Assembly (NCBI GenBank): GCA_031459915.1
Contig: JAVKHO010000002.1
Coordinates: 102,597-166,596, forward strand
Direction: 5' to 3'
DNA length: 64,000 nt
Origin: Candidatus Tepidifontimicrobium thermophilum
GTDB lineage: Bacteria > Sysuimicrobiota > Sysuimicrobiia > Sysuimicrobiales > Sysuimicrobiaceae
The notes beneath the pieces are model-generated. The model ran no database searches and was not told the DNA's origin. It saw nothing but the letters and a program-made list of their open reading frames with translations. Made by a program: the position numbers and the translations under genes. Positions 1 through 64,000 of this stretch are shown here, piece by piece; the stretch's first letter is position 1; the number at the start of each line of letters is the position of its first letter.

Positions 1-1379
1 AACCCCCGCCGCGCGGCCGCGGGCAGACCCGGGATCTCCTCCGCCCTCCCGACTGCCTCCCACAGGCTCCAGCCCCGCTCCGCGGCGAACGTCCGCAGCC
101 GCTGCACGGTGGTCTCTCCGATTCCCCGGCGGGGCGTTGCCAGAGCCCGTAGCAGGCTCAAGTCGTCGTCCGGGTTTACCAGGACCCGCAGGTAGCTCAG
201 CAGGTCCTTGACCTCCTTCCGCTCGTAGAACCGCACCGCCCCCACCACCTGGTAGGGGATCCCCGCCCGGAGGAACGCCTCCTCGAACTGCCGGGACATG
301 GCGTTGATCCGGTACAGCACCGCGCACTCCCGCAGCCGGAAACCCTCCTCTTGCAGCCGGCGCAGCCGCTCCACTACAAAACGCGCCTCGTCGTGCTCGT
401 CCGCGGCCGCGTACACCACCACGGGTTCGCCCGGAGGGTTCTCCGTCCACAGACGCTTGGGGTAGCGCCGGGGGTTCTGTTGGATGAGGTGCTCCGCGGC
501 CCGGAGGATCTTCTGGGTGGACCGGTAGTTCTGCTCCAGGGGCAGGACCCTGGCTTCCGGGAAATCCCGCTCGAACTCCAGGATGTTCCGGATGTCCGCC
601 CCACGCCACCCGTAGATGGCCTGGTCCACGTCCCCCACCACGAACAGGTTGCGGTGGCGCTCCGTCAAGCGCGCCAGGATCCGGAACTGAACGGGGTTCG
701 TGTCCTGGTACTCGTCCACCAGCACGTGCTGGAAGCGGTCCTGGTACAGCTCCCGGATTTCGGGCACGTCCTCCAGCAGCCGCAGGGTCTCCAGCAACAG
801 GTCGTCGAAGTCCAGGGCGGATCGCTGCGTCATCAACCGCTGGTACTCACGCCAGCAGGAAGCCACCACCCGTTCGAAGGGAGAGGTGGCACGGGCTTCG
901 TACGCGCTCAACGCCACCCCGTCGTTCTTGACCGCGGACACCACCCCGAGCACGGCCGCGGGCGGGTAGCGCCGCTCGTCCACCCCCAGGTTCCGCAGGG
1001 CCTCCCGCATCACCTGACGCTGGTCGTCCTCGTCGTACACGGTGAAGTGCTTTGGCAGGCCGATGCGGTCGCCGTGGGCCCGCAGGATTCGGGCGCACGT
1101 CCGGTGGAACGTCCCCATCCACACCCTCCGTGCCACCCGTTCGCCCACCAGGCCCGCCACCCGCTGCCGCATCTCCTCCGCGGCCTTGTTGGTGAAGGTG
1201 ACCGCCAGGATCCGGTCGGGTGGTGTGCCCAGCACCCGCACCAGGTACGCGAGCCGGTACGCCAGCACCCGGGTCTTCCCGGACCCAGCCCCGGCCAGGA
1301 CCAGGGCCGGGCCCCCGCGGTGCAGGACCGCCTCCCGCTGCTGGGGGTTGAGCTGACGGAGGAACTCTTCCGGCCTCAC
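1..1379 (-). CDS. pcrA: ATP-dependent DNA helicase PcrA/UvrD (3' end runs off the window)
   Basis: Translated manually because it is absent from the ORF track. GTG at 1379 gives MRPEEFLRQLNPQQREAV, then SF1 motifs LAGAGSGKT, VTFTNKAA, LVDEYQDTN, VGDVDQAIYGWRGA and LEQNYRST. Confidence 0.95.
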   Translation of the reverse strand, partial: MRPEEFLRQLNPQQREAVLHRGGPALVLAGAGSGKTRVLAYRLAYLVRVLGTPPDRILAVTFTNKAAEEMRQRVAGLVGERVARRVWMGTFHRTCARILRAHGDRIGLPKHFTVYDEDDQRQVMREALRNLGVDERRYPPAAVLGVVSAVKNDGVALSAYEARATSPFERVVASCWREYQRLMTQRSALDFDDLLLETLRLLEDVPEIRELYQDRFQHVLVDEYQDTNPVQFRILARLTERHRNLFVVGDVDQAIYGWRGADIRNILEFERDFPEARVLPLEQNYRSTQKILRAAEHLIQQNPRRYPKRLWTENPPGEPVVVYAAADEHDEARFVVERLRRLQEEGFRLRECAVLYRINAMSRQFEEAFLRAGIPYQVVGAVRFYERKEVKDLLSYLRVLVNPDDDLSLLRALATPRRGIGETTVQRLRTFAAERGWSLWEAVGRAEEIPGLPAAARRG

Positions 1380-1681
1380 GCCTGCAGCCTTCCCGCCACC
1401 AGACTCAGGAACTCCTCCACGGGCTCCCGCTCCCCGAGGGCCGCCAGCACCCGCCCCTCGTCCAGCCTCAGGTGTAGCCGGCTCATCGCACCAGGGAGCG
1501 GAGCACGGTTTTCTCGTGACGCTCCAGGAAAAGGCGCAGGTCGGCCGCCCGCGTCGCTCTCGCGGCCCGCCTGTCCCGCCGGGTGGCTTCCGAACAGGAA
1601 CGCGGCCAGCAGCGACGCCGGTCTCCGCTGCGTGAAGTGCGCGCGCAACCGCTCCACCAGCTCGTCCACCTGCTGCTTCAC
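1376..1681 (-). pseudogene. Internally deleted MNT (nucleotidyltransferase) antitoxin plus HEPN/DUF86 toxin remnant
   Basis: GTG at 1681 overlaps the guaA stop. AFLFGSHPAGQAGRESD is an MNT G-S..SD motif cut before the second Asp. Another frame gives AADLRLFLERHEKTVLRSLVR-stop, with an ATGA overlap at 1483-1486 into MSRLHLRLDEGRVLAALGEREPVEEFLSLV, which resembles the start and end of DUF86. Confidence 0.65.
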
Positions 1682-3264
1682 TCCCACTCGATGGTAGCAG
1701 GCGGCTTGCTGGTGACGTCGTACACCACCCGGGTGATGGCGGGGACTTCCCGGGTGATCCGGGCCGCCACCGTCTCCAGCAGCTCGTGGGGCAGCCGCGC
1801 CCAGTCCGCAGTCATCCCGTCCTCGCTGGTCACCGCCCGGACCGCGCAGGCGTAGCCGTAGGTCCGGCTGTCCCCGGCCACCCCCACGGTCCGCACCGGC
1901 AGCAGCACGCAGAACACCTGCCACAGCTCCCGCCACAGGCCCGCCCGCCGGACCTCCTCCAGGAGGATGCTGTCCGCCTCCCGCAGGATCTCCAGGCGCT
2001 CCTCCGTCACCTCCCCCAGCACCCGGATGGCCAGGCCCGGGCCCGGGAACGGGTGCCGCCAGACCAGCTCGTCCGGCAAGCCCAGCTGCCGGGCCACCTC
2101 CCGGACCTCGTCCTTGAAAAGCTCCCGGAACGGCTCCACCAGCTGGAAGCGCATGCCCTCGGGCAGGCCGCCCACGTTGTGGTGGGTTTTGATGCGGGCC
2201 GCAGTGCGCGTGCCGGACTCGATCACGTCCGGGTACAGGGTGCCCTGGACCAGGAAGTCCACGGGGCCCATTCGGGCTGCCACCTCCTCAAACACCCGGA
2301 TGAACTCTTCCCCGATGCGGCGTCGCTTCTCCTCGGGGTCCGTGACCGCCTGCAGCCGCTCCAGGAACCGCCGCCGGGCGTCCACGTGCACCAGCGGCAC
2401 CCGGAAGTGGTCCCGGAAGGTGCGCACCACCTGCTCGGCCTCCCCTTTGCGCAGGAACCCGTGATCCACGAACACGCACGTCAGCTGGTCCCCTACCGCC
2501 CGGTGCACGAGGGCTGCGGCTGCCGAGGAGTCCACCCCCCCGGACAGCGCGCACAGGACCCTGCCGCCTCCCACCTGACCCCGGACCCGCTCTGTGGCCT
2601 CCTCCACGAAGGACCGCATGGTCCACGTGGGCGCGCACCCGCACACTTCAAAGACGAAGTTGCGGAGCACGTCCACCCCCCACGGGGTGTGAGAGACCTC
2701 GGGGTGGAACTGGACCCCGTACAGACGGCGCCGGCGGTCCTGGATGGCCGCGTGGGGAGAGTGGTCGGTGCGGGCGATCGTCTCGAACCCAGGCGGGAGG
2801 TCCAGGACCGCGTCCCCGTGGCTCATCCAGCAGAGCAGGCGTCGCTCCAGCCCGTCAAACAGCGCGCTGTCCTGCTCCACCCACAGGCGCGTGCGCCCGT
2901 ACTCGCGGACCGCAGCCGGCCCGGTACGGCCCCCCAGCACGTGGGCCATCCACTGCATGCCGTAGCAGATGCCCAGCACCGGAACCCCCAGCTGCAGGAT
3001 GGCCGGGTCCGCTTGCGGCGCTCCGTCCTCGTACACGCTGGCCGGGCCCCCGGACAGGACGATGCCCTTGGGCCGCAGGTTCCGCACCTGCTCGGCCGGC
3101 GTGTCGTACGGCACGATGCGGCTGTAGACCCGCAGCTCCCGGATCCGCCGCGCGATCAGCTGAGCGTACTGGGCGCCGAAGTCCAGGACGAGGACGAGGT
3201 CTGCGGCTGGCCCCTGGGAGTCCGCTAGCTTTGTGGAGTCGGCCTGGACGCCCGCGTCCACCAT
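1678..3264 (-). CDS. guaA: Glutamine-hydrolysing GMP synthase
   Basis: [38 protein letters not shown] and C-terminal KPPATIEWE. Confidence 0.98.
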
Positions 3265-3283
3265 CCGCGCTCCGGAGCTCCGC

Positions 3284-4510
3284 CTACCTTCCCTGCCCCA
3301 CCCGCTGCGCGAACTGCGCGGCCTTCCCCTCCGTCAGCAGGGCCGGCGCCAGGACGATCTCCACCCGGTGCATCTCCCTCAGCGTCCGGGCGCCGCACAT
3401 GGCCATGGCGGTGCGCAGCGCCTCCACCAGGTTCTGGCTGCCGTCGTCCACCTGCGCGGGCCCGAAAAGGATCTGACGTAGGGTCCCCGTGGTGCCCACG
3501 CGGATCCGGGTGCCCCGCGGCAGCGCCGCGTGGGGGGTGGCCATCCCCCAGTGGTAGCCCCGGCCGGGAGCTTCCGCCGCACACGCCAGGGCCGAGCCCA
3601 GCATCACCGCGTCGGCACCGCACGCGACGGACTTGGCCACCTCCCCGCCGACCCGGATCCCGCCGTCCGCCACGACGGGCACGTGCCGGCCGGTCCTCTG
3701 CCGGAACGCGTCCCGCGCCGCAGCCACGTCGCACAGGGCGGTAACCTGCGGGACCCCCACTCCCAGGACCTTCCGGCTCGTGCACGCTGCGCCGGGTCCC
3801 ACGCCCACGAACAGCCCGGCCACCCCGGCCTCCAGGAGCTCCAGGGCAGCCTGGTAGGAAACGCAGTTGCCCGCCATCACGGGGATCCGCGCGTTTTCCA
3901 CCACCTGGCGGACGGACAGCGCGCGCCCCCGGGAGGAGAAGTGCCGCTCGGTGATCACCGTGGACTGCAGCACCAGCACGTCCAGCCCGGCCTCCTCCGC
4001 CACGGGAGCCAGCCACGAGGCCGAGGCCGGGGTGACAGACCCGAAGGCCAGGGCGCCCCCCCGCTTGATCTCCTGGATGCGCCGGGCGACCAGTTCCTCC
4101 CGGACAGGCGCCCGGTACAGCTCCTGCAGGACCCGCACGCACTGCTCCTGCGGCGCCGAGGCGATGCGCTCGAAAGCTTCCGAGGGGTCCTCGTACCGCG
4201 TCTGCAGGCCCTCCAGGTTGAGGACCCCGGCCCCTCCCAGCTCGCCCATGAGGACCGCGGTCCGCACGTCCGTCACGCTGTCCATGGCTGCGGCCAGGAC
4301 GGGGATCCGCAACCGGTGGCCGCCCACCTCCCACGCGACGTCCACGTCCTCCGGGTCCACGGTGGCCGCCGCAGGTACCAGCGCGATGTCGTCGTACCCG
4401 TACGCCCTGCGCGCACGGCGCCCCAGCCCCAGCAGGACGGTGTCGGCTTCCGACACCGCGGGCGGGAGGCCGGCCGTAAGGGACTCCGGGTTCGCCGTCC
4501 TGGCGCTCAT
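3284..4510 (-). CDS. guaB: GuaB3-family IMP dehydrogenase (no CBS domain)
   Basis: [25 protein letters not shown], catalytic loop [16 protein letters not shown] and LPRGTRI; lies between hpt and guaA. Confidence 0.9.
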
Positions 4511-5049
4511 CGGTACACCTCCGGCTTAAGCACGCACAGGTAGGGGAGGTTGCGGTACAGCCCCGCGTAGTCCATCCCGTAGCCGACCACGAACCGGTCG
4601 GGGATCCGGAACCCCACGTACCGCAGGGGGACCTCCCGCCGGCGCCGTTCCGCCTTGTCCAGCAGCACGCACACCGCCAGGCTCGCGGGGTACCGGGCCT
4701 TCAGGGTGGTCAGGAGGTAGTCCATGGTCAGGCCCGTGTCCACGATGTCGTCCACCACCAGCACGTGGCGGCCCTCGATGCTCTCGTTGAGGTCCTTGAG
4801 GATCCGCACCACTCCGGTGTTCTCCGTCCCCGCGCCGTAGGCACTGGTCGCCATGAAGTCCAGGTGGCACGGGATGGTGATGGCGCGCATCAGGTCGGAC
4901 ACGAAGAACACAGCCCCTGTCAGGATCCCGACCAACAGGGGCTGCTTGCCGTCGTAGTCCGAGGAGATCTGGCGCCCGAGCTCCTGCACCCGGGCCCGGA
5001 GGACCTCCTCGGGGATGAGGACCTCTTCCACGTCGTCCGCCAGCGACAA
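4507..5049 (-). CDS. hpt: Hypoxanthine phosphoribosyltransferase
   Basis: PRPP motif VLVVDDIVDTGLT and FVVGYGMDY..YRNLPY. Start moved to TTG 5049, which follows a GGAGG SD. Confidence 0.95.
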   Translation of the reverse strand: MSLADDVEEVLIPEEVLRARVQELGRQISSDYDGKQPLLVGILTGAVFFVSDLMRAITIPCHLDFMATSAYGAGTENTGVVRILKDLNESIEGRHVLVVDDIVDTGLTMDYLLTTLKARYPASLAVCVLLDKAERRRREVPLRYVGFRIPDRFVVGYGMDYAGLYRNLPYLCVLKPEVYR

Positions 5050-5076
5050 ACCTGCGCCTCCGGGGGGTTTGGGCGG

Positions 5077-5106
5077 ATTATAGGGAAACCCGGAAATTCC
5101 TGTCAA
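5077..5106 (-). promoter_or_regulatory. Sigma70 promoter of hpt-guaB-guaA(-pcrA)
   Basis: Exact TTGACA (5106-5101), 18 bp spacer, TATAAT (5082-5077). Confidence 0.85.
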
Positions 5107-5192
5107 ACGCGCGACCGGGCCCGCCGATCGTTCGCAATTCTCGAAATGGTCGCCCTCGGCCTAAAGCAGTTCGACCGAAAAACCGAACACCC

Positions 5193-5771
5193 TCAGCGGC
5201 TGCCCGGCTTGACCAAAGGCACCCCCTCCCGGCACAGGGGGCACAGGGGCGGCAGGTACGCCTCCACGTCCAGCCGCACCAGGGGCTCAAACCGCCACCG
5301 CAGCCCGTGCCCCCCCGAGGACCGGTCCACGATGGCCGCCACGCCCACCACCACAGCACCCGCGCGCTCGGCTACAGCGGCCACCTCCTTCGCGGACCCT
5401 CCTGTAGTGACCACGTCCTCCACCACCAGGACCCGCTCCCCGGGCGAGAGGGTGAAGCTACGCCGGAGGCTCATGCGCCCCTCGGACCGCTCCGCCCACA
5501 GGGCCCGCGCACGGAGCTGCCGGGCGGTTTCGTACGCCAGCACCACGGCCCCGATCGCCGGCCCCACCACCGCCTGCACTTCTTCGGACCGGAACGGCTC
5601 AGCCAGGGCAGCGCACACCCTGGCCGTCAGGTCGGGGTACTGAAGCAGCAGGGCACACTGGATGTAGTGGGAGCTGTGCATGCCGGAGCTCAGGAGAAAG
5701 TGACCCTGCTGCAGGGCCCCGTGCTCCCGCAAAAGGTCCACCACCTCGGCTCCCGAAAGGAAGGTGGCCAC
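5193..5771 (-). CDS. pyrE: Orotate phosphoribosyltransferase
   Basis: GHFLLSSGMHS and VLVVEDVVTTGGS; last gene of the pyr operon. Confidence 0.95.
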   Translation of the reverse strand: MATFLSGAEVVDLLREHGALQQGHFLLSSGMHSSHYIQCALLLQYPDLTARVCAALAEPFRSEEVQAVVGPAIGAVVLAYETARQLRARALWAERSEGRMSLRRSFTLSPGERVLVVEDVVTTGGSAKEVAAVAERAGAVVVGVAAIVDRSSGGHGLRWRFEPLVRLDVEAYLPPLCPLCREGVPLVKPGSR

Positions 5772-5828
5772 CTCAAACCGTCCGTTCCGGGCGGAGCCGA
5801 CCGGCCGCGGTTCCGCCCCGCAGCAGCT

Positions 5829-6542
5829 TCACAGCGTCCCTTTCGAGGCTAACACGTCCAGGACTTCCACCGTAGCCCGAGCCACCGCCGCGGGGTCAGC
5901 TGCCAGGAGGATGGGCCGGCCCACCACCACGTAGTCCGCACCCGCCCGCACCGCCTCCCGGAGGCTTCCGGTCCTGGCCTGGTCGTCGTCCTGGACCTCC
6001 CTAGGCCGGACCCCCGGCACCACGGCCAGGAACTCGCGGCCGCAGCGCTCCTTGACGGCCGCCACCTCGTGCACCGAGCACACCACGCCGTCCAGCCCTG
6101 CCTTCCGCGCCAGCTCCGCCAGCCGCAGGGCGTAGCTTGCGGGGTCCTCCGCCACACCCACCTCCCGCAGGGTCGCGACGTCAGCGCTGGTGAGGACGGT
6201 CACCCCCAGCACGAGGGGAGGGCTCGCGGACTCCCGCCGCGCCCCTGCCGCTGCCCGCCGCATCATCTCCGTCCCCCCGCAGGCGTGCACGTTGAACATC
6301 CACACGCCCAGCCTGGCCGCCGCCGAGGCGGCCTGCTCCACGGTGTTGGGGATGTCGCAGAACTTCAGGTCCAGAAACACCCGGCCGCCCCGGTCACAGA
6401 CCTCCCGCACGGCCTGCGGCCCTGCCGCGGTGAACAGCTGGGAGCCCACCTTGAAGGACCGCACCACCGGGCAAAGCCGGTCCAGCAGCCGCCGGGCGGA
6501 GTCCAAGTCCGGTGTGTCGAGGGCGACGACGAGCTCAGCCAC
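5829..6542 (-). CDS. pyrF: Orotidine-5'-phosphate decarboxylase
   Basis: VFLDLKFCDIPNTV, VTVLTS, PGVRP, DDQAR and VVGRPI. Confidence 0.96.
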   Translation of the reverse strand: MAELVVALDTPDLDSARRLLDRLCPVVRSFKVGSQLFTAAGPQAVREVCDRGGRVFLDLKFCDIPNTVEQAASAAARLGVWMFNVHACGGTEMMRRAAAGARRESASPPLVLGVTVLTSADVATLREVGVAEDPASYALRLAELARKAGLDGVVCSVHEVAAVKERCGREFLAVVPGVRPREVQDDDQARTGSLREAVRAGADYVVVGRPILLAADPAAVARATVEVLDVLASKGTL

Positions 6543-7461
6543 GGTCGCCCAGCTCCACGAGTTCTAGCCGACCCACCAGGGACGCCACCGAAACAAACCC
6601 CTCGGCAGCCAGGTAGTCGCGCAGTCCCTGGACGACCTTGAGGTGCGCCTGCGGATCCTGCAGCAGAGCAGAGGCCATCCCCACCGCCCGGGCTCCTGCC
6701 AGGAAGAACTCCACCGCGTGCTCCCACGTGCAGATCCCCCCGACACCCACCACGGGCACCGGTACTGCGCGGGAGATCTCCCACACCATCCGCACCGCCA
6801 CGGGCCGGAGGGCAGGCCCGGAAAGGCCTCCGGTAACGCCCCCCAGCTTCGGCCGGCGGGTGCGCACGTCCACGGCCATGGCAGGGACGGTGTTGGTCAC
6901 CACAAGCGCGTCCGCGCCCGCTTCAACCGCGGCCCGTGCCGCGGCCACCGGGTCCAGCACGTGAGGCGCCAGCTTGACGAACAGGGGCCGCCGCACCACC
7001 CGTCGGACGGCCGCGACCAGGCTGCGGGTGCGCTCGGGGTCGGCGCCGAACAGCAGGCCGTCTAGTACGTTCGGACACGACACGTTCAGCTCCACCGCGG
7101 CCACACCGTCGGCCTCGTCCAGCCACCGGGCCAGGGTGCAGAACTCGTCTGCGGAGTGGCCGGCCACGCTGGCCACCACGGGGATCCCCAGGGTGCGCAG
7201 AAACGGCAGGTCCTTCGTTAGGAACGCGGCCAGCCCGGGGTTGCGCAGGCCCACGGAGTTGAGCCACCCCCCCTCCGTCTCCGCCAGGTGAGGCCGCGGG
7301 TTGCCCTCGCGGGGCTCCAGGGTGATGGACTTGGTGACGAACGCGCCGAAGGCCGAGAGTTCGTAGGCCTGGGCGACCTCCCGCCCGTGCCCGAGAGGGC
7401 CCGAAGCACAGAGGACCGGGTTCTTCAGCCGCAGACCTGCCAGCTCCACGGACAGGTCCAC
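6535..7461 (-). CDS. pyrD: Dihydroorotate dehydrogenase (family 1)
   Basis: LKNPVLCASG, NSVGLRNPG, ELNVSCPN and GGLSGPALRP. Start set at GTG 7461. Confidence 0.93.
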   Translation of the reverse strand: MDLSVELAGLRLKNPVLCASGPLGHGREVAQAYELSAFGAFVTKSITLEPREGNPRPHLAETEGGWLNSVGLRNPGLAAFLTKDLPFLRTLGIPVVASVAGHSADEFCTLARWLDEADGVAAVELNVSCPNVLDGLLFGADPERTRSLVAAVRRVVRRPLFVKLAPHVLDPVAAARAAVEAGADALVVTNTVPAMAVDVRTRRPKLGGVTGGLSGPALRPVAVRMVWEISRAVPVPVVGVGGICTWEHAVEFFLAGARAVGMASALLQDPQAHLKVVQGLRDYLAAEGFVSVASLVGRLELVELGDRG

Positions 7462-7505
7462 AGCTTCTGTCTGTCGCGCGGCGACTCCGGATCGGGGCAC
7501 CTGGC

Positions 7506-8843
7506 TCAAGAGGGCACCTCCGCCAGTCGGCGCCGCAACAGCGCCTCGTCCGCGTACACCCACCGGCCCGCCACCAGGGTCCCCAGCACCTTCCCGCGCA
7601 GGGTCCACCCCGCAAACGGCGTGTTGCGGGACTTCGAGGCGAACTCCTCCGGACGCACCACCCACTCCGCCTCGGGATCGAACACCACCAGGTCCGCGGG
7701 ACCGCCCTCGTACAGCCGGCCAGCGTCCAGGCCCAGGACCCTTGCCGGCGCCCACGTCACCTTCGCCAGGGCATCTAGCAGGCTCCAGCCCCGCTGGTGC
7801 ACCAGCCGTGTGACCACCACGGCCAGCAGCGTCTCCAGCCCCACCACCCCGAAGGGCGCCCGGTCGAACTCCACCGCCTTCTCCCAGGGTGCGTGCGGCG
7901 CGTGGTCTGTGGCCACGCAGTCGATAGTACCGTCCTGCAGCCCTTCCAGGAGCGCTTCCACGTCCTCCGCCTCCCGCAGGGGCGGGTTCATCTTGAAGTT
8001 GGTGTCGTAGCCCTCCACCGCCTCGTGGGTGAGCACCAGGTGGTGCGGGGTCACCTCCGCGGTCACGGGAACGCCCCGCTCCTTGGCCTGGCGGATCAAC
8101 CGCACCGACCCCGCGGTGCTCACGTGCTGCACGTGCAGGTGGCAGCCCGTCTCCTCCGCCAGCACCAGGTCGCGGGCCAAAGCCGCCTCTTCAGCGCTGC
8201 GCGGGATCCCCCGCAGCCCCAGCCGGGCGCTCACCTCCCCCTCGTGCACCACGCCGCCCGCGGAGAGGCTGGGGTCCTCGCAGTGCTGCAGCACCGCTAG
8301 ACCGAAGCTCCTGGCGTAGGTCATGGCCCGGCGCAGCAGGGCCGCGTCCTGCACCCACCGTCCGTCGTCCGAAAGGGCCACCACGCCCGCGGCCGCCAGA
8401 GACCCAACAGGACTGAGCTCCCGGCCCTCCAGCCCCTTGGTAACCGCGCCCACGGGGTAGACGCGTACGCTAGCGGACCTGGACCACTCGCGGATGGCGG
8501 CCACCACGGTGGGGTCGTCCACCGGCGGGGTGGTGTTGGCCATGCACACCACCGTGGTGACCCCGCCCCGGGCGGCGGCCCGGGTGCCGGACTGGATGTC
8601 CTCCTTGTGGGTCTGCCCGGGCTGCCGAAGGTGCACGTGGACGTCCACGAGGCCCGGAGCGAGGACGAGGCCGGAGAGGTCAAAAATCTCACCGGGACCT
8701 CCCAGGTCCGGGGGCGCGGACCCGCCGTGCGGCAGGACGGCGCAGACCCGGCCGTCTTCTACCACCACGTCCGCCACCGCGTCCAGGCCCGAGGCCGGGT
8801 CCGCCACGCGGGCGTTCCTGAGCACGAGCCGGCCCGGGTGCAT
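7506..8843 (-). CDS. pyrC: Dihydroorotase (type I)
   Basis: DVHVHLRQPG, EVTPHHL, KMNPPLR and ATDHAPH. Confidence 0.96.
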   Translation of the reverse strand: MHPGRLVLRNARVADPASGLDAVADVVVEDGRVCAVLPHGGSAPPDLGGPGEIFDLSGLVLAPGLVDVHVHLRQPGQTHKEDIQSGTRAAARGGVTTVVCMANTTPPVDDPTVVAAIREWSRSASVRVYPVGAVTKGLEGRELSPVGSLAAAGVVALSDDGRWVQDAALLRRAMTYARSFGLAVLQHCEDPSLSAGGVVHEGEVSARLGLRGIPRSAEEAALARDLVLAEETGCHLHVQHVSTAGSVRLIRQAKERGVPVTAEVTPHHLVLTHEAVEGYDTNFKMNPPLREAEDVEALLEGLQDGTIDCVATDHAPHAPWEKAVEFDRAPFGVVGLETLLAVVVTRLVHQRGWSLLDALAKVTWAPARVLGLDAGRLYEGGPADLVVFDPEAEWVVRPEEFASKSRNTPFAGWTLRGKVLGTLVAGRWVYADEALLRRRLAEVPS

Positions 8844-9811
8844 CAGCGCCTCCCCGCAACGGCGAGCTCGGTGCGCTCCACGGGGTGCACCTCGGCTGCT
8901 GGCCGCGGCTGAGCCAGCAGGTCGTACAGGACCGCCATGCGCACGGCCACGCCGTTAGCTACCTGCCGCAAGACCAGCGACCGGGCCCCGTAGGCCACTT
9001 CCGGGGTGACCTCCACGCCCAGGTTCATGGGGCCCGGGTGCATAACTAGCGCCCCCGGTTTGGCAAGGCGCAGCCGCTCGGGGGTGACGGCGTACAGCCG
9101 GTGGTACTCCCCCGCAGACGGAATGAAGCCAGCGGCCTGCCGCTCTACCTGCACCCGCAGGGCCATCACCACGTCCGCGCCTTCCAGGGCTTCCTCCAGG
9201 CGGTGGCAGACCCGGACTCCTGGGTACTCGAGCTCGCGAGGTACCAGAGTGGGGGGCCCGCACAGCACCACCTCGGCCCCCAGCTTGGAGAACCCCCAGG
9301 CCGCGGACCGCGCCACCCGGCTGTGCAGCACGTCGCCCACCACCACCACCCGCAGGCCCGAGATGCCGCCGAAGGCCTGGCGGACGGTCAAAAGGTCCAC
9401 CAGACCCTGGGTGGGGTGCTCGTGCATCCCGTCCCCTGCGTTGATGACGCTGCAGCGTACGTGGCGGGCCACGAGGTAGCCGGCTCCGGAGCAGGGGTGC
9501 CGCAGCACGATGGCGTCGGCCCCCATGGCTTCCAGCGTGAGGGCGGTGTCGGTCAGCGACTCGCCCTTCTGCACCGAGCTGCGTTCCGGGTCGAAGTTCA
9601 CCACCTGGGCCCCGAGCCTGCGGGCCGCCAGCTCGAAGGACGTGCGGGTCCGGGTGCTGGGCTCGTAGAACACGTTGGCCACCACCCGGCCCTCCAGGCC
9701 CCTCGGCTCAAGACGGCCTTCTGCCGCGTCCTCTGCCAGGTCCAGTAACGCCAGGATCTGGGCGGGCGAAAGAGGCTCCAGACCCAGGAGGTGTCCACGC
9801 AGCACGCTCAC
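8843..9811 (-). CDS. pyrB: Aspartate carbamoyltransferase catalytic subunit
   Basis: FYEPSTRTRTSF, NAGDGMHEHPTQ and MHPGPMN. GTG 9811 follows a GGGGAGG SD. Confidence 0.96.
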   Translation of the reverse strand: MSVLRGHLLGLEPLSPAQILALLDLAEDAAEGRLEPRGLEGRVVANVFYEPSTRTRTSFELAARRLGAQVVNFDPERSSVQKGESLTDTALTLEAMGADAIVLRHPCSGAGYLVARHVRCSVINAGDGMHEHPTQGLVDLLTVRQAFGGISGLRVVVVGDVLHSRVARSAAWGFSKLGAEVVLCGPPTLVPRELEYPGVRVCHRLEEALEGADVVMALRVQVERQAAGFIPSAGEYHRLYAVTPERLRLAKPGALVMHPGPMNLGVEVTPEVAYGARSLVLRQVANGVAVRMAVLYDLLAQPRPAAEVHPVERTELAVAGRR

Positions 9812-9854
9812 CGTACCACCTCCCCGGGTCGGCTCAGGCGGGCGAGCAGGGCAC

Positions 9855-9887
9855 AAAAAAGCCTTCCTCGCCGCCGGCAAGGAAGGC
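9855..9887 (-). terminator. Attenuator terminator of the pyr leader
   Basis: On the minus strand a GCCTTCCT..AGGAAGGC stem is followed by TTTTTT. Confidence 0.85.
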
Positions 9888-9945
9888 CTCGCGTCTTTCT
9901 TTTGCCCTTGCCGGCCTCGCTGGACCGACTTAAAGGTGCCTTTCG
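9855..9945 (-). promoter_or_regulatory. PyrR-binding RNA attenuator
   Basis: Minus strand CCTTTAAGTCGGTCCAGCGAGGCCGGCAAGGG matches the PyrR loop pattern CUUUAA..RUCCnGnGAGGY. GCCGGCAAGG can pair with CCTTGCCGGC in the terminator arm. Confidence 0.85.
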
Positions 9946-9951
9946 CCGCCT

Positions 9952-9980
9952 ACCCTAGCACGGCCCGGCTGTGGAGTCAA
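9952..9980 (-). promoter_or_regulatory. Putative pyr operon promoter
   Basis: TTGACT-N17-TAGGGT with an extended TG, directly upstream of the PyrR element. Confidence 0.55.
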
Positions 9981-10225
9981 CGGGCCCGCTGTCCGGGCAC
10001 CACCGCCACCACTTCAACCGCGTCCGCGCTCTCCCGAGAGTACACGACCCGGCGGCGGGAGACTACAGAGTACCGGAGTCCCTTGAACAGGGCCCGCGTG
10101 CGCACCGGATTCATCCGAGGGAACTCCGCGGCGAGCTCCAGCCGGTGCACGACCCGCTCCTGCTCGCTGCGGCTTAGGGCTGCAAGGCCCGCAACGGCCT
10201 CACCGGACCACCGAATCCGCCTCAC
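9977..10225 (-). CDS. RelE/ParE-superfamily toxin
   Basis: 82 aa basic protein with the pattern IRWSGEA..FPRMNP..RVVY..VEVVAV; 4-bp overlap with the antitoxin. Confidence 0.75.
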   Translation of the reverse strand: MRRIRWSGEAVAGLAALSRSEQERVVHRLELAAEFPRMNPVRTRALFKGLRYSVVSRRRVVYSRESADAVEVVAVVPGQRAR

Positions 10226-10500
10226 CGTCCCCGCGACCGGCCCTGACGCCGGAGGCGACGGGACAGTTCAGCGTGCTCCACCACCCTCCCGGCCTCCAGG
10301 TCCGCGAGGCCCCGCTTCAGCGAGGTACGGACTTCGGGCACTGTCTCCAGCCAGTCCAGGTGCCGTTCCCACGTCTCCTGCTCCGCCATGCGCCGCAGGG
10401 CTTCCCGCACCACGAAGCTCCGGTTACCGGCCCGGGGAGCCGCCAGCTGGTCCAGGACCCGAGAGCCCTCCTCGTCCAGGGTGACCTGAACTCTCCTCAA
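10222..10500 (-). CDS. Ribbon-helix-helix antitoxin
   Basis: RVQVTLD..LDQLA..NRSFVVREAL RHH pattern; C-terminal GLADLEAGRVV typical of ParD-like antitoxins. Confidence 0.78.
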   Translation of the reverse strand: MRRVQVTLDEEGSRVLDQLAAPRAGNRSFVVREALRRMAEQETWERHLDWLETVPEVRTSLKRGLADLEAGRVVEHAELSRRLRRQGRSRGR

Positions 10501-10575
10501 GGGGTCTTACCACCTACGGGCAGGTCGGCGGACGGGGTTCCGGTAATGCCGCGGGGTTCGCACCCTCTCCAAACG

Positions 10576-10607
10576 CTGCGCCCCCGGGCAGCTGCCCGGG
10601 GGCGCAG
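10576..10607. terminator. Perfect 32-bp GC palindrome, likely terminator of the SLH gene
   Basis: CTGCGCCCCCGGGCAG|CTGCCCGGGGGCGCAG lies 20 bp after the SLH stop, with a short T run on the minus strand. Confidence 0.7.
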
Positions 10608-10627
10608 AGAGTGTCGCTGGCCAGGGA

Positions 10628-12184
10628 CTACCAGCGCGTGGCGGCGTACAATCCGGCCGCCTGCTGAACCGTCAGCCCACCCGCCGTAGACGAGACGTAG
10701 AACAGCGTAACGTCTACGCGGGGTGCCACAGTCCACGTCAGGCCGCCCTCCCAGAGGTTCCAGGAGTCCCCGCTGTAGGGTGCGCCCAGCGGGGTCTTGA
10801 AGTTCCCCCACTCGCCCAGCGCCCACGCCGTCAGGTTGTCCAGGAGCTTGAGATCCAGCCGCGCACCGAACGCCCGCAGGTTAGGCGTGAAGTAGAACGA
10901 CGGGTAGAAGTCCGGCGACCGCAGGTTCCCACGCGGCCGGGGGATGTTCAACGGGTCGAAGTCCTTGTACCACAGAGTCAGCTTCGGCGACAGCGCCTCC
11001 ACTCCGAACAAGGTGGCGAAGTCCAGTGCCGCCTGGACCTGCCAGTAGTTGCTCGTGGTGGAGAACGTGTCGTTCCGGTAGTTGGCATACTCCGCGGTCA
11101 GGCGCAGCCCGGCGAGGAGGTCTCCGCTGAGGTCTGCGCTCCAGCCGAAGCCGTCAGACCTACCGGCGCCTGCCGCTGGGGCGGCTGGCGCGGCGCCGTT
11201 CAGCGCGTCACTGCGAGCGTTCACCCCCAGCGTCCAGCCCGGCAACAGCGCGAAGGCCAGCCGACCCCCGACCACCGTCGCGGGGTTCGCCTGCGCTGCG
11301 TCCTGCCACTGCACGAAGCCGAGCAGGCTGATTGGAGCCAGGCTCCACCGCACGTACACCCCGGTGCGCCGGTCGTTCCCGTTTCCCTCGTCCAGGAGCA
11401 GCCCGATCGGCCCAAGGGTCACCGTGTCGCGGCCTGCCCTCAGCTGCAGGCGCTCTACGTCGAACAGGTTGTCAACCGTGATGTAGGCCCGGTCGAAGTC
11501 GACGGTGTGTGCACCGCCCACCGTCGAGTAGTACCGCGACCGGAGGAACACGGACACTCCCGGGGCCACACTGCCGGTGTACTGCAGCCGGATCCGCGGC
11601 CAGATGTCCGCGGCACCGAACGTGTAGAGGGGGCCCGCCAGGTTGCCCACCAGAGGCGTCCCGGCGAGTGCCGTGGCGGTTCCGGGGGCAATGTAAGACG
11701 CATCGAACAGCCCCGTGATCCGCGTGTTGTCCAGGCGCGCCCGCAGGGCCGACAGCTCCTCCTCCAGGGCCGTCACCCGCACGCCCAGGGCCTGCAGCTC
11801 GGCCCGGAACTCGTTCACCAGCCGCTGCAGGGTAGCGATGGTGCGCTCGCTGGCCGCAATCCGGCCCGTGGCCGCGGTCAGGTCACGGCGCACCGCGTCC
11901 AGGTCCGCCCGGCGCACTTCCGGAGGCGGCGGGGTGGGGATGGCCTCGATGCGGGCGATGATGCGGGCCACGATCATCGCCATCTCGTAACGCGTCAGGG
12001 GCTGGTTGCCCTTGAAGGTCCCGTCCGGGAAGCCCTCGACCAAGCCCTTGGCGGCCAGCTCCGCAATGGCGTCGTAAGCCCAGTGGTTGGTGGGCACGTC
12101 CGCGAACGGCTGGCCGACCACGGGGGCCACGAGGGCGAGGACGAGGACCGCTGCCAGGGAGAGTGCCAACTTCCTCGTCTTCAT
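10628..12184 (-). CDS. SLH-domain / coiled-coil / beta-barrel outer-membrane tether (OmpM/SlpA-like)
   Basis: Signal peptide, SLH motif FADVPTNHWAYDAI..GFPDGTFKG..TRYEMA, a coiled-coil stalk, amphipathic beta strands and a terminal W. Confidence 0.88.
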   Translation of the reverse strand: MKTRKLALSLAAVLVLALVAPVVGQPFADVPTNHWAYDAIAELAAKGLVEGFPDGTFKGNQPLTRYEMAMIVARIIARIEAIPTPPPPEVRRADLDAVRRDLTAATGRIAASERTIATLQRLVNEFRAELQALGVRVTALEEELSALRARLDNTRITGLFDASYIAPGTATALAGTPLVGNLAGPLYTFGAADIWPRIRLQYTGSVAPGVSVFLRSRYYSTVGGAHTVDFDRAYITVDNLFDVERLQLRAGRDTVTLGPIGLLLDEGNGNDRRTGVYVRWSLAPISLLGFVQWQDAAQANPATVVGGRLAFALLPGWTLGVNARSDALNGAAPAAPAAGAGRSDGFGWSADLSGDLLAGLRLTAEYANYRNDTFSTTSNYWQVQAALDFATLFGVEALSPKLTLWYKDFDPLNIPRPRGNLRSPDFYPSFYFTPNLRAFGARLDLKLLDNLTAWALGEWGNFKTPLGAPYSGDSWNLWEGGLTWTVAPRVDVTLFYVSSTAGGLTVQQAAGLYAATRW

Positions 12185-12451
12185 GCTGGGTTTCCCCCCT
12201 GTGCTGTTTTGGGTTTTCCGGCCCCCCTCAGAGGATCGTTCTGTGGAGTCACCTTGTTGTCTCCACCATGACCCACCTGGGAGCAGCCGGTCCGCGCGGG
12301 ACAGTCGCCCGCGCCTGCTGGCGCTTTCGACCCGCCGGATGGCGGGCCGTCCTGCCGCCTCCCACCACCTCCTTCCCGCGCCTTCAGCCTGGTGGGCTAC
12401 CGCCCGCCACGCCTTTTTCGCCAGTCCTCTGTTTTCGCTCTGGTAGACCCA

Positions 12452-12481
12452 ATTCTATGGACGCGCCCGAACTCCTGTCAA
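12452..12481 (-). promoter_or_regulatory. Sigma70 promoter of the SLH gene, giving a leader of about 260 nt
   Basis: TTGACA (12481-12476), 18 bp spacer, TAGAAT (12457-12452). Confidence 0.75.
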
Positions 12482-12873
12482 ACCAAACGGGCTTTTTCGA
12501 GGAACCGCTCGGCCAGGATTTCGGCGACGTAGTCGTCCACAGGCCGGGGCGGGACCCGCAGCCCCTCGGGGATCAAGCGGGCCAGTCCTCTGGCCGGATG
12601 GTCCCGGAAGTACCGGCGCCTGGCCTCAAGGCTGGACCCCCGCTCGGGCACCGTTTCCACCGGTCTGCCCAGGCCGGAAACCTCCCGGAGCACCTCCTGG
12701 GACCCGGTGGCGTCGCCGACCACGACCACGTGTACGGCATACTCACCTGCCAGCTCGGCAACCCGCCAGGCCAGCCGGTCCCGCGCCACCACCTCCCGGT
12801 GGAGGACCCTTCCGGGCCGCACGACCGCAAGCCCGCACTTTTCCCGACCCGGGTCTATTGCGAGGACGGTCAC
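12478..12873 (-). CDS. YqgF/RuvX-like RNase H-fold nuclease
   Basis: LAIDPGREKCGLAVV, VVGDAT, ERGSSLEAR and VDDYVA. Confidence 0.82.
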   Translation of the reverse strand: MTVLAIDPGREKCGLAVVRPGRVLHREVVARDRLAWRVAELAGEYAVHVVVVGDATGSQEVLREVSGLGRPVETVPERGSSLEARRRYFRDHPARGLARLIPEGLRVPPRPVDDYVAEILAERFLEKARLV

Positions 12874-12912
12874 GCTCTTCTGGGGAAGGTCAGATCCCGA
12901 CGCCCCTGCAGC

Positions 12913-13227
12913 CTACCGGGTCCGCAGCAGGACGGTGACGAGGGTACCTCCGATCCCCACCAGCACGGTGAGGAAGGTCCCCATCAGCCAGTAGAACAAC
13001 CGCCCCATCTCAGCCCGCACGGCCTGGATCTCCCCGCGCACCCCCTGGATGTCGGACCGGAACTCCGCCCGCAGGTTCTGGAGCTCGGCCCGCACCGCCT
13101 GGATCTCCGTCCGGAACTCCGCCCGCAGGGCCTGCAGGTCCGCCCCGAGGTCCCCGAGCCGCTTGTCCAGCTGCTCGTAGCTGCCCTCCAGACGGGCCAT
13201 GCGGACTTCCAGGGCGTCGGTGGCCAT
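12913..13227 (-). CDS. Small coiled-coil protein with C-terminal TM anchor, copy A (104 aa)
   Basis: Heptad/hendecad repeats LRAEFRTEIQAVRAE, then hydrophobic LFYWLMGTFLTVLVGIGGTLVTVLL and a basic tail. Confidence 0.8.
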   Translation of the reverse strand: MATDALEVRMARLEGSYEQLDKRLGDLGADLQALRAEFRTEIQAVRAELQNLRAEFRSDIQGVRGEIQAVRAEMGRLFYWLMGTFLTVLVGIGGTLVTVLLRTR

Positions 13228-13306
13228 CCCGCCGGCATTGTACCACCGCGGGCCGCCTGGCTCCCGTCGCTTCGCCCGTGCCTGGGAGGTCTTTTGAGGC
13301 CCAGAC

Positions 13307-13600
13307 CTACCGCGTCCGCAGGAGGACGGTGACGATGGTCCCCCCGATCCCCACCAGCACCGTGAGGAAGGTCCCCATCAGCCAGTAGAACAACCGCCCC
13401 ATCTCCGCCCGCACGGCCTGGAGGTCGGACCGGAACTCCGCCCGCAGGTTCTGGAGCTCGGCCCGCACCGCCTGGATCTCCGTCCGGAACTCCGCCCGCA
13501 GGGCTTGCAGGTCCGCCCCGAGGTCCCCGAGCCGCTTGTCCAGCTGCTCGTAGCTGCCCTCCAGACGGGCCATGCGGACTTCCAGGGCGTCGGTGGCCAT
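13307..13600 (-). CDS. Small coiled-coil protein with C-terminal TM anchor, copy B (97 aa)
   Basis: Near-identical to copy A but one heptad shorter. ATG 13600 lies 9 nt after TGCTACAAT. Confidence 0.8.
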   Translation of the reverse strand: MATDALEVRMARLEGSYEQLDKRLGDLGADLQALRAEFRTEIQAVRAELQNLRAEFRSDLQAVRAEMGRLFYWLMGTFLTVLVGIGGTIVTVLLRTR

Positions 13601-13683
13601 CCCGCCGGCATTGTAGCACGCCGGCCCCCTGGCTCCGTCCGGCCCACGGCCGTACAATCGTGCCGAGGTCGGGGGACGCTTCC

Positions 13684-14457
13684 GTGCGCTTTGTCAACGT
13701 GCCCAAGGCGCTTCGGGACCAGCTGGGGGAAGAGGCCACCCAGGCCCTGGTGGACCTGCTCAACGCCGCCACCGACCAGACCCAGGCCGACACCCTCGCC
13801 CTGTCGGAGGGAAAGTACGAGCGACGGCTGTCAGAGGAGGCGGCCAGGCTGGACCGCAGGGTCGCCGAGGAGGCCGGCCGCCTGGACAACCGTATCACCG
13901 AGGAAGCCGCCAAACTGGACCGCAGAATGACCGAAGAGGTCGCACGCCTCGACAACCGTATCACCGAGGAAGCCGCCAAGCTCGACCGCAGGATCACCGA
14001 AGAGGTCGCCCGCCTGGAAACCCGCATCGCCGAGGAGGTCGCCAACCTCGACCGCAGGGTCACCGAAGAGGTCGCACGCCTCGACAACCGTATCACCGAG
14101 GAAGCCGGCAAGCTCGACCGCAGGATCACCGAAGAGGTCGCCCGCCTGGAAACCCGCATCGCCGAAGAGTCCAGCAAGCTCGACCGCAGGATCACCGAAG
14201 AGGTCGCACGCCTGGAAACCCGCATCGCCGAAGAGTCCGGCAAGCTCGACCGCAGGGTCACCGAAGAGGTCGCACGCCTGGAAAACCGCATCGCCGAGGA
14301 GGTGGCCAAGGTCGACCGCAGGATCACCGAAGAGGTCGCACGCCTGCGGACCCAGATCTCGGACGTGCGGGCGGACCTGATCCGGTGGATGTTCGTGTTC
14401 TGGGTGGGCCAGATCGGCGTCCTCCTGGGGATCCTGTTCGCCTTCTTCCGCAGGTAG
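13684..14457 (+). CDS. DUF1640/CCDC90-like head-stalk-anchor protein with hendecad repeats
   Basis: Head VPKALRDQLGEEATQALVDLLN, 11-residue repeats and anchor LIRWMFVFWVGQIGVLLGILFAFF. Start moved to GTG 13684 because 13660 abuts the TACAAT -10 at 13653-13658. Confidence 0.85.
   Translation: MRFVNVPKALRDQLGEEATQALVDLLNAATDQTQADTLALSEGKYERRLSEEAARLDRRVAEEAGRLDNRITEEAAKLDRRMTEEVARLDNRITEEAAKLDRRITEEVARLETRIAEEVANLDRRVTEEVARLDNRITEEAGKLDRRITEEVARLETRIAEESSKLDRRITEEVARLETRIAEESGKLDRRVTEEVARLENRIAEEVAKVDRRITEEVARLRTQISDVRADLIRWMFVFWVGQIGVLLGILFAFFRR
13816..14343 (+). repeat. Intragenic 33-bp tandem repeat, about 16 units
   Basis: Units encode L(D/E)(R/N/T)RI(T/A)EE(V/A/S)A(R/K); some units recur almost exactly in DNA. 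Confidence 0.95.
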
Positions 14458-14551
14458 GAGCAGGCCGACCCTCCCGCGGTTTGGCCTCCGGCGCGCCGGT
14501 GGTGCAGGGCTCGCGCCGGCTCCCGTAAAATTCCACGGCGGGGAGGTCACG

Positions 14552-15121
14552 GTGGCGATCCAGCTCGACCTGCTGCACCCGGTCACCGACGAGGAGCTGC
14601 TTCAGCTCTCCGAGCGTAACCCGGGCTACCAGTTCGAGCGCACCGCGGACGGGAGGCTGGTGGTGAGTCCCACGGGGGGCCAGAGCGGCAAGAGGAGCGG
14701 CGAGGTTTTCGGTCAGCTCAGGGCGTGGAACCAACAGGTCGGGACAGGCGTGGTCTTCGACTCCTCCACCGGCTTCCTGCTTCCGGACGGCTCGGCGCTG
14801 TCTCCTGACGCCTCGTGGATGCGGAGGGAGCGGTGGGAGGCGCTGTCCGAGGACGAACGGGAGGGCTTCGTCCCGGTGTGCCCGGACGCCGTGTTCGAGA
14901 TCCGGTCCCGCACGCAGCGCCTGCAGGAGTTGCGGGAAAAGATGCGCGCCTACCTGCGCAACGGCGCCCGGGTCGCGGTCCTGGTCGACCCCTACGCCGC
15001 TTCCGTGGAGGTGTACCGGCCCGGCAGCGAGCCCCAGCTGTACCAGGGCGTGCAGCGCGTCCGGCTCGACCCGGAGCTCCCCGGCTTCGAACTGGACCTG
15101 GCACCGGTCTTCGGGGAGTAA
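14552..15121 (+). CDS. Uma2/DUF820 family PD-(D/E)xK endonuclease
   Basis: FDSSTGFLLPDGSALSPDASW, CPDAVFEIRS, KMRAYLRNGAR and LPGFELDL. Preceded by TAAAAT and GGGGAGG. Confidence 0.92.
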   Translation: MAIQLDLLHPVTDEELLQLSERNPGYQFERTADGRLVVSPTGGQSGKRSGEVFGQLRAWNQQVGTGVVFDSSTGFLLPDGSALSPDASWMRRERWEALSEDEREGFVPVCPDAVFEIRSRTQRLQELREKMRAYLRNGARVAVLVDPYAASVEVYRPGSEPQLYQGVQRVRLDPELPGFELDLAPVFGE

Positions 15122-15134
15122 ACGCGTGCCCCGA

Positions 15135-16040
15135 CTACGGCTGCACGGTGCGGAAGGCCACCCACACCACGTAGTAGCTGTCCACGGGCTGACCGTCCCG
15201 GCGGGCGGGCTCGAAGTGCCACCCGCTGAGGGCGGTGACCGCGGCCCGGTCCAGGTCCGGGTCCCCGGAGGAGACGAGGAGCTCCACGGCCCCCACGGTC
15301 CCGTCCGCCCGCACCAGCAGCCGCACCCTGAGCCGGCCTTCCGGCCTCACCGGCAGGCCGCCGGCTGACCCACCGCCCGGTTCCACGGCCAGACGGAAGC
15401 CCGGGTACTCCGGGGCCGGTGCGTACACGGGCTTCGGCGGCGTCACCTGCAGGGCCGGCTTCCGAGCCGGGTCCACCACCGCGGCCCCCGCTCCGGCGGG
15501 TTCCGGCGAGAGCTCCTGCGAGGAGGCTACAGGGCTCTCGGAGCCGGCCGGCACTTCCCGGTCGTCTGCAGCCTGGCCAGCAACGCCGGAAACCTCTGGC
15601 AGCGCGGACTGGGCTGTCTGTGCACCAGGTGCCCGAGAGCTCGGGGCGGCTTGCGGTGTCCGCTCCGGAGTTTCCACCCCCCCCGCACCGCCGGACGGCT
15701 GGGGCTTGTTGGAAGGCTCACGGCGCGGCGCAGGGGTGTGCGCCTCGGAAGGCCGATAAAGGTGGCTCGCGGCCCGGCGCGGGGGCGGTGGGTTGGTCGG
15801 GCCCTCCGGCACCGCGGGCGCACGTGGGCTCCCACGGGGAGCGGCGTTTGCTCCAGCGGGCCGCGGGGCCGCCTGAGTTGGCTGCAAGACGCCGCCTTCC
15901 TCCTCCGCGGTGGGCGACCGGACGTGACCCTTCACCCGAGATACGTCCTCCTGTGGCGGGGCGGGTGTGCGCCACGTGTGCGTAACGGCCAGGGCCAGCC
16001 CCGCGACTGCCAACCCGACGGCCACAGCCTCCCGCCGCAC
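15135..16040 (-). CDS. tonB: TonB family energy transducer
   Basis: N-terminal TM with His, Pro-rich linker, C-terminal domain VRADGTV..SSG..LDRAA..WHFEPA; follows the TBDT gene. Confidence 0.85.
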   Translation of the reverse strand: MRREAVAVGLAVAGLALAVTHTWRTPAPPQEDVSRVKGHVRSPTAEEEGGVLQPTQAAPRPAGANAAPRGSPRAPAVPEGPTNPPPPRRAASHLYRPSEAHTPAPRREPSNKPQPSGGAGGVETPERTPQAAPSSRAPGAQTAQSALPEVSGVAGQAADDREVPAGSESPVASSQELSPEPAGAGAAVVDPARKPALQVTPPKPVYAPAPEYPGFRLAVEPGGGSAGGLPVRPEGRLRVRLLVRADGTVGAVELLVSSGDPDLDRAAVTALSGWHFEPARRDGQPVDSYYVVWVAFRTVQP

Positions 16041-16042
16041 GG

Positions 16043-17866
16043 CTACCTCCGGCTGGTGACCTGGACGAAGAACGTCCGGCCTGGCGCGGGGTAGCCGCGC
16101 AGGGTCTCGTAGCGAGCGTCCAGCAGGTTGTCCACGCCGACGCTCACGAGCACGTCGGAAGCCGCCACTTCATAGCGCAGCCCCACGGTCACGTACCCCG
16201 GCAGGGTCACCCGGGTCGCGGGGAAGCTGGAGAAGTCCAGGTCCTCGCGCTCGCCGACGTAGCTGGCCAGCACCACCAGCGCGGCCTCGCCTCCCAGCTC
16301 GCGCCGCAGGACCACGTTCGCGGCCCACCGGGGAAGCCGGAGGAGCGCCAGCCCCGTGGTCCGGTCCACCCCGTCGGTCCACGTCAGGTTGGCCAGGACC
16401 TGCCAGCCGTCCGCCGGCGTCCCGCTGAGTTCCAGCGACGCTCCGGAAACCCGCGCGGAGCCCACATTCTGCGGGTTGCACCCACCCACGATCAGGTTGT
16501 GGGCGTCGGTGTAGAAGGTGTTGACCCGCGCCACGAGCGCCGGCCGCGGTGCGTACTCCAGTCCCAGGTCCGCAGACCAGGCGGACTCGGGCAGCAGGTT
16601 CGGGTTGCTGCAACCGGGGAAGTACAGCTCCGCGAACGTGGGGCCACGGAACGTCCGGCCCACTCCACCCCTCACCCGTAGGGTGTCCGTGACGAAGTGC
16701 ACGAACCCGACGCGGGGGTTCAGCTGGCCGCCGTACGCGGAGTGCAGGTCAGCCCGCAGGCCCAGCCCCAGCAGGGTCCGGTCGGACACCGGCACGTCGT
16801 ACTGCGCGAACGCCGCGCCGACCTGCGCGGTCCCGTCGAAGCCTCCAAACGTGCTCCTGAAACCATACGCGGCCTGCTGCCACTCCCCGCCTACCGTGAG
16901 TACCCCAGCACCCGGGAGCCTGCGCACGTCCTGCCACTCCGCGCCGTACGCCTGGCCCGAGGCGGACGAGCTGTAGCCTGAGGCGCGGTAGTCCAGGGAG
17001 TCCCCGTACCACCACAGCCGCAGCCGCTGCCCCCCTCCGTCGGCCGCCGTCCGGTCCCACGCCAGCTGCAGCACCGTCCTGCGGTCGGACTGCCGGTCCG
17101 GGCACGGGTAACAGAAGCTGTTGGTGGCGCCGGGCACGCCGTAGCCGGCGTCCGTGTGGTGCACCTGAAACGTCCAGCGCGAGCCCCGCTGCGACTCCAC
17201 GCCGAGGTGCAACGTCCCGGTCCACCGCGAGGCGTCGCCGTTGGGCTGGTAGCCGCCGCTGCCGAGGTGTTCGACCCCTACCGCGTACCGCGTGCCTTGG
17301 GCCTGTCCGCCCACGCTCAGCGCTGCCAGGGAGTCAGCGGCTCCCCCGTAGCCCGCCCGCAGGCGCAACCGGTTGGTCGGCCGCGTCACCACGTGGACCA
17401 CGCCGCCCAGAGCGCCACTCCCCCAGAGGGCCGAGTACGGGCCCCGCAGCACTTCCACCCGGTCCACCTCCGCCAGGGACAACGTGGCGAGGTTCACCCC
17501 CAGCTGCGCGGTGGCGTTGAGCGGGACGCCGTCGAGCAGCACCAGCACTTGCTGCGGGCTGCTGCCGCGCACCGAAGGCTGCAACAGCCCCCCGGGGCCA
17601 CTATAGTTTTCGCGTACGTATACCTCCGCGAGGTAGCGCAGCGCCTCCCCCACGGTGCGCAGCCCCAGCCTGCGCAGCTGTTCGCCCGAGAGCACGGTGA
17701 CGTACGCGGGGCTGGAACGGACAGGTTCGGGGCGGCGGCCTGAAACCACCACCTCTTCGCCCTCGAAGGTCGGGATTTCCTGCGCCCGCGCAGCAAGGGG
17801 AATCGTGAGGACAACCCACAAGGTGAGGAAAGCCCGCACGACGCGGGCCTGCAAGGAAGGCCTCAT
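16043..17866 (-). CDS. btuB: TonB-dependent receptor, BtuB-like (cobalamin)
   Basis: Signal peptide, TonB box EVVVSG, plug motif VEVLRGPYSALWGSGALGGVV and C-terminal DNLLD..Y..PGRTF; downstream of a cobalamin riboswitch. ATG 17866 follows GGAGG. Confidence 0.88.
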   Translation of the reverse strand: MRPSLQARVVRAFLTLWVVLTIPLAARAQEIPTFEGEEVVVSGRRPEPVRSSPAYVTVLSGEQLRRLGLRTVGEALRYLAEVYVRENYSGPGGLLQPSVRGSSPQQVLVLLDGVPLNATAQLGVNLATLSLAEVDRVEVLRGPYSALWGSGALGGVVHVVTRPTNRLRLRAGYGGAADSLAALSVGGQAQGTRYAVGVEHLGSGGYQPNGDASRWTGTLHLGVESQRGSRWTFQVHHTDAGYGVPGATNSFCYPCPDRQSDRRTVLQLAWDRTAADGGGQRLRLWWYGDSLDYRASGYSSSASGQAYGAEWQDVRRLPGAGVLTVGGEWQQAAYGFRSTFGGFDGTAQVGAAFAQYDVPVSDRTLLGLGLRADLHSAYGGQLNPRVGFVHFVTDTLRVRGGVGRTFRGPTFAELYFPGCSNPNLLPESAWSADLGLEYAPRPALVARVNTFYTDAHNLIVGGCNPQNVGSARVSGASLELSGTPADGWQVLANLTWTDGVDRTTGLALLRLPRWAANVVLRRELGGEAALVVLASYVGEREDLDFSSFPATRVTLPGYVTVGLRYEVAASDVLVSVGVDNLLDARYETLRGYPAPGRTFFVQVTSRR

Positions 17867-17905
17867 CTTCCCACCTCCGCTTTGCACCCGAAGGGTGTGG
17901 GACCG

Positions 17906-18095
17906 CGTGCGGGCAGGTCTTCTGGCTCCGGATCCTCGCCCTCCCCGCCCTTCCCAGGCCGCCGGCTTGCACCTCTACGGCCCAGTGGGTGGCGCCGGTT
18001 GGCGCCTGTGGGTCAGGCTCTCCGTTACAGCGGCGGGAACCGCGCCGGATTTGCCCGGACTTCGGGCTGCACCGGACTTCCCTTGGCCCGCACGC
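17906..18095 (-). ncRNA. Cobalamin riboswitch
   Basis: AGGGAA-CCGGTG..AATCCGG-CGGTTCCCGCCGCTGTAA, CCACTGGG..CCTGGGAAGG and B12 box GAGCCAGAAGACCTGCC. P1 is GCGTGCGGGC/GCCCGCACGC. Confidence 0.93.
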
Positions 18096-18099
18096 CGTG

Positions 18100-18128
18100 A
18101 TTATACGGGCAGCGGTCGGCGGTGTCCA
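18100..18128 (-). promoter_or_regulatory. Promoter of riboswitch-btuB-tonB
   Basis: TGGACA-N17-TATAAT immediately upstream of P1. Confidence 0.75.
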
Positions 18129-18165
18129 ATCGCCAGTCCCGCTCCAGCCCGGGATCCTGGGCGGG

Positions 18166-19722
18166 CTACGGGCGGTGCACCAGTACCCAGTCGGACCGCA
18201 CCACCACGCGGTCCTGAGCGTTCGGGACCAGCTCGCCCGTCCGCCCCACGTACCAGCCCGGGGGCGCAGACGGGAACTCTGCAGGCGAGATCACCCGCGG
18301 AGGACGGTCCAAGCGGAAGCGCAGGGCCAAGTACGGGCAGGAGTTCTGGCTGAGAGGCTGCCCGGCCACGTACACCACCGCTTCGCCCGCCGGCAAAGCC
18401 TTGGCCACGGTCCGCAGGCCCGGCTCCGCATCCCACGGACGCAACGCCACGCCGGCCACCGCGTACGCCAGGACCACCGGCCAGAGCACGGAAGACCACG
18501 CCGCCTGACGTTCCCCACCACGTACGAGGTTCCCGCAGCGGACCACGGCCCACGCCACCAGGAGGCTGAGGGCCGCTGCGGGCAGGCGCAGCTGCAGCGG
18601 CGCTGGGAGGAGTCCTGCGGCGGCCACCGGCCCCCCGAACGCCAGCAAGCCGCCGAGGACGCGGCACAGCACCGCGCTCAGGCTCTCCGCGGTACGAAAA
18701 CCACCCCCGCCCGTGACCCACCCCGCCACGAGCAGCGCTGCGGGCAGGACCAGGGGGAGCGCGTAGTGGTCCGTCTTGGTCCGCATGGCGGTGATGGCGG
18801 TGAAGTACACCGCGGCAAACCCCACCGACCACTCCGCGGTCCGGTCTTTCGCCCGCGCCGCACCCCAGCCCGCCACCAGGGCTGCGGGAAGGAGAGGCCA
18901 CCAGGGCAAGAAGCGCCACAGGGCGCTCACCAGGTAAAACGCTGGACCCAGGGGGCTTTCCGCGGCGATCCCTTGCGCGGCCAGGCGGAACAGGAACACC
19001 CCGAAGTGGACGTCGACAAACTTCTGTCCGAACTCCCGCCAGACGAGCCCGTACCACGCGGCGGCGGGCAGGATGCCGGGGATTGCCCGCGCAAGGAAGC
19101 CTGACCGCAGCAGTTCTTCCCGGTGCCGCACCGCGTACGGAAGCGTGGCCAGCACGAACAGCGCCGCCAGCGGGCCCTTGGCCAGGGCCGCCACGCCCAG
19201 GCCCGAGCCTGCGACCCAGCCCCACCTCTCTCCTTCCGCCGCCCGCAGCAGGCCCACCACCAGTCCCAGAAGCCCCACGAAGGCCACGAGGTCCGTCATC
19301 ACCATGTGCTGTAGCTGGACGTACAGGAGCGTGGTGGCCAGCGTGGACGCGGCTACGAAGCGGAAGGCTGCGGTCTGCGGTATTCCCCACCACACGGCGA
19401 AGGGCACCGCCGCGCCCAGCAGCAGCACCGGCAGGCGGGCCTGCACGTCGCCCACGCCGAAAAACCGGAAGGAGGCCGCCACCAGCCACATCAGCAGCGG
19501 CGGCTTGTCCAGGGGCGGGGTGCCGTCGTACCGGGGGACCAGGAAATCGCCGCTTTCTAGCATCCCGCGGGCCATGTGCGCGTAGTACGCCTCGTCGCAC
19601 CCTTGGAGACTGCTGGCCCAGACCCCCGACAGCGTGACCATTGCCACCAAAATACCCAGGGCGGCGAGGTGGCCGCGGGGCACCGCCGCGGTCACACCGA
19701 TCCCGCGAAAACTCGCCAGCAC
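18166..19722 (-). CDS. ArnT-like GT-C glycosyltransferase (GT83/PMT-like)
   Basis: DEAYYAHMARGM, DKPPLLMWL and LAKGP motifs in a multi-TM protein. Exact start uncertain. Confidence 0.85.
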   Translation of the reverse strand: MLASFRGIGVTAAVPRGHLAALGILVAMVTLSGVWASSLQGCDEAYYAHMARGMLESGDFLVPRYDGTPPLDKPPLLMWLVAASFRFFGVGDVQARLPVLLLGAAVPFAVWWGIPQTAAFRFVAASTLATTLLYVQLQHMVMTDLVAFVGLLGLVVGLLRAAEGERWGWVAGSGLGVAALAKGPLAALFVLATLPYAVRHREELLRSGFLARAIPGILPAAAWYGLVWREFGQKFVDVHFGVFLFRLAAQGIAAESPLGPAFYLVSALWRFLPWWPLLPAALVAGWGAARAKDRTAEWSVGFAAVYFTAITAMRTKTDHYALPLVLPAALLVAGWVTGGGGFRTAESLSAVLCRVLGGLLAFGGPVAAAGLLPAPLQLRLPAAALSLLVAWAVVRCGNLVRGGERQAAWSSVLWPVVLAYAVAGVALRPWDAEPGLRTVAKALPAGEAVVYVAGQPLSQNSCPYLALRFRLDRPPRVISPAEFPSAPPGWYVGRTGELVPNAQDRVVVRSDWVLVHRP

Positions 19723-19725
19723 GGG

Positions 19726-20640
19726 CTACGGGACGTCGAACCCCACCAGCAACGGCCCCACGGTGTACGCGTCCTGCAGGGCCACCGCGCGGACCCGGAG
19801 CCCCGCGGCACCGGAACGCTCCACGCGGTCGGTGGCGCGGCGCGCGGAGTCCAGGTCCAGGACCACGAAGGCCGGGCCGGCCACCCGCTGGCCAGGTGCG
19901 GAAAGTACCTTCCCCTGCGCCGTGCGGATCGCTCCTCCCGCCAGGGCCAGCACGGCCTCCCGGATCGCCTCGCGGGGCCCGGGGCGCAGGACCGCCTCCG
20001 CGAGCACCTGCCCGCGCCGGAAGACCAGGTCGTTGTTCACCACCTGCACGGTGACCGGGACCGGAGAGCCTGCCAGCACGTTCTTGGTACTCACCAGCCG
20101 CACCACGACCTCCCGCCGCCGCTGGACCACGATGCGCTCGATGGCCTCCCACGACAGGCCCGGGGGGTCCGGCAGGAGGACGTTGCCTGACGGATCGCGT
20201 CCGGCCCCCTGGGAGGTGACGAACTCCACCGCCTCCTGGCGGATCCGGAAGAACCCCCGCCGCACCTCGTCCAGGCCCCGCCGGCCGTCCAGCAAGCCCC
20301 GGGCCACTTCCTGACCCCGCAGCACCGCGATGTCGCCCTGCTCCAGTGCCCGGATCTCTGCCCGCAGCAGCTCCGCCCTGGCCTCCAGGGAACGGAGGGT
20401 CTCCCGCAGCTCGAACAGCGCCACCCGCGCGTCCCGGGAAAACGCCAGCACCGCCCCGACGGTCACCAGGTTGATCAGGACACCCGTGACGACGCTGACG
20501 ATCTGGGCGGTGGTCCGTGGCCGGAGGCCGAACAGGCTCAGTCGGTTCTTGCCCACGCGCCGGCCCACCGCGTTTCCGGCCCACGCGATGAGCCCGCTGG
20601 CCACCACCAGCACCGGGATCAGCAGGAAGCCGACGTCCAC
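19726..20640 (-). CDS. DUF3084 domain membrane protein
   Basis: GLIAWAGNAVGRRVGKNRLSLFGLRPRTTA signature, two TMs and a coiled coil. Confidence 0.82.
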   Translation of the reverse strand: MDVGFLLIPVLVVASGLIAWAGNAVGRRVGKNRLSLFGLRPRTTAQIVSVVTGVLINLVTVGAVLAFSRDARVALFELRETLRSLEARAELLRAEIRALEQGDIAVLRGQEVARGLLDGRRGLDEVRRGFFRIRQEAVEFVTSQGAGRDPSGNVLLPDPPGLSWEAIERIVVQRRREVVVRLVSTKNVLAGSPVPVTVQVVNNDLVFRRGQVLAEAVLRPGPREAIREAVLALAGGAIRTAQGKVLSAPGQRVAGPAFVVLDLDSARRATDRVERSGAAGLRVRAVALQDAYTVGPLLVGFDVP

Positions 20641-20732
20641 CCCGCCCGCCTACGCGCCGAAGTCCGCGCTGGCCGGGCCGCGGCCCGGCCGCCGTCCACC
20701 TCAGGATACAGGGGCTCGGCCGCCGCGCCCAC

Positions 20733-21419
20733 TCAGCGCCGTGCCGAGTGCAGGCGCCACAGCAGCCGCAGGTAGTTCCACACCTCGCCCGCACCCAGCT
20801 TGCTCCGCCCGCCCCGGCGGTCGGTGAACACGTAAGCCACTTCCACCACGGACCGTCCCCGGTTGCGCACGAGCACCTCCAGGAGGATTTTGTACCCGAT
20901 CCCCTCCAGGGACGGGTCCAGGAGCAGCTCCCGGCGGGCCGCGAAGAAGCCCGAAACCGGGTCACTCACGCGCTCGCGGAGCCACAGCCGCGCCAGGGCC
21001 ACCGCTACCCGGCTCATCAGGCGGCGCCGCCACGGCCAGTCCCGCACCCCGCCACCGGGGACGTACCGCGACCCCACCGCCAGCTCCGCGCCCGACCGGA
21101 GCGCGTCCACCAGCTCCGGCACCACCTCCGGCGGGTGCGACAGGTCCGCGTCCATCACCACCACCCACCGCCCGGAGGCCGCCCGGGCGCCCTCCAGCAC
21201 CGCGCTGCCCAACCCCAGTTTGCCGGGCCGCTGCAGCACCCGGACCGGGTACTGCCGGCCGAGCTCCCGTGCCAGCTCCGCGGTCCCGTCGGGCGAGCTG
21301 TCGTCCACCACGACCACCTCGTAACCGCTGCCCAGCGCCTGGTGCAGCCGGCCGACGAGCTCGGACAGAGTTTCGCGCTCGTTGTAGGTAGGAACTACGA
21401 CGGAAACCTCTACGGACAC
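20733..21419 (-). CDS. GT2 polyprenol-phosphate sugar synthase (DPM1/Ppm1/ArnC-like)
   Basis: VVVPTYNE, VVDDSSPDGT, MDADLSHPP, GSRYVPGG and DPVSGF. GTG start at 21419. Confidence 0.9.
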   Translation of the reverse strand: MSVEVSVVVPTYNERETLSELVGRLHQALGSGYEVVVVDDSSPDGTAELARELGRQYPVRVLQRPGKLGLGSAVLEGARAASGRWVVVMDADLSHPPEVVPELVDALRSGAELAVGSRYVPGGGVRDWPWRRRLMSRVAVALARLWLRERVSDPVSGFFAARRELLLDPSLEGIGYKILLEVLVRNRGRSVVEVAYVFTDRRGGRSKLGAGEVWNYLRLLWRLHSARR

Positions 21420-22990
21420 CGCACCACCCGCCCCTCGGGTTTCTCCAGGACCTTCCAGCCCCGGAGTTCCTGGAGCGTCCTGAACCCGTCCACCGCTGGC
21501 CGCAGCTCCTGCAAGCGCGCCTGGGGCGCCACCAGCACCACCCGCCGGGCTCCTGCGGCGCACACCTCCCGCCGGACCGGCTCGGGGTCCAGGTACGCCC
21601 GCCAAGTGCGGCCCGAGTAGAAGACCAGGCTGTTGGGGACCCAGTACGCCACCCGCACCTCGTCCCCCCGCGTCCACGCGGCCGCGGCGTGAGCGACCTC
21701 GCGGTGGGGCCGGTGGCGGTCCACCTCCGGCATCACCTGCCAGGCGAGCAGCAGGAAGAACGCGACAGCTCCTGAAGCCAGGGCCGTCACCGCGGCGCCG
21801 GTGTTGCCCCGCAGGCCGAAGGCCGCCCCTCCCAGCACGCCGGCGCCGAAAACCAACAGGGGAACCGCCACCACGGGGAACACCGCCCGCGACTCCGCCG
21901 GGTACAGCCACAGGCCGTACGCCGCCACCGCGGCGCAGAAAAGCACCCAAAGCCCGGCGAGGGCCGCAAACCCCCACCGGAGCTTTCCGGGCCGGTCCCA
22001 GAACGCGTCCAGCGCCGCGCCCGTGGCCACCGCGGCCAGGGGGTAGAAAGCCAGCACGTAGTTAGGCAGCTTGGTGCCCGCAGCGCTGAAGAAAACGAAC
22101 ACCACCGCGCACCACACCAGCGGCATTGGCTCGCCACCTCTCCGGAACAGGTGGGGCCACGCAAGCCACAGGGCGTTCCACGGAAGCCCGCCCAGCAGGA
22201 GGACGGGCACGTAGTACCAGAGCGGTCCTGCCTGGTTCTCCACCACCCCCACGAACCGGTGCACCGTGTAGTAGCCCAGCACCGACCTCAGAAACGGCGC
22301 GCCGTGCCGCAGGTAGCCTGCTGCGTACCAGCTCAGGCCTACGAGCCCGTACAGCGCCAGGCCCGCGGCCCAGGGGATCTCCCGCAGCCTGCGCAGCTCG
22401 CGCCGCCACGCCAGGTACGCCAGAGCCGCAAGGCCGGGCAGGACAGCGGCCACCGGGCCCTTGGTCAGGGTGCCTAGACCCGCGCAGACGAACGCGGCCA
22501 GGTAACCGGTCCGCCTGCCCCGGTAACCGGTCCAGAAACCCAGCAGCGTCCCCAGCATCCAGAAGACGAGGACGCTGTCGAACACCGCCAGGCGGGACTG
22601 CGCGAACCACTGCAACGTCGTGGCCACCACCAACCCGGCCAGCCAGCCCGCCCGCGGCGAGAACCACGCGCGGCCCAGCAGGGCGGTCAGCGCCACCGCG
22701 CCCGCGCCGAAGACCGCGGACCACACCCGCGCGGTGAACTCCGTCAGGCCGAAAAACCGTGCCGTGGCCGCGACCAGCCAGAAGTACAGGGGCGGGTGGA
22801 CGAACCACGGGTCGCCGTTCCAGCGCAGGGTCAGCCAGTCGCCCGTCCACAGGATTTCCCGGGCGACCTGCGCGTACTTGGTCTCGTCCTGGTCCCACAG
22901 CTTCGACGCGCCCAGCCCGGCCAGGTTCAGCGCCAGGGTGCCGGCCACCACCGCCAGGTACGGCCACCACTCGTGGAGACGGTTCCACAC
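21410..22990 (-). CDS. ArnT-like GT-C glycosyltransferase (second copy)
   Basis: WDQDETKYAQVARE, HPPLYFW, LTKGPV and TKLPNY. GTG start at 22990; the ORF-track extension overlaps the next gene. Confidence 0.88.
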   Translation of the reverse strand: MWNRLHEWWPYLAVVAGTLALNLAGLGASKLWDQDETKYAQVAREILWTGDWLTLRWNGDPWFVHPPLYFWLVAATARFFGLTEFTARVWSAVFGAGAVALTALLGRAWFSPRAGWLAGLVVATTLQWFAQSRLAVFDSVLVFWMLGTLLGFWTGYRGRRTGYLAAFVCAGLGTLTKGPVAAVLPGLAALAYLAWRRELRRLREIPWAAGLALYGLVGLSWYAAGYLRHGAPFLRSVLGYYTVHRFVGVVENQAGPLWYYVPVLLLGGLPWNALWLAWPHLFRRGGEPMPLVWCAVVFVFFSAAGTKLPNYVLAFYPLAAVATGAALDAFWDRPGKLRWGFAALAGLWVLFCAAVAAYGLWLYPAESRAVFPVVAVPLLVFGAGVLGGAAFGLRGNTGAAVTALASGAVAFFLLLAWQVMPEVDRHRPHREVAHAAAAWTRGDEVRVAYWVPNSLVFYSGRTWRAYLDPEPVRREVCAAGARRVVLVAPQARLQELRPAVDGFRTLQELRGWKVLEKPEGRVVRCP

Positions 22991-23064
22991 AGCAGAGCGG
23001 GACCGCCAGCAAGGCGCGGTCCGGCCCCTCGGTGCAGGCACGACCGGTCGCGAGAGGCTGCGGT

Positions 23065-24210
23065 CTACCGGTGCCGCCAAACGATCCACGCGCCGCAGGC
23101 CGTGGCCAGCAGGTTGGGTGTCCATGCAGCCAACCACGGCGGCATCCGTCCCGCCTGCCCCAGCAGGGTGGTGGCGGTGATCAGCACGTAGTAGGTGAGG
23201 ATGGCCACGACGGCCAGTCCGAAGCCCATACCCCGCCGGCCCGCTTCCCGTCGCGCCACCGCCAGCCCCACCCCGAGGACGGAGAAGGCCAGCGCGGCCG
23301 CGGGCAGCGCGAACTTGCCGTGCCAGTCCACCTCCAGCCCGCGCGTGGGCTGCCCGGACCTGCGGCGCCGCTCCACCTCTGCCCTGATCTCCCACGTGCT
23401 CATCTCCCCCGAACTGCGCGCCGGCGGGGCGATCTCCGCGGGCGTCCTGGGGATGCGCAGGAGCATGCGCTGGAACTCGCTCAGCACAGCGCCCTCTTCC
23501 ACGGAAACCATGCGGCCCCGCTCGAAGGACCAGCCCTGCTCGGTCCACCGGGCGCGCTCGGCCTCCACCACCCGCACCACCCGCCCGTCCCGCTGCTCCT
23601 GGACCGTCACGCCCTCCAGGGTCCCGGCCTCCAGGTCCAGCCGGTCCGCGGCCACCACCAGCACCGCGCCCTCGGGCGTCCGCTCCCGGAACAGGATTCC
23701 GTGGCGGACGGAGCTGCGGACCGCCGACGCCCCCACCCGCGGCAGGACGTCGATGTACCGCTGGGCGGCCGCGGGGACCAGCACCTCGCCCACCCAGAAA
23801 GTGACCACGGTGGCGGCTGCGCCCAGCACCACCGCCGGCACGGCGATGCGGGCCAGGCTCACGCCCCCGGTCTGCATGGCCTCCAGCTCCCGGGCCTCCC
23901 GCAGGCGGCCGTACGCGAGGATCGTTCCCAGCAGGGTGGCCATGGGCACGCAGAAGAACAGGACGTACGGGGTGCGGTAGGCGAGCAGCTCCAGCAGCAC
24001 CTCCGCGGGGACACCCCGGTCCATGAGCAGGCGGCCCAGGTAGAAGAACTCGTTGCCCACCAGCAGGGCCCCGAACACCGCCAGGCCGAAGCCCACCGCG
24101 GCCAGCAGTTCCGCGCCCACGTAGCGGTCCAGAAGGGTGGGCCAGGGCTTCCACCGGGCGGTACCTGACGCGGTCACCGCGGCGTCCAGGGATCTCGGAC
24201 GGCTGTCCAT
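23065..24210 (-). CDS. LptF/LptG family LPS export permease
   Basis: LLDRYV, ELEAMQTGGVSLARI and LAAWTPN; 3+3 TM helices around a jellyroll domain. Confidence 0.9.
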   Translation of the reverse strand: MDSRPRSLDAAVTASGTARWKPWPTLLDRYVGAELLAAVGFGLAVFGALLVGNEFFYLGRLLMDRGVPAEVLLELLAYRTPYVLFFCVPMATLLGTILAYGRLREARELEAMQTGGVSLARIAVPAVVLGAAATVVTFWVGEVLVPAAAQRYIDVLPRVGASAVRSSVRHGILFRERTPEGAVLVVAADRLDLEAGTLEGVTVQEQRDGRVVRVVEAERARWTEQGWSFERGRMVSVEEGAVLSEFQRMLLRIPRTPAEIAPPARSSGEMSTWEIRAEVERRRRSGQPTRGLEVDWHGKFALPAAALAFSVLGVGLAVARREAGRRGMGFGLAVVAILTYYVLITATTLLGQAGRMPPWLAAWTPNLLATACGAWIVWRHR

Positions 24211-24211
24211 C

Positions 24212-24958
24212 TCACATCCGGAACCGCTCGCCCAGGTAGAAACGCCGGGCCTCCTCGCTGCGGAGCAGGTCCTCGGAGGTTCCCTCCAGCAGCACCCGGC
24301 CCTCGTACAGGATCAGGGCGCGGTCGGTGATGGTCAGGGTGTCCCGCACGTTGTGGTCGGAGACCAGGATCCCGATCCCCTGGGCCCGCAGGTAGGCGAT
24401 CATGTCCTGGATGTCCTCGATGGACTTGGGATCCACACCGGTAAAGGGTTCGTCCAGGAGGAGGAACCGCGGGCGGATGGCCAGGGCCCGTGCGATCTCC
24501 ACCCTCCGCCGTTCGCCGCCCGAGAGGGTGTAGGCGGGCTGGTCCCGGAGGTGCGAAAGGTGGAACTCCTCCAGCAGCGCCCGCACCCGCTCCTCCCGGT
24601 CCGCTTTCCCGAGGCCCTGCTGCTCCAGGATCAGCTCCAGGTTCTCCGCCACCGTGAGCTTGCGGAACACCGAGGGCTCCTGCGCCAGGTAGTGGATCCC
24701 CGCCCGGGCCCGCAGGTGCACCGGGAGGTGGGTGATCCGCCGGCCGCCCAGGTACACCTCGCCCGCGTTGGGCCGGACCAGGCCCACGATCATGTAGAAG
24801 GACGTGGTCTTTCCCGCGCCGTTGGGCCCCAGCAGGCCAACCACTTCCCCAGGCCGCAGGGTGAGGGTCACCCCGTCCACCACCGCGCGGCGGCCGTACC
24901 GCTTCACGAGCCCCTCCGCACGGAGCACGCCGTCGGTCAGCTCAAGGGTGGACGACAA
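24212..24958 (-). CDS. lptB: LPS export ABC ATPase
   Basis: GPNGAGKTTSFY, YLAQEPSVFRKL, LSGGERRRVEIAR and SDHNVRDTL. TTG 24958 follows GGAGG. Confidence 0.95.
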   Translation of the reverse strand: MSSTLELTDGVLRAEGLVKRYGRRAVVDGVTLTLRPGEVVGLLGPNGAGKTTSFYMIVGLVRPNAGEVYLGGRRITHLPVHLRARAGIHYLAQEPSVFRKLTVAENLELILEQQGLGKADREERVRALLEEFHLSHLRDQPAYTLSGGERRRVEIARALAIRPRFLLLDEPFTGVDPKSIEDIQDMIAYLRAQGIGILVSDHNVRDTLTITDRALILYEGRVLLEGTSEDLLRSEEARRFYLGERFRM

Positions 24959-25742
24959 CCCGAGACCTCCCGGTAGCCGCCAGAACCCCGCGCTCCCAGG
25001 CGTAGCGCACCTCGTCCGCCCGCAACTCGTCCGTACCCCGCCGGGCCACCACCTGGCCCCGGAGGATGGCCACACGCTCCCGCCACAGCACTTCCGCCTC
25101 GTGCCCTCGGGCCACCCCCTCCGGGTCTTCAAGGCGCACTCCGCCCTCGGCCTTCAACACCTGCGCCCGGAGGTCCGCCCGCATCGCACCTGCCACAAGC
25201 CGGACCTCGCGCCACCTGACCACGGGGTCCCCCGAGGCCACGGCCACCTCCGCCCCACCGTCCACGAGGACTTCCTGCGCCTCCAGCCCCGCGTCCGCCC
25301 AGCTCACCCGCGCCCCGCCTGACGCCCGAGCCGTGCGCCGGCCGAAGTCCACGTGGGCCCTCGGCGCGGCCAGGCGCACCGTGCCCTGACCCGTGAGGTA
25401 GGCGGCGTGTACGCCGCCGTCCAGCACCGCCCGCCCCTCCCGCACGGAACCCTCTGCCCGGTCCGCCCGCACCTCCAGCTCCGCCCCGCGCTGCACCCGG
25501 ACGCCTCCGGTGGCCTCGAACTCGCCCTGCCGGGCCCGGTACCGGACCGTACGGGCCTCCACCACCAGGTCGCCCCTCCGGATCCGAACCGGATCGCCCT
25601 CCAACCACCAGGTGTCGGACGCCGCCTCGTACGTGGCCCGCAGCGCGTCCTCCACCTCCACCGCCTGCGCCCACGCCGACCACGGCCAGGCTGCCAGCAG
25701 CACCGCCGCGGCCCCCCACACCAGCCACCGGGCGGGCCTCAC
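24942..25742 (-). CDS. LptA/OstA-like periplasmic jellyroll protein
   Basis: Signal peptide AWA-QA and repeated A.GGV.. OstA beta motifs; lies between lptC and lptB. Confidence 0.75.
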   Translation of the reverse strand: MRPARWLVWGAAAVLLAAWPWSAWAQAVEVEDALRATYEAASDTWWLEGDPVRIRRGDLVVEARTVRYRARQGEFEATGGVRVQRGAELEVRADRAEGSVREGRAVLDGGVHAAYLTGQGTVRLAAPRAHVDFGRRTARASGGARVSWADAGLEAQEVLVDGGAEVAVASGDPVVRWREVRLVAGAMRADLRAQVLKAEGGVRLEDPEGVARGHEAEVLWRERVAILRGQVVARRGTDELRADEVRYAWERGVLAATGRSRVVVHP

Positions 25743-26305
25743 TGTCGGTCCCCCGCGATCACGTGCACGGCACCGTGTAGCCGCGCGCGACGCAGGGCCG
25801 GCTCTGACTCCAGCCAACCGGCGGACACCGTCCACCCGTCCCAGCGCAGGCGCACGCCGCCCGTGGCCACCAGCAGATCCTCCGCCGGCTGGTACGTGAC
25901 CCGCTCCGCCACCATCCACCGGCCCTCGCCCGCCACCACCCGGACTTCGCGTTCCAGCTCCACACGGTTGTCGCCCCGGCGGTAGGTGACCCTCCCGGCC
26001 TCCACCTGCACCCGCGTGCCGTCCTCGGCGATCAGATACCCCCGGGGCTGTCGCGCGGTCACCCTCCGCTGCCGGTCCACCAGCACGGAGGGTGCACGCA
26101 GCTCCCACCGCACGCGGCCGCGGGCGTCCGTACCCACCAATCGCGTGCCCTCTACCTCCAGGAAAGCGTCCCGCGGTGGCGCCGACGCCGCCGAAGGGGG
26201 CGGCGCGGCAGGCCGGCCGCAACCCGTCAGAAGCCAGGCCACGGCCGCCGCGGCCGCCAGCCGGACGCGCCTGTCATGGTACGCCATGAGTCCTGCAGCC
26301 ACCAA
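25739..26305 (-). CDS. LptC-like protein (lipobox LLTGC)
   Basis: GRVRWELRA motif and jellyroll strands; position before lptA-lptB. Start uncertain. Confidence 0.7.
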   Translation of the reverse strand: MVAAGLMAYHDRRVRLAAAAAVAWLLTGCGRPAAPPPSAASAPPRDAFLEVEGTRLVGTDARGRVRWELRAPSVLVDRQRRVTARQPRGYLIAEDGTRVQVEAGRVTYRRGDNRVELEREVRVVAGEGRWMVAERVTYQPAEDLLVATGGVRLRWDGWTVSAGWLESEPALRRARLHGAVHVIAGDRQ

Positions 26306-27479
26306 ATGCCAGCACCCGCGCCACCTCCTGGGCCGCGCGGTCGGCCGCTCCCGGAGGGCCCAGGGCCTGCGCCACCGTCCGCAGCTGCCGGCGCACCTCC
26401 TCGGCCCTCGCAGGGTCGCTCAGTAGCTCCTGCAACGCGTCGGCCAGCGCCTCCGGCCGGCAGTCCCCCTGCAAAAGCTCCCGGAGCACCGGACGCCCGG
26501 CCATCAGGTTGGGCAGGCTGACCCAGGGCACGGTGGCCACCCGCCGCGCGATCCACTCCGTGGGCCTGGACACCCGGTACAACACCACCGCAGGTGTACC
26601 GAGCACCGCGGCTTCCAGGGTGGCGGTCCCGGAGGCCACGGCCGCAGCCCGTGCGTGTGCGAGGAGGTCGTGGGTCCGGCCCACCGGCGCCGGTACCTGC
26701 ATCCCACAGCGCCGGAGGATCTCCCTCACCGCCGGCCGCAGAGGTTCCGAGGCCACCGCCACCGCCGCCTGCACGGCCAGACCCCGTTCGCGCAGCAGGC
26801 GGTAGGCAGCCAGCTGCACCGGGAGCAGGCTGCGCACTTCCTGCAGCCGGCTTCCCGGAAGCAAGGCGAGCAGGGGCACTCCAGGCTGCAGCCCCAGCTG
26901 CTCCCACAGACGGTCCCGCGGGACACTGGATCCCACCAGGTCCGCCGCGGGGTGGCCTACGAACACCACGTCCGCGCCCGCGGCGCGGTAAGCCTCGTAC
27001 TCGAAGGGGAAGGTAGCCAGCACCTTTACGGGCAGGCCTGCCAGAACCCTGGCCCGCTGACCCTTCCGCCCGTAGGTCATAGGCGGGAAGTAGTACACGG
27101 TCGGTACCGACCGGCAGGTGGCTTTGGCCACCCGCACGTTGAAACCCGGGAAGTCCACCAGAACCAGCACGTCCGGCCTCAGCTCCCGCAGCAGGCCCAG
27201 GACCCGGCGGAACCGGAGGGCGAACAGGGGAATGCGGACGTACGCCTCTAAGTACCCCACCACTGCCCAGTCCGAAGTGTCGAGCACCAGCCGCACGCCC
27301 GCTTCCGCCATCCGCGGGCCCCCGGCTCCCACCAGCTCCACTTCGGGCAAAAGCCACCCCAGGGCCTTGGCCAGGTGCGCGGCCTGGACGTCCCCGGACG
27401 CTTCCCCCGCCAGCAGGAAAACCCGGCCTGTGCGGCTTTCCCCCCGGGCGGGAACCACAGACTGCGCCTGAACGCTCAC
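26274..27479 (-). CDS. lpxB: Lipid-A-disaccharide synthase
   Basis: AGEASGD, VDFPGFN, FPFE, VGHP, LPGSRLQE and SGTATLE. Confidence 0.96.
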   Translation of the reverse strand: MSVQAQSVVPARGESRTGRVFLLAGEASGDVQAAHLAKALGWLLPEVELVGAGGPRMAEAGVRLVLDTSDWAVVGYLEAYVRIPLFALRFRRVLGLLRELRPDVLVLVDFPGFNVRVAKATCRSVPTVYYFPPMTYGRKGQRARVLAGLPVKVLATFPFEYEAYRAAGADVVFVGHPAADLVGSSVPRDRLWEQLGLQPGVPLLALLPGSRLQEVRSLLPVQLAAYRLLRERGLAVQAAVAVASEPLRPAVREILRRCGMQVPAPVGRTHDLLAHARAAAVASGTATLEAAVLGTPAVVLYRVSRPTEWIARRVATVPWVSLPNLMAGRPVLRELLQGDCRPEALADALQELLSDPARAEEVRRQLRTVAQALGPPGAADRAAQEVARVLAFGGCRTHGVP

Positions 27480-28267
27480 GGGGTCAACCCGACCACAGCA
27501 AGGTCCAGCTGCCGGGCTGCAGCGCGGAGCGCGGGTAGGTCCAGCAGCAGGGTGGCCCCCGCCTCGACGCCCAGGGCGGTGGCGCCTGCCTCACGCATGG
27601 CGGCCAGGGTCTCGGGCCCCACCACGGGAGGGTCGAACCCGGGGTCGCCCTGTGGCCACGCCACCTTCACCACCACCGCGCCCGGCCCGAAGGCCGAGCA
27701 CCTCCGGACCATCGCGTCCGTGCCCTCGGCGGCCTCTGCTGCCAGCACCACGCCGTCGCGCACTGCCACCGCCTGCCCCACACCCGCCGCAGCCACTAAC
27801 CTGGCCACCCGGAAGCCCAGCGCCAGGTCGTCCCGTTCCCGCTGTGTGGGCGCACGGCCCGCCACCGGTCCCTCTTGGGCCACCAGGTCCGGGACCAACG
27901 CCGCGGGCGCCAACACGGAAAAGCCCCGGTCCTCCAGCAGGCGCCGCACCGCCCGCCACAACTCGGGGTCGCGGCCGTCCCGCCGGCCCGCCAGCTCCCT
28001 GACCCCGGCCGCGCCGCGCAACGCCTGCAGTTTGTCCACCTTCCCCGCCATCACCAGCTCTCGAACCCGCTCCTCCTCGAACACCTTGAGGGCGTCCAGA
28101 GCCCTCGCCACGGGCACCGACTCGTGACGGTCACACAGCTCCTCCAGCTGCGCGGGATCTCCGTCGAGCTGAACGCACACGACCCGACGCCCACCCGCCC
28201 GCAGGCGCCGTGCCAGTTCGCGGGGCAGCGCTCCCGCGCCCGCCACAAGGCCCACCGGTGGAGTCAC
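27476..28267 (-). CDS. lpxI: UDP-2,3-diacylglucosamine pyrophosphatase LpxI
   Basis: GLVAGAGALP, GQAVAV, EAAEGTDAM and FDPPVVG; lies between lpxA and lpxB. Confidence 0.88.
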   Translation of the reverse strand: MTPPVGLVAGAGALPRELARRLRAGGRRVVCVQLDGDPAQLEELCDRHESVPVARALDALKVFEEERVRELVMAGKVDKLQALRGAAGVRELAGRRDGRDPELWRAVRRLLEDRGFSVLAPAALVPDLVAQEGPVAGRAPTQRERDDLALGFRVARLVAAAGVGQAVAVRDGVVLAAEAAEGTDAMVRRCSAFGPGAVVVKVAWPQGDPGFDPPVVGPETLAAMREAGATALGVEAGATLLLDLPALRAAARQLDLAVVGLTP

Positions 28268-29070
28268 GGCTCCCGCTCTGCCCGGACCAGCCCGCGGCGG
28301 GAGCCCCGGTGCTCCCGCAGGAACGCTACCAGCTCGCCCACCAGCCCCTCTTCCCCCAGCTCGGCCACGATGCGGTCCAGGGCGTGCGGGACTGACAGAC
28401 CTTCCCGGTACAGCATGCGGAACGCACGGTGCAGTCGGGCCACCTCCTCCCGCGGGACCCCCGCTCGTTGCAGCCCCACCCGGTTCAGCCCCCGCGCCCG
28501 GGCGGGCACGCCGTCCACCAGCACGAAGGGCGGCACGTCCGTGGTGAGCTTGGCCATGCCGCCCACCATCCCCAGCCGTCCGATGCGCACAAACTGGTGC
28601 ACCCCCGCCATGCCCCCGATCTGTGCCCCGTCGTCCACCCGCACGTGGCCCGCGAGGCCCGAACCCGTGACGATCACGATGTCCGAACCGAGCCGACAGT
28701 TGTGGGCCACGTGCACCATGGACATGATGTAGTTCCGGTCCCCCACCACCGTGGCCTCGCCGTCCCCCGTGGCGCGGTGGATCTGCACGTACTCCCGGAA
28801 CACGTTCTCGTCGCCCACGATCACGTAGCTGCGCTCCCCGCGGAAGGACCGGTCCTGGGGCTCGCTCCCGATCACCACCCCCGCGTGGATGCGGTTGCGC
28901 CGCCCGATGCGCACGTAGCCCTCCAGCACCACGTGCGGCCCGATCACCGTGTCCTCGCCCACCTCCACGTGGGGCCCGATCACCGCGTAAGGGCCCACCC
29001 GCACGGTGGGGTGCAGACGGGCGTCGGGGTGCACCACCGCGGTGGGGTGGATCCGCGGCTCGGTACTCAT
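28264..29070 (-). CDS. lpxA: UDP-GlcNAc O-acyltransferase
   Basis: Hexapeptide repeats, PQD, IHRAT, HVAHNC, HQFVRIG and DVPPF. Confidence 0.96.
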   Translation of the reverse strand: MSTEPRIHPTAVVHPDARLHPTVRVGPYAVIGPHVEVGEDTVIGPHVVLEGYVRIGRRNRIHAGVVIGSEPQDRSFRGERSYVIVGDENVFREYVQIHRATGDGEATVVGDRNYIMSMVHVAHNCRLGSDIVIVTGSGLAGHVRVDDGAQIGGMAGVHQFVRIGRLGMVGGMAKLTTDVPPFVLVDGVPARARGLNRVGLQRAGVPREEVARLHRAFRMLYREGLSVPHALDRIVAELGEEGLVGELVAFLREHRGSRRGLVRAEREP

Positions 29071-29516
29071 CGCACCTTGTCTCCGTGGTCGCTGAGGGAG
29101 AAGGTCAGGGTGCCCTCCGCGGCCACCTGTCCGTCGACGGTGGCCCGGCCCTGGACCCGGACGAGCCGGCCCCGGATCCACTCCAGCTGCACCTCGAGCC
29201 GTAGCTGGTCGCCCGGCACCACCGGCCTGCGGAAGCGAACCCCGTCCGCCGCGGCGAAGTACGCCAGCCGGCCTGGCAGCCGCATCTTGTACAGCACCAG
29301 CACGCCCGCGGCCTGCGCCAGGGCTTCCACGATCAGGACGCCCGGCATCACCGGGTTGCCCGGCAGGTGCCCCACGAAGAACTCCTCGTTGATAGTGACG
29401 TTCTTGAGGGCCACGATCCGGCCCGCCTCCGCGTCCAGCTCCAGGACACGGTCCACCATCAGGAAGGGGTAGCGGTGCGGCAGGTAGTCGAGGATCTCCC
29501 GGATCTGTACGCTCAT
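29067..29516 (-). CDS. fabZ: 3-hydroxyacyl-ACP dehydratase
   Basis: LPHRYPFLMVDRV and GHLPGNPVMPGVLIVEALAQ. Confidence 0.97.
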   Translation of the reverse strand: MSVQIREILDYLPHRYPFLMVDRVLELDAEAGRIVALKNVTINEEFFVGHLPGNPVMPGVLIVEALAQAAGVLVLYKMRLPGRLAYFAAADGVRFRRPVVPGDQLRLEVQLEWIRGRLVRVQGRATVDGQVAAEGTLTFSLSDHGDKVR

Positions 29517-29541
29517 CGGCACCTCCTGTCCGCGCACGCGC

Positions 29542-30345
29542 TCACCCGCTCAAGCCGGCCAGCGCCCGGGCCAGCGCCACGTGCGTCCCGTGACCGGCTC
29601 CCACCGCCACCACGTGTGCCCGCAGCTCCGCCCCGAGCAGCGCCAGGTCTCCGAGCAGGTCCACCACCTTGTGCCGGGCCGGCTCGTCCGCAAACCTGGG
29701 ACGGTTGCGGTAGCCGCCGGCTTCCAGCACCAGGGTGTTGGACTCCGACGCCCCGAGGGCCAGCCCCTGGGCCCACAGGCCGCCCGCCTCCTCCGCATAG
29801 CCCCACGTGCGGGCGGGCGCCAGTTCCCGTTCGAAGGACTCCTCGTCCACCTGTACGTCCACCGCCTGCGCCGGTCGGTCCCGCAGCGGCACCACGTAAG
29901 TCACCCGCAGCCCGGCAGACGGGAGCGCCGCGCACAACCGGTCTCCGTCCGTGACCCAGACCGGTTCTCGGACCGCCACGACAGGTCGCTCTGCGTCCAG
30001 GTCCCGGGTCCCCACCCGTCGCACGGCGTTCCAGAAAGGCAGGGCACTGCCGTCGCCAGCCGGTACCTCCCCTCCTTCCACCACCAGCTCGCCGGCGGTG
30101 ACCCCGGCCACCCACAGCGCCGCCAGCAGGTGCTCCACGGTCAACACCCCGGCCACCTGCGTCCGCCGCTCCGTCGAGTCTACCGCCCGCACCCCCAGCA
30201 CCACGGTAGCTTCTCCAGTGCGCAGGACCAACCCCGGCAGCTCCCGCGGCAGGATCCGGACCCGGCACGGTTTGCCGGTGTGGATCCCGACACCCTGGAC
30301 CTCCACGGGCCGGACCAGGGTCCGGTGCTTCAACGAGCCCTCCAC
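29542..30345 (-). CDS. lpxC: UDP-3-O-acyl-GlcNAc deacetylase
   Basis: GVGIHTG, TVEHLLAAL, DGSA, APARTWG, RHKVVDLLGDL and GHGTH. Confidence 0.94.
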   Translation of the reverse strand: MEGSLKHRTLVRPVEVQGVGIHTGKPCRVRILPRELPGLVLRTGEATVVLGVRAVDSTERRTQVAGVLTVEHLLAALWVAGVTAGELVVEGGEVPAGDGSALPFWNAVRRVGTRDLDAERPVVAVREPVWVTDGDRLCAALPSAGLRVTYVVPLRDRPAQAVDVQVDEESFERELAPARTWGYAEEAGGLWAQGLALGASESNTLVLEAGGYRNRPRFADEPARHKVVDLLGDLALLGAELRAHVVAVGAGHGTHVALARALAGLSG

Positions 30346-32099
30346 ACCAGCCGCACCGGGTACCAGGAGGCCGCCTCAGGCACGGTCACGAGCTCCACCG
30401 CGCGCACCTCACGCGGCGCGAGGGTTGCCGCTAGGACCTGAGCGCTCCGCCCGGCGGCCACGAACTTCAGGTCCACCAGCTGCCCGTCCACGAGGAAAGT
30501 GGCGTAGGCGGGACCGGAGGAGGCCACCAGCACCAGCTCCACGTCCGCCGGCCGGTCCGTGGGGTTGTGCAGGAGCAGGCGCAGCCGGTAGGTCACCCCG
30601 TAGTCGCCCTCCAGCAGGGTACCGGTCCGGAGATCCCGCAGCTGCCGACTCCGGCCGATCTCCGTCTGCCACTCTTCTCCCACCACCAGCGTGGCCTCCG
30701 CCTCCACCAGGGGAGGGCCAAACACCCCGCGCGGGTGAGCCTTGTCGTCCGGTTCGACCTCCCAACGTACGGCCCGGTCCAGCACGTAAACCGTCCGCAC
30801 GCTCACGGACACCTCGAGGGGACCTCCCTCGAGGACCTGCACCTGCAGCAGCCCGGAGACCACGTACCCGGGGGGAGTCCGCTGGGTGGTGAACCGGTGC
30901 TCGCCCCGGGCCGGGATCTCCAGCACGTACCCAGCCCCGCGGCCGAGGAGTTCCAGGAACCGGCGCGCCGCCGCGTGCCCCACGCCCATGGTGTCGTGCC
31001 ACGCACCGGGTGCCGCCAGCTGCATGTGGACTTTGGCGGGGCGGCTGTTGGGGTTGCGCAGCCACACGGTCACCACCTTGTCCCGGCCCGCTCCGTTGCT
31101 GTGGTGGTACAGCATTCGGACCGACTCCCCTGAATTCACCACCTCCCGGAACAGGACTCCGTCCGCGGCGATCCGCTCCGGGTTGTTGCTGACCAGCAGC
31201 CGCGAGGGTGGCGCCAGTTCCATCACCTGGTTCCGAACCGTCACCGGGACTCGCCCCTCCACCGGTAGGGCGAACGGACTGCGGATGCGCACCGGGACCC
31301 CGCCCCGCCACACCTCGCCCGGCCGGAGGGGAGGCGGTTCGAACGCACCCACCTCCAGGAAGGCGCCGGGTCCGGTCCGTGCTGCGCGTTCCAGCGACCG
31401 CAGTGCCGCCTCCCGCACCACGTCCGCGGACGCCACGTCCCCGGTCACCACCGCCTCCACTTGCTCCGGGAGCTGCCCGCTCAGGGGCCGGACCCACACC
31501 CGCAGTTCCCGCTGGCTCGGCCCGTAGCGCAGCGGGACCCTTACCGTCCCCGCCGTCCGTCCCACAACCCGCAGCTGCTGCGGCCCGGCCCACTGCAACT
31601 CCACAACCCGCGGGTCGTAGGGCCCCACCTCAGGCCGGCCGGGCGGGATTGTGCGGATCTCTACCAGCCCGCTCCCGCCCACGGGGAGCACGAGGGCCGG
31701 GGTGGCCACGGTCAACCGCCGGACTGAGAGGGCTGCGTGGAGGCGCTGTGCCCACTGGGAAGCCAGCGCGGACGGGGACGTCCGGTTGGCCCGGGCCTCG
31801 GCCGGGTCCGCGGCCACGACCCTCCGGCCCGACACGTACACGTCCACGGACCCGCTGGCCGGGACGATTTCCACAGTCCGGGCCGCCGCAGGGAGGGCGC
31901 GTAGCCGGTCCGCCACCTGCCGGGCCCGCGCCGCGGCGCCGGGGCCCCGGAGTCGGAGGACCAGCCGCCCGTTCACCCACACCGCCCACGCGGGGCCTTC
32001 CGCGGCCACCTCCACTGCCGGTCCGGAGGCCGCAGGCCCCGGGGAGCCTCCCAACAGCGCGACCAGCATCGCTGCAGCGACCAGGGTTCGGACGCGCAT
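30330..32099 (-). CDS. Secreted hypothetical protein between lpxD and lpxC
   Basis: Signal peptide, beta-rich multi-domain 589 aa, motifs LVSNNPE and LEGDYGVTY; adjoins lpxD and overlaps lpxC. Confidence 0.75.
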   Translation of the reverse strand: MRVRTLVAAAMLVALLGGSPGPAASGPAVEVAAEGPAWAVWVNGRLVLRLRGPGAAARARQVADRLRALPAAARTVEIVPASGSVDVYVSGRRVVAADPAEARANRTSPSALASQWAQRLHAALSVRRLTVATPALVLPVGGSGLVEIRTIPPGRPEVGPYDPRVVELQWAGPQQLRVVGRTAGTVRVPLRYGPSQRELRVWVRPLSGQLPEQVEAVVTGDVASADVVREAALRSLERAARTGPGAFLEVGAFEPPPLRPGEVWRGGVPVRIRSPFALPVEGRVPVTVRNQVMELAPPSRLLVSNNPERIAADGVLFREVVNSGESVRMLYHHSNGAGRDKVVTVWLRNPNSRPAKVHMQLAAPGAWHDTMGVGHAAARRFLELLGRGAGYVLEIPARGEHRFTTQRTPPGYVVSGLLQVQVLEGGPLEVSVSVRTVYVLDRAVRWEVEPDDKAHPRGVFGPPLVEAEATLVVGEEWQTEIGRSRQLRDLRTGTLLEGDYGVTYRLRLLLHNPTDRPADVELVLVASSGPAYATFLVDGQLVDLKFVAAGRSAQVLAATLAPREVRAVELVTVPEAASWYPVRLVWRAR

Positions 32100-32108
32100 C
32101 GGACGCAG

Positions 32109-33140
32109 TTAGGCTTCGCCGCCCCCGCCGGCGCCCTCCTCTCCGGTCAGCAACCGCTCGAGCCGCCGGACCCGTTGCAGCAACCGTGGCAGCTGCCGAC
32201 GGGCCGCCTGCTCCCGCAGCTCGTCGTGCCGGGGCTGCGCCGGGTGGCCGTACACGGTCGCGCCCGGCGGCACGTCCTTGGTCACCCCGCTCTGGGCCAG
32301 CACCACCGCGCCGGCACCGATCCGCACGTGATCCGCCACGCCCACCTGTCCCGCCAGGACCACCCCGTCCTCCAGCACCGCGCTGCCCGCGATCCCACAC
32401 TGTGCAGCCACCAGGCACCGTCGGCCGATCTGCACGTTGTGCGCCACCTGCACCAGGTTGTCGATCTTCGTGCCCGCCCCGATCCAGGTCGCGTCCAGGG
32501 TGGCCCGGTCCACGGTGGTACCCGCCCCGATCTCCACGTCGTCTTCCACCACCACGGTGCCCACCTGCGGGATCTTGCGGTGCGCCTGGGGACCCGGCAC
32601 GAACCCGAACCCGTCGGAGCCCAGCACACACCCGGCGTGCAGGACCACGCGGTTGCCCACGCGGACCCGCTCCCCCACGACCGCGTGCGGGTACACGACA
32701 CAGTCCTCACCCACGGAGGCATAGGGGCCCACGTAGGCGAACGGGTAAAGGACGCTGCGCGCGCCCACGGTCGCTCCCTCTTCCACCACCGCGAAGGCCC
32801 CCACCGCCACCTCCGGCCCCAGGCGGGCCGCCGGGTGGATCACCGCCGCAGGGTGGACTCCGCGCGGGTGGTGAGGCTTCGGGCCCAACAGCTCCAGCAG
32901 CACCGCCAGGGCCAGCCGTCCGTCCCGGACCCGGATCGCAGGCGCGGGCGAGGGGAGCCCTTCCGGCACCACCACCGCGGCGGCGCCCCGCTGTGTAGCG
33001 GCCCGCACAGCCTGCGGGGACGTGCACACGCACACCGCACCCGGCCCCGCAGACTCCGGGCTGGCGACCCGCAGCACCTCCACGCCGCCGTCGCCCTCCA
33101 AGCGCCCCCCAAGAGCTCGTGCCAGCTCCTCCAGCGTCAT
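32109..33140 (-). CDS. lpxD: UDP-3-O-acyl-glucosamine N-acyltransferase
   Basis: GSDGFGF, KIPQVG, TTVDRA and [12 protein letters not shown]. Confidence 0.96.
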
Positions 33141-33194
33141 GCACGGTCTCCCTCGGCCCCCCGGTCGGGCGGCCGCGCGGTCTGCACGCGCACG

Positions 33195-33596
33195 CTACCG
33201 CAGCTTCTCCAGTACCTGGTCTGTGAGGTCCTTTCCGCCCACCACCGCGGCGCTTTTGACCAGCACCACCCGCACCCTCTCCTTGCGGGCCACCTCCTCC
33301 ACCACCTCCCGCAGGCGGCGGTTCAGGCGCTCCTCCAGCTCCGCCCGGAGCTGCTGGAGCTCCCGGAGGTAGGCCAGCCTCTGCTGTTCCAGCGCCCTGC
33401 GGTCCAGCCGCTGCGCGGCGATGGACAGCTCCGCGGCCATGAGCTTCTCGCGGTCGTTCAGCTGCTTCTGGTAGGAGAGGGCCAGGACGCTTTCGTTCAA
33501 CACCCGCTGGGTGTCCACCACGCCCACCGCGGGCCGGCCACAGCCTGCCAGCAGGAACGTGGACACCACCACCACGAGCCGCCTTCGCGTCCTCAT
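33195..33596 (-). CDS. Skp/OmpH-like lipoprotein (short)
   Basis: Lipobox LLAGC, VGVVDTQRV and C-terminal GGKDLTDQVL. Confidence 0.8.
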   Translation of the reverse strand: MRTRRRLVVVVSTFLLAGCGRPAVGVVDTQRVLNESVLALSYQKQLNDREKLMAAELSIAAQRLDRRALEQQRLAYLRELQQLRAELEERLNRRLREVVEEVARKERVRVVLVKSAAVVGGKDLTDQVLEKLR

Positions 33597-34822
33597 CGCT
33601 TGCCCCGCAACCTCCGCAGCACCAGGTCGGTGATGTCCGTGGCGTTCCGGTGCGAGACGTACCGCACCAGGACCAGGTCCAGTCCCTGCTCCAGGGCCAC
33701 CTGCGCCACCTCCACTCGCACTTCCGCCAGGATGGTGGCCTCCAGGCTGGCCTGCTGGGCCTTCAGGGCTTCCAGCTCCCGGCGCAGCTGTTCCTGACGG
33801 ACTCGTTGTTCCTCCTCATACCGTCGCTGTGCCGCCTCCGCCACTTTCCGGAACTCTTCCTGGGCGCGCTGTGCGGCGCCTCGGGCCTGGGCGGTGGCCT
33901 GCTGCTCCAGGGCCCGCTGCCGCTCCCGCAACTGCCGCTGGAACTCCCGCTCCCGATCCTGCGCCTGCTGCTGCAGCTCCGCCCGCAGCTGAGCCTCCCG
34001 CTCTGCCAGCTGCGACCTCGTCTGCTCCTCCAGCTCCTTCCGGTACGCCTCCAGCTCCTCCCGCGCCCTCTGCTCCTCCACCCGGGCGAACTCCTGGAGT
34101 TCCTTCTGCTGAGCCTCCGCGAACGCCTGGATCTTCCCGTCCCGCTCCTTCTGGAGCCGCTCGTACTCCTGGAGCAGCCGGTCGTACTGCTGCCGGTCCG
34201 CGTGCTGGACGGTCTCCAGCTTCAGCCGCAGGTTCAGCAGGGGCAGGCGGTACTCCCGGGCCACCTGTTCCTCGTAAGCCCGCACCCGCGCCTGCACCTG
34301 CTGCTTTTGGGCCTCCACCCTGCGCTGCAGGTCCTCCTGCACCTGCTGCTGCCGCGCCTTCAGCCGCTCCTCCGCGTCTCGCTGCAGCTGCTGGGCGTAC
34401 CGCTCCAGCTCCGCCCTGGCCTGCCGTTCCCGAGCCTCCAGCTCCCGCCGGTAGACTGCCCGGAGCTCCTGCGCGTACCGGGCCAGCTCCCGCTGGGCCT
34501 CCTCCTGGACGCGGCGCGTGACCGGCGACACGGAGGGGACGGGGAGGGGCGGCGGGGGAGGCGGGACCATGAGGGCCGCCTCGGTCTGCGCGATGCGCCG
34601 CCGCAGCTCCGTCAGTTCCCGCGCCTGCGGATGCTCCTTCGCAATGCGGTCCAGGTCCACCACCGCCACCCGGTACGGCTTCGGGGCGGCGGGTCGCGGA
34701 GGCGGGGAGGGCGCGCGCGCGGCCGGACGGGTGCACCCAGCGAGCACCCACAACGCCACCACGCACGCCAACAGCCCGACCCCTCGGCTCACCATGACGC
34801 GTTCGGTCCGCCGCGGCAACAA
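33593..34822 (-). CDS. Skp/OmpH-like lipoprotein with very long coiled-coil arms
   Basis: Lipobox VLAGC, VAVVDLDRI..HP, about 300 aa of E/Q/R helix and C-terminal LDLVL..ATDITDLV. Start may be ATG near 34795. Confidence 0.78.
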   Translation of the reverse strand: MLPRRTERVMVSRGVGLLACVVALWVLAGCTRPAARAPSPPPRPAAPKPYRVAVVDLDRIAKEHPQARELTELRRRIAQTEAALMVPPPPPPLPVPSVSPVTRRVQEEAQRELARYAQELRAVYRRELEARERQARAELERYAQQLQRDAEERLKARQQQVQEDLQRRVEAQKQQVQARVRAYEEQVAREYRLPLLNLRLKLETVQHADRQQYDRLLQEYERLQKERDGKIQAFAEAQQKELQEFARVEEQRAREELEAYRKELEEQTRSQLAEREAQLRAELQQQAQDREREFQRQLRERQRALEQQATAQARGAAQRAQEEFRKVAEAAQRRYEEEQRVRQEQLRRELEALKAQQASLEATILAEVRVEVAQVALEQGLDLVLVRYVSHRNATDITDLVLRRLRGKR

Positions 34823-34843
34823 GGGATGCCCACGGACACAGGG

Positions 34844-35296
34844 CTAGCGTCCCTGGAGCTCCTGGACCACCTGGTCCGTCAGGTCCACGCCCCCGTACAG
34901 CACCACGGTCCGGTCCAGGACCACGCTCACCCCAGCTCGCTTGGCCACACGCTCCACCGCGGCGCGGATGTCCTTGTCCAGGGCCGACAGGAGCTCCGCC
35001 CGGCGCTTGAAGATCTCCTCCTGCGTCCTCCGGGCCAGGTCGGCCTGTTCTGCGGGCGACTTGTTCTGGGCCAGTCGCCGCAGCTCCGCGGCCTTGGCCC
35101 GGGCGAACTGGTTGAGGGCTTCCTCCGAGCTCGCCTTCTTCGGGTGCGCGTCGAGGGCTCGCTGCATGTCCACGTAGCCCACCACCAGGGTCGCCCCCAC
35201 AGGACCCCCGCCCGCGGTGGTCACTGCGGCCACCACCACCGCCAGCGCCACCAACGCCGCCACAACTCCCAGCAACCGTTTCGTCTTGACGTCCAC
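34844..35296 (-). CDS. Skp/OmpH family chaperone
   Basis: VGYVDMQRAL..HP and VVLDRTVVLYGGVDLTDQV; directly after bamA. Confidence 0.88.
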   Translation of the reverse strand: MDVKTKRLLGVVAALVALAVVVAAVTTAGGGPVGATLVVGYVDMQRALDAHPKKASSEEALNQFARAKAAELRRLAQNKSPAEQADLARRTQEEIFKRRAELLSALDKDIRAAVERVAKRAGVSVVLDRTVVLYGGVDLTDQVVQELQGR

Positions 35297-35361
35297 GGCG
35301 CCTCCCTCCCCTCCGGCCCGCGCGGCCGGCTCCCGCGCGTCCAGGGCATGCTACCACAGGA

Positions 35362-37152
35362 TCAGAATGGGTGTCCGAAGTACAGCCACGTCTGCGCGCG
35401 CCCGTCGGGCCCGATGGCGTAATCGATCCGGATGGGTCCGATGGGCGAGTTCACCAGCACCCCCAGGCCGTAGCTGAACTGCCAGTTGTCCACGAACCCG
35501 AACCCCGACTGGGACACCCCGCCCGCGTCGGCGAACACCACCGCGGCGATATCCCGCAGGTCCGGGAACAGGGCCACCAGCGGCAGCCGGAACTCCACGC
35601 TGGCCACGAGCCCGCTGTTGCCCCGATCCGACAGGACCGGCAGGCCCCGCACACTGGCCTGGCCGCCCAGCGTGTACTGTTCCTGGATCGGCAGGACCCC
35701 GGACGACGCGGAGGCGCGCACCCGGCCCACCAGGGTCCCCTCCCACAGGGGCCAGTAGTGCACGTACTCCGCCTGGTACTTGAGGAACTCGAAGTCCGCG
35801 CCGAAGAACCGGAAAGCGTAGTCCACGGACGCGGAGGTGCGGGCCCCGCGACGGGGGTTCCGGGGGTCGTCCCGCAGGTCGTAGGACGCCTCCGCCCGCA
35901 GGGCGTGGACTAGGCCCGGCGTCAGGGGGACCGGTGAGCTGCCCTGGACCACGGTGAAGTCCGTGCGCTCGGTGCGGAGCGTGAGGCTCCCGCTGAGCTC
36001 GTTGGACAGCCGGCGGGACAGGGTCGCGGAGCCCCCCTCCAGGAGCATGAAGTACTGGAGGTTCAGCGTGGTGTCGTTCACCAGCTGGTTGGTGTCGTGC
36101 AGCTCCAGGGCCAGGGATTGCCCCCGCTGCCCGAACCAGGGGTCCCGGTACTGGAGGACGATGTTCTCCGCGGGCTGCCCGCTCAGCAGGCTGTCCGTAA
36201 TGCCGCCCACCAGGGAGCTCACGTTGCGCTGGTAGGACAGGACCAGGGTGCGGCCCATCCCGTGAAGGTTGCGCTCGGCGAACTGGGCGCTGCCCAGGAT
36301 GCCCTGCTGGGGGCTGTAGCCCAGCCCGAACCCAAACTCCCGGCTGCTGCGCTCCTGCAGCTCGATGACCAGCAGGACCCTGTCCGGGTCGCTGCCTGGC
36401 TGCGGCTGGGCCCGCACGTTCTCGAACAGGCCCGTGTCGAAGACCTGCTGGAGGTCCCGGTTGACCCGCTGGAGGTTGAACACCTCCCCCTCGCGGACGG
36501 TCAGGAGCCGCTGCACGAACGCCGGCCGCGTCCGGACCAGGCCCCGGAGCTCCACCCGTTCCACCGTCCCCTCCCGCACCACCACCCGCAGGGTCCCGTC
36601 CTCAGTGACCTCCACGTCCGCCACCCGCACCAGCAGGTAGCCCCGGTCCTGGTACAGCTTCTCGACGGCCCGGGCGCCCGCACGCAGGTCCACGGTGTTC
36701 AGCACGGCCCCCTCCCGCACGCCCAGGGCCGCACGCAGTTCCTCCGTGGGGACTACGGTGTTCCCGGTGATCTCTACCCGCCGCACCACCGGGTTTTCCA
36801 CGACCACGAAGATCAGCTGCACGCCGTCCTCGGTGCTCTGCAGCCGGACCACCACGTCCGCAAAGAGCCCCGTGGCCAGGATCTGCTCCACGTCCTGGCG
36901 TACCCGGTCCTGGTCCAGCAGCTCGCCCGCCCGCGAGCCGATGGCCCCGTACACGACCTCCGGCGAGACGTTCTGGGTGCCCAGCACCACGATGTCCACG
37001 ATCCGCGCGGGCCGCGGGCTCGGCGAGGGTGTGGGGGTCGGGCTGGGCGACGGGGTAGCAGCCACCTGGGCACGGCCCGGGCCCGACCACGCCCACGCCA
37101 CACAGAGCAGCACCGCAAACCAAGCCGCCGTCCGCAGGACCTGCACAGTCAC
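35362..37152 (-). CDS. bamA: Omp85/BamA outer-membrane protein assembly factor (about 3 POTRA domains)
   Basis: POTRA motifs (TGLF, ITGNTV, YQDRGY), ERNLHGMG, lid loop LGGQASVRG, SPIGPIRIDYA and a terminal F. Confidence 0.93.
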   Translation of the reverse strand: MTVQVLRTAAWFAVLLCVAWAWSGPGRAQVAATPSPSPTPTPSPSPRPARIVDIVVLGTQNVSPEVVYGAIGSRAGELLDQDRVRQDVEQILATGLFADVVVRLQSTEDGVQLIFVVVENPVVRRVEITGNTVVPTEELRAALGVREGAVLNTVDLRAGARAVEKLYQDRGYLLVRVADVEVTEDGTLRVVVREGTVERVELRGLVRTRPAFVQRLLTVREGEVFNLQRVNRDLQQVFDTGLFENVRAQPQPGSDPDRVLLVIELQERSSREFGFGLGYSPQQGILGSAQFAERNLHGMGRTLVLSYQRNVSSLVGGITDSLLSGQPAENIVLQYRDPWFGQRGQSLALELHDTNQLVNDTTLNLQYFMLLEGGSATLSRRLSNELSGSLTLRTERTDFTVVQGSSPVPLTPGLVHALRAEASYDLRDDPRNPRRGARTSASVDYAFRFFGADFEFLKYQAEYVHYWPLWEGTLVGRVRASASSGVLPIQEQYTLGGQASVRGLPVLSDRGNSGLVASVEFRLPLVALFPDLRDIAAVVFADAGGVSQSGFGFVDNWQFSYGLGVLVNSPIGPIRIDYAIGPDGRAQTWLYFGHPF

Positions 37153-37202
37153 CTCCTCGGCTCACGAGACCGTGCCCTTGTGCGCTCCCTTGAACCCGCC
37201 CT

Positions 37203-37697
37203 TCACCGCAGGGACACCGGCTCTACGGGCAACCCCTCGGAGTCCAGTCCCGCTTCGCGCAGGAGGTCCCGTATCCAAAGGGGGACCTCCTCCCCGGACG
37301 GGACCGTCCACGGCCGTGCCACCAAGTGCTGCCTCGAAGGGGACACCAGCGCCAGCACGCTGCCGGGCACGTAGCCCAAAGAGACCGCCCGGCCGGCGGC
37401 GTGGGCCGTGGCCTTCTCGGGTACTGTCGCAGCCGGCCACCGGAGCCCGCCGGCCAGCGCCACCGCCGCCGCCGCGGCCAGCACCGCTACCAGCACCGCC
37501 GGGCGCCTGCGCGCAACCGGCAGGGGCTCGCTCAAAGCAAGCTGCCGCGCCAGGCGTACCTCCGCCTCCGCCAGGGACAGGTCCAGCAACGCCCGCGCGC
37601 GGGACCCCGTCTCCCACGCTCGTGCCGCCCTTTCCAGCCAGCCCCGGGCTCCCTCGATGTGCACCGTGACCCGACCCACGCCGGCCTCCCGGACCAT
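37203..37697 (-). CDS. Single-TM hypothetical protein (candidate anti-sigma factor)
   Basis: Helical N-terminal domain, RRRP then TM AVLVAVLAAAAAVALAGGL, short C-terminal domain; immediately after the sigma gene. Confidence 0.65.
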   Translation of the reverse strand: MVREAGVGRVTVHIEGARGWLERAARAWETGSRARALLDLSLAEAEVRLARQLALSEPLPVARRRPAVLVAVLAAAAAVALAGGLRWPAATVPEKATAHAAGRAVSLGYVPGSVLALVSPSRQHLVARPWTVPSGEEVPLWIRDLLREAGLDSEGLPVEPVSLR

Positions 37698-37729
37698 CCC
37701 ACCTTAGTATCCGCGGATGCCGGCGCCCG

Positions 37730-38392
37730 TCACCCGCGCGGGTGCTGGACCGCGCCGCGGACCCCGCGCTCAGGCCCCTCCGTGGGGGCCAACCACCGCC
37801 GCAGCGCCTCCAGGGCCCTGTGGTGCAGGCGGTACAGGTGGGACACGCTCACGCCCAGCTCCCGAGCCGCAGCCGCGGGGCTGCGCGGACGGAAGTAGAA
37901 GACCTCCACCACGGCCCGCTCGCGAGGAGGCAGCCGCTGCAGGCCCTCGGTCAGCTGTCCCGCCAGCACTGCATCCTCCACCGCATCCAAAGCCTCCTCT
38001 GCCGCGGCGTCCTCCAGACGGTCCAGACTGGCACCCGGCGCCTCCGGGGCGTCCAGGGAGTTCGCCCGCGCCCGCTCCCTCCGCAGGGCGTTCAACACGG
38101 CCCCACGGATCCGGTAAGCGGCGTAGGTGGAGAACCGGAAGCCCCGGGCCGGCTCGAACCGCTCCACCGCGTCGATGAGGCCCACGGTCCCCTCCTGGAT
38201 CATGTCCATGAGGTGGGCCTCCGGCAGCCCCATCCCCATCACCACCTTGAAGACGAGGGGCTGGTACGCCTCGATCAGGCGTGAGCGCGCCTGCCTGTCC
38301 TGCCTGCCCTTGTACCGCTCCCACAGCTCCCGCTCCTCACCGGGCGTGAGGGTCCGCACGCGTCGCAGCTCCCGGACGTACTCGTCGAACAC
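37730..38392 (-). CDS. Alternative sigma-70 factor (group 3, FliA/WhiG/SigK-like)
   Basis: Region 1.2 EYVRELRRVRTLTPGEE, region 2 DMIQEGTVGLIDAVERFEPARGFRFSTYA..RIRG and a region 4 HTH. Confidence 0.92.
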   Translation of the reverse strand: MFDEYVRELRRVRTLTPGEERELWERYKGRQDRQARSRLIEAYQPLVFKVVMGMGLPEAHLMDMIQEGTVGLIDAVERFEPARGFRFSTYAAYRIRGAVLNALRRERARANSLDAPEAPGASLDRLEDAAAEEALDAVEDAVLAGQLTEGLQRLPPRERAVVEVFYFRPRSPAAAARELGVSVSHLYRLHHRALEALRRWLAPTEGPERGVRGAVQHPRG

Positions 38393-38402
38393 CGCAACCT
38401 CC

Positions 38403-41400
38403 TCACCAGGTGAAGTTTGCCCGCAGCAGGATCATCCAGATCCCCGCGGTGTCGTGGCTGAACGCCAGCGCGTAGTGCCGGGCGAACCGGTACTCCAGCG
38501 CCCACAGGAACCGGGTCTCGGTGTCGAACACCGTGGTCAGGGTCAGGTACAGGTCTTGCAGCAGGAACCGGCCCAGCCGGAGCCGCAGAGGCTTTTCGAA
38601 GTCGTACTCGATTCGCAGCTCCGCCAGCCCCAGCAGGTGACGCACGCGCTGCTCGAACTCGCCCAGCAAGAAGCGCGCCAGCTGCTGTCGCAGCGCCGCT
38701 TCCACCTCCCCGCCCAGAGCCCGCTCGATGCCCGCCTGTGCCGCCAGTAACTGCACGATCCGGTCGTGGGGCAGTTCCGGGTCGCTGGTAAGCCGCACCT
38801 GCATCTGCCCGGGGGTGCCCGCTAGGTGCACGAACACCGTAACGTCGCCCACGCGGGTCCTGGCCCGCGCGCTCAGCACCGGCTCCGTGCCCCGGAATTC
38901 CTGGAACACCGCCACACCCTCCTCCACCACGAAGGTGGTGCCGAAAGCCCGGTACTCGCCCCCGCGGCCCGTGACGGTCCCCGAAAGCGCAGGGCCAGTT
39001 AGGCTCCCGCCCACGTGAAGCCCTCCACCGACCTGCAGCCGCACCGGGCCGGCCGCAACGGAGAGTCCCTGGCCCGCCACCAGCTCGAGGTCCAGGTCCA
39101 CGGGAAGGGCAGTGCCGCCCCCAGCCCCCGGCGACGCCGCCACCACCAGCTCCCCTGCCGACAGCGTCAGGCGGCCGCTGAGCCGCGCCCGCTGCAGCGT
39201 CCCCGTGACCTCCGCCGTGCCGTCCACAACCCCGCGGAAGTACGGGGGGATCTCCACCCGGGCGGACTGGGCAGAGGCCGTCAGCCGGTATCGCTGCAAC
39301 CGCAGGCCTTCGAATCCGGCATCCCCGGTGGCCTCCACCACCCCTCCTCCCAGCCCCGCCCGCAGCTGCCGCAGCGTCGCGGCCGCGTGGTCGAAGCCTA
39401 TGTCTACCTGCAGGTCCTCCAAGGCGGGGTTCACGCCCGCGACCTTCACCCGCCCGCCCCGCGCCCGGACGAAACCCTCCAGCTGCGGGGAAGATACCGT
39501 GCCCGTGATCCTGAGGCTGGCCTCCAGGGGCCCGTCCGCGGATTCCACGAACGGCAACAGGCGCAGGATCCCCAAATCCGCGCGCTCCGTGCTGGCCACG
39601 AAGTCCACGGGCCCCTGAGGGTCCGCTGCCAGCTCCCGCAGCCGGAGCGGCAACCGGCCCCGGGCCCGGACCCGTTGCCCGTCCTCTTCCAGCAGCAGCT
39701 GCTCCAGTTCGAGGAACCCGTCCCGGTAGATGGCCTGGGCCGTGAGCCGGTCCGCCTGCGCGCCTGCGGCGCCCACGTCCCGGGCCTCCAGGGCCAGACC
39801 CGCGGTGGGGCTCTCCAGGGTCCCCGACAGCTGCAGGGTAAAGTCCACGGTGCCCACCAGGGGCGTCCGCAGACGCGCCAGGGTGGACACCGCAGCCGCT
39901 TCCAGACCGAGGCCGGCCACCTCCACCTCACTCGGCCCGCGCAGGCTCACGTAACCCTCCGCCCGCAGCCGCCCGCGGCCTGCCACCAGCTCCACGTCCT
40001 CCAGCGACACCCGCCCGTCCTCCAGCACTAGCCGGCCGGCCCCCTCAGAAAACCGGTAACCTCGGAAAGCCCCACCCGCCAGCTGCACGTCCAGCTCGGC
40101 CCTGGGACGCGACAGCGGACCCGACAGGACCAGACGGCCCGACAGCCTGCCGTCTGCGTCCGCCGACACCCCCGCCACTCCCAACAGGGTGAGCAGGTCT
40201 GCGTCCCGGACGTCCAGCGCCAAGTCGGCGACCGGGTCGTCCGCGAGCTGCAGCCGGCCTTCCAGGACGTAGGTGGCCAGGCGGCGGCGCAAGCGCAGCG
40301 GCGCCGCCTCCAGGGTCCCGCTGGCCCACCGCACCACTCCTTCCACGCCGTCGAAGACCTCCCCGTTCACCCTCAACCGGGTGCCGGTCACCTCCGCGCG
40401 GACCACCGGCTCGTGGGACCTTCCCGTGACCTCGCCCCGAACGCGCACCGCGCCCTGGAGGTGCAGGATCGGGTTCTGCAGCTGCCGGAGGGCTTCCAGC
40501 CGGACTGCGTCCGCGGAGAAGCTCAGCCGCAGGTCGCCGGAGGCGGTCACCGCTCCCCGCAGCCGGGCGTCGAAGGCCGCGGAGTGCAGCTCCGCCTCCT
40601 GCACGGACAGCACACCGGCCTGCCATTGGAAACGGCCGCCTGCCCGTTGGAACACCACCTCCGGCGTGCGCAGGTCCCACAGCTGCAGGGCTCCCTGAAG
40701 CACGGGTGCTCGCACCGTCCCCGCCCCCTCCACCGACCCACGCAGCTCGCCGCTCACGGGCAGCGAGACCTCTGCCAGCTGCAGGAGGCGCTCCACGCGG
40801 GCTCCGGGGGTGTGCAGCTGAAACCTCAGGCTCGTGTCCTGCAGGCCCACTCGGCCCCACGCCCGGTAGGTGTCTTGGCGGTCCTGCCAGCGCAGGTCCC
40901 TCACCCACAGGACGTCCCGCGACGCGTCCACCTGCAGCACTGCCTCGTCCCACCGCAGGGGTCCCACGGCCCCCTGCTGCAGCCGGGCGGTGGCGGAAAG
41001 GCGGGGAGCACGCGGGGAGCCGGTGAGGTGGCCTGTGGCGTCCACCGTACCGGAGGTGGGTACCGCGACACCCGCCGCACGTCCCACGTCCTCCAGGCGA
41101 AGGCCTGCCGTGGCAACTTGTAAGTCCAGGGCGTCTTGCGTCACGTAACCCCACGCGGACACCTCCGCCCCGGCCCGCCGCGCGCGGGCTGCGTGCAGCT
41201 TGAGCCGACCGTCCCCGTACTCGAAAGCGGAAGTCCAGCTGTCCACCCGCTGCCCGAAGAGCTGGCCGGGCCCGCCCCGCAACAGCCCGGCCACGACCGG
41301 ATCGCGCACCGGGCCCGCCACCACCACCGCCCCTGTGAGCGGCCCCTGCACCGGCAGCGCAACCCCCAGGAGTCCGGCCATGGATCCGTCCACGCCCTCC

Positions 41401-42677
41401 AAGCGGGCGGAGGCCACCAACCGGTACGGCTCGTCCAGCGCCACCACCGCGTCCGCGCGCACCCTGCCGCCGTGCAGGCGGCCAGAAGCAGACGCCACGG
41501 ACAGCGTCCCGGGCCGGTAGTCCACCTGCGCCGTCACGTCCTGGACGGGCTCCCGTCCCACCAGGACGCGTGGCGCGGCGAGCTGGGCCCGCACCCGCAC
41601 CGCCGCCAGCGGACCCTCCACCCGCGCGCGTCCTGACACCGGTCCCCGGACGGGAAAGGCGGCGCCCACGAGCCGGCGCCACCGGAAGGGGTCCGCGCCG
41701 CGGAAACGCAGGTCCAGGTCCACCGCACCCCCGCCGGCCAGCCGGAGCTCGCCGGACACGTGCACCGTGGCGGACCCCACACGTAGCCGGACGGAGCGGA
41801 GGGTGACCCAGGAGCCCGCCACACGCACCTCTCCGGCAATGTCCTGGACCTTCAACCGCTGCTGGGGCAGGAATACCGCCGCTTTTTCCACCCGCACATC
41901 CGCCGCCACCTGAGGGCTGCGGGTACTCCCGTAAATCCGTGCGCGTCCGCCCAGCACCCCCGCCTCCCACCGCCACCGCGGGTCGGCGACGAGGTAGTTG
42001 GCCCACGCGGTCGTAGCAAGGCCTTCGAAGCGCAGCGCCAGGTCGAGCATCCCCTGCTGCCCGTCCACCCACCCCGAGACCTCCACCTGGCCCGGCACCC
42101 CCGGAGCGACTCGCGCGGCGAGCCGGACCCGCACCAGGGGCAGATCCACCAGGCGCACGCTCCCCTCGATCCCGGTCATGGTGGCGCGGAAACCGCCCGC
42201 GGCCAGGTCCAACAGCTGCACGGAGCCCCCGGCCACGTGCACTTCCGCGCGCGCCCGCTCCGCCGGGGCTGCTCCGTGCGCGGGAGGGCGGACCAGCTGC
42301 TCGATGTTCCACCGACCCTGTGGGCCCCGCACCACCACCAGGACCGGCCTCACCAACCCGACGCGCCGGAACGCCTGAACCCCGCTACGACCCGCTAGCC
42401 TTTCCCGCACCATCAGGATCGGATCCCACTCCACCCACACCTCGTCCGCCCGCAGCAAGCCTGCGACCCGCACGTGGTAGAAGGTGACCTGGCCGGCCCG
42501 CACCTGCACCCGCGCCAGCGAAACTGGCCGTCCGAGTTGCTCTGCGAGCCAACGGGAAACCACCTCCGCGCCGTAGCGCTCGAAGGCCGCTGACCGCACC
42601 GCCGCCAGGCCTCCCACCCCGAGGGCCAGAAGCGCCACCAGGAATGCCGCGAGCCCACCCCACAGCCGCGGCATCAC
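38403..42677 (-). CDS. tamB: TamB/AsmA-like translocation and assembly module protein
   Basis: 1424 aa, N-terminal TM, WNIEQL AsmA motif, repeated beta-taco segments and DUF490-like end LTSDPEL. Confidence 0.88.
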   Translation of the reverse strand: MMPRLWGGLAAFLVALLALGVGGLAAVRSAAFERYGAEVVSRWLAEQLGRPVSLARVQVRAGQVTFYHVRVAGLLRADEVWVEWDPILMVRERLAGRSGVQAFRRVGLVRPVLVVVRGPQGRWNIEQLVRPPAHGAAPAERARAEVHVAGGSVQLLDLAAGGFRATMTGIEGSVRLVDLPLVRVRLAARVAPGVPGQVEVSGWVDGQQGMLDLALRFEGLATTAWANYLVADPRWRWEAGVLGGRARIYGSTRSPQVAADVRVEKAAVFLPQQRLKVQDIAGEVRVAGSWVTLRSVRLRVGSATVHVSGELRLAGGGAVDLDLRFRGADPFRWRRLVGAAFPVRGPVSGRARVEGPLAAVRVRAQLAAPRVLVGREPVQDVTAQVDYRPGTLSVASASGRLHGGRVRADAVVALDEPYRLVASARLEGVDGSMAGLLGVALPVQGPLTGAVVVAGPVRDPVVAGLLRGGPGQLFGQRVDSWTSAFEYGDGRLKLHAARARRAGAEVSAWGYVTQDALDLQVATAGLRLEDVGRAAGVAVPTSGTVDATGHLTGSPRAPRLSATARLQQGAVGPLRWDEAVLQVDASRDVLWVRDLRWQDRQDTYRAWGRVGLQDTSLRFQLHTPGARVERLLQLAEVSLPVSGELRGSVEGAGTVRAPVLQGALQLWDLRTPEVVFQRAGGRFQWQAGVLSVQEAELHSAAFDARLRGAVTASGDLRLSFSADAVRLEALRQLQNPILHLQGAVRVRGEVTGRSHEPVVRAEVTGTRLRVNGEVFDGVEGVVRWASGTLEAAPLRLRRRLATYVLEGRLQLADDPVADLALDVRDADLLTLLGVAGVSADADGRLSGRLVLSGPLSRPRAELDVQLAGGAFRGYRFSEGAGRLVLEDGRVSLEDVELVAGRGRLRAEGYVSLRGPSEVEVAGLGLEAAAVSTLARLRTPLVGTVDFTLQLSGTLESPTAGLALEARDVGAAGAQADRLTAQAIYRDGFLELEQLLLEEDGQRVRARGRLPLRLRELAADPQGPVDFVASTERADLGILRLLPFVESADGPLEASLRITGTVSSPQLEGFVRARGGRVKVAGVNPALEDLQVDIGFDHAAATLRQLRAGLGGGVVEATGDAGFEGLRLQRYRLTASAQSARVEIPPYFRGVVDGTAEVTGTLQRARLSGRLTLSAGELVVAASPGAGGGTALPVDLDLELVAGQGLSVAAGPVRLQVGGGLHVGGSLTGPALSGTVTGRGGEYRAFGTTFVVEEGVAVFQEFRGTEPVLSARARTRVGDVTVFVHLAGTPGQMQVRLTSDPELPHDRIVQLLAAQAGIERALGGEVEAALRQQLARFLLGEFEQRVRHLLGLAELRIEYDFEKPLRLRLGRFLLQDLYLTLTTVFDTETRFLWALEYRFARHYALAFSHDTAGIWMILLRANFTW

Positions 42678-42729
42678 GGGAGGCCACCTCCCTCCGCGCG
42701 CCGGAAAGCCTCGAAGCCGGTCCGCGGGG

Positions 42730-44514
42730 CTACTCCACTACGATGGGGACGACCTGCTCGCCCTTGACCACCCACTGCGTCCGCACCAGCCGTCCGGCGA
42801 ACTCGTCAAAGTAGATGAACCGCTTCTGCGGGTCGTCGCTGGGTGGGACGCCCACGGGCACCAGCTGCAGCAGCACGTCGGTGTTGCGGCCGAAGTCCTC
42901 GAAGAACTCCAGAGCCTCCCGCAGGTCCCGGAAGGTGGAGGCGGGTGGTTCGCCCGCGAGCTTGTCCGCGAGCAGGGCCGCGGGGGGGACGTTGTCCCGC
43001 TGGATCCCCGCGCTGCCCACCACCAGCAGGGCGGGCCCGCGTGGGAAGTTCCTCGGGATCTCGATCTCCACCACCCGCGACACCGGTTCGCCTCCCTGGA
43101 ACGGGCGCATCTGCAGGCGCACACGGAGGCGGCCGCCCTGGGTGACGGTCCGGCTGGCCACCTCCGCCTCCACCAGGGACACGGTACGGCGCTCCCGGCT
43201 CAACCGGACGTCCACCTGCAGGTCCACGGGGTCCACGGGGCCGAACTCGTTACCGAACAGGAAGCGCACCGCGTCGGGCACGTCCAGCACCGCCGCCGTC
43301 GCCACGTCCTGCGCGCTGTAGAACACGTTGGTGCGTTCCACAGGCCGCGGCAACCCTGCCCCGCGGGCGGTGATCCGCACCTCCGCGGTCCCGGCCCCGG
43401 ACCCGTCCCACGCTTGCTCCACCGCCGCCAGCACCACCTGCGGGATCAGGGTCTGGGCCAGGTCGGCCCTGCGCACCATCTGCGCTCCGCGGCGTACCGT
43501 GCGTCCGCGCTCCCGGTCGGTGACGGTCACCGTCACGTTGAACACCCGCGGGAGCCGGTCCAGGGTCCCGGCGATCCCGGCCACTCGGTCCTGGGTCACG
43601 GTCCCCACGGGCTCGCCGACTTCCCCCTCTTTGAAGGGGAACTCGGTACTGCGCACCACCGTGTGCACGTAGGCGCTCGTGAGCAGGAAGTCCACCGCCC
43701 CGAACCCGAACAGCCGGTGGCCGAAAGCCAGGAACCGGTTGCCCCTACGGTACGACAGGGTCCCGATGCTCCACACGTTCACGTCCCCACGGACCAGCAC
43801 CACGCCCACCGCGCTGCCGGGGACCAGGGGTGGCGTGGGGAAACGCCCCACGCCGCCATAACTCTGCACCGGTACCACGTCTGCGTGACGGAGCGTACGC
43901 TGCAGGAGGCGGAAAGCCCGGTCGCTGATCCCGGAGACCAGCAGGGGGCTCGCCGCGGGGACGAAGGTGGCTACAGGGCCCCTCTGCGCCTCGGATCCCC
44001 CTGCTCGGTCGGAGATCTCCACCGCCCGGACCCAGCGGCCCCCGATCCACAGGGGCTGCGGCAGCGCCAACACCCCGCTGGCGGGTCGCTGCGCGCGGTC
44101 TTCCCGCAGCAGGGCCAGCATGGCCTCCGCGGGCGTGAACAGCCCCAGGTCGCTGTCCGGACCCGCGGAGCGGTAGCCGTAGGACAGCGCCCCCGCGAAC
44201 CGGCCGTCGATGTACATGGGGCTTCCGCTCATGCCCGAGGCGGTACCGCCGCTGCGCCGGATGGCCGGACCCGAGGCACGGAACAGCACCAGACGCCCCG
44301 GCGGGCCCTCCGTCAAGCCCAGCACTTCGAACTGAAACTCCTCCACCCGGGTTCCCTGCACCACGGTCCGGCCCACGCCGCGCATCCCGGGCCGGATCCG
44401 GCTCAAGGGGAAGACCTCCGCCTCGTCCTGAGCCCACGACTGCAGCCCGGGGAGGGTGGTGGCCGCTACGACAAGCACTACGGCCCCGACGACCCACCTT
44501 CGCATGCGGTGCAC
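42730..44514 (-). CDS. SpoIVB-like peptidase S55 domain secreted protein
   Basis: Signal peptide, PGMRGVGRTV, catalytic-Ser motif SGMSGSPMY, GTLS..LAFGH and QDRVAGI. Confidence 0.87.
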   Translation of the reverse strand: MHRMRRWVVGAVVLVVAATTLPGLQSWAQDEAEVFPLSRIRPGMRGVGRTVVQGTRVEEFQFEVLGLTEGPPGRLVLFRASGPAIRRSGGTASGMSGSPMYIDGRFAGALSYGYRSAGPDSDLGLFTPAEAMLALLREDRAQRPASGVLALPQPLWIGGRWVRAVEISDRAGGSEAQRGPVATFVPAASPLLVSGISDRAFRLLQRTLRHADVVPVQSYGGVGRFPTPPLVPGSAVGVVLVRGDVNVWSIGTLSYRRGNRFLAFGHRLFGFGAVDFLLTSAYVHTVVRSTEFPFKEGEVGEPVGTVTQDRVAGIAGTLDRLPRVFNVTVTVTDRERGRTVRRGAQMVRRADLAQTLIPQVVLAAVEQAWDGSGAGTAEVRITARGAGLPRPVERTNVFYSAQDVATAAVLDVPDAVRFLFGNEFGPVDPVDLQVDVRLSRERRTVSLVEAEVASRTVTQGGRLRVRLQMRPFQGGEPVSRVVEIEIPRNFPRGPALLVVGSAGIQRDNVPPAALLADKLAGEPPASTFRDLREALEFFEDFGRNTDVLLQLVPVGVPPSDDPQKRFIYFDEFAGRLVRTQWVVKGEQVVPIVVE

Positions 44515-44613
44515 CTCGGTACGAGTCTACGACCCATCCTATCAGAGAGCCCCAAGGCCGCGACTTGCTTGCGGGGGTGTAAGCGTGGGGAGTCGGACGG
44601 ATGGCCCGGCCGG

Positions 44614-44901
44614 TCAGGGCCCCAGCCGCACCACGGGGTCTCCTACCCGGATCCTGGCTCCCACCTGGACCAGCACCTCCACCACCGTGCCGCTCCGCGG
44701 CGCCCGGGCAGCCACTTCCCGGGGCTTGGTGGCAGTCCGCACCCAGACCAGGGGAGCCCCTTCCTCCACCGCGTCGCCCGTGCGCACCGTCTCGACCACC
44801 ACGCCGCCCACGGTCGCGCGGACCACCTCCGGCTCGCTGACCGCGGCGACGAGCAGCAGACTCGCCACCAGAACCGCGACGGCACGCATCCTCACCCTCA
44901 T
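44614..44901 (-). CDS. Small exported biotinyl/lipoyl-fold protein
   Basis: Signal peptide, VRTGDAVEEGAPLV and APRSGTVVEVLVQVG..GDPVV; no MKM motif. Confidence 0.75.
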   Translation of the reverse strand: MRVRMRAVAVLVASLLLVAAVSEPEVVRATVGGVVVETVRTGDAVEEGAPLVWVRTATKPREVAARAPRSGTVVEVLVQVGARIRVGDPVVRLGP

Positions 44902-46079
44902 CCTATCCCGTCTACGCGGAAGGGGGCTTGCGGGTTCGCGGGCTGGAACGGCTCCGGCAGCTCGTCCGACAGTCCAAAGTACACCCGCAGGATCTGCACG
45001 ATGCGCCAGGCGGCGCGGCCGTCACCGTACGGGTTGGTGGCCGCAGCCATGGACCGGTACGCCTCGGGGTCCTCCAACAGCCGCGCGACCTCCGCCACCA
45101 CCCGCTTGCGGTCCGTGCCCACCAGCCGGACGACTCCTGCGGCCACCCCTTCCGGCCTTTCGGTGGTGTCCCGCAGCACCAACACCGGCGTACCCAACCC
45201 TGGCGCTTCTTCCTGAACCCCCCCGGAGTCCGTGAGGATGAGGTAGGCCCTGCGTTCCAGGTACACGAACGGACCGTAGTCAGGAGGATCCAGCAGGTGC
45301 ACCCGCGGGACGCCCTCCAACGCCGGGATGACCACTTCCCGCACCGCAGGGTTACGGTGCACGGGGAACACCACCTCCACGTCGGGGAAGCGCAACACCA
45401 GATCCCGGATCGCCTGGCACACCTCCCGCAGCGGTTCACCCCAGTTCTCCCGGCGGTGCGCGGTGACCAGCAACAGCCGCCTGCGCGGATCCAGCTCGGG
45501 AAGACCATCCGGCCGGACCCGGGGTCCGATGGCATGCAGGGCGTCGATGACGGTGTTGCCGGTGACGTAGATGGAGGACGGATCGCACCCCTCCCGGAGG
45601 AGGTTGTCCCGGGCCCACGGGGTCGGAGCGAAGTGCAGGTCCGCCAGCGCGGCGGTCATCCGCCGGTACAGCTCCTCCGGAAAGGGGCGGTACTTGTCCC
45701 GGGTGCGCAGCCCGGCCTCCACGTGGCCCACGGGGATCCGGTGGTAGTAGGCGGCCAGGGCCCCGCAGAAGCAGGGCGCCGCGTCGCCCTGGACCAGCAC
45801 CAGGGCGGGACGGATGCGTGCCAGCACCCGGTCCAGCCCCTCCAGGGTCCGGGTGGTGACCTCCGCCAGGGTCTGCCGCGGCCGCATCACGTCCAGGTCC
45901 ACGTCCGGTTCCAGGTCAAACAGGCGCAGGACCTGGTCCAGCATCTCCCGGTGTTGGGCGGTGGCCACCAACACGGGGCGGAAGTCCGGGTCCTGCTGCA
46001 GGGCCTTGACCACGGGCGCCATCTTCACGGCGTCCGGGCGAGTGCCCACCACCGCAAGGACGGGGACCGGCCCCCTCAC
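44898..46079 (-). CDS. wecB: UDP-GlcNAc 2-epimerase (non-hydrolysing)
   Basis: GTRPDAVKMAP, GHVEAGLRT, TAHRREN, TDSGGVQEEAP and NPYGDG. Confidence 0.96.
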   Translation of the reverse strand: MRGPVPVLAVVGTRPDAVKMAPVVKALQQDPDFRPVLVATAQHREMLDQVLRLFDLEPDVDLDVMRPRQTLAEVTTRTLEGLDRVLARIRPALVLVQGDAAPCFCGALAAYYHRIPVGHVEAGLRTRDKYRPFPEELYRRMTAALADLHFAPTPWARDNLLREGCDPSSIYVTGNTVIDALHAIGPRVRPDGLPELDPRRRLLLVTAHRRENWGEPLREVCQAIRDLVLRFPDVEVVFPVHRNPAVREVVIPALEGVPRVHLLDPPDYGPFVYLERRAYLILTDSGGVQEEAPGLGTPVLVLRDTTERPEGVAAGVVRLVGTDRKRVVAEVARLLEDPEAYRSMAAATNPYGDGRAAWRIVQILRVYFGLSDELPEPFQPANPQAPFRVDGIG

Positions 46080-47170
46080 GGCGTCCGCGCCAGCAGCCCG
46101 AGCCGGCGGGCCACCACCCACAGAGCGCCCCCCAGCAACGCGGCCACGGACAGCGGGATCCACCGGTCCAGCCAGCCCGACAGGGCCAGACTGAGGCTGG
46201 AGAGTAGGGCCGTGGTCCCGTACAGGAGCAGCACCGCCTGCCGCTGCGAAAGGCCCCGGTCCAGAAGCCGGTGGTGCACGTGGCCGCGGTCCGGCTGGAA
46301 CACCGAGACCCGGCGGCGCAGCCGCCGGAGGATCGCGAAGGCGGTGTCGAAGATGGGGACGCCCATCGCCAGTAGCGGCACCGCCAGCGACAGCGCCGTC
46401 AGCGTCTTGAACAGCCCGGCCACAGACAGGGCTCCCAGCAGGTAGCCGAGAAACAGGGCACCGCTATCGCCCATGATCACCCGCGCCGGGTTGAAGTTGT
46501 AGCGCAGAAAGCCCACCGCGCTGCCGGCCACCGCCGCGCACAGCACCAGGGTGGGCAGCCCTGCGCCCCGCAGCATCCCCGCTACGAAGAAGGTCCCCGC
46601 CACGATGGCCGCAATGCCCGCGGCCAGCCCGTCCACGCCGTCGATGGAGTTCATGGCGATGGCCGCGGACCCCACCCACACGGCGGTGAACACCTGCCCC
46701 CACAGGCCCAGGGCCACCAGCTGGCCCGTCACGGGGTTGGTAACGAAGGGCGTGGTGAGCCCGAACAGGACGGGCAACGCTGCGCAGAGATAGATGAGGG
46801 GGAACTTCACCCGCCCGGACACCTGCCGGAGGTCGTCGTACAGCCCCACCAGTGCCACGGCCATCCCGCCCAGCAGGATCCCCCAGAACTCCCGGGGGGC
46901 TGCGCCGTAGGGGACCGCCAGAACCAGGTGCCGAGGTTCCCGTACCACTGCCACCGGGCCCGGCATCTGCAAGGCCACCGCCGCACCCAGGAGCACCCCC
47001 AAGGCGATGGCCACCCCGCCGAGGCGGGGCAGGGGTCGGCGGTTGATGCGCCGCCCGCCGGGGTAGTCCACGGCACCCACCCGGCGGGCGAGCCAACGGG
47101 CCGTGGGCGTGGTCCAGTACGTGACGAACCACGCCAGCAACGCCGCGACCGCGTAGGGCGGAACGAACAT
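46076..47170 (-). CDS. WecA/TagO-type undecaprenyl-phosphate GlcNAc-1-phosphate transferase
   Basis: PRLGG, GLYDD, NSIDGVDGLA, NFNPARVIMGDSG and DRGHVHHRL. Confidence 0.92.
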   Translation of the reverse strand: MFVPPYAVAALLAWFVTYWTTPTARWLARRVGAVDYPGGRRINRRPLPRLGGVAIALGVLLGAAVALQMPGPVAVVREPRHLVLAVPYGAAPREFWGILLGGMAVALVGLYDDLRQVSGRVKFPLIYLCAALPVLFGLTTPFVTNPVTGQLVALGLWGQVFTAVWVGSAAIAMNSIDGVDGLAAGIAAIVAGTFFVAGMLRGAGLPTLVLCAAVAGSAVGFLRYNFNPARVIMGDSGALFLGYLLGALSVAGLFKTLTALSLAVPLLAMGVPIFDTAFAILRRLRRRVSVFQPDRGHVHHRLLDRGLSQRQAVLLLYGTTALLSSLSLALSGWLDRWIPLSVAALLGGALWVVARRLGLLARTP

Positions 47171-47220
47171 GGGCTCCGGGCACAGTATAGGGCAGCGGGG
47201 GTAGCCCTGGGGGGCCGGGC

Positions 47221-48183
47221 CTAGACCAGCTCCGCCGCCAGTCTTTCTTCCGCCAGCTCGCTCACGGAGCTGCGCAGGTGGACGCGGGTGATGGCGTCCG
47301 CCAGCAGCCGGGCCACAGAGACCACCCGGATCTGGTCCAACCGCTTGTCAGCCGGCAGCGGGATGGAGTCCGTCACCACCAGCTCGCGGATGGGCGAGGC
47401 GGCGATGCGCTCGACTGCAGGTCCCGAGAGGACGGGGTGGGTGCAGCACGCGTACACCTCCGTCACCCCGCGCCGCACCAGGGTCTCCGCCGCGCGCACC
47501 AGGGTCCCCGCGGTGTCCACGATGTCGTCCACCAGGATGGCGGTGCGCCGGTACACCTTCCCGATCACGTGCACCACCTCCGCCACCTGGTTGGGCCGGT
47601 CCCTGCGTTTGTCGATGATGGCCAGGGGCGCTCCCAGGACCTGTGCGAACTCCCGAGCCCGCCGGACGCCTCCCACGTCCGGGGAGACCACCACCACGTT
47701 CCGCAACCCCTTGTGCAGGAAGTAGTCCGCCAGCAACATGCGCGCGCCCAGGTGGTCCAGGGGGATGTCGAAGAAGCCGGAGATCTGCCCCGCGTGCAGA
47801 TCCAGGGCCAGGAGGTGCTGGACCCCGGCTCGCACCATGAGGTTGGCCACCAGCTTCGCGGTCACCGGCTCCCGGGCGCCCGTCTTGCGATCCTGACGGG
47901 CGTAGCCGAAGTACGGCACCACCGCCGTCACCCGGGCTGCGGAGGCCCGGCGCAGGGCGTCGGCCAGCACCAGCAGCTCCAGCAGGTGGTCGTGCACCGG
48001 CGGGCAGGTGGGCTGAAGGACGAAGCAGTCCCGACCGCGCACGCTTTCCTCCAGCCGCACCTCGATCTCCCCGTCCGGGTAGCGGGCCACCACCGCCTCC
48101 AGCAGCGGGACGTCCAGGTACGTGGCCACCCGCCGCGCCAGGGCCGGGTTGGCGGTACCGGTGATGAGGGCGAGGTCCCTCAC
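47221..48183 (-). CDS. prs: Ribose-phosphate pyrophosphokinase
   Basis: PYFGYARQDRK, DLHAGQI, SPDVGG and DDIVDTAGT. Confidence 0.97.
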   Translation of the reverse strand: MRDLALITGTANPALARRVATYLDVPLLEAVVARYPDGEIEVRLEESVRGRDCFVLQPTCPPVHDHLLELLVLADALRRASAARVTAVVPYFGYARQDRKTGAREPVTAKLVANLMVRAGVQHLLALDLHAGQISGFFDIPLDHLGARMLLADYFLHKGLRNVVVVSPDVGGVRRAREFAQVLGAPLAIIDKRRDRPNQVAEVVHVIGKVYRRTAILVDDIVDTAGTLVRAAETLVRRGVTEVYACCTHPVLSGPAVERIAASPIRELVVTDSIPLPADKRLDQIRVVSVARLLADAITRVHLRSSVSELAEERLAAELV

Positions 48184-49559
48184 GGGTCGGTCTCCCGCTT
48201 CGCCCGCCGGACCACCCGCGCGGGCACGCCCACGGCCACCATCCCGGGTGGGATGTCCTTGGTAACCACCGAGCCCGCCCCCGTCACCGCGCCCGCGCCC
48301 ACCCGCACGGGTGCGTTCAGCAAAGTGTCGCTGCCGATGAACGCTCCGTCCTCGATCACGGTGGGGTGCTTGCCGGGGATCCCGTACTTGAAGTTGCACG
48401 TGATGGTCCCCGCCCCGATGTTCACGTCCCGGCCTACCGTGGCGTCACCGAGGTAGGACACGTGCTGTACCTTGGTGCCCTCGCCCACGGTGGAGTTCTT
48501 GATCTCCGCGAAGTTCCCCACCACCACCCGGGGGGCCAGGCGCGTGCCGGGCCGCAGGTGTGCGTACGGGCCGATCCGGCACTCCTCGGCGACCTCGCTC
48601 TCCTCCACCACCGACCACAGGATCTGGACCCGGTCTCCGATGCGGGAGCCGCGCACGTGCGCCCCGGGTCCCACCGTGCACCCGCAGCCCACCACCGTGC
48701 CCGCCTCCAGCACCGTGAAGGGCAGCAGCACGGTGTCGCTGCCCACCTGCACGTCGGGCGTCACGTAGGTGGTGTGCGGGTCCAGCACGGTGACACCGGA
48801 GTCCATCAGCCGTTGCAGGGTCCTCCGGCGCAGCTCCTCCTCCGCGGCCGCCAGCTCCCTCCGTGAGTTCACGCCCATCACCTCCGTCACCTCCCTGGCC
48901 CGGACCGTTCCCACCTCTCGCCCTCGTGCCTGCAGCCAGCCGAAGGCGTCCGTGAGGTAGTACTCGCCCTGCGCGTTCTGCGGCGTGAGGTGCGCCAGGG
49001 CTTCCCGTAGGTCCTGCGCTTCGAAGCAGCACAGCCCCGTGTTCACCTCGCGGAGCTGGCGCTCCTCGGGCGTGCAGTCCGCCTCCTCCACCACCCGCAC
49101 GAAGGAGCCGTCCACCGCCCGCACCACCCTCCCCAGCCCGTGGGGAGCATCCAGCACCGCCGTGAGCAGCGTCGCCGCGAACCCGCCCTCCACGTGGGCC
49201 CCTACCAGGCGGCGGAAGGTCTCCTCGCCCACCAGCGGGGTGTCCCCGTAGGCCACCAGCACCGGACCGCGGTGACCTTCCAGGTGCCGCAGGGCGCAGC
49301 GCACCGCGTCCCCGGTCCCCCTGGGCGCCTCCTGCCAGGCCACCTGCACCCCTGGGGGAAGCACCTGACACACCGCTTCTCCCCTGTGGCCCACCACCAC
49401 CACCACGGGCCCGTCCGCCACGGGCCGCAGCGCGTCGAGGACCCGGAGCACCATGGGCCGGCCGCCCACCGGGTGCAGGACCTTGGGCAGGCGGGACCGC
49501 ATCCGCCGGCCCTCTCCCGCGGCCAGCAGGATCGCCGCCACCGTCCGGTGGCCTCTCAC
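48180..49559 (-). CDS. glmU: Bifunctional UDP-GlcNAc pyrophosphorylase / acetyltransferase
   Basis: LAAGEGRRMRSRLPKVLH, NAQGEYYLTD, HVSYLGD and GAGTITCN. Confidence 0.97.
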   Translation of the reverse strand: MRGHRTVAAILLAAGEGRRMRSRLPKVLHPVGGRPMVLRVLDALRPVADGPVVVVVGHRGEAVCQVLPPGVQVAWQEAPRGTGDAVRCALRHLEGHRGPVLVAYGDTPLVGEETFRRLVGAHVEGGFAATLLTAVLDAPHGLGRVVRAVDGSFVRVVEEADCTPEERQLREVNTGLCCFEAQDLREALAHLTPQNAQGEYYLTDAFGWLQARGREVGTVRAREVTEVMGVNSRRELAAAEEELRRRTLQRLMDSGVTVLDPHTTYVTPDVQVGSDTVLLPFTVLEAGTVVGCGCTVGPGAHVRGSRIGDRVQILWSVVEESEVAEECRIGPYAHLRPGTRLAPRVVVGNFAEIKNSTVGEGTKVQHVSYLGDATVGRDVNIGAGTITCNFKYGIPGKHPTVIEDGAFIGSDTLLNAPVRVGAGAVTGAGSVVTKDIPPGMVAVGVPARVVRRAKRETDP

Positions 49560-49586
49560 CGGTCACCTCCCCAGCGCTGCGCGGGC

Positions 49587-49615
49587 TTGACCCCTGGCGG
49601 GGGCGTCCGTATGGT
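49587..49615 (+). promoter_or_regulatory. Promoter of riboswitch-terC
   Basis: TTGACC-N17-TATGGT. Confidence 0.7.
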
Positions 49616-49634
49616 GTTGGTGGCCCCGCACGGC

Positions 49635-49791
49635 GCGGGGCTGAGGGGAGTAACTGGCGGCCGTGCGTAGTGCGCGCGCGGCCGCGGCCCGGTCGTCAGT
49701 CCGGCGGACGCGGGCAGGCGGTCCGCCCGGTCGGGCCTGTGGCGATGCCTCACGGTGAGACCTCCGGCGGGCACCGGAGGTCTTTCGTTTT
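49635..49791 (+). ncRNA. yybP-ykoY manganese riboswitch with terminator platform
   Basis: AGGGGAGTAAC..CGTCA..GGTGAGACC core; AGACCTCCGG..CCGGAGGTCT hairpin plus TTCGTTTT; upstream of a TerC gene. Confidence 0.85.
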
Positions 49792-49814
49792 GACAGGGGA
49801 CGCGGGGGAGGCGG

Positions 49815-50768
49815 ATGAACGTCGAGGTGCTGCTGTGGATCGTCTTCCACGTGGTGGTGGGCGCCATGCTGGCCGTCGACCTCGGAGTTTTCCAGCGCAC
49901 ACCCCACAAGCTGTCCATGCGGGAAGCCACCATCTGGAGCGTGGTGTGGATCGCCGCGGCGCTTCTGTTCAACGCGGGGGTCTGGGCCCTGGAGGGCCCC
50001 CAGGTCGGGCTGGAGTGGCTCACCGCGTACCTCGTGGAGAAAGCCCTGAGCGTGGACAACCTCTTCGTCTTCCTCGTCATCTTCTCATACTTCGCCGTCC
50101 CGGACCACCTGCAGCCGCGCGTCCTCCTGTGGGGAGTCCTTGGCGCCGTGGTCATGCGGGCCAGCCTCATCCTGGTGGGCGTCACCCTGGTCAAGCTCTT
50201 CCACTGGGTGCTGTACCTCTTCGGCGCGCTCCTCGTGTACACGGGCTGGAAGCTGTTCCGGCACCGGGAAGAGACCGTGGACCCGTCACAGAACCCGGTG
50301 CTCCGGGCGGTGCGGCGGAGGTTCCCCGTCACGGAGACGTACGTGGGAGGCCGCTTTTTCCTCCGTCGGGAAGGCCGGCTCTGGGTGACCCCGCTGTTCC
50401 TGGTGTTGGTGGTGGTCGAAAGCACCGACCTGATGTTCGCCATCGACTCCATCCCCGCGGTGCTGGCGATCACCCACCACATGTTCACCGCCTATACCTC
50501 GAACATCTTCGCCATCCTGGGGCTGCGGGCCCTCTTCTTCGTGCTGGCGGGCATCATGGACATGTTCCGCTACCTGAAGTACGGCCTGTCGCTCGTCCTG
50601 GTGTTCATCGGCCTGAAGATGTTGGCGGCGGACTTCTACAAGGTCCCGATCGGCCTCTCCCTGGCCGTGGTGGCGGCGATCCTCGCCGTCAGCGTGCTGG
50701 CCTCCGTGCTGATCCCCGCGCCCAAGGAGACCGCTCAGGAGGCTCCCGAGGTTTCCGCGGGTTCCTGA
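49815..50768 (+). CDS. TerC/Alx family membrane protein
   Basis: EKALSVDNLFVF, DLMFAIDSIPA and TSNIFAILGLRAL. Confidence 0.95.
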   Translation: MNVEVLLWIVFHVVVGAMLAVDLGVFQRTPHKLSMREATIWSVVWIAAALLFNAGVWALEGPQVGLEWLTAYLVEKALSVDNLFVFLVIFSYFAVPDHLQPRVLLWGVLGAVVMRASLILVGVTLVKLFHWVLYLFGALLVYTGWKLFRHREETVDPSQNPVLRAVRRRFPVTETYVGGRFFLRREGRLWVTPLFLVLVVVESTDLMFAIDSIPAVLAITHHMFTAYTSNIFAILGLRALFFVLAGIMDMFRYLKYGLSLVLVFIGLKMLAADFYKVPIGLSLAVVAAILAVSVLASVLIPAPKETAQEAPEVSAGS

Positions 50769-50806
50769 CCCCCCGGCCCTCCGCGGGGGCGTAAGATCTA
50801 AAGGGG

Positions 50807-51424
50807 ATGAATCGGATCCGGGCGCGGCTGGAGATCACCGACACGGGCGAGGACGTGGAGGCGGTTCCCTGCCTGTTCTCCCTCGAGGTGGACGGCCGTC
50901 CTCTGCTGCTCCTCGGGGAGAGCGCCCGCGCCCTGGGCATCCCGTCCCACGACGCCTCCTACTCTGCCTACGCGCTGTTCGAGGGCGTGCAGGGCCTGCT
51001 GCTCACCCTCCTGGCGGACCACCACGCGGTCACCGACCCCAGCGATCCCTACGCTTCGCCCCTATTCCTGGCGGACTGCGGGATGGATTGCTGCGGCTAC
51101 CACGACCTGACCGTTCTCCACCGGCAGGGACGCGTGTACCTGGAGGACCCGCGGGACGGCAGCCGGTACGTGCTGGACCCGGCGGAGTACGCGCGGGCGG
51201 TGCTCGCCGCGGTCCAGGGCTTCCTCGACTTCGCGACCCGCGAGTCGCGGCTGCGGGACGACGAGGCGTGGCACCTCTACGACCACCTGAGCTGGCTCGT
51301 GCGCAAGGTCGCCTGCGACGGCGCGCCTCCCGTGCGGGCCGCCTGCCGGGAGTTCCTGGACCGCGCGGACGAGCAGATCCAGCGGGCCACCCGACCCGCC
51401 CAGGAGGTCCGCGGGACCCACTAG
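50807..51424 (+). CDS. Hypothetical protein with CGMDCCG motif
   Basis: Good codon usage, TAAGAT and AAGGGG upstream, protein-like composition. Confidence 0.75.
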   Translation: MNRIRARLEITDTGEDVEAVPCLFSLEVDGRPLLLLGESARALGIPSHDASYSAYALFEGVQGLLLTLLADHHAVTDPSDPYASPLFLADCGMDCCGYHDLTVLHRQGRVYLEDPRDGSRYVLDPAEYARAVLAAVQGFLDFATRESRLRDDEAWHLYDHLSWLVRKVACDGAPPVRAACREFLDRADEQIQRATRPAQEVRGTH

Positions 51425-51879
51425 CGCAACGGCCAGATGACCTGGGGCCGGAGGTTGCGGGACAGGCCCAGTTGCGTCGCCATGCGGTGGGTCCACGCGA
51501 CGAAGCCGTCCACGATCATTAGGCACTCCTCCTCCACCTCGTCCGGGCTCAGGGGACTGGCGCGGAGACGGGCCACCATGTCTCCGATGGCGGAGCAGAA
51601 GGTGCTCACGTCGTCCAGCAGCTCCCGCGCCACCCGCAGCCCCTGTGCGGAGAGCCCCGCAGGCCGTCGGGCGGTCCTGCCCGACAGGCGGCGCCGCTGC
51701 GCCGCCGCCCACTCGTCCAGCTCGTCCAGCACGAAGAACGCGTCCTCCGGCCCCCGCTCCATCACCACCGAGACGAAGCCCTGGCAGGCTCGCCACACCT
51801 GGTGGATCACGCCCGCCAGATACCGCTTGTCCGCCGCCAGAAGCCCTCGGTTCGCCGCCATCACCCGCTCCTCGTCCAT
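51421..51879 (-). CDS. Hypothetical alpha-helical protein
   Basis: Protein-like ORF starting MDEERVMA; stop overlaps the convergent gene's stop. Confidence 0.7.
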   Translation of the reverse strand: MDEERVMAANRGLLAADKRYLAGVIHQVWRACQGFVSVVMERGPEDAFFVLDELDEWAAAQRRRLSGRTARRPAGLSAQGLRVARELLDDVSTFCSAIGDMVARLRASPLSPDEVEEECLMIVDGFVAWTHRMATQLGLSRNLRPQVIWPLR

Positions 51880-51941
51880 ACGCTTTCGACGCTGCCCTCC
51901 TCCGCCCCTCGCCGGGTACAATCGGCTCGGGGGTGAGTGCC

Positions 51942-52403
51942 GTGACCTGCCGCGAGCGCCTCGAGTCCTACTTCCGGGAGAACGCGGTGCCCTTCCGGGT
52001 GGACTGGCACCCTCTAGCGTACACCGCGCAGGAGGTTGCCGCTTCTGAACACGTGTCCGGGTACCTGGTGGCCAAGCCGGTGATCGTCCGGTGTGGGGAA
52101 GGATTCCTCATGGCCGTCCTGGCGGCACCCCAGCGCCTGGACCTGGCCAAGCTGGAGAATTTGGTCGGCAAACCCTGCCGGCTGGCGGAGGAGTCGGAGT
52201 TCGCACCCTTGTTCCCCGACTGTGAGGTGGGGGCTCAGCCGCCCTTCGGCAACCTGTACGGGATCCCCGTGTACGTGGACCGACGCCTGTCGGAGGACCC
52301 GGAGATCGTGTTCCGCTGCGGCTCGCACCGCGAGACCATGCGGATCCCTTACAAGGACTTTGAGCGGCTGACCCAACCCGTGGTGGCGGACCTCGCCGCG
52401 TAG
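51942..52403 (+). CDS. YbaK/EbsC (ProX-like) aminoacyl-tRNA deacylase family
   Basis: HPLAYTAQEVA, VAKPVIV, FPDCEVGAQPPFG and GSHRET. Confidence 0.9.
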   Translation: MTCRERLESYFRENAVPFRVDWHPLAYTAQEVAASEHVSGYLVAKPVIVRCGEGFLMAVLAAPQRLDLAKLENLVGKPCRLAEESEFAPLFPDCEVGAQPPFGNLYGIPVYVDRRLSEDPEIVFRCGSHRETMRIPYKDFERLTQPVVADLAA

Positions 52404-52465
52404 CGTCCGCTGCCGTACAAGGGAAAGCGCGCGGTCCCGCAGGCGGCGGTCCAACCCCGTCGCCA

Positions 52466-54277
52466 TCACACGCCGAACACGAACCGGTCCGCCACCATAG
52501 CCCCGAACAGCAGGGCCAGGTACACCAGGGAGTAACGGTACACGGTCCACGCGGTCTCGCCCCGCCCACGCCACAGTCGCCACGCGCGTCGAACGAACCC
52601 CGCCCCCAGGCCCGCGGCCGCCACAGTGTACAGCCATCCGAGGCCTGCGGCGGGCACCAGCAGCAGCGTCACGAGCACCGTGGCCACGGTGTACAGGAAC
52701 ACCTGCCGGTGGGTCTCCGCCTCGCCCCGGACCACGGGGAGCATGGGGATGCCTGCCGCCGCGTAGTCGTCCTTCAGGTTCAGGCTCAGGGCCCAGAAGT
52801 GAGGGGGAGTCCACAGGAAGACCACCGCGAACAGCAGCACCGCCGGCAGCTCGACCCGACCCGTGACCGCCGCCCACGCCACCAGGGGAGGCACCGCACC
52901 CGCGGCGCCTCCGATCACGATGTTCTGCGGCGTGGTGCGCTTCAGCCAAGCCGTGTACACGAGCACGTAAAACGCCAGCCCCGCGAGGGTGAGGGTTGCG
53001 GCCAGGAGGTTGGCGCCCCGCCACAGGATCCAGAAACCTCCCACGCCGAGGACGGCGGCGAAGGCCACCGCGCGGGCCGGTGGCAGCCGACCTGCTGCCA
53101 CCGGACGCTTCTGCCGCGTGCGTTCCATCACCGCGTCCACGTCCCGGTCCAGCACGCAGTTCAGGGCGTTGGCCGCGCCCGCAGTCAGGGCGCCGCCCAC
53201 CAGGGTGGCCAGCACCACCACCGCGGAGGGCTGGCCCCGCGTGGCCAGCACCAGGGTGCAGGCGGTGGTGACCAGCAACAGCACCACGATCCGCGGCTTG
53301 GTCAGGGCCACGTAGTCGGACACCGCAGCCCGCCACGCCGGTACGGCTCGCGGCTCGGGAACTGCGGGAACCGGGCGGGCCTCCGCCGCGGCCCGCACCA
53401 GCAGCGCCACCAGCACCGCCCACAGCACCGCGGCCAGCCCCAGGTGCGCGCTCACCACCGCGAAGTGCAGGCCGCTCAGCAGGTTCAGCCACCCCACGAA
53501 GATCTGCAGGCCGTACAGGGCGGCCGCCCCGTGAGCCAGCCGTCGAAGGTCCGGACGGTCCTGGCGGGCCCGGACCACCACGGAACCCAGGAGCACCGCC
53601 ACCAGCACCGCCCACAGCCGGTGGGCAAAGTGCTCCAGCACCCCCGGCTCCGCAGGCGGCAGCAGCGCGCCCCGGCACAGAGGCCAGTCCGGACACGCGA
53701 GCCCGGCTCCGGAGGCGCCCACGTACCCGCCCAGCAGCACCAGCACGTACAGGCCCGCCAGAGCCGTCAGCACGGAGCCGCGGAAGCTGCGGCTCCGGGA
53801 GTCTGCGCCACCCGACCGGTATCCCGACGCACGCTGCCACAGCACCACCACCAAAGCCACGAAGAGCAGGGCGGTCCCCAGGTGCAGCACCACCAGCCAG
53901 GCTGCGAGCCCCCCCAGCACGGTGGCGCCGCCCAGGAGGGCCTGGACCACCACGAGCCCCAGGGCGGCCCACGCGGGCTTCCGGAGCTCATGGCCGGCGG
54001 CCCCCAGGCGGTAAGTCCAGACCACCAGGGTGACCACCCAGAGCCCCACCACCGCGGCCACCAGCCGGTGGCTCCACTCCAACAAGACCAGGGGGTCCGG
54101 GGGCGGGATCCAACGGCCGTGGCACAGAGGCCAGTCGGGGCAGGCGTCACCCGCTCCCGTGGTGCGCACGACACCGCCCAGCACCACCAGGGCTAGGCTC
54201 AGGGCCAGCAGGGCCGCCGAGAAGCGACGGAAATGATCCACCGGGTCCGAGTTGCGCGCCGCGCGGCTTTCCGACAA
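52466..54277 (-). CDS. ctaB: Heme A synthase (CtaA/COX15) - heme O synthase (CtaB) fusion
   Basis: Two CPDWPLC..E..HR half-repeats followed by LTKPRI, DRDVDAVMERT, LKRTTPQNIVIGG and WTPPHFWAL. Confidence 0.93.
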   Translation of the reverse strand: MSESRAARNSDPVDHFRRFSAALLALSLALVVLGGVVRTTGAGDACPDWPLCHGRWIPPPDPLVLLEWSHRLVAAVVGLWVVTLVVWTYRLGAAGHELRKPAWAALGLVVVQALLGGATVLGGLAAWLVVLHLGTALLFVALVVVLWQRASGYRSGGADSRSRSFRGSVLTALAGLYVLVLLGGYVGASGAGLACPDWPLCRGALLPPAEPGVLEHFAHRLWAVLVAVLLGSVVVRARQDRPDLRRLAHGAAALYGLQIFVGWLNLLSGLHFAVVSAHLGLAAVLWAVLVALLVRAAAEARPVPAVPEPRAVPAWRAAVSDYVALTKPRIVVLLLVTTACTLVLATRGQPSAVVVLATLVGGALTAGAANALNCVLDRDVDAVMERTRQKRPVAAGRLPPARAVAFAAVLGVGGFWILWRGANLLAATLTLAGLAFYVLVYTAWLKRTTPQNIVIGGAAGAVPPLVAWAAVTGRVELPAVLLFAVVFLWTPPHFWALSLNLKDDYAAAGIPMLPVVRGEAETHRQVFLYTVATVLVTLLLVPAAGLGWLYTVAAAGLGAGFVRRAWRLWRGRGETAWTVYRYSLVYLALLFGAMVADRFVFGV

Positions 54278-54346
54278 ACTACAGGGCGGGCGCGTCCGGG
54301 GCTATTGTACGACGCGCCTCCATTAGAGCGCACGCGGAGGTCACGG

Positions 54347-54853
54347 GTGCTGAACACGGACACGTGGACTGGCTACCCCGGGCGGCACGCCTTCCGGGTC
54401 GCGGCGGCCGCAACCTTGGTCACGGCCCTGGCCTGCCTGGGCGTGTTGCTGTGGGGACTGGGCCGGGCGGTGTGGCATCCAGAAGGTACCGGGACGGTCC
54501 AGGGCTGGTTCGTGGCGCTGTGGGACAACCTCGTGGTGGACCGCACCCGGTGGGCTTTTGCCGCAAGTCTCCTGCTCCTCCTGCTGACCGGGCCAGCCTA
54601 CGGATACGTCTACGGCGTGGCGGTGGCGCCCGTCCTGTACCGGGCCGCCGCTTTGCGGGAGCGTCCCTGGCTGTGCGGGGCTCTGTACGCCCTGCTGCTC
54701 TGGCCCCTGACGCTGTTCGTGGCGTTCCCCCTGGCAGGCGCGGGCATCCTCGGCTCCCAGCTGGCCGGAGGAGGGATGCCGTGGCTAGCGCTCGCGGCCC
54801 ACGTGCTCCACGGGGGGCTCGTGGCGTCGTGGCTGCGGCTGACCGAGGCCTAG
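54347..54853 (+). CDS. Four-TM membrane protein of unknown function
   Basis: Hydrophobic segments and C-terminal AHVLHG; GTG 54347 follows GGAGG. Confidence 0.7.
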   Translation: MLNTDTWTGYPGRHAFRVAAAATLVTALACLGVLLWGLGRAVWHPEGTGTVQGWFVALWDNLVVDRTRWAFAASLLLLLLTGPAYGYVYGVAVAPVLYRAAALRERPWLCGALYALLLWPLTLFVAFPLAGAGILGSQLAGGGMPWLALAAHVLHGGLVASWLRLTEA

Positions 54854-54872
54854 GGGGCCGGGTCCCGGGCCC

Positions 54873-56933
54873 TCAAGTTGGCCTCTCCAGCAGCTCGCGG
54901 GCGGCCTGGTAGACCCGGTCCGGCGTGAGCCCGAGCTTCTCCGCCACCACCGCGTAGGGAGCGGACGCCCCGAACCGGTCGACTCCCAGCACTCGGCCTC
55001 CGCAGCCCACGTACCGCTCCCAACCGAAGGGCCGGGCCGCCTCCACCGCCAGCCGGCGGCGCGCGGGGGCGGGCAGGACCTCCTCCCGGTACGAGGGAGG
55101 CTGGCGGTCGAACAGCTCCCAGGACGGCAGGCTCACCACCCGGACTCGCACGCCCTCGGACCGCAGCCGCTCGTACGCCTCCACGCACAACCAGACCTCC
55201 GAACCCGTACCGATCAGGATCAACTCCGGCGGCCCGTCGCAGTCCGCCAGCACGTAGCCCCCGCGCCGCAGGCCGGAGGCGGGCGCGTACCGGTTGCGAT
55301 CCAGGACCGGCACCGCCTGGCGGGTCAGGACCAGCGCCACAGGCCCTTCCCTGTGCTCCAGGGCTACCCGCCACGCCTCCACGGTCTCCGCCGCGTCCGC
55401 GGGCCGGATCACCAACAGGTTGGGGACACTCCGCAGAGACGGCAGGTGCTCCACGGGCTGGTGGGTAGGTCCGTCCTCGCCCACCAGGACGGAGTCGTGG
55501 GTGAACACGTGCACCACCGGCAGCTCCGCCAGCGCGGCCAGACGGATGGCAGGCCGTTCGTAGTCCGAGAACACCAGGAACGTGGCCACGAACGGCCTCA
55601 GGCCACCGTGGTAAGCGATCCCGTTGGCCACCGCGCCCATGGCGTGCTCCCGCACCCCGAAGTGGAGGTTGCGGCCGCGGTAGTCCATGGGGCCCCCGCA
55701 GGCGCCCTGCGGGTCGCGCACCGCCCGCAGAGGACTCTGAAAGTCGCCCAGGCCTAACAACGCGGTCTGGGTGGACGGGTTCAGGTCTGCGGAGCCGCCC
55801 ACCAGCCACGGGATCCGGGAGGCCAGCACGTTCAGGACCTTCCCCGAGGCGCTGCGGGTGGCCACCCGGTCCCCCGCGGCAAAGGTGGGCAGGTCCTGGT
55901 CCCAGCCCGGCGGGAGCTCACCCCGCTGCGCCCGCTCCCACAGGTCCGCCAGGTCCGGATACTGGCGGGCGTACGCCTCGAACCGCCGACGCCAGTCCGC
56001 CTCCAGTTGCTGGCCCCTTCCGACCGCCTTCCGGAACTCCGCCAGCGCTTCCTCCGGGACCGCGAAGGGCTCCCCGTAGGGCCAGCCCAGGTTCCGCTTG
56101 GCCCGCAGCACCTCCTCCTCACCGAGGGGCGCGCCGTGCGCCTCGTGGCGGCCCTGCTTGCCGGGGCTGCCGTAAGCGATCTGGGTCCGTACCACGATCA
56201 GGGAGGGCCGACTCAGGTCTGCACGGGCCTGCACCAAAGCCGCCTCCACCGCGGCCAGATCGTTACCGTCCGCCACCTCCTGGACGTGCCAGCCCAGGGC
56301 CTCGAACCGGCCGGCCACGTCCTCCGTGAAGGTGAGCTCTGTGCTGCCCGCCAGGGACACCCCGTTGGCGTCGTACAGGCACACGAGCTTGCCCAGCTGC
56401 AGGTGCCCCGCCAACGAAGCTGCCTCGTGCGCCACGCCCTCCATCAAGTCGCCGTCGGAGGCCACCACGTAGGTCCAGTGGTCCACGATCTCGTATCCCG
56501 GGCGGTTGAACACGCTGGCCAGGTGCCGTTCCGCGATGGCCATGCCCACCGCGTTGGCAAACCCCTGGCCCAGAGGACCCGTGGTGCACTCCACCCCGGG
56601 CGTGGCGCGGAACTCCGGGTGGCCGGGCGTCCGGCTTCCCCACTGGCGGAAGTTCTTCAGGTCGTCCAGGGTGAGGTCGTAACCCGTGAGGTACAGGAGG
56701 GCGTACAGCAACATGGACGCGTGCCCCGCGGACAGCACAAACCGGTCCCGGTCGGGCCAGTGCGGGTTGCGGGGGTTGTGGCGGAGGAAGCGGGTCCACA
56801 GGACGTAGGCCGGCCCGGCGAACCCCATGGGCGCACCCGGGTGACCTGACCGGGCGCGCTCCACCGCGTCCATGGCCAGCGCCCGCAGGGTGTTCACGCA
56901 CAGTATGTCCAGAGCCTGCCGCTGTCCGATCAT
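54873..56933 (-). CDS. tkt: Transketolase
   Basis: [33 protein letters not shown] and [15 protein letters not shown] 56933 follows GGAGGAGG. Confidence 0.98.
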
Positions 56934-57004
56934 GCCCTCCTCCAGGCTGCAGCTCGCGTCCACCATAGCAGGAACCGGACAGGCCGTCCAAGAACACCGC
57001 CGCC

Positions 57005-59857
57005 GTGACCCCCGAAGGCGACAGCCTGCTGGCCGCGTGGGCCGAAGCCGCTTCCCGTGGAGGTCCCGTGCGCTTCCTACGGGAGCGCTTCGGAGACCCC
57101 TGCCTGGAGGTGGCCGAACACCTCAAGGACCTGGTGGACCGCTTGGCCCACCACCGACCGCAGCAGGCCTTACAGCGGGCCCGGGAACTGGCGGACTACG
57201 CGGAAGCCGGAGCGGACCCAACCGTCCGGGTGGTGGCGCGCCTGGCGGTGGCCAACGCGCTTCTCTGGTGCGAGCGGCTGGAGGAAGCCCACGAAGCCTA
57301 CGAGGCCGCTCGGCGGCTGGCCGACGCACACGGCCAGCCCCACCTGGCCGCTCGGTGCGGGGTCGGCCGCATGGGGGTGCTGTTCCGGCAGGGCCGCTAC
57401 CGTGAGGCGCTGGAGCTGGCAGACCTCATCGAGCCGGTGCTCGCCGCTCACCCAAAAACCTGCCTGTTCGCGGCCCGCGTGCGGGCACAGCGCGCCACCC
57501 TCCTCCAGTACCTGGGAGACACCGAGGCAGCCCTTTTGGCGTACGCCCAAGCGGCTGACCAGTTCCGGACTCTGGGGGAGTCCGCCAACCTGGATCTGGC
57601 CGTGGTCCAGCACAACGCGGGGCTGCTGCTGGCGCAGCTCGGCCGCCACGCGGAAGCGGCTCAAGCCCTCCAGGAGGCCACCAGGCGCGCGGAAGCTGCC
57701 GGCAGCTCCCTCCTGGCCCTGCGGTCGGCTGCGGCCACCGCCTGGTCGCACGTGGCTCAGGGCCGGTACGCGCACGCCCTTCAGGCTCTGGAGGAGGTGG
57801 CGGACCGCTACCGGGAGGCTGGCGTCCCTGCCGCGGCAGCCGCCTACCGGCTCTTCGCTCTGGAGTGTCGCCTGTACCTGGGACAGGCGGACCGCGTGAC
57901 CCGCGAAGGGCGCCACTTGGCGCACGAGCTGGACGCGGCGGGGTTCATAGCCGAAGCGGCCCGCGCCCGCTACCTGGCTGCTGTGGCGTGCCGGCAGCGA
58001 GGAGACCTCCACGCCGCGGGGACGCTCCTCCAGCAAGCCCTAGCGGCCCTCGACAGGATCGGGCGGCAGCCGTGGAGGGCCGCCGCCGCCTGCGAGCTGG
58101 CCGCCGTGCGGTCGCGCGAAGGGAACACGTCTGAGGCTGTGGCACTCGCGGACCAGGCCTACCGGAGCTGGGTCGAGGTCGGCAGCCCCGCGGGCACGGG
58201 GCGGGCCCTGCTGGTGCGCTCCGACGCTTACCTCCTGCTGCAGGACACCGCCACTGCCCTCCAGTCCGCGCGAGAGGCTCTCCGTCTGGGGCAGCAGCAC
58301 CGTATGGCCTGGCTTTGCGCTGCGGCCCACCGCCGGCTCAGCGTCCTGTGGCCACCAAGGCGCAGCGGGCACTTGCTCAGTGGTGTGCGGTGGGCCGACC
58401 GCATGCTGGCATGGCTCCCTGCGGACTTGCGCTCGGGGGTGTTCGCGGAGCTCGGCGAGCTGTACGCAGCCTCGGTGCTGGAGCTCTGGGGACGGGGGCG
58501 GTGGGTGCGGGCGTGGGAGGTGGTCCAGTCTGCCAAGTCGAGGGGTATGGCCTGGCTTCTGGCCTCCCACGGGCTCCGGGTGCGCCCGCGGGATCCCGCC
58601 AGCGCCCACCTAGTACAGGAGCTGAACCGCCTTCTGGAGGCCCACCGCCGCGGGGTTTTCGCAGAGCTGGACCCTGGCGAGCCACACTTCCCCGGACAAC
58701 CGGCCGAAGCGGACCTGGAATCCCGGGTGCGGGACCTGCTGTGGCGGCTCCAGTTGCAGGACCCCGCATACGCTTCCGAGGCCCCCTTCCTGATGCGCAC
58801 CCTCAGGCCAGCTCTCCCGGATCTGGACAGCGACACGGCCCTGGTGGAGTACTTCGTGGCCGGCGACCACGTGCTGGTCTTCGTGCTGGAGCCTGATGGA
58901 CACGTGCTTTGCCACCGGGCCTGCGGAACGCGGGAAGTGGCGCGGGTGGCCGCCCTGTGGGCGAACGGCCTCCGCGCGCACGCCACCGGACAGCTCTCCA
59001 CCCGGCAGGCGGTACGTCAGGCCCGTCGGGTCCTCCAGGACCTGCACTCACTCCTGGTGGCCCCGGTGGAGCCACGGCTCCGCCCCTACCGCCGCCTCGT
59101 GGTGGCGCCCTTCGGGCTGCTGCACGGCCTGCCCTTCCACGCTTGCCATGACGGGCACGCGCACGTGTGGGACCGGTGGGAAGTGGGGTATGTGCCCGCA
59201 GGGTCACTGCTTCCCCTACTTCAGAAGCGGCCGATGGCCCGCGGACCCGCAGTGTGCGTGGCCGACGGCCTGCGGGGCCAGCTGCCCGGGGCCGTGGCAG
59301 AGGCCCGCTGGGTGGCCCGGCGACTTGGCGGCCGCCTGTACGAGAGCCCGAGTCCGGACCAGCTCCTGGCCGCCGTGCGGGACGCAAAGCTGGTGCACGT
59401 GGCTGCCCACTGCCGTTTCCGGCCCGAGGCGCCGCTACTGTCCGCCATCCACCTCGCCGCGGGCCCGGTCACCGCGGCGGACGTCCTGGCAGCCGAGGCT
59501 GGCTGTGGGATCGTGGTCCTGAGCGGCTGCGAGACCGCGTCCTCCAGGGTATTGCCCGGGGACGAGCTGGTGGGCTTCACACGCGCGTGGCTCCACGCCG
59601 GTGCCCGGGCGGTGGTGGTGTCCTTGTGGCCGGTGCACGATGGGTCCACCGCCCAGTTCATGCAGCAGCTGTACGACCATCTAGCTCGTGGCGCGCGGAT
59701 CCCGGATGCACTGCGAAGCGCCGGCCTCCAGCTGCGCGCCCGGTGGGAGCACCCCTGGTACTGGGCCGGGTTCGTCGTGGTTGGGGATCCCCAGGCCCGA
59801 CTGGTCGAAAACACGGGCTGCGCGCGTTCACCGGACGGAAGCCTTCAAGGAGGGTGA
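57005..59857 (+). CDS. TPR-repeat plus C-terminal CHAT (caspase-like) protease
   Basis: About 480 aa of TPR-like helices, then [28 protein letters not shown], dyad HVAAHC / [18 protein letters not shown] and HPWYWAGF. Confidence 0.93.
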
Positions 59858-59860
59858 AAC

Positions 59861-61258
59861 ATGCACGGAGGGTGGAACCGTCTGCGCGGCCACCTGGTGG
59901 TGGCCTGCCCGGAAGCCCTTTTGGACTCCCTGGAGCAGTTCCACTCCGTCCGGTGCCTCCTGCCTCCCCCGAGGCCGCAAACGGTGTTCGTCTCCCGGCG
60001 GCCTGGTGGGGCGTGGCGGTGGGAAGCGCTCCCTCTGCCGCCCGTCCGGAGGAGCCCTCCGTGGTTCCGGGCGGTGCGGCGGTTCGTCGTGGAAACCGAC
60101 GAACCGGAACGAAACGTGGCCCGGCGCCTATCCGAGGCCGCGCCGTCCGCCCACGCGTCCTTGGACTTCCAAGTCCGCGGGCAGGCGGAGGTGGCCCACG
60201 GCAGCCCGACCCCGGAGTCCGCTATCTGCGTTCCCGACGCCGACGAAGTGGACTTCGCCAGCCAGCCGGCCTTCGAGCAGATCGGGCTTTTGCAGTACGA
60301 GCGGGTAAAGTTCCGGCCCCGAGGGGAGGGTGTGACCGTCGTCATCCTGGACAGCGGCCCCGGGCTCGGGCCCGACGGCCTGCCACGCCTGGACCCCGGC
60401 TGCGTGGATGTGTATGTGGACTGGCCGCAACGCGTGCCGGAGAACTTCCCGGTCTGGGTGCCCCTGACGGACGCGGAGGACCCTCCCTGCGGGCTGGCGG
60501 AGCGCTGGCGGGCCAGGGCCTGGTCGCCGCTACTGGCCACCGACGCACAGATGCAAGACTACCGCGCCCACCACGGGGCCATGGTGGCGTCGCTGGTCCG
60601 CCGCGTGGCCCCTGGGGCCCGCGTGGTCCTGGTGGCGCTGCTGAACCGCGAGCTCGCGACCGCCACCTACGAGCTCGCGGAGGTCCTCCGGTGGGCTTAC
60701 GAGCTCGCAAGCCTTCCCGTGCGGCACCCCGACACCCGGGCGCCCCTGGTGACCCTCCCCCTCGCGTACAACCTGAGCCTGGGGGTGGACCGGTCCCAGC
60801 CGGAGACGGTGCAGTCCTGCGCGCTCCTGGCGGTGGTGGACGAGCTGGCGCGCCAGCGCGCGGTGCTGGTAGCGGCGAGCGGCAACCTGTCCCAGGGCCG
60901 GCCCGAAAACTGCCTGGAGCCTGCCGCCTACGGGCACTTCGGAGACACCCTGGCCACCCAGACACAGGTGATCCCGGTGGCGGCCACCAGTGCTGCGCAG
61001 CCAGACCGTTACGCGTGGTTCAGCAACGAAGCGCACTTCGCAGCCCCGGGGGAGGACCTCATCCTGGACTGCGGGGCGGTGCTGGCGGGGTCCCGCTACG
61101 TCCGCTGGTCGGGCACCTCCTTCGCGGCAGGCCTGGTCACCGGCGTGGTGGCGGTGTTGCTGAGTACGGGGCTTTCGCCCGAGATGGTGAAGGCCAGGCT
61201 GTGGGAACGGGCCGCGCGGCCCTCACGGTGGGACGGGGTGCACGCGGTCCGCCTGTGA
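59861..61258 (+). CDS. S8 subtilisin-like serine protease, no signal peptide
   Basis: Triad VILDSG, HHGAMVASL and WSGTSFAA plus oxyanion AASGN. SD AAGGAGG overlaps the end of the CHAT gene. Confidence 0.92.
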   Translation: MHGGWNRLRGHLVVACPEALLDSLEQFHSVRCLLPPPRPQTVFVSRRPGGAWRWEALPLPPVRRSPPWFRAVRRFVVETDEPERNVARRLSEAAPSAHASLDFQVRGQAEVAHGSPTPESAICVPDADEVDFASQPAFEQIGLLQYERVKFRPRGEGVTVVILDSGPGLGPDGLPRLDPGCVDVYVDWPQRVPENFPVWVPLTDAEDPPCGLAERWRARAWSPLLATDAQMQDYRAHHGAMVASLVRRVAPGARVVLVALLNRELATATYELAEVLRWAYELASLPVRHPDTRAPLVTLPLAYNLSLGVDRSQPETVQSCALLAVVDELARQRAVLVAASGNLSQGRPENCLEPAAYGHFGDTLATQTQVIPVAATSAAQPDRYAWFSNEAHFAAPGEDLILDCGAVLAGSRYVRWSGTSFAAGLVTGVVAVLLSTGLSPEMVKARLWERAARPSRWDGVHAVRL

Positions 61259-61700
61259 GAGGCGAGCGGCGCGCCGAACACCGACCGTGCCCGGTTTGCG
61301 GCACGTACCCAGCGGCGCAGGGGTGGTCTCGTACCCGCGGGCGGGACGGCGGTCACGGGGGAGGTGACCCTCTCGGGAGGTGCAGCAGGGGCCTCCTGGC
61401 CACGCCCACGGCGGCCTGACCGCCGGGGTGCTCGACGAGGCCAAGGGCACCGCTGTGTGGCGCGCGGGCTACCTCACGGGTGTAGGTGGACGATCGCCCT
61501 CCCCCTGGACCGGGTGGTAAGCGTCGAAGCGCGGCTGGGTATGTCACCCGGCAGCCTGCGGGGCTTCGTGGAAAGCCCCCGAACACCCCTAACCGCCCGC
61601 TGGAACACAGGCGAGTGGCGAGGAGCAACGACCGGCGCTCCCCGGCGCACCCACCGGCCGCCGTTCCTCGCTGAAGCCAAGGCCCGCCGCGTCGAGCACT
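61255..61700 (+). pseudogene. Frameshifted PaaI/hotdog thioesterase remnant
   Basis: GTG overlaps the S8 stop. EHRPCPVCGT, VTGEVTL, QQGPPGHAHGGLTAGVLDEAKG and LPLDRVVSVEAR are spread over three frames. Confidence 0.7.
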
Positions 61701-61923
61701 CAGGGCGACAGCGTGTACTCCACGAGCTCGTAATCCCCGCTGTCTGCCCCCTCCTTCCATCGCCCCATGACGTAAAACCGTACCTGCGCTGAGAGCCAGT
61801 CCTCCTGCTCCGAGTGGCCGAGATGAACACCTTGGTACGCCTCTTGGTCCACGTGCCCCGGTCTAGGAACTCGTACGTCCCTTCTGCCTCCCACGAGGCT
61901 CCCGCGGTCAGGGGCCCTCGCAC
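61700..61923 (-). pseudogene. Possible C-terminal fragment of a beta-rich exported protein
   Basis: PLTAGASWEAEGTYEF in one frame and EQEDWLSAQVRFYV..GDYELVEYTLSP-stop in another; no clear start. Confidence 0.3.
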
Positions 61924-61970
61924 CGGGCCGGGCGGGCGGTTCGGAGGGGACGAACGTTTTCGTGGTGGCC

Positions 61971-63548
61971 CTACGTCGGTTCCGCCCTGGCGGCCGACCG
62001 TAACAGGAACTTCTGGATCTTCCCGGTTGCGGTCTTCGGGAGCTCCTGCAGGAACTCCACCGCCTTCGGGGCCTTGAAGTGCGCCAGCTGCTCGCGGCAG
62101 AAGGCGATGAGCTCCTCCGCGGTGGCCTGGGCACCGGGCCTCAGCACCACGTACGCCTTCGGCACCTCACCCCACTTGGGGTCCGGGGTGCCCACCACCG
62201 CGGCCTCCATGACCGCGGGATGGCGGTACAGCACCGCCTCCACCTCCACCGAGGAGATGTTCTCGCCGCCGCTGATGATGATGTCCTTCTTCCGATCGAC
62301 GATCTGGAGGTAGCCGTCCGGGTGCACCACCGCCAGGTCCCCGGTGTGAAACCACCCGCCGGCGAACGCCTCCGCGGTGGCCTCCGGATCCCGGTAGTAG
62401 CCGTCCATGACGGTGGGTCCGCGCACCACGATCTCCCCCACCTCCCGCCCGTCCCGTGCCACGGGGGACAGGTCCTCCCGGACCACCGCCACCTCTCCGC
62501 ACAGGAGCTGCCCCACGCCCTGTCGGGCCTTGCGGGCTGCCCGCTCCTCTAGAGGGAGAGCGTCCCACTCGCGGCGCCACTCGCACACCGTCAGCCAGGG
62601 TCCCGTCTCGGTGAGGCCGTACACGTGCACCACTTCAATCCCCAGCTCGTCCTCCGCCCGGGCGATGAGGGCTGCCGGCGGCGGCGCCCCGCCCACGTAC
62701 CAGCGCAGCTCCTGGCGCGGCCTCCAGCCCCGCGCCGCGGGGTCGTTCAGGAGCATCACCAGCACCGTGGGCGCGGAGAACGCCACGGTGACCCCCTCCT
62801 GGTCGATCAGGCGGAACACCTCCGGAGGATCCACCTTCGCCAGGCACACGTGCCGCGCGCCCGCAGCACTCACCGCCCACACCGCGCCCCAGCCGTTCAC
62901 GTGGAACATAGGCAATACGTGCAGGTACACGTCGTCCAGCCGCAGCCGGCCGTGCACCACCAGGTTCAGCACGTTCAGGGCGGTGTTGCGGTGGGTGAGG
63001 ATGACCCCCTTGGGGTTCGCGGTGGTCCCGCTGGTGTAGTTCAGGGTGATGGCCGACGCCTCGTCCAGATCGTCCACCTCGTGCCAGATCCGTGCCGCCG
63101 CGGCGGAGGGGACCTGGTCCAGCAAGGCCTCCGACCCCCCGTCCGTCAGCTCCACTACCTGCACCCCGTCTATCCGGTCGGCCAGGGCGTGGGCCACCTC
63201 CCCGAAGCCCGGGTCCACCAGGAGCAGGCGCGTCCCCGAGTGGCGCAGGATGTACTCGTAGTCTGCCTCCCGCAGCCGGGTGTTGAGGGGCACCAGGACA
63301 CAGCCTGCGAGCGGGGCCGCGGTGTACACCTCCAGGGCCCGCCACGTGTTGGGCGAAAGGATCGCCACCCGGTCTCCACGCCCCAGCCCCAGCTCCCGAA
63401 GGGCCAGCGCCAGGCGCCCGCACCGGTCCTTGAACTCCGCGTAGGTGAACCGCCCCGGCCCGTCCACCACCGCCACGCGGTCCCCGTAGACGCCCACCGC
63501 CCGTCGTACGAACTGCAGCGGCGAAAGCGGTGCCCGCACGGGTCTCAC
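61971..63548 (-). CDS. Acyl-CoA synthetase (AMP-binding, fatty acid-CoA ligase family)
   Basis: YTSGTTANPKG, VYGLTE, WFHTGD, DRKKDIIISGGENISS and LPKTATGKIQK. Confidence 0.95.
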   Translation of the reverse strand: MRPVRAPLSPLQFVRRAVGVYGDRVAVVDGPGRFTYAEFKDRCGRLALALRELGLGRGDRVAILSPNTWRALEVYTAAPLAGCVLVPLNTRLREADYEYILRHSGTRLLLVDPGFGEVAHALADRIDGVQVVELTDGGSEALLDQVPSAAAARIWHEVDDLDEASAITLNYTSGTTANPKGVILTHRNTALNVLNLVVHGRLRLDDVYLHVLPMFHVNGWGAVWAVSAAGARHVCLAKVDPPEVFRLIDQEGVTVAFSAPTVLVMLLNDPAARGWRPRQELRWYVGGAPPPAALIARAEDELGIEVVHVYGLTETGPWLTVCEWRREWDALPLEERAARKARQGVGQLLCGEVAVVREDLSPVARDGREVGEIVVRGPTVMDGYYRDPEATAEAFAGGWFHTGDLAVVHPDGYLQIVDRKKDIIISGGENISSVEVEAVLYRHPAVMEAAVVGTPDPKWGEVPKAYVVLRPGAQATAEELIAFCREQLAHFKAPKAVEFLQELPKTATGKIQKFLLRSAARAEPT

Positions 63549-63552
63549 CCCC

Positions 63553-64000
63553 TCACACGGCCAGGTACTGACGCACCGTCTGCTCGTCGGAGGTGATGGC
63601 CTGCAACGTCCCGCCCAAGCGCACCGTCCCCTTGTCCAACACGTAGCCGCGATCCGCGATCCGCCTGCAGAAGCGGAGGTTCTGGTCCGCCAGAAGGATG
63701 GTCACCCCGGCTTGCCGGATCTCGCGCAGGGTCTGCTCCAACTGTCGCACCACCAGGGGCGCGAGCCCCTCCACCGGCTCGTCCAGCAGCAACAGTTCCG
63801 GGTTGCTCATCAGGGCACGGCCCAGCGCCAGCATCTTCTGCTGCCCGCCCGAAAGCTGCGTGCCGCGCAGGTGACGGAGCTCCCGCAGCGCGGGGAACAG
63901 GCCGTAGACGCGCTGCAGGTCCCACGGCCCCTCCCGGCCCGAAGCGTACCGCGCCAGCAGGAGGTTCTCCTCCACCGTGAGGTCGGGGAAGATCCGCCGG
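63553..64000 (-). CDS. LivF-like ABC ATPase (5' end outside the window)
   Basis: RRIFPDLTVEENL, LSGGQQKMLALGRAL and LLLDEPVEGLAP. Confidence 0.9.
   Translation of the reverse strand, partial: RRIFPDLTVEENLLLARYASGREGPWDLQRVYGLFPALRELRHLRGTQLSGGQQKMLALGRALMSNPELLLLDEPVEGLAPLVVRQLEQTLREIRQAGVTILLADQNLRFCRRIADRGYVLDKGTVRLGGTLQAITSDEQTVRQYLAV

Follow-up and report, generated by a model that had tools for sequence, protein, structure and literature searches.

A TPR-CHAT and S8 subtilase gene pair as the candidate protease half of a split sigma factor set that may control natural competence

The locus comprises two co-oriented genes in a window of 64,000 nucleotides, the whole stretch of DNA that was analyzed. 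ORF and Pfam evidence identify the first (57005..59857, + strand, 950 aa) as encoding a TPR-CHAT caspase-like cysteine protease and the second (59861..61258, + strand, 465 aa) an S8 subtilase. The ORFs bear out an earlier note on this DNA, which had placed the genes 3 bp apart with the Shine-Dalgarno sequence of the S8 gene (AGGAGGG, 59848..59854, + strand) within the last codons of the CHAT gene. Divergent tkt flanks the CHAT 5′ side, as that note described, with a likely housekeeping promoter (TTGGAC, extended −10 element TGCTATGG; 56963..56991, − strand) that comes to within 13 nt of the start codon of CHAT. The −10 element is kept in 9/9 loci viewed, and the promoter is absent from the output of a consensus promoter scanner; tkt and its promoter are neighbors, outside the protease system. 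The 3′ side is a variable spacer (61259..61970, no strand assigned), a bystander. Its codon score is that of non-coding DNA, and 216 of its nucleotides align at 81% with the thioesterase gene region in the nearest relative, so the label of pseudogene debris holds for this thioesterase remnant.

Both are genuine, intact genes that evolve under purifying selection (dN/dS within genera of 0.22–0.40 for CHAT and 0.13–0.27 for S8), with frameshifts in single family genomes (CHAT of G001, S8 of G008). The linkage of the two proteases is borne out in all 12 genomes of one Sysuimicrobiota family, where the genes are adjacent, and tkt adjoins the pair in each of the 11 of these genomes looked at. With a GC content the same as its flanks, the pair belongs to the family core and is not the accessory unit that had been proposed. 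No sigma, gasdermin, or Cas gene lies among the locus neighbors, again as noted earlier, and a gasdermin gene was likewise not found among the neighbors in the 12 genomes, all of which are housekeeping genes. In the RNA runs, assembled contigs cover the non-coding spacer as deeply as the genes, and RNA is not separable from DNA; reads numbered 2 and 0 in the raw-read runs.

The CHAT domain (PF12770) is matched at E 5.6e-53 and 180.7 bits against a cut-off of 24, with TPR repeats alongside, and the dyad H802/C842 is present in 21/21 family proteins. The residue after the catalytic His is Cys throughout the family. The structure model (pLDDT 87, pTM 0.84) contains a TPR superhelix spanning about residues 1–510, and its closest fold is that of Csx29, followed by separase. 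Full-length orthologs occur in 12/12 family genomes. Distribution was counted over 94 genomes, the 12 of the family and 82 others of the phylum; a phylum-wide CHAT profile matched 86/94, outside the family chiefly through TPR repeats, and was therefore dropped as a presence count. The CHAT protein of G051 belongs to a different, secreted sigma/anti-sigma/CHAT locus.

The S8 protein (domain PF00082; E 9.5e-15, 55.1 bits, cut-off 21.8) was found in 12/12 family genomes and 0/82 others, and its catalytic residues D164/H238/N342/S420, described as intact in the earlier note, are invariant across 23/23 aligned relatives. Neither protease has a signal peptide as judged by hydropathy, in agreement with the same note: the best 13-aa N-terminal values are 0.52 and 1.56, compared with 2.6–4.0 in 12/21 repeat-bearing relatives scored. 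The N-terminal extension put at about 150 aa is present, but it resolves into a prodomain of about 106 aa followed by a linker that reaches about residue 130. The prodomain has an I9-like fold (about residues 6–106), recognized by fold only, as Pfam I9 gave no match in S8, and in structural alignment the model of residues 9–465 matches pro-subtilisin E in its unprocessed form (Z 26.1, rmsd 3.4 over 310 aligned residues). Residues 105–108 correspond to P4–P1 by alignment offset to the ISP propeptide, and we infer that the enzyme matures by self-cleavage near Q108/A109. The adjoining linker carries a conserved HG[SG]P[TS]P at residues 113–118, and residues 110–116 are conserved with low model confidence (flexible). 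One unit of this HGSP-type linker is present here and 2–6 tandem 7-residue units in relatives; many repeat-bearing relatives look secreted. Complex prediction of CHAT 1–935 with S8 residues 99–140 scored 0.00, which speaks neither for nor against their binding.

The pair had been read as a cascade complete in itself, where CHAT, once activated by a ligand, strips the pro-region from S8, which then kills or stalls the cell to defend against phage. This is consistent with the CHAT-S8 linkage in 12/12 genomes, with CHAT plus S8 lacking an adjacent sigma gene in 8/29 distant loci, with the flexible linker, and with a CHAT-to-second-protease precedent, SAVED-CHAT/PCaspase (as excerpted from 10.1101/2023.06.23.546230). 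However, the prodomain is of the self-processing type, and the locus, inherited vertically as part of the core, sits in a housekeeping context, not a defense island. PADLOC gives partial, weak matches, the Csx29 model scores 37.9 bits against a cut-off of 300, viral contigs contain neither a related locus nor an S8 relative, and a cognate sigma gene, an anti-sigma gene, and an S8-specific predicted promoter were found (see below). We therefore consider such a cascade very unlikely and favor neither S8 as executioner nor a role in defense or death. In plasmid records, an S8 sister search gave three weak matches, and the five CHAT neighborhoods opened were all unrelated.

The pair is not stand-alone, as first described; the fallback in the earlier note, that the target could be unlinked, proved nearer the mark, since partner genes are present at other loci. 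Sigma and anti-sigma profiles were built from related metagenome cassettes and run on the family genomes. The sigma gene occurs in 12/12 family genomes and 1/82 others (a split copy in G013), and an anti-sigma-like gene occurs at a third locus in 11/12 and 0/82, counts that are not independent because the family genomes are kin. In this genome the sigma gene (G000:C10:27280-27873) is unlinked to the proteases and adjoins ku and ligD-like genes (names read from sequence). Of the 10 sigma genes that Pfam Sigma70_r2 recovers in this genome, none is of the cassette type; the lack of a sigma partner that this suggested was overturned by the cassette-derived profile. The sigma protein has sigma70-ECF matches (best 5e-11, below cut-off), and its Atlas neighbors carry the name sigma factor. 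The anti-sigma-like protein matches zf-HC2, CarboxypepD_reg, and anti-sigma models. Its gene was not found in this genome's assembly, probably owing to an assembly gap, because the whole xre-anti-nadC-nadA block is absent and because a contig 89% identical to the G001 anti-sigma gene (G001:C25:1315-1893), found in the run holding this strain, fits the 90–91% distance between this genome and G001. A sister species could also be the source of such a contig.

Of the 29 metagenome loci whose flanks were long enough, 7 carry sigma, anti-sigma, CHAT, and S8; 12 sigma, anti-sigma, and CHAT; 2 anti-sigma, CHAT, and S8; 6 CHAT and S8 only; and 2 CHAT only, so that S8 is missing beside CHAT in 14/29. 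The relatives are named Sysuimicrobiota/Armatimonadota, and trees were built with FastTree. The four genes (CHAT, S8, sigma, and anti-sigma-like) are one set split over three loci. The suggestion that an ECF sigma at homologous loci would mark this as a truncated known system thus holds insofar as relatives often carry a sigma gene, but the set here is split, not truncated.

The breakup of the cassette in the family left two genes with separate promoter copies, which exposed a motif and a candidate regulon. The motif, AAA-N13-CGTTCACT, is represented by a matrix trained solely on 8 anti-sigma promoters. A copy (TCGAAAA-12-GCGTTCACC, 59805..59832, + strand) lies inside the CHAT 3′ end, 28 nt before the S8 start, as the predicted sigma promoter of the S8 gene; the position scores 10 or more in 9/12 family genomes, with the motif missing in G004 and partial in G011. 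In distant cassettes the motif precedes the anti-sigma gene in 9/15 cases, compared with 8/109 other neighbors and 1/16 sigma genes. It also precedes comF, radC, yraN, comM-dprA, a minor-pilin operon, recA (15.6), dnaB (20.5), an ATP-dependent ligase gene (14.6), two RAYT transposase genes, and a small gene following recA. Its presence before comEA (13.4) and comEC (18.9) was predicted, then checked, and both were found. Most regulon units were chosen after matches had been seen, and hypergeometric P was therefore not used. The radC motif is present in 9/11 family genomes and 1/19 others, and the comM motif in 7/8 and 0/10; a score of 11.4 was seen at radC in G026, which is outside the family. 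The motif ends 6–8 nt before the ATG of comF, yraN, and radC, where one would expect the −10 element of a leaderless transcript. No motif precedes the major pilin, pilB, pilT, or ssb, and dprA, which sits after comM, has none of its own (0/9). The upstream motif common to comEA, comEC, comF, comM-dprA, radC, yraN, and the minor-pilin operon is what a competence regulon would show.

At a score of 10 the matrix matches 42/2521 genes against 45 in a reversed control, and enrichment is visible only at 14 or more (16 versus 5 reversed). The strict pattern separates genomes poorly (1–13 genome-wide matches in the family, 0–6 outside). For the regions upstream of the distant sigma genes, de novo searching for bipartite motifs did no better than shuffles. 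Matrix scores are inflated at AT-rich distant loci. The ECF54 promoter GTATCAG/CTCC was matched neither upstream of any G000 gene nor in any of 33 upstream regions.

We infer that the motif is the promoter of this sigma factor. Another family-specific regulator could instead bind it, the four genes being an ECF54-like stress circuit with a different output. The assignment by co-occurrence alone, a spacing shorter than in typical ECF promoters, and genome G009, in which all four genes are present yet S8, radC, and comM have no motif, would fit such a binder. We regard it as highly improbable, as the motif is one-directional, at promoter distance, and found before the anti-sigma gene in distant sigma-bearing cassettes. 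The Xre regulator encoded next to the anti-sigma gene was rejected as the binder on its distribution: it is also present in 21/23 genomes of family f4, and all 6 of these tested at radC are without the motif.

The matches at the RAYT transposases, dnaB, and the DNA ligase indicate that the regulon may cover DNA handling more widely. The same circuit and promoter could then drive general DNA repair or a replication-stress response that merely includes uptake genes, for example for DNA as food. The dnaB, recA, and ligase scores, the transposases and the gene after recA, the ku and ligD-like neighbors of the sigma gene, and the motif-free major pilin, pilB, and pilT all point that way. Against this, comEA, comEC, comF, comM-dprA, and the minor-pilin operon serve specifically in DNA uptake and processing and all have the motif, and recA, radC, and helicase genes are common members of competence regulons; we judge a repair output unlikely. 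The recA match is near-palindromic and may be a LexA-type box.

The motif common to the anti-sigma, S8, and competence upstream regions of sigma-bearing genomes suggests a competence role, and the set likely turns on natural competence through protein cutting, not cell killing. In our preferred model, to which we assign a probability of about 0.55, the pair is the protease half of the four-gene set. CHAT would cut the soluble zinc-finger anti-sigma protein, by analogy with Csx29-Csx30-CASP-sigma, in which Csx29 cuts a sigma inhibitor (PMC10028731, in the part cited). The zinc-finger protein is proposed to bind the divergent sigma factor, so that its cleavage would release sigma to transcribe the DNA-uptake, anti-sigma, and S8 genes. 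Self-cleaved S8, itself induced by sigma, would then feed back on the circuit. Most likely it would supply or expose the HGSP-type linker peptide, which would trigger the TPR sensor; alternatively, it would switch the response off.

A different order of action is conceivable, with sigma and anti-sigma running competence while S8 cuts the anti-sigma or sigma protein, or CHAT only processes S8. The proteases of ECF54 have been proposed to target sigma itself (PMC8999054, as excerpted), the proteases and the sigma pair are unlinked in the family, and G001 and G008 carry the single frameshifts. Yet the family retains all four genes together and the set was not found elsewhere, the constant neighbor of sigma plus anti-sigma is CHAT (19/29 loci) and S8 only in 7, and S8 would lie downstream of sigma, judged by its predicted promoter; we find this order rather unlikely. 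As an extension of the preferred model, which we hold to be possible but rather unlikely, the S8 precursor may double as a source of a pheromone-like peptide: the cut linker would bind the TPR cradle, the anti-sigma protein would be destroyed, and sigma would re-induce the subtilase in a positive loop.

Sigma/partner/TPR-CHAT/subtilase cassettes (ECF54) were catalogued by gene context years ago, without known input, promoter, or output. If the preferred model is true, bacterial caspase-like proteases would gate horizontal gene transfer, beyond defense and death, and competence would gain a protease-and-anti-sigma control scheme; one sigma factor and one promoter would also offer a handle for inducing transformation in lineages without genetics. 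The peptide-source extension, if true, would provide a protease-based counterpart of ComRS-ComX and a function for the widespread sigma/anti-sigma/CHAT/S8 cassettes. Other "orphan" protease pairs may likewise have unlinked partners that Pfam misses.

The gene context of ECF54 in Actinobacteria was reportedly described by Huang et al. in 2015. The set resembles ECF54 in its divergent ECF-type sigma, CarboxypepD_reg-domain partner, subtilase, and TPR-CHAT protein, judged from sequence and from the cited parts of PMC7826278 and PMC8999054. It differs in its Sysuimicrobiota host (ECF54 hosts are 100% Actinobacteria in the 2021 classification excerpted from Casas-Pastor et al. 2021, PMC7826278), its three loci (the CarboxypepD_reg partner, subtilase, and TPR-CHAT genes all adjoin sigma in 7/29 distant loci, whereas in this family they are unlinked to it), its zinc-finger, anti-sigma-like partner, where ECF54 is described as having no anti-sigma, and its predicted promoter and regulon. 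A literature search, mostly of non-subscription papers, found CHAT, subtilase, and sigma joined nowhere beyond ECF54 and no competence sigma in Chloroflexota.

Type III-E CASP/Craspase, in the cited portion of PMC10028731, similarly has a TPR-CHAT protease that starts transcription by way of a sigma inhibitor on which it acts; here, no Cas7-11 or CRISPR array is adjacent, the Csx29 score is far below its cut-off, the anti-sigma protein is different, S8 is included, and the predicted output is DNA uptake. In SAVED-CHAT/PCaspase a CHAT protease and a second protease have a sigma factor nearby, but the SAVED domain senses a nucleotide, the second enzyme is a caspase, and the outcome is CRISPR-linked abortive infection (10.1101/2023.06.23.546230, in the excerpt cited). 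In DdvA/DdvS of Myxococcus xanthus, TPR-CHAT is also tied to ECF sigma control, as part of a transmembrane anti-sigma protein in the section cited (PMC11506125), whereas in the set described here it forms a protein of its own, which is cytoplasmic and keeps its catalytic residues.

The ComRS trigger peptide has 7 residues in some species. Streptococcal ComRS-ComX/SigX also places competence under an alternative sigma factor together with a TPR sensor, with a peptide trigger that may have a parallel here; ComR, however, is a DNA-binding sigX activator in the account excerpted (PMC5131891), whereas the TPR sensor here is a protease with proposed post-translational control via anti-sigma, and we claim no homology. 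The modeled S8 shares its prodomain-plus-catalytic fold with pro-subtilisin E, PCSK9, and intracellular subtilisins (3whi, 5vla, 2x8j; PMC6220982, in part), and differs from those described there in combining the absence of a signal peptide with a full I9-like prodomain and a conserved HG[SG]P linker.

The two genes lie as the earlier note had described them: a TPR-CHAT protease of 950 aa (57005–59857) is followed after 3 bp by an S8 subtilase of 465 aa (59861–61258), whose ribosome-binding site falls within the CHAT gene. The predicted lack of signal peptides also holds, both proteins being without a hydrophobic N terminus, and the S8 residues D164, H238, N342, and S420 are intact, as claimed, and invariant in 23/23 S8 sequences. 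H802 and C842 of CHAT are intact and invariant in 21/21 family CHAT proteins; the residue after the catalytic histidine is always Cys in the family, with Gly or Ala common in 87 other relatives. Both structure models are good (pTM 0.84 for CHAT and 0.86 for S8), and the best fold matches of the CHAT model are Csx29 and separase.

The pair is poorly described as an accessory unit, the term used in the earlier note. A CHAT ortholog is present in all 12 genomes of the source genome's own Sysuimicrobiota family and adjoins S8 in each (one pair across a contig break), the S8 profile matches 12/12 family genomes and 0/82 other genomes of the phylum, and tkt neighbors the pair in all 11 family genomes checked. 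Close relatives are titled Sysuimicrobiota or Armatimonadota. Within genera, dN/dS is 0.22–0.40 for CHAT, 0.13–0.27 for S8, and 0.10–0.15 for tkt; frameshifts, from error or decay, occur in CHAT of one relative (G001) and S8 of another (G008). The defense-system check once proposed (DefenseFinder/PADLOC) was made with defense models, which gave only weak partial matches at the locus. The longest tkt ORF begins at 56966, but its ATG belongs to a conserved extended −10 element, and translation likely starts at 56933 instead. Only 13 nt separate the end of the tkt promoter (56963–56991) from the start codon of CHAT, where a Shine-Dalgarno sequence is absent.

Related cassettes were found by a metagenome scan with a sister CHAT clade (alignment A3). 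Among the best 80 of 266 loci, 29, several of them near-duplicates, had enough flanking DNA (2.5 kb or more upstream, 0.6 kb or more downstream): seven hold sigma, a zinc-finger anti-sigma-like partner, CHAT, and S8; 12 sigma, partner, and CHAT; two partner, CHAT, and S8; six CHAT and S8; and two CHAT alone. The cassette sigma has no Pfam match at 0.01 and sub-threshold sigma70-ECF matches, while the partner matches zf-HC2 and CarboxypepD_reg and resembles anti-sigma models. Judged by gene content, this set is the same as that described for actinobacterial ECF54 (PMC8999054; PMC7826278), and is already known as a gene context. Atlas neighbors of S8 and sigma are mostly Chloroflexota; the metagenome loci themselves carry no taxon. 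Seven cassettes without an adjoining S8 (L119, L125–L128, L131, and L151) continue from sigma, anti-sigma, and CHAT into an amidohydrolase gene and then, in convergent orientation, a gene for a tricorn (S41) protease. Tandem duplications occur as CHAT-S8-CHAT-S8 (L111 and L113) and CHAT-S8-S8 (L098). An unrelated locus (L049:6436–17364; G051:C118), on what may be a contaminating contig, encodes an ECF sigma, a membrane anti-sigma, a secreted TPR-CHAT, and three RCC1-repeat-like lipoproteins.

Profiles built from 13 cassette sigmas and 13 partners show that the pair is not the stand-alone module that had been supposed. The sigma profile finds one gene in the source genome, G000 (C10:27280–27873, E 3e-57), which PF04542 misses; this unlinked sigma is found in 12/12 family genomes and 1/82 outside (G013, a split gene). 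A one-finger anti-sigma lies at a third locus in 11/11 other family genomes and 0/82 outside, where the unpublished genomes G023 and G076 are counted only in these negative totals. The profile search found no anti-sigma gene in the G000 assembly. This is likely an assembly gap, since the neighboring xre, nadA, and nadC are also missing, and since a sequencing run holding the G000 strain (at least 99% on the window) contains a contig that covers the anti-sigma gene of G001 with 89% identity, about what the 90–91% genome identity of G000 and G001 would predict. The G000 sigma (L161) is a divergent 197-aa protein without a Pfam Sigma70_r2 match; its gene is divergent from a run of sugar-epimerase, ku, and DUF72-like genes. 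Convergent with it is a conserved helical ORF of 123 aa, preceded by a strong promoter of the housekeeping type and a 5′ leader that is long and structured. A conserved 189-aa Xre regulator is encoded divergently from the anti-sigma gene (L173:530–1099 and orthologs) in families f1, f3, and f4. A sigma-70-family gene in the window (37730–38392), between tamB-like and bamA-like genes and 19 kb from the pair, was rejected as the cognate sigma.

Aligned anti-sigma upstream regions share AAA-N13/14-CGTT. A matrix trained only on eight such regions scores at least 10, 18–33 nt before the S8 start, in 9/12 family genomes (missing G004, G009, and G011), with the predicted window site at 59805–59832; the motif precedes the family CHAT gene in 0/5 cases. 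In distant cassettes, it reaches at least 12 before 9/15 anti-sigma genes (CGTT is clean in eight, and some of the cassettes are not independent), compared with 1/16 sigma, 2/21 S8, 9/30 CHAT, and 8/109 other neighboring genes. In G000, 16 of 2521 called genes score at least 14 versus five in a reversed control; at a score of 10 there is no excess (42 versus 45). Genome-wide counts of a strict pattern discriminate only weakly. Motif presence is given as counts without tests because kin genomes are not independent. Xre was rejected as the motif binder: its gene occurs in 21/23 f4 genomes, six of which, when tested, lacked the motif at radC.

The top G000 matches (NCBIfam names) precede comF, radC, yraN, recA, dnaB, a RAYT transposase, and a DNA ligase. 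The comM match scores 10.7, with dprA next after comM, and the motif also precedes the first of a run of pilin-like genes (named from sequence). Genes checked after the competence idea had formed gave matches before comEA (13.4) and comEC (18.9, start corrected) and none before the major pilin, pilB, pilT, or ssb in G000. The motif precedes radC at 9/11 family versus 1/19 outside loci, and comM at 7/8 versus 0/10 (two outside loci, lacking DNA or a match, were dropped). Other strict matches in relatives lie before RAYT genes, a small post-recA gene and, by eye, comEC. G013, with its split sigma, has only a distant and weak match; G009 is a real exception, in which the anti-sigma gene and a single further site carry the motif but S8, radC, and comM do not.

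RAYT (REP-associated) transposase genes carry the motif in three genomes (G000:C8:10297 and C21:1–266; G007:C14 and C22; G011:C49), and their expression would be tied to competence through it. The small gene directly after recA (G000:C19:17252–17566; motif in G000 and G004) has no NCBIfam match; its product, which we take to resemble DUF3276 single-strand binding proteins, could be a stand-in competence SSB. A strong motif also lies 17 nt before the intein-containing dnaB (G000:C3:71508–73883). The top-scoring motif belongs to a coiled-coil gene (C16:8242) related to near-identical tandem small coiled-coil genes at window positions 12913–14457.

We propose that CHAT, from its motif-free gene, would be a standing sensor that, once activated, likely cuts the anti-sigma, by analogy with Csx29, which cleaves a sigma inhibitor (PMC10028731). 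The freed sigma would then transcribe uptake genes, more anti-sigma as a brake, and S8 as feedback. The ComRS-ComX system, whose TPR sensor is bound by a peptide and acts upstream of a competence sigma (PMC5131891), is a parallel in function only. The split layout, promoter motif, and predicted competence regulon were not found in our literature searches. The earlier cascade, in which CHAT removes the S8 pro-region and S8 is the executioner, has a precedent in SAVED-CHAT/PCaspase, yet it fits this genomic context poorly.

The N-terminal extension of S8 is, by modeling, an I9-like prodomain, because residues 9–465 of the model superpose on PCSK9 and on pro-subtilisin E in its unprocessed form (Z 26.1 for the latter). 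Residue 1 or 3 of the ISP precursor aligns to model residue 102 or 104, and with Ile7 as the ISP P1 (PMC6220982), the S8 P1 would be Q108, provided that the offset is ungapped; this predicted site points to ordinary self-processing. H113, G114, P116, and P118 of the linker are invariant across the family. Of the best 150 S8 profile matches, 149 were scanned, and in 32 of these the prodomain is directly followed by tandem repeats of 7 residues, for the most part [SND]-P-x-x-x-x-G. G[SGDN]P occurs in the post-prodomain window of 79/114 versus 137/2500 background windows. A hydrophobic N terminus is present in 12/21 strict repeat carriers. The repetition of these linker units suggests putative repeated cut sites that would release short peptides, or stacked inhibitory segments.
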